A model generated the notes under the pieces. The model did no database searches and was not told where the DNA came from. It saw only the letters and a list, made by a program, of their open reading frames with translations. Below, in pieces: positions 1-13,356 of a DNA stretch of 13,356 nt; within the stretch, counting starts at the first letter, position 1, and each line of letters starts with the position of its first letter. A program made the translations under genes and the position numbers. This DNA is from Candidatus Methylomirabilales bacterium. Lineage in GTDB: Bacteria; Methylomirabilota; Methylomirabilia; Methylomirabilales; CSP1-5. The stretch lies in NCBI GenBank assembly GCA_046758505.1, contig JBHIAH010000077.1, forward strand, positions 1 through 13,356. The letters run 5' to 3'.

Positions 1-469
1 GCTCCTCGTACAGCTGGTAGCCGCCGCCGTTGTGAATCCAGGCCAGCCCGAGGTGGGCGTCCTGGCCAAAGACGGGCCCGGTGCCGAAGAGCGAGGCGAT
101 CTTGCTCTTGCCGTACCAGTAGACGGTCACACTGTGCGCCCCGTCGAGGACGCCTTTGTGGACGGCGTCCTGCACGCGGAAGGCCTTGACCACTGCGCCG
201 GAGACCAGATAGTCGATCTTGAGGCTGCCGCCCGACATCTGGTTCACGCGATTCACGTACTGCACGGCGTACTCGTTGAAGATGTCCTTGGCGCCCCAGG
301 CGCCCTGCATCTTGAGTACGACCGGCCTGGCCCTGACGACATTCGGGAAGCTCACCGTTGCCGCGCCGGCCGCCGCGGTCGCAACCGCGGCTTTCTTCAG
401 AAACGAACGCCGTGATACGCCCTGGGCCCCCTGTGGCTCTTGCTCCGGTTTCTTCTGCGTCTCGTTCAT
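1..469 (-). CDS. TRAP transporter substrate-binding protein (DctP fold, TakP/FcbT1-like) with Tat signal; 3' end runs off the window
   Basis: Hand translation from ATG at 469: MNETQKKPEQEPQGAQGVSRRSFLKKAAVATAAAGAATVSFPNVVRARPVVLKMQGAWGAKDIFNEYAVQYVNRVNQMSGGSLKIDYLVSGAVVKAFRVQDAVHKGVLDGAHSVTVYWYGKSKIASLFGTGPVFG...WIHNGGGYQLYEE. Twin-arginine SRRSFLK; MSGG.LKI, DAV..G.LDG.H, YWYGK and W...GGG..L motifs of TakP-type SBPs; RBS GGAGGGAGG at 472-480. Confidence 0.93.
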   Translation of the reverse strand, partial: MNETQKKPEQEPQGAQGVSRRSFLKKAAVATAAAGAATVSFPNVVRARPVVLKMQGAWGAKDIFNEYAVQYVNRVNQMSGGSLKIDYLVSGAVVKAFRVQDAVHKGVLDGAHSVTVYWYGKSKIASLFGTGPVFGQDAHLGLAWIHNGGGYQLYEE

Positions 470-717
470 AGCCTCCCTCCTTTGATGGTTGGGAATCCCG
501 TCACCCGCCTCACCGGAAAGACCAGGACCATCCCCCGGTCTCGCCGGTGTTCCCTCCTCTCCCTCTCGCCTCCGGGCCCGTCGGAAGTTCGAGAGACAGG
601 GCAGGAGTCCTGAAACCCGCGGAACGCTTGTCGTCCTGATTGGTGCAGGAAAACCCACGCAACGATTTATCACACAGTGAAAAGGCGTTATAATTCTTGA
701 AAAACAGGAGTACGCCG

Positions 718-746
718 TTTCTATCGCACGCATGACCCCCTGTCAA
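718..746 (-). promoter_or_regulatory. Putative sigma70 promoter for the TRAP gene
   Basis: TTGACA (746-741), 17-nt spacer, TAGAAA (723-718). Perfect -35, imperfect -10, in an AT-rich patch. Confidence 0.5.
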
Positions 747-859
747 GCAAAAAACGGTCGGGATTCACCAGTGTAGAGTCGAGCACAAAATGCGGTTTTA
801 GGATGGAAACGCTCCTGGGCAGCTCTGCCGCACTGATTACTGTCCCCTGCCCCCAATAA

Positions 860-966
860 CCGAATATGACGGGGGACATGGATGTTTGGCCCCGCTCCAC
901 AGCAGTCGGTCGGACTTTCGTCATGGAAACACCCCGGGGCCAAGCAATATTCCCCCGTCACTTCGG
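860..966. repeat. Long imperfect inverted repeat / hairpin (candidate structured RNA)
   Basis: Arms 860-894 and 935-966 contain perfectly complementary blocks CCGAA/TTCGG, TGACGGGGGA/TCCCCCGTCA and TTGGCCCCG/CGGGGCCAA. Confidence 0.75.
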
Positions 967-1073
967 AGGGCTCCCGCGTCCGCCAGCGGGAGGCGCCAGG
1001 GGCGTGTACCCCAAACGGAGGGGTTCATCCTGGAAACCGCAAACGCCAGGGCAGCGTTCCCCACCGCCTTTCC

Positions 1074-1394
1074 TCAATCAAGAACGTGGAGTTGGAGGTC
1101 GCGGTGCACGGTCCTCCGGTACTCCTCGACGAAAGCGCGGGCTGCTGCTGCATTCGTGTCCCGGTAGTACTCCAGGACATCCCCGTGCTCGTCCCTGAAC
1201 TGCCCGATGACCTCATAGCCTAGGGTGAGAAAGAAGACCTTGCGGGGTCGGGCGATCACGTCAGGTCCCTCCCCCGTGACGTAGCGTCCCGAGGCGTGAT
1301 CCCGCGTCAGACAGCAGGTAAATTCACTCCCAAAGTGCTTCTTCACCAGCACTTCAATCTGTCCGAGATCGACGTCACTGCTCTGTAGCGGCAT
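1074..1394 (-). CDS. Hypothetical soluble protein, 106 aa
   Basis: In frame with the 1074..1586 ORF; ATG at 1394 preceded by GGAGGGG; MPLQSSDVDLGQIEVLVKKHFGSEFTCCLTRD... has protein-like composition; co-oriented with neighbours. Family not recognised. Confidence 0.75.
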   Translation of the reverse strand: MPLQSSDVDLGQIEVLVKKHFGSEFTCCLTRDHASGRYVTGEGPDVIARPRKVFFLTLGYEVIGQFRDEHGDVLEYYRDTNAAAARAFVEEYRRTVHRDLQLHVLD

Positions 1395-1473
1395 CTGCCC
1401 CTCCATCACGCCACGCACCCAGCAGGCACTGACGTCCCCCCCCGGGCCTGTCCCATGGGCCGCGCGGTGCGCG

Positions 1474-2397
1474 CTACCCCAGAATAGCCCGGAGCGCCGC
1501 CTCCAACGCGGGATGGCGAAAGGTGTAGCCGGCCTCTCGAATGCGCGTGGGCAGGACCCGCTGGCTGGCGAGTAAGGCGTCACCAAACTCGCCGAGGATC
1601 AATCGGAGGCCAAAGGCCGGGGCGGGGAGCAGCGCGGGGCGGTGCAGCAGCCGCGCCAGCGTCTGGGTGAACTCCCGATTGCGGACAGGAGCCGGGGCGG
1701 TGACGTTGACCGGGCCGCTCACGCTCGGATGCTCGATCGCGTGGAGGATGATGCCTACGACATCATCCAGGTGGACCCACGGCACCCACTGCTTCCCGTT
1801 CCCGAGCGGTCCCCCGAGGCCCAGCCTGAACGGGAGCAGCATCTGCTTGAGCGCCCCGCCTCCGCGGCCCAGGACGAGCCCGCTGCGCAGCATCACCACG
1901 CGCACGCCTAACGCCTCCGCCCGTCGGGCCTCGGCCTCCCACCCCTGGCAGACCTCTGCAAGAAAGTCTTGGCCCGGACCGGCCTGTTCGGTCAGTTCCT
2001 CCTCCCCGCGGCTGCCGTAATACCCGACGGCCGAGGCACACACGAGCACCCCGGGCTTTGACTTCGCCTCGCCGATGGCCTCGACCAGATGCCGCGTACC
2101 GATAATCCGACTGTCCCGGATGGCCCGCTTCTTCAGCGCGTTCCACCGTCCGGCCACACTCTCGCCCGCCAGATGCACCACCGCGGCGGCCCCCTGGACG
2201 GCCGCCACGGGGGCGGGCTCCAGCTTTGGCCGCCACCGATACGCCTCCTTCACCCCGGGCACAAGCGCCTTGGCCCTGTCCGGACGCCGGCTGAAGAGAG
2301 TGAAAGTCAGCCCCCGCTCCTTCAGGGTTGCGCACAGGGCCTGACCGACGAACCCTGTCGCGCCCGACACCAACACGGGCGTTGGAATCTCTGCCAC
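1474..2397 (-). CDS. TIGR01777-family NAD(P)-dependent epimerase/oxidoreductase (YfcH/SDR39U1-like)
   Basis: VLVSGATGFVG Rossmann motif, VHLAGESV..RW...K..IRDSR, ASAVGYYG, FLAEVCQGWE, GLGGPLGNGKQWVPWVHLDD, GPVNVTAP, LLASQRVLP; GTG start with RBS GGAGGG at 2405-2410. Confidence 0.96.
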   Translation of the reverse strand: MAEIPTPVLVSGATGFVGQALCATLKERGLTFTLFSRRPDRAKALVPGVKEAYRWRPKLEPAPVAAVQGAAAVVHLAGESVAGRWNALKKRAIRDSRIIGTRHLVEAIGEAKSKPGVLVCASAVGYYGSRGEEELTEQAGPGQDFLAEVCQGWEAEARRAEALGVRVVMLRSGLVLGRGGGALKQMLLPFRLGLGGPLGNGKQWVPWVHLDDVVGIILHAIEHPSVSGPVNVTAPAPVRNREFTQTLARLLHRPALLPAPAFGLRLILGEFGDALLASQRVLPTRIREAGYTFRHPALEAALRAILG

Positions 2398-2438
2398 CTG
2401 TGTTCCCTCCGCTCCGGCTATACCCGGCAGTGCGTCTC

Positions 2439-2467
2439 ACTCTAGGCGAGGCGTCTCGCCGTGTCAA
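2439..2467 (-). promoter_or_regulatory. Sigma70 promoter for the TIGR01777 gene
   Basis: TTGACA (2467-2462), 17-nt spacer, TAGAGT (2444-2439), about 40 nt upstream of the GTG start. Confidence 0.7.
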
Positions 2468-2481
2468 GGAGGGGACATGGC

Positions 2482-2517
2482 AAAAGGACGGGCCGGCGCG
2501 ATCGCGCCGGCCCGTCC
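2482..2517 (-). terminator. Rho-independent terminator after the aldehyde dehydrogenase gene
   Basis: Perfect 32-bp palindrome GGACGGGCCGGCGCGATCGCGCCGGCCCGTCC (2486-2517) followed by TTTT on the minus strand, 20 nt after the stop codon. Confidence 0.8.
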
Positions 2518-2537
2518 ACAGGTCGCGCACGCGGAGG

Positions 2538-4004
2538 CTACGTGGGGAGATTGACGACGACCGACTTCACCTCCATGTACTCCTCGAGTCCCTCCTTGCC
2601 CCCCTCGCGGCCCAGGCCGGACTCCTTGAAGCCACCGAAGGGAATCTCGTGCGTGTACCCGGCCGCGTCGTTGACCCCCACCAAGCCGTACTCGAGCGCC
2701 TCGGCCACCCGAACCACCCGCCCCAAATCTCTGGTATACAGGTAGCTGGCGAGGCCGTAGATGGTATCGTTCGCTCGCTCGATCAGCTCTTCTTCGGTCT
2801 TGAACGTCAGGATGGGGGCGACCGGTCCGAAGATCTCCTCCTGGCAGACCGGCCAGTGATCCTTGACCTTGAGGACGACCGTGGGGGCGTAGAAGTACCC
2901 CTTGGCATAGGCGCCTTCTTTCATGGGACCGCCACCCAGCACGACCTCGGCGCCCCGGGACAGCGCGTCCTCCACCAGGCCGTGGACCTTCTTGCGGGTC
3001 TCCTCGTTGATGAGGGGCCCCACCTGCATCCCAGGCTCGAACCCTGGCCCGACCTTCAGGGCCTTGACTTTCTCGATGAAGGCCGGAACGAACCGGTCGG
3101 CGATGCTCTCCTGCACGTAGAGCCGGTTCGCACAAATGCACGACTGCCCGCCGACCCGGAGGTACTTGATGGCGACGGCCCCCTCCACCGCCGCCTCGAA
3201 GTCTGCATCGTCAAAGACGATGAAGGGCGCATTGCCGCCGAGCTCGAACGAGATGCGCTTGATCGACTTGGCCGCCTGCTCCATGAGGGTCTTCCCCACC
3301 TCGGTGGACCCGGTGAACCCAATCTTCTTGACCTTGGGGTTGTTGAGCAACTCCTCAGCGATCGGCCGGGATTTGGCTCCCGTCACGACGTTCAGGACCC
3401 CGGGAGGGATGCCCGCGTCGTGGCACGCCTGGGTGATGGCGAGCGCCGTGAGCGGCGTGGCCGACGCTGGCTTCAGGATCACTGTGCACCCGGCGGCCAT
3501 GGCCGGTGCGATCTTCCGGGTGATCATATTGGCCGGGAAGTTCCAGGGGGTGATGGCCCCGACGACCCCCACCGGCTGGGCCATGACCCACAGCCGCTTG
3601 TTGGGAAACGGGGACGGCACCAGGTCGCCGTAGCCCCGGCGCGCCTCTTCGGCAAACCAGCCGAAGTACCCCATCGAGAAGCCGACCTCCCCTTTGGCCT
3701 CGGCAAACGGTTTGCCGTTCTCGAGCACCACCAGCCTGGCAATCTCATCCACCCGCTCCTGCATGATGCTCTGGACTTTCTTCAGGATCTCGCCGCGCTG
3801 CTTGGGCGGCGTGGCCGCCCACCCCCTGAAGGCCCGGTGCGCGGCGTCGATAGCCCGTTTCGTTTCCGCCACGCCGCCGTCGGCCACATCCGCCACGTGC
3901 TCCCCCGTGGCCGGGTCGCGGACCTCGAAGGTTCGTCCCCCTCCTGCCTCCGTCCACTGCCCGTCGATAAAGAGCTGTCGTACGCCCTCTTTTCCCTTCG
4001 CCAT
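2538..4004 (-). CDS. gabD: NAD(P)-dependent succinate-semialdehyde dehydrogenase-like aldehyde dehydrogenase (ALDH5/GabD family), 488 aa
   Basis: ITPWNFP, MITRK, KPAS.TP, FTGSTEVGK, catalytic ELGGNAP, GQSCIC, EEIFGPV, PFGGFKESGLGREG. Start moved to ATG 4004 because GGAGGAGG lies just upstream. Confidence 0.88.
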   Translation of the reverse strand: MAKGKEGVRQLFIDGQWTEAGGGRTFEVRDPATGEHVADVADGGVAETKRAIDAAHRAFRGWAATPPKQRGEILKKVQSIMQERVDEIARLVVLENGKPFAEAKGEVGFSMGYFGWFAEEARRGYGDLVPSPFPNKRLWVMAQPVGVVGAITPWNFPANMITRKIAPAMAAGCTVILKPASATPLTALAITQACHDAGIPPGVLNVVTGAKSRPIAEELLNNPKVKKIGFTGSTEVGKTLMEQAAKSIKRISFELGGNAPFIVFDDADFEAAVEGAVAIKYLRVGGQSCICANRLYVQESIADRFVPAFIEKVKALKVGPGFEPGMQVGPLINEETRKKVHGLVEDALSRGAEVVLGGGPMKEGAYAKGYFYAPTVVLKVKDHWPVCQEEIFGPVAPILTFKTEEELIERANDTIYGLASYLYTRDLGRVVRVAEALEYGLVGVNDAAGYTHEIPFGGFKESGLGREGGKEGLEEYMEVKSVVVNLPT

Positions 4005-4103
4005 CACGCCCCTCCTCCCCCCCATACGGGGGGGCCATCAAACGTTCCGGGCCTTCCTCCGGGCAGCCCGTCCGGTTCCCCGTTCGGCGAACATCCGCCA
4101 AAC

Positions 4104-4141
4104 ACAATTTTATTGTATCGACTTACGAAAACCATCCGCAA
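4104..4141 (-). promoter_or_regulatory. Putative sigma70 promoter for the gabD-like gene with an overlapping inverted repeat
   Basis: TTGCGG (4141-4136), 18-nt spacer, TACAAT (4117-4112); ACAAT-N3-ATTGT palindrome at 4104-4116. Confidence 0.5.
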
Positions 4142-4233
4142 GAGAAAGTTTTCCCTCGGAACGCCCTTTTTTCTGGTTTTCGTCTGGCGGGATTGGAAGC
4201 GCGGGGCGGTCTCAGCCTCCTTCGACGTGAGGC

Positions 4234-6423
4234 TCAGGGCAAAGCGTGGGCGAGAAGCTCTGCGATGTGTTTGACCTCGATGGGACTCCCCCGCTTCAGC
4301 AACCCACCCCGAATCTGGAGGAGACAGCCGGGGCTGTCCAGGGCCACGACCCGCGCCCCGGTCCGCTCGATCGCCGCGATCTTCCGCCCGAGCACTTCGC
4401 CGGCAACATCCGGATAGTCCGCGGAGAAGTGACCCCCAAAGCCGCAGCACTCCCCGATCTCGTCGAGTTCCCGCAGTTCGTACTGCGTGAGCATGCGGAG
4501 GAGCCGGCGCTGGGGCTCCTGGACCCGGAGCCCCCGAAGGGCACTACACGAATCGTGGTAGGCGAGCGGAATCTTCTCACCGGTGGCGTCCCCCAGGGTC
4601 CCGTCCCCGAGCCCCAGCACCTCGACCAGATACTCGGAGAAGTCGAGCGTCCGGGCCGCGAGGGACTCCCCCCGCCCTTCCCACAGGGGGTCTCCCTTGA
4701 CGAGCTTGGGGATGTACTGCTTCAGGGTGATCCCGCAGGGAGGCGTGGCGGTCACGATGGGCTCTCCCGGACGTGCCTCCAGGGCCGCGATCAGGGCCCT
4801 GGCCATCCGGCCCGCCGTCTCCCGGTGCCCTTCATAATAGGCCGGCAGGCCGCAACAACTCTGGGCCTTCGGGTAGTGCACGGTGACCCCATAGTGATTC
4901 AAGACCTTGACCACTGCCTGGCCGATCTCCGGGTAGAACTGATCGATGAGGCAGCTCCCGAAGAAAGTCACCGTCCGCGTCGCCTCCCCCCGGGCCGGCA
5001 CGACTTCCCCGATCCGGCTTCGGAGGGGACGGGCAGCCACCGCCGGCATCGCCCGGATGCTGGTGAGGTTTCTCAGAGGCCGGGGGAGCTCGCGAAGCAC
5101 CCTTCGTCCCCGGGTGAGGGGCAACTGCGCGATGGCCCCCAGCCGAAGGGCCAAATGGAAGAGGCTCGGGTTGGGGAGGATCTTGTCGAGAAACAGGCGG
5201 CGGATCCCCTTCGCCCTCTTCTCGTGCTCCTCCTGTTGCACGATCCGGGTCCGCATGGCGACGATCATGCGCGGGAGGTCGATCTCGACCGGGCAGGCAT
5301 CGGCACAGGCCCGACAGAGCAGGCAGGCCTCCTGCGGGACCGCCGCCGCCGCCCAGCCGTGGTGAAACGGAGTGATCACGGTCCCGATGACGCCGGTGTA
5401 GATGTGGCCGAATACGTGCCCGCCCACGACCCGGTACGTCGGACAGACGTTCGCGCACGAGGCACAGCGGATGCAGTACAAGGCCTCCCGGAACTCCGGA
5501 TCTTCCCGCATGGCCCGCCGGCCGTTATCCAACAGGACGATATGCATTTCCGCTGCGGCGGGGCCGCGGAACTCCCCCGGCCTGGGGATTCGGCTCGCCC
5601 CCGTCTTGCCCGTGATGAAGGTGGTGTAGACCGTGAGCTGCTGGGCCGTGGCCGTCTTGGCCAGGAGCTCGAGGTGCGACGTGGCGTCCTCGATGGTCGG
5701 CACGAGCTTGTCGTAGCCTAACAGGGCCACATGGATGGGCGGAAGGCTGGTGACCAGCCTGCCATTCCCCTCATTGGTCACGATGATGACGGTGCCGGTC
5801 TCGGCCACGGCGATGTTGGCCCCCGAGATTCCCATCCCGGCGCTCAGGAACTTCTCCCGGAGCTCTTCCCGGGCCAGGCGGACCATCAGGCCGATGTCGG
5901 TAGGCACCTCACGCCCCAAGGCCTTGGAGAAGATGCCGGCCACCTCCTCCTTACTCATGTGGATACACGGCATGACGCTGTGGGACGGGTGTGCGCCCGC
6001 CTGCTGGATGATCCATTCCCCCAGGTCCGCCTCCAACGGGGTAATGCCAAGCTGCTCCAGGTGCCGGTTGAGCTCGATCTCTTCGGACACCATCGACTTG
6101 GACTTGACCACCAGCTCCACTCCCCGCTCTCGGGCGAGCGCACCGATATATCGGTTGGCCTCCTCGGCCGTTTTCGCTTCGTACACGAAGGCGCCGACCC
6201 GCCTGGCCGCGTCCACGAACTGCCCTGCGAGCTCCGGGAGACGCTCGATCGCGTCTTCTTTCATCCGGCGAAGGCGCGCTCGGTGTTCTTCGTAGTCGAG
6301 GACGGCGAGGGCATTTTTCCTGGCCGTGCGGTAGGCGGTCCCGAATCGGCCCAGGTTTTCCCGGATCCGAGGATTCGCCAGGGCGCCCGCCGCCCGACGC
6401 CGAAACTCGTCCTGGCGGGTCAT
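4234..6423 (-). CDS. lutB: LutB-LutA fusion (LUD domain, 2x[4Fe-4S] ferredoxin, two CCG domains); lactate dehydrogenase large subunit type
   Basis: VKSKSMVSEEI, DLGEWIIQ, GISGAN..VAETG...VTNEGN, VLLDNGR, CIRCASCANVCP and CLLCRACADACP, then FFGSCL...QSCCG...PPCG and YHDSC...ECCGFGG...SPGC. Confidence 0.93.
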   Translation of the reverse strand: MTRQDEFRRRAAGALANPRIRENLGRFGTAYRTARKNALAVLDYEEHRARLRRMKEDAIERLPELAGQFVDAARRVGAFVYEAKTAEEANRYIGALARERGVELVVKSKSMVSEEIELNRHLEQLGITPLEADLGEWIIQQAGAHPSHSVMPCIHMSKEEVAGIFSKALGREVPTDIGLMVRLAREELREKFLSAGMGISGANIAVAETGTVIIVTNEGNGRLVTSLPPIHVALLGYDKLVPTIEDATSHLELLAKTATAQQLTVYTTFITGKTGASRIPRPGEFRGPAAAEMHIVLLDNGRRAMREDPEFREALYCIRCASCANVCPTYRVVGGHVFGHIYTGVIGTVITPFHHGWAAAAVPQEACLLCRACADACPVEIDLPRMIVAMRTRIVQQEEHEKRAKGIRRLFLDKILPNPSLFHLALRLGAIAQLPLTRGRRVLRELPRPLRNLTSIRAMPAVAARPLRSRIGEVVPARGEATRTVTFFGSCLIDQFYPEIGQAVVKVLNHYGVTVHYPKAQSCCGLPAYYEGHRETAGRMARALIAALEARPGEPIVTATPPCGITLKQYIPKLVKGDPLWEGRGESLAARTLDFSEYLVEVLGLGDGTLGDATGEKIPLAYHDSCSALRGLRVQEPQRRLLRMLTQYELRELDEIGECCGFGGHFSADYPDVAGEVLGRKIAAIERTGARVVALDSPGCLLQIRGGLLKRGSPIEVKHIAELLAHALP

Positions 6424-7061
6424 GGCAGGACCCCCTTTCCGGTGGCGGGGAGGAGAAAGACATGAAGCTCCCGGGGCCCATGGACGCCGATGGTCAGCAC
6501 CCGTTCAATGTCCGCGGTGCGACTGGGACCCGTGACCCACGAGAGATAGGAGGATTGGCCCTGCACCTGCGATTTCAGGATCAGGTACCGCGTGAGGAGC
6601 AAGCCGTCCTCCAGAGAGTCCACGACCGCATCCCGGGGGAGGAGGGCCACATGGATCTCCGGAAGCATGCTGAGCAGACGCCCGTCCGCCTCGTCCAGAT
6701 GCACGAGGATCGAGCCGGTCTCGGCCACCCCCAAGGCCGCCCGGGTCACCCCGATCCCGGCCTGCAGGAGCGCGTCGGGACTCGGGCCGGCCGCCAGGCC
6801 AATGCTCGCCTCGGCCAGCGCGCTGTCAAGATTCAGCGCGGTGGCAAGGTCGGCGTCGGCCGTCTGGCAGAAGGTCACCCCCTGCGCCTTGGCCAGGGCG
6901 GCAATGGAGAACGCCACCGCCTGCGGATCGGTCACGTCCCGGATCGCCCCCCCGACCCGCTCGACCTCGGCCACAAATCGAGACAGGATAGAGGACTGAC
7001 GGCGACGGCTCTCCTCCCAGGCTTGGCGAATCCGCCCCTCCAGTTGCTTGAGGACAGGCAC
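6420..7061 (-). CDS. lutC: LutC/LldG (YkgG)-family LUD-domain protein
   Basis: GVAETGS, RLLSMLPEIHVALL and the diagnostic VTGPSRTADIERVLTIGVHGPRELHV; ATGA overlap with the downstream gene; RBS GGAGGG before the GTG start. Confidence 0.95.
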   Translation of the reverse strand: MPVLKQLEGRIRQAWEESRRRQSSILSRFVAEVERVGGAIRDVTDPQAVAFSIAALAKAQGVTFCQTADADLATALNLDSALAEASIGLAAGPSPDALLQAGIGVTRAALGVAETGSILVHLDEADGRLLSMLPEIHVALLPRDAVVDSLEDGLLLTRYLILKSQVQGQSSYLSWVTGPSRTADIERVLTIGVHGPRELHVFLLPATGKGVLP

Positions 7062-7255
7062 GGATCGGCCCTCCGGTGAGACACCTCGAGAAAAGGACAG
7101 ATCGTCCGAGAGGATTCCTACCTAACACCCGCGGGAAGGAAAAGTCAAGGCAAGAAAGGTCGGCACGGGGTCGGGTGGCGGGGAAAGTTAGACGGCGTCT
7201 GCTGGGACAAGAACGGGTCGTCCCAGCGCCAGAGGCAGCCGGACAGGCGAAGGCA

Positions 7256-8053
7256 TCAGATCTGTGCCATCTCCTTGACCACCCCCAGCAGATCCTCCTG
7301 CGGAAGCTCCGAAACCACAGAGTAGAGAAGCGTACCCTTCTTCCACAGGACCATGCCGTACCCCTTCTGGGACCCCACGTACACCTCGAGCCCATCCAGC
7401 CGGCGGAACCCGTGCCGGGGGATCGCAACCCCCTCTTGGGGCAGGACGAACAGGGTCACGAGTTTCTCACCTTTCCCGTACAGGAGGCAGGCAACCTTTT
7501 GCTCCAAGAAGTAGGTCGCATCTCCGCCGATGAACCGGAGCCCTCCCGTCTCTCCGGGCGGGGGATCGATGTGGAAGCCCACCAGGGGTTCCAGCCATCG
7601 CCGGACCTGGAGCCGGTCGGCGGTGGACCCGATCCGGGGATTGACCTTCATGGCCAACCGGATGTGGTCATTCACCGCCTCGACCAGGATGGGCGGGGGC
7701 CCTTCCTCGTGACCTCGAGTCCACAGCGCGATGGGAATAAGGCTGATCAGGAGAAGGGCAGCAACCGCCATCCCCCACTGGGGAATGGGCCACGGCAGCA
7801 GCCTCGCGAGTCGCCCCTCCTTGGGGGCCATCATCTCTTGGACCTTCCGCCTGAGTGCCGCGGGGACCTCTCGCCGGGGCACCTCGGCGGCCACCCGGCT
7901 TCGGACCTCTCGCTGGAGCGCGAGCTCCCCGGCACAGGCCGGACAGCTCTCGAAATGGGCTCGGAGCCTCCCTTCCCGATCCGGCGCCAGCGAGGCATCC
8001 ATGAATTCTTGGAGGCATTCCCGCGTTTCCTGACAGGTCGCGACGTTTTTCAT
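7256..8053 (-). CDS. Transmembrane anti-sigma factor with zf-HC2 (ZAS) domain and a periplasmic RsiW/PrtR-like C-terminal domain, ~265 aa
   Basis: C...(DASL)...HFESCPAC (HxxxCxxC), one TM segment (WGMAVAALLLISLIPIALW), then GLRFIGG...ACLLYG...VTLFV. ATG 8053 lies right after the sigma stop with GGAG upstream; alternative start 8065. Confidence 0.92.
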   Translation of the reverse strand: MKNVATCQETRECLQEFMDASLAPDREGRLRAHFESCPACAGELALQREVRSRVAAEVPRREVPAALRRKVQEMMAPKEGRLARLLPWPIPQWGMAVAALLLISLIPIALWTRGHEEGPPPILVEAVNDHIRLAMKVNPRIGSTADRLQVRRWLEPLVGFHIDPPPGETGGLRFIGGDATYFLEQKVACLLYGKGEKLVTLFVLPQEGVAIPRHGFRRLDGLEVYVGSQKGYGMVLWKKGTLLYSVVSELPQEDLLGVVKEMAQI

Positions 8054-8054
8054 G

Positions 8055-8633
8055 TTAGCTCCCATAATCGCTCAACTGCTCCCGAAGCAGCCGACGCCCC
8101 CGAAAGAGGCGCGTCTTGACCGTGTTTTTGGGGCAATCCATGATCTCGGCGACCTCCTCGATACTCAGCCCCTCCACGTCGGAGAGGAGAATCGCCGTCC
8201 GAAAGGGGTCCGGGAGTTGCCCGAGGGCCTCGTTGAGGTCAACTCGAACCAGGCGGTTCAGGGGTCCCGCGTCTGCGCCGCGAACCCCTTCCACGGCTGC
8301 CAGGGTGGCGGAGTCCCCCTCGGGCCCCAGGTCATCCACGGCCGGTTCCCGGGCCCGGCGCCAGTAATTATCGATAAAAGCGTGCCTCAGTATTTTAAAC
8401 AGCCAGGCCCGGAGATTGGTTCCCGGTTGAAATCGGTGCCGGAACCGGAGGGCGCGGAGGTAGGTCTCCTGGACCAAATCTGACGCATCATCCGCATTCT
8501 TGGCCAACCCGAGGGCAAAGTTGTACAGCGACGTGAGATGCTTGACGGCCTCCTGTTGAAACGCAGCCGCATCCCCTTCTGCCGCCGTCTTGACCGGAAG
8601 GTATCGCTTTAAGAGATCCAGGGAAAGAGGCAT
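8055..8633 (-). CDS. ECF-subfamily sigma-70 factor
   Basis: Region 2: LYNFALGL...DASDLVQETYLRA...FQPGTNLRAWLFKILRHAFID. Region 4: ALGQLPDPFRTAILLSDVEGLSIEEVAEIMDCPKNTVKTRLFRGR. Confidence 0.97.
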   Translation of the reverse strand: MPLSLDLLKRYLPVKTAAEGDAAAFQQEAVKHLTSLYNFALGLAKNADDASDLVQETYLRALRFRHRFQPGTNLRAWLFKILRHAFIDNYWRRAREPAVDDLGPEGDSATLAAVEGVRGADAGPLNRLVRVDLNEALGQLPDPFRTAILLSDVEGLSIEEVAEIMDCPKNTVKTRLFRGRRLLREQLSDYGS

Positions 8634-8774
8634 CCTCTCCTCTCCACCTCAAAGAGAAGCCCCCGGCGCATCTCCCCGTCCCCATATCAAAAACGGCGTG
8701 AGCCCGAGAAATATTCCGCCCGTGGGAACTGGACCGGGCGCCCTCCCCTTGTACGACTGAGGGCGCACAGAGTG

Positions 8775-8801
8775 AGACGGGATGCCGATCGGCGGGGATC
8801 A
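8775..8801 (-). promoter_or_regulatory. Candidate ECF-type autoregulatory promoter
   Basis: TGATCC (8801-8796), 16-nt spacer, CGTCT (8779-8775), about 140 nt upstream of the sigma start. Confidence 0.45.
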
Positions 8802-8880
8802 CGAACTTAGACTTCTGTTTGGAACCCCCACGTGTTACACTCCCGCCACTGAGGACCCATCTTGCCGGGGCAGGCGCGCC

Positions 8881-9264
8881 ATGGACCCACAAGAGACGAA
8901 AAGTGCGGTGCGGCTCGAAGAGGACCGACCCCAATTCCTGCTCCGCCTCTTCCTCACCGCGGTTACCGGGTTCAATATCATCCTCACCTCTGCCCAGGTC
9001 CTCGAGGGTAACTGGGGATGGGTCATCACCCTGGGGGTGGTGGGGGTGCTGGTCCCGGGGACGGTCCCCTTTCTCCGAGTCATTCAGGGCTATAAAGAAG
9101 GGAGGGTCCCGCTGTCATGGAGGGAGCTGCTCGCCTTTGGCATTGGAGCGGTCGACGCCGTGGCCATCATCACCCGGTGGTCCGATGGTCTGGAGGTCGT
9201 CTCGTGGGTCTCGGTCTTTCTCATTTCAAGTTTTCTGGCTTTTCTCCTGCTCGCCGAAAGCTGA
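8881..9264 (+). CDS. Hypothetical membrane protein, ~127 aa, about 4 TM helices
   Basis: Four hydrophobic segments; fills the gap between the divergent sigma gene and the convergent VWA gene. Start uncertain: no clear RBS at 8881, alternative ATG 8782. Confidence 0.7.
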   Translation: MDPQETKSAVRLEEDRPQFLLRLFLTAVTGFNIILTSAQVLEGNWGWVITLGVVGVLVPGTVPFLRVIQGYKEGRVPLSWRELLAFGIGAVDAVAIITRWSDGLEVVSWVSVFLISSFLAFLLLAES

Positions 9265-9282
9265 GGGAGTCCTGCCCGGAAT

Positions 9283-9346
9283 GTCCAAAGTCCACAGTCC
9301 ACAGTCGAAGACCTGTAACGCGTTCGTCAGACCTCAGACATCGGAC
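9283..9346. repeat. Two short heptamer tandem repeats between convergent genes
   Basis: GTCCAAA-GTCCACA-GTCCACA-GTC (9283-9306) and TCAGACC-TCAGACA-TCGGAC (9327-9346). Confidence 0.65.
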
Positions 9347-9386
9347 GGGGGATGACTCTTCCTGTGCGGGCGGCGATGGCAGGGGA

Positions 9387-10151
9387 TTAGATGATCCGTT
9401 GGCGGCGGACTCGGCGATCCACGATGTCCCGGATCCACTTCCAGAAGCGCTTCTCTTCTTTCAGGGTCGGCCGGTTCTCGAGCTGCTCATGCCACCCCTG
9501 CATGACCTCCGCTTCCACTGGCCAGACCCGGACCCGCTGCCGGGGGATCTTGCGTTCCCAGGCGGCGGCGACCTTCGGGGACGGGTAGAGAACCCGGATG
9601 GTGACGTTTCGCGCCAGGAATTCGAGGGGCGAGACGTCAATCTCCTCGTAGGCCGCCTGCTTCACCTTTCGCCCCTTTCTCCCCGCGACCTCGGGGACGC
9701 CATCCGTGACGATGACAACGGTGATGGGCGCCAGCAGCAGGTTCTGCTTTTGGACGGTTTCCGAGATGCGCTTGAAGAAGGCGTTAAAGTCCGTCAGATA
9801 GTTTCCCCGGGTGCTGAAGAGCTCCGTCAGTTTGGTCTTGATCTCGCCGGCGCTCTTCCGCTCGAACACCTGGATCGGGAAGAAGGCCTTGGGCTCATTC
9901 GGCACATCCCCCCCGATCGAGCCCACAAAGAGGGCCCGCGGCACCTCCAGGCCCCCCGTGCCGTGGAGGTGGCCGTAGAGGTAGTAGGAGAGGAAGCGGA
10001 GAGCGTCCTGAAACTGGGGTGTCCGGGCGAAGGAGCCGCTGACGTCCACCCCCACAAAGAGCGAGAGGCGGGGCTTCTCCGCTTCGGTAGAGGTACAGCC
10101 CGGCGCCAGGAGTAAGAGCGCGACGAGCAGGATGCGAATCCGGTACGTCAT
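9387..10151 (-). CDS. Putative lipoprotein with VWA/MIDAS-like domain, 254 aa
   Basis: ATG 10151 with RBS CAGGAG; signal MTYRIRILLVALLLLAPG-C (lipobox-like); MIDAS elements FVGVDVSGS, YLTDF and VIVTDGVP. Confidence 0.82.
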   Translation of the reverse strand: MTYRIRILLVALLLLAPGCTSTEAEKPRLSLFVGVDVSGSFARTPQFQDALRFLSYYLYGHLHGTGGLEVPRALFVGSIGGDVPNEPKAFFPIQVFERKSAGEIKTKLTELFSTRGNYLTDFNAFFKRISETVQKQNLLLAPITVVIVTDGVPEVAGRKGRKVKQAAYEEIDVSPLEFLARNVTIRVLYPSPKVAAAWERKIPRQRVRVWPVEAEVMQGWHEQLENRPTLKEEKRFWKWIRDIVDRRVRRQRII

Positions 10152-10168
10152 GGGTATCTCCTGGGCCC

Positions 10169-11413
10169 CTATCGGCCCCTCGCCGTGCCGGAGGCGTGGC
10201 TTTCGGCGCGCGCGAGCTTGACTAACTCTCCCGTCTCCATGAAGGCGTGCAGCGAATTGAGCGGCAGTCGGAACAGATGCCGCCCGGCGACGAGGACCAT
10301 GAAGAAATTGATGGTGCCGGCGATCAGCTGGAGCGGGGGGAGGACGTACGCCTCGAGGAGCTGCGTCCCGGTGGTGTGGAACCACTCAATGTCCGCCTTG
10401 ATCTGGTTGAGCATCTCCTTGGTCCAGGAAGCGACCGGCCCCGGGGCAGATCGTTCGCCCACCGGCGCTGCCGTGATGCCCTGCCCGGAGATGATTGCGC
10501 GCAACGTCGGCGTCCCGTACCCCGCAAAGAGGAACCAGGTCATCCCGCGGATTCCGATCCAGGCGAGCGTCGAGATCAGAAGCACCGCCGCCACACCGAT
10601 CCGGACCTGTCCGCCACTCTGCAGGGCGAGCACGGGGGTGATGGCGTCGACCAGCTCGCGGTAGAGGAAGACGACCTCGAAAAACATGACGAACAGCTCC
10701 ACCAGCACCATCTGGACGATGTCTTTCCAGTTGCGCTGCTTGATGGCCTCGACCATGACTTGGAGACACGCGAAGCTGCCGGCAATGAGCAGGAAGAGGA
10801 CGAAGAAGAGGGCCGGCTGCAGGAGGGGGTGCGGGCCACCCCCCACAAGGTCGCTGGCGATGTCGGAGACCATCGGGTAGAGGGTGTAACTGAAGACCCC
10901 GGCCTCCAGGAGCGACCAGAGCAGGGTGAGGGCAACGGCGATCCACGGAATGCCGGGCCGCAAGGAGCTCTGCGTGGCCCGCCTGATCAGGGAGAAGGGA
11001 AGCGTGACCAGGTCGGCGAGGGCGAGGTAGATGCCGGCGGCGAGAATGCGGATCAAACCCCAGACCCACCCGGCCGACAGGAAGAGGGCCCGGAACATGC
11101 CGATCCAGAACATCCCGATCGCCCGACCGCTATCCCACCAGGTGGTGAGGACCACGGCGACGAACTGGTGTCGTCCTCCCCGGAACGGGAGGGTGTAGAT
11201 GGAGAACATGGTGCACCACATGCCGGCGACGACATGGAGCGCCGGGAGCAAGAAGAGCGTGAGCTTCAGGGTCCCCCCCAGGGGGGAGGAGAAATCCCAC
11301 AGGAAGCCCACGATGGCCGCCTGAACGGGTGGGATCCAGGCGATGGGCAAAGTCAGGATCCGGAAGAGCAGCCGCCATTCGGGCGGCAGCGCGGACTCGA
11401 TATTCGGAATCAT
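10169..11413 (-). CDS. Uncharacterised polytopic membrane protein, 414 aa
   Basis: RBS GGAGG; about 8-10 hydrophobic segments; stop 17 nt before the VWA gene start; family not recognised. Confidence 0.88.
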   Translation of the reverse strand: MIPNIESALPPEWRLLFRILTLPIAWIPPVQAAIVGFLWDFSSPLGGTLKLTLFLLPALHVVAGMWCTMFSIYTLPFRGGRHQFVAVVLTTWWDSGRAIGMFWIGMFRALFLSAGWVWGLIRILAAGIYLALADLVTLPFSLIRRATQSSLRPGIPWIAVALTLLWSLLEAGVFSYTLYPMVSDIASDLVGGGPHPLLQPALFFVLFLLIAGSFACLQVMVEAIKQRNWKDIVQMVLVELFVMFFEVVFLYRELVDAITPVLALQSGGQVRIGVAAVLLISTLAWIGIRGMTWFLFAGYGTPTLRAIISGQGITAAPVGERSAPGPVASWTKEMLNQIKADIEWFHTTGTQLLEAYVLPPLQLIAGTINFFMVLVAGRHLFRLPLNSLHAFMETGELVKLARAESHASGTARGR

Positions 11414-11521
11414 GTGCCATCCTCCGAGGGTCGGTGTCCCCCCACCCTCTTACGAGTTTGCGACTGATCGCGGGCAGATCGCACTGCCGCCTACCAGGAT
11501 GCCCGCGTAGCCTGGACATAT

Positions 11522-11537
11522 AGCAAGTTTGGGGCCA
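11522..11537 (-). promoter_or_regulatory. Sigma54 (-24/-12) promoter for the membrane protein + VWA unit
   Basis: TGGCCCC-AAAC-TTGCT (GG-N10-GC; consensus TGGCACG-N4-TTGCW), about 110 nt upstream of ATG 11413. Confidence 0.65.
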
Positions 11538-11809
11538 AAACTGCCCGAGGCCGACAACTGGCGGCCCAGGGGGACCGCGCCAGGGTGGAGGGCGGGAAAC
11601 GGCCTTCGGAGATCATAAGGCAAATTGCCCTGAAGTACCCCCTCCGAAGGCACCGGGGGACCCCTTGGCAATGGTTCCGCCAAGGGCAGGTCAGTCGGTG
11701 GAAGTGTGAGGGAACCGCCGGTGGCGATGAAAGGATTCGAATCCCCGACAAAGACAGGGCTTACGATGAGGACAGCATTGCGGGGACAAACGGGCCGGAA
11801 TCACTTTAA

Positions 11810-12514
11810 TTAGAGGGGAGCACGGTCCGGAGGGGATTCGGGGAGGGGGGACGCCTCGCCGCGAAGGCGGTCCACCAGCGTTCCGATCAGGGCAACCTCT
11901 GATGGCCCGGGATCGAGAAACTGCACGCCCATTCCGCCGACGACACTCGGCCCCCCTTCTCCCTCGCGCATCCACACCACTGTCGCGGGGACCGAGAGAG
12001 CGTCGGGGACGGTCGGCAGCGCGAAGTGAAGCATGAGCTCCGTCCCCGGCGGAGCCGGGTGGCTGATCGCGACGAACATCCCGCCCCGGCTCAGGTTGAC
12101 ACAGGTCCCCCGGGCCGCAACTCCTGCCTGCGTGCACTCGACGCCGAACCGAACCGGGACCCGCGCCTCGGGGTGGGGTTTCGCCTGGGACAACCACTGT
12201 CGCACCAGTGCTGGATCGACCGGCTTTTCGAAGGCCATACCATGGGGAAATATGATCCGCATATCGGTCCGTGTCCCTCGGCCAACCGAGACGATGATGC
12301 CGCGCAGGGGATCGCCCTGCCAGACCCGGACCGACACCGGCGTGCTGAGGGGAAGACGCTTGGGCAGTAGGAGTGCAAGTCCGCCGGCGCTCACGCACTG
12401 AGTCCTCCCGGCAAACTGTGTCGGTAAGGGCCACCCGGGGGTCGGGGCGGCGCACAGCACGGGCATGTACGCTTCGAAGCGGGGATAGCCAGCCATCGTC
12501 GGGTGGGTAGACAT
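11810..12514 (-). CDS. Tandem PilZ-domain protein; C-terminal domain TIGR02266-like
   Basis: Domain 1: YPRF...CVSAGG...HGMAF. Domain 2: ARVPVRF...NLSRGGMFV...PPGTELMLHFALP...ATVVW.R...GMGVQF. RBS GGAGGG. Confidence 0.88.
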   Translation of the reverse strand: MSTHPTMAGYPRFEAYMPVLCAAPTPGWPLPTQFAGRTQCVSAGGLALLLPKRLPLSTPVSVRVWQGDPLRGIIVSVGRGTRTDMRIIFPHGMAFEKPVDPALVRQWLSQAKPHPEARVPVRFGVECTQAGVAARGTCVNLSRGGMFVAISHPAPPGTELMLHFALPTVPDALSVPATVVWMREGEGGPSVVGGMGVQFLDPGPSEVALIGTLVDRLRGEASPLPESPPDRAPL

Positions 12515-12597
12515 GGGATTCCCTCCAGCACGAGCCCACAGTCAGTTCTCTTATTGGATAGCCTTCGGGAGGCTCGTTTTCCTACCTTTCAGCTATA

Positions 12598-12613
12598 GGC
12601 AGGGGTCGTGCCA
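12598..12613 (-). promoter_or_regulatory. Sigma54 (-24/-12) promoter for the PilZ gene
   Basis: TGGCACG-ACCC-CTGCC; perfect -24 element, GG-N10-GC spacing, about 85 nt upstream of the ATG. Confidence 0.7.
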
Positions 12614-12628
12614 TGGGCGGGGTCCAGG

Positions 12629-12641
12629 TAACTCGTTGATT
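12629..12641 (-). promoter_or_regulatory. IHF binding site
   Basis: AATCAA-CGAG-TTA matches WATCAA-N4-TTR exactly, at about -42 to -54 relative to the predicted sigma54 start site. Confidence 0.65.
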
Positions 12642-12848
12642 TTTCAGGAAACGTAAACTAGATGGGGGAATTGGTAAAGGGGAGAAGTCGGTCACCTTGT
12701 CAAGCCGTTCCTTCTGCCCGCCATTTTGTCACACTGCTGCACCCCGCTCACCAGCACTTCCTGGGACACCCTCGAATGACTCAGGGCGCGTGCACGATCA
12801 CCGCGGGAACGAGAGTCGGGGCGGGAGCATCGGGATCGCTGAAAGGAT

Positions 12849-12923
12849 TGGTGGCGGTGGGAGGACTTGAACCTCCGACAAAGGGCTTATGAGACCCCTG
12901 CTCTGCCCCTGAGCTACACCGCC
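12849..12923 (-). tRNA. tRNA-Met (CAT), probably elongator; CCA encoded
   Basis: GGCGGTG TA GCTC AGGGGCA GAGC A GGGGT CTCATAA GCCCT TTGTC GGAGG TTCAAGT CCTCC CACCGCC ACCA, a 75-nt cloverleaf. G1-C72 argues against initiator; G4-C69/G5-C68 argues against the E. coli-type Ile2. Confidence 0.95.
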
Positions 12924-12932
12924 ACTGGCTTC

Positions 12933-12962
12933 ACTATACAGCAGTTACGCAGCCCATGGCAA
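12933..12962 (-). promoter_or_regulatory. Sigma70 promoter for the tRNA
   Basis: TTGCCA (12962-12957), 18-nt spacer, TATAGT (12938-12933), 9 nt before the tRNA 5' end. Confidence 0.7.
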
Positions 12963-13356
12963 CTGGGGGTCCCGCAAAGGTGTCCATCTGCCCTGTCTCA
13001 GGCATGGTCCCAGGCGGTATGCCCGCACAGGCGCTCGCACGCCTCACTTGCTCGCCCGGCCTTATTCGGTTTTCTCTGGGTTAACTTGGGCGGGATACCA
13101 GAAGGGCGATAATGCAGATCGACCTTGCACAAACTCCATCCACTTTTGCATAGCCGTCAACGATCGCTCATAGAATGACAGGCTTGGGTCCAAAGCCATC
13201 TAACGTGTTGGATGACCGGTTTTCGGCCGTCAGAAAGAAACATTTCTGCACGTTAGCACGAGGCCGAAAATCCAGTCCGTCTCGTTGTGATGCAGCTGGT
13301 CAGGGCACTAGTTTCAAACCTCAAAAACTTCCCGCCAAACGGCGAATCCTTGCATG

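Follow-up and report, generated by a model that had tools for sequence, protein, structure and literature searches.

The locus described here raises the question of whether a polytopic membrane protein and an exported vWA protein, encoded back to back, form a single system and, if they do, how the two meet and what the pair does. In the window (the whole 13,356-nt stretch of DNA that was analysed), the membrane gene (11413-10169, encoding the 414-aa P0001) lies on the minus strand and is followed, after an intergenic gap of 17 nt, by the vWA gene (10151-9387, encoding the 254-aa P0002). Both open reading frames are real and each has a ribosome-binding site readable from the sequence, at 11420..11425 (minus strand) for the membrane gene and at 10158..10162 (minus strand), within the gap, for the vWA gene, which bears out the tight linkage of an earlier, preliminary description. 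Each gene is single-copy in the source genome. The cassette is a real, conserved, and uncharacterised envelope unit with a testable proposed docking site.

Conservation and surroundings of the pair

The vWA gene directly follows the membrane gene in 99 of 102 loci (some of these being duplicates), and in the remaining three, the contig ends no more than 107 nt from the membrane match. Among 151 genomes of the source organism's own phylum, the membrane gene is present in 55 and the vWA gene in 43, with 43 of 45 vWA matches adjoining a membrane gene. Among 151 genomes of Gemmatimonadota, the membrane gene occurs in 33, all of which also carry the vWA gene (adjacent in 32 and split at contig ends in one), and one more genome holds a broken vWA gene only. 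Co-location of the homologues, on which the preliminary description had staked its reading, is thus seen in all three counts. Pairing is kept across several phyla but is not strictly obligate, as 25 solo membrane copies and two orphan vWA copies were found, all within a single family of the phylum. The cassette is about 40% identical across phyla, and the trees of the two proteins correlate (mirror-tree r 0.91, 97 pairs), a sign of joint inheritance and no more. Of 151 genomes from the phylum to which the Binatia record belongs, a single one gave a match, and in the tree the Binatia copies branch from within the group of the window's relatives, which suggests transfer as a cassette. No third gene is conserved across lineages, the other neighbours being lineage-specific, and the description of the pair as a stand-alone two-gene system holds. 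Six longer matches that might have been fusions are read as wrong-frame or frameshifted gene calls, and neither protein has a plasmid match.

The flanks are unrelated to the pair: a PilZ protein lies upstream, and downstream are a small membrane ORF, an ECF sigma/anti-sigma pair, LUD proteins, and an aldehyde dehydrogenase. The PilZ gene (11810-12514, minus strand), whose product has two PilZ stretches (TIGR02266), is the near upstream neighbour of the sigma54-type site discussed below, and a tRNA-Met(CAT) gene (12849-12923, minus strand) lies about 1.3 kb upstream of that site. Convergent with the vWA gene is a hydrophobic ORF of about 127 aa (8881-9264, plus strand) with no family match, present only in six close loci. 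The stretch at 4234-7061 (minus strand) holds a LUD-domain gene, then a 729-aa fusion of LUD, 4Fe-4S, and CCG parts, then the aldehyde dehydrogenase. No MoxR AAA+ gene is found among the 11 ORFs of the window, as the preliminary description had noted, nor among the recurrent neighbour clusters shown, which were clustered rather than each scanned against Pfam. Elsewhere in the source genome, contig C95 (3679-8613) carries a run of genes whose products resemble, by eye, a ClpX-like ATPase, a JAB-like protein, an acetyltransferase, a ThiF/E1-like protein, and an AAA ATPase.

The preliminary description had also placed the pair behind a sigma54 promoter. The predicted -24/-12 site (GG-N10-GC; 11522..11537, minus strand) sits some 110 nt ahead of the membrane gene and is conserved in 25 of 27 close loci versus 1 of 68 other loci and 0 of 95 on the opposite strand, seven loci with less than 250 nt upstream having been left out of the count. 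The source genome encodes rpoN and contains 108 sigma54-type sites, several or many of which precede genes that look PilZ-like or pilus-like by eye. The putative promoter thus stands for the window's clade but not beyond it, the strict pattern being found in 0 of 31 paired Gemmatimonadota loci. Between 8600 and 11900, no clear terminator and no clear sigma70 site was found.

Co-occurrence with motility or pilus systems is not apparent: the vWA gene is present in 0 of 15 FlhA (flagellar) genomes and 5 of 21 RcpC (Tad) genomes, against 43 of 151 overall, the genomes being related and not independent. In one genome, an RcpC/CpaB (Tad) gene (G104:C87:345284-345586) lies about 7.6 kb from the pair, a placement that is not general.

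The two proteins

Homologues of P0001 (10169..11413, minus strand) number at least 1427 in the 90% database, where 8000 candidates were scored, and 405 among 50% representatives. They come from Methylomirabilota, Nitrospirota, Elusimicrobiota, FCPU426, Binatia, Gemmatimonadota, and others, with all named ones annotated as 'hypothetical'. Searches of Pfam and NCBIfam (30 members each), PADLOC, and PDB sequences (115-row profile) returned no match, so that, with P0002 below the Pfam cut-offs (see below), the earlier statement that neither gene falls into a characterised family is upheld. The model of P0001 is all-helical, with fair local confidence (pLDDT) but low confidence in the overall arrangement (pTM), and fold searches with this low-confidence model returned no match to a solved fold and none to voltage-gated channels; P0001 is a candidate for a new fold. 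A comparison of its N- and C-terminal segments gave a low-probability signal of an internal repeat (E 0.0012, with a far lower probability in the reversed control), which is a hint only.

The model includes helices of 69 and 51 residues. Residues 81-149 (10967..11173, minus strand) form a single long, basic, Trp-rich amphipathic helix, predicted to lie on the cytoplasmic face, with a hydrophobic moment of about 1.0-1.9 and flanking loops of net charge +2.2 and +1.7; a further long amphipathic helix spans 326-356, and more hydrophobic helices lie at 51-76 and 357-377. Residues 157-297 (10523..10945, minus strand) contain, by model, hydropathy, and conservation, four predicted transmembrane helices and the invariant residues E170, E246, R252, and R289, all kept in 133/133 paired and 25/25 solo sequences. 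Loops 179-197 (net -2.0) and 253-273 (net -1.6) are acidic and predicted to lie outside, and loops 77-97, 140-156, 220-231, and 298-312 are basic and predicted to lie inside. Hydropathy and charge thus point to four secure membrane helices within 157-297, with the total number of crossings uncertain. The acidic loop 253-273 (10595..10657, minus strand), predicted to be periplasmic and carrying E253 and D256, is the proposed vWA docking site.

P0002 (9387..10151, minus strand; 1006 matches in the homologue search) is modelled with high confidence as a Rossmann-like fold with a central six-stranded sheet, and its top matches in Foldseek and VIA are nearly all vWA domains. The complete MIDAS set of the preliminary description is present, with DxSxS at residues 36-40 (10032..10046, minus strand), T120 at 9792-9794, and D150 at 9702-9704; D36, S38, S40, T120, and D150 are conserved in 124-127 of 127 sequences. 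Nothing rises above the gathering cut-off in Pfam VWA, VWA_2, and related families, VWA_2 being matched by 3 of 114 homologues with a best E of 0.016; P0002 is a new subfamily of the known vWA fold.

A signal peptide with an imperfect lipobox runs to Cys19 (10095..10151, minus strand), and, in line with the exported, lipobox-bearing protein described earlier, a lipobox Cys is found in 76 of 87 distinct N-termini of homologues, lipidation being predicted from this pattern only. The other 11 lack the Cys but retain the signal peptide, indicating that a soluble form persists beside the same membrane partner. Where the Cys is present, it lies 15-17 residues ahead of G34 in 67 of 76 cases, which makes for a short lipid tether. 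In E. coli, an Asp at position +2 governs the sorting of lipoproteins between the inner and outer membranes; by that rule, the rarity of +2 Asp (2 of 76 predicted lipoproteins), together with LolA in the genome, means that P0002 could be destined for the outer membrane.

Several arginines of P0002 are highly conserved (R186 and R206 in 127/127, R247 in 121/127, and R249 in 122/127). The last two belong to a D245-x-R247-x-R249 tail (9405..9419, minus strand; conserved in 121-122 of 127), which closes the last helix and is proposed here as both a contact with and a relay to the membrane subunit. Residues 26..247 of the model align with integrin alphaM 130..318, placing residue 247 near 318.

Solo copies and the proposed docking loop

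In the source organism's phylum, 25 of 70 membrane matches are full-length with no vWA gene nearby; all belong to family f9, within whose paired copies they nest on long branches. Eleven of them lie in genomes that are 86%-97% complete and hold no vWA match at all, and since the membrane copies there are intact, the vWA cap appears dispensable in those genomes. Eleven solo loci (for example, L112:7219-8583) carry a 455-aa gene that, from its N-terminal motif, we take to encode a MurC/Mpl-like ligase. This gene starts at the stop codon of the membrane gene in 10 solo loci, and in paired L099 and L127, the order is membrane-vWA-MurC-like, which is consistent with in-place loss of the vWA gene. 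The neighbour makes a link to the cell wall possible.

These copies allow a comparison of what is retained once the vWA partner is gone. The 78 positions with a conservation of 90% or more among 133 paired sequences were scored in the 25 solo paralogues, with identical sequences merged and partial membrane sequences (profile span <370, including L141) excluded from both the tree and the test. Mean retention was 0.49 at 12 predicted outer-loop positions versus 0.89 at the 66 others (0.92 at 25 other non-membrane positions), a post hoc comparison in that D256 had been noticed before the test was made. The p-values (about 1e-5) overstate the case, since all 25 solo sequences are kin within one family and the label changes only twice. 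D256 is present in 132 of 133 paired and 2 of 25 solo sequences, with a further 11 solo sequences carrying Glu, so that 13 of 25 stay acidic; T259, G273, Q265, L254, E253, and A257 fall to 0.2-0.44. D94, R78, R81, and R108, like the four invariant core residues, are kept in 25/25, which indicates that the core is still under selection. All of the long-branch paired copies L039, L070, L072, L006, L076, and L077 keep D256. The selective loss of loop 253-273 in solo copies points to this loop, with D256, as the proposed docking site. The other outer loop, 179-197, loses little charge in solo copies, and the non-loop residues K339, M291, and I173 also drift. Mutual information between P0001 and P0002 was at the level of noise (Neff 63).

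The solo-copy comparison suggests that P0001 and P0002 are in physical contact, and it lends indirect support to the ligand-binding subunit on a membrane protein proposed in the preliminary description, in which the membrane protein might be a transporter, channel, or transducer. A direct complex, counting both modes of docking considered below, is reasonably probable, and more so if the scaffold reading is added.

Proposed docking and function, and comparison with known systems

Animal vWA domains sense ligands for, or tune, membrane proteins, as in integrins and alpha2delta, and by analogy, the pair probably works like these; on the features tested, it falls outside the MoxR-vWA, alpha2delta, and integrin families. 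P0002 is 11%-14% identical to integrin alphaI domains (alphaM-beta2, alphaL) but is a separate small lipoprotein with neither a beta-propeller nor a betaI domain, its tail is basic rather than bearing a Glu for a second MIDAS, and its partner is polytopic. With CaV alpha2delta and Cachd1, it shares an extracytoplasmic tethered vWA domain, an intact MIDAS, and a predicted polytopic partner with a conserved outer-loop Asp; unlike them, it is a 254-aa single domain without Cache domains, P0001 lacks a voltage-gated-channel match, and contact between D256 and the metal is only hypothetical. McaA of Magnetospirillum is likewise a periplasmic bacterial vWA protein, one that depends on its MIDAS to function at the inner membrane, but it is one protein with a single transmembrane segment and a cytoplasmic tail, serving magnetosome positioning, a context with no equivalent here (PMC9512821). 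In contrast to the MoxR-vWA systems (RavA-ViaA, NorQ-NorD, and Bat operons), the two-gene cassette exports its vWA protein and has no linked AAA+ ATPase. No two-gene bacterial counterpart was found in the literature covered, which mostly excludes subscription papers; the large tables supplied with PMC7159879 might include the family.

The N- and C-termini of an I-domain lie opposite its MIDAS, and with a short lipid tether, this geometry would set the termini-bearing base of P0002 at the membrane. Upon ligand binding to alphaM-beta2, helix alpha7 shifts and the following residues 315-322 touch the partner subunit (PMC13155356); the alignment of P0002 with alphaM would then place the D-x-R-x-R tail where the internal ligand of alphaM relays to its partner. 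Two paired loci, L125 (MIDAS D-T-T-R-D) and L126 (D-S-A-T-D), have a decayed MIDAS, yet their partners keep D256 and their vWA proteins keep R186, R206, R208, R247, and R249, which makes it likely that the MIDAS faces outward; paired L164 shows D256N with an intact MIDAS. Were D256 to complete the MIDAS, decay of the one and loss of the other should coincide, and in these three loci they are uncoupled. The outward orientation is thus suggested by fold geometry and the two decayed loci.

The reading that we tentatively put first is a stand-alone cassette in which the vWA protein forms a base-docked cap. It would dock via its basic, termini-bearing base on the acidic loop 253-273 (D256), the outward MIDAS would bind an acidic ligand, and the ligand signal would pass to the charged four-helix core of the membrane protein, which is predicted to work as a gated ion path or transducer. 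Oligomer formation and gating are suggested by the buried Glu and Arg, the long helices, and the low overall confidence of the monomer model, with the gating step drawn only from the invariance of the buried charges and the lack of an output domain. Against this reading stand the failure to find an output domain or a regulated gene, the persistence of the membrane protein in solo copies, the D256N of paired L164, and the outer-membrane destination that the lipoprotein could have; the buried Glu/Arg pairs may also be structural.

It is possible, though somewhat unlikely, that the vWA protein is instead an alpha2delta-like auxiliary subunit, with D256 completing the MIDAS metal and the vWA domain stabilising, assembling, or tuning the membrane protein rather than sensing an outside ligand. 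CaV2.2 D122 is reported to complete the MIDAS of alpha2delta-1 (PMC6231325), and both the near-invariance of D256 in paired copies (it being nearly the most eroded position in solo ones) and the conservation of MIDAS-face residues across phyla, as expected of a conserved partner as ligand, would fit. Such docking leaves the invariant basic base without explanation and sits poorly with a tether that sets the base, not the MIDAS, beside the anchoring membrane, as well as with L125, L126, and L164; the uncoupling in these loci, the tether, and the alphaM alignment together narrowly favour the base-docked cap. An unlikely reading is that of a membrane scaffold, in which P0001 oligomerises through its long amphipathic helices to shape or mark the membrane and is positioned by the vWA cap, with neither ion flux nor signalling. 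The 69- and 51-residue helices, their strong amphipathicity, and the poor monomer score suit this, as does the requirement of McaA for its periplasmic vWA MIDAS to localise at curved membrane (PMC9512821); but McaA is one fused polypeptide, no conserved cytoskeletal or organelle genes stand among the recurrent neighbours, and a scaffold has no need for invariant buried Glu and Arg.

P0002 could also be an outer-membrane or surface adhesin, with P0001 as its dedicated export, maturation, or anchoring factor, an idea that accords with the rarity of +2 Asp, with LolA, and with the genes after sigma54-type sites that look, by eye, like pilus or PilZ genes. MIDAS adhesins are known in bacteria (PMC11003981), yet high cross-phylum conservation is unlike that of a diversifying adhesin, some vWA forms lack the lipid Cys, the membrane protein keeps its conservation once its supposed cargo is lost, and co-occurrence with Tad pili or flagella is lacking; this account we consider less likely than a scaffold. 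It is highly improbable that the pair is a piece split off from a MoxR-vWA chaperone system and working in trans. A MoxR-family ATPase is encoded in the source genome, but it adjoins another large gene (1453 aa) that looks BatA-like by eye. Although vWA domains often partner MoxR-type ATPases (PMC7159879), P0002 is exported and hence apart from a cytoplasmic ATPase, and an AAA+ cluster is absent among the recurrent neighbours.

A bolder form of the base-docked cap, which we rank between the scaffold and the adhesin in probability, is a minimal bacterial integrin-like receptor-channel. Here, the outward MIDAS would grip an acidic ligand of the cell wall or cell surface, such as the carboxylate of a peptidoglycan stem peptide, pull on the last helix and Arg tail, and so gate an oligomeric ion pore of new fold. 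Were this true, the pair would belong to a set of several independent bacterial cassettes, each made of a membrane protein and an exported vWA protein, that share this principle. The cassette is small and self-contained, and the comparison singles out D256, E253, R247, R249, D36, E170, E246, and R289 for mutation.

A second cassette was observed in the same phylum (L179:100-408, 417-1445, and 1438-2268, plus strand; also L178, L180-L188, L190-L200, L202-L207, and L209) and encodes a 103-aa coiled-coil protein, a 343-aa four-helix/coiled-coil membrane protein, and a different vWA-like lipoprotein, none of the three having a Pfam family. It was not found in the source genome by tblastn, and homology between its membrane protein and P0001 was not detected (negligible probability, from a shallow alignment). 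The second vWA type is matched in 21 of 151 genomes, and the 20 with strong matches all hold a P0001-type gene too, a count confounded by kinship. The orphan P0002-type vWA genes lie in tandem behind this second type, without a membrane gene, in L123 (5966-7626, minus strand) and L124 (5227-6729, plus strand), where the tandem is divergent from a response regulator/histidine kinase pair.
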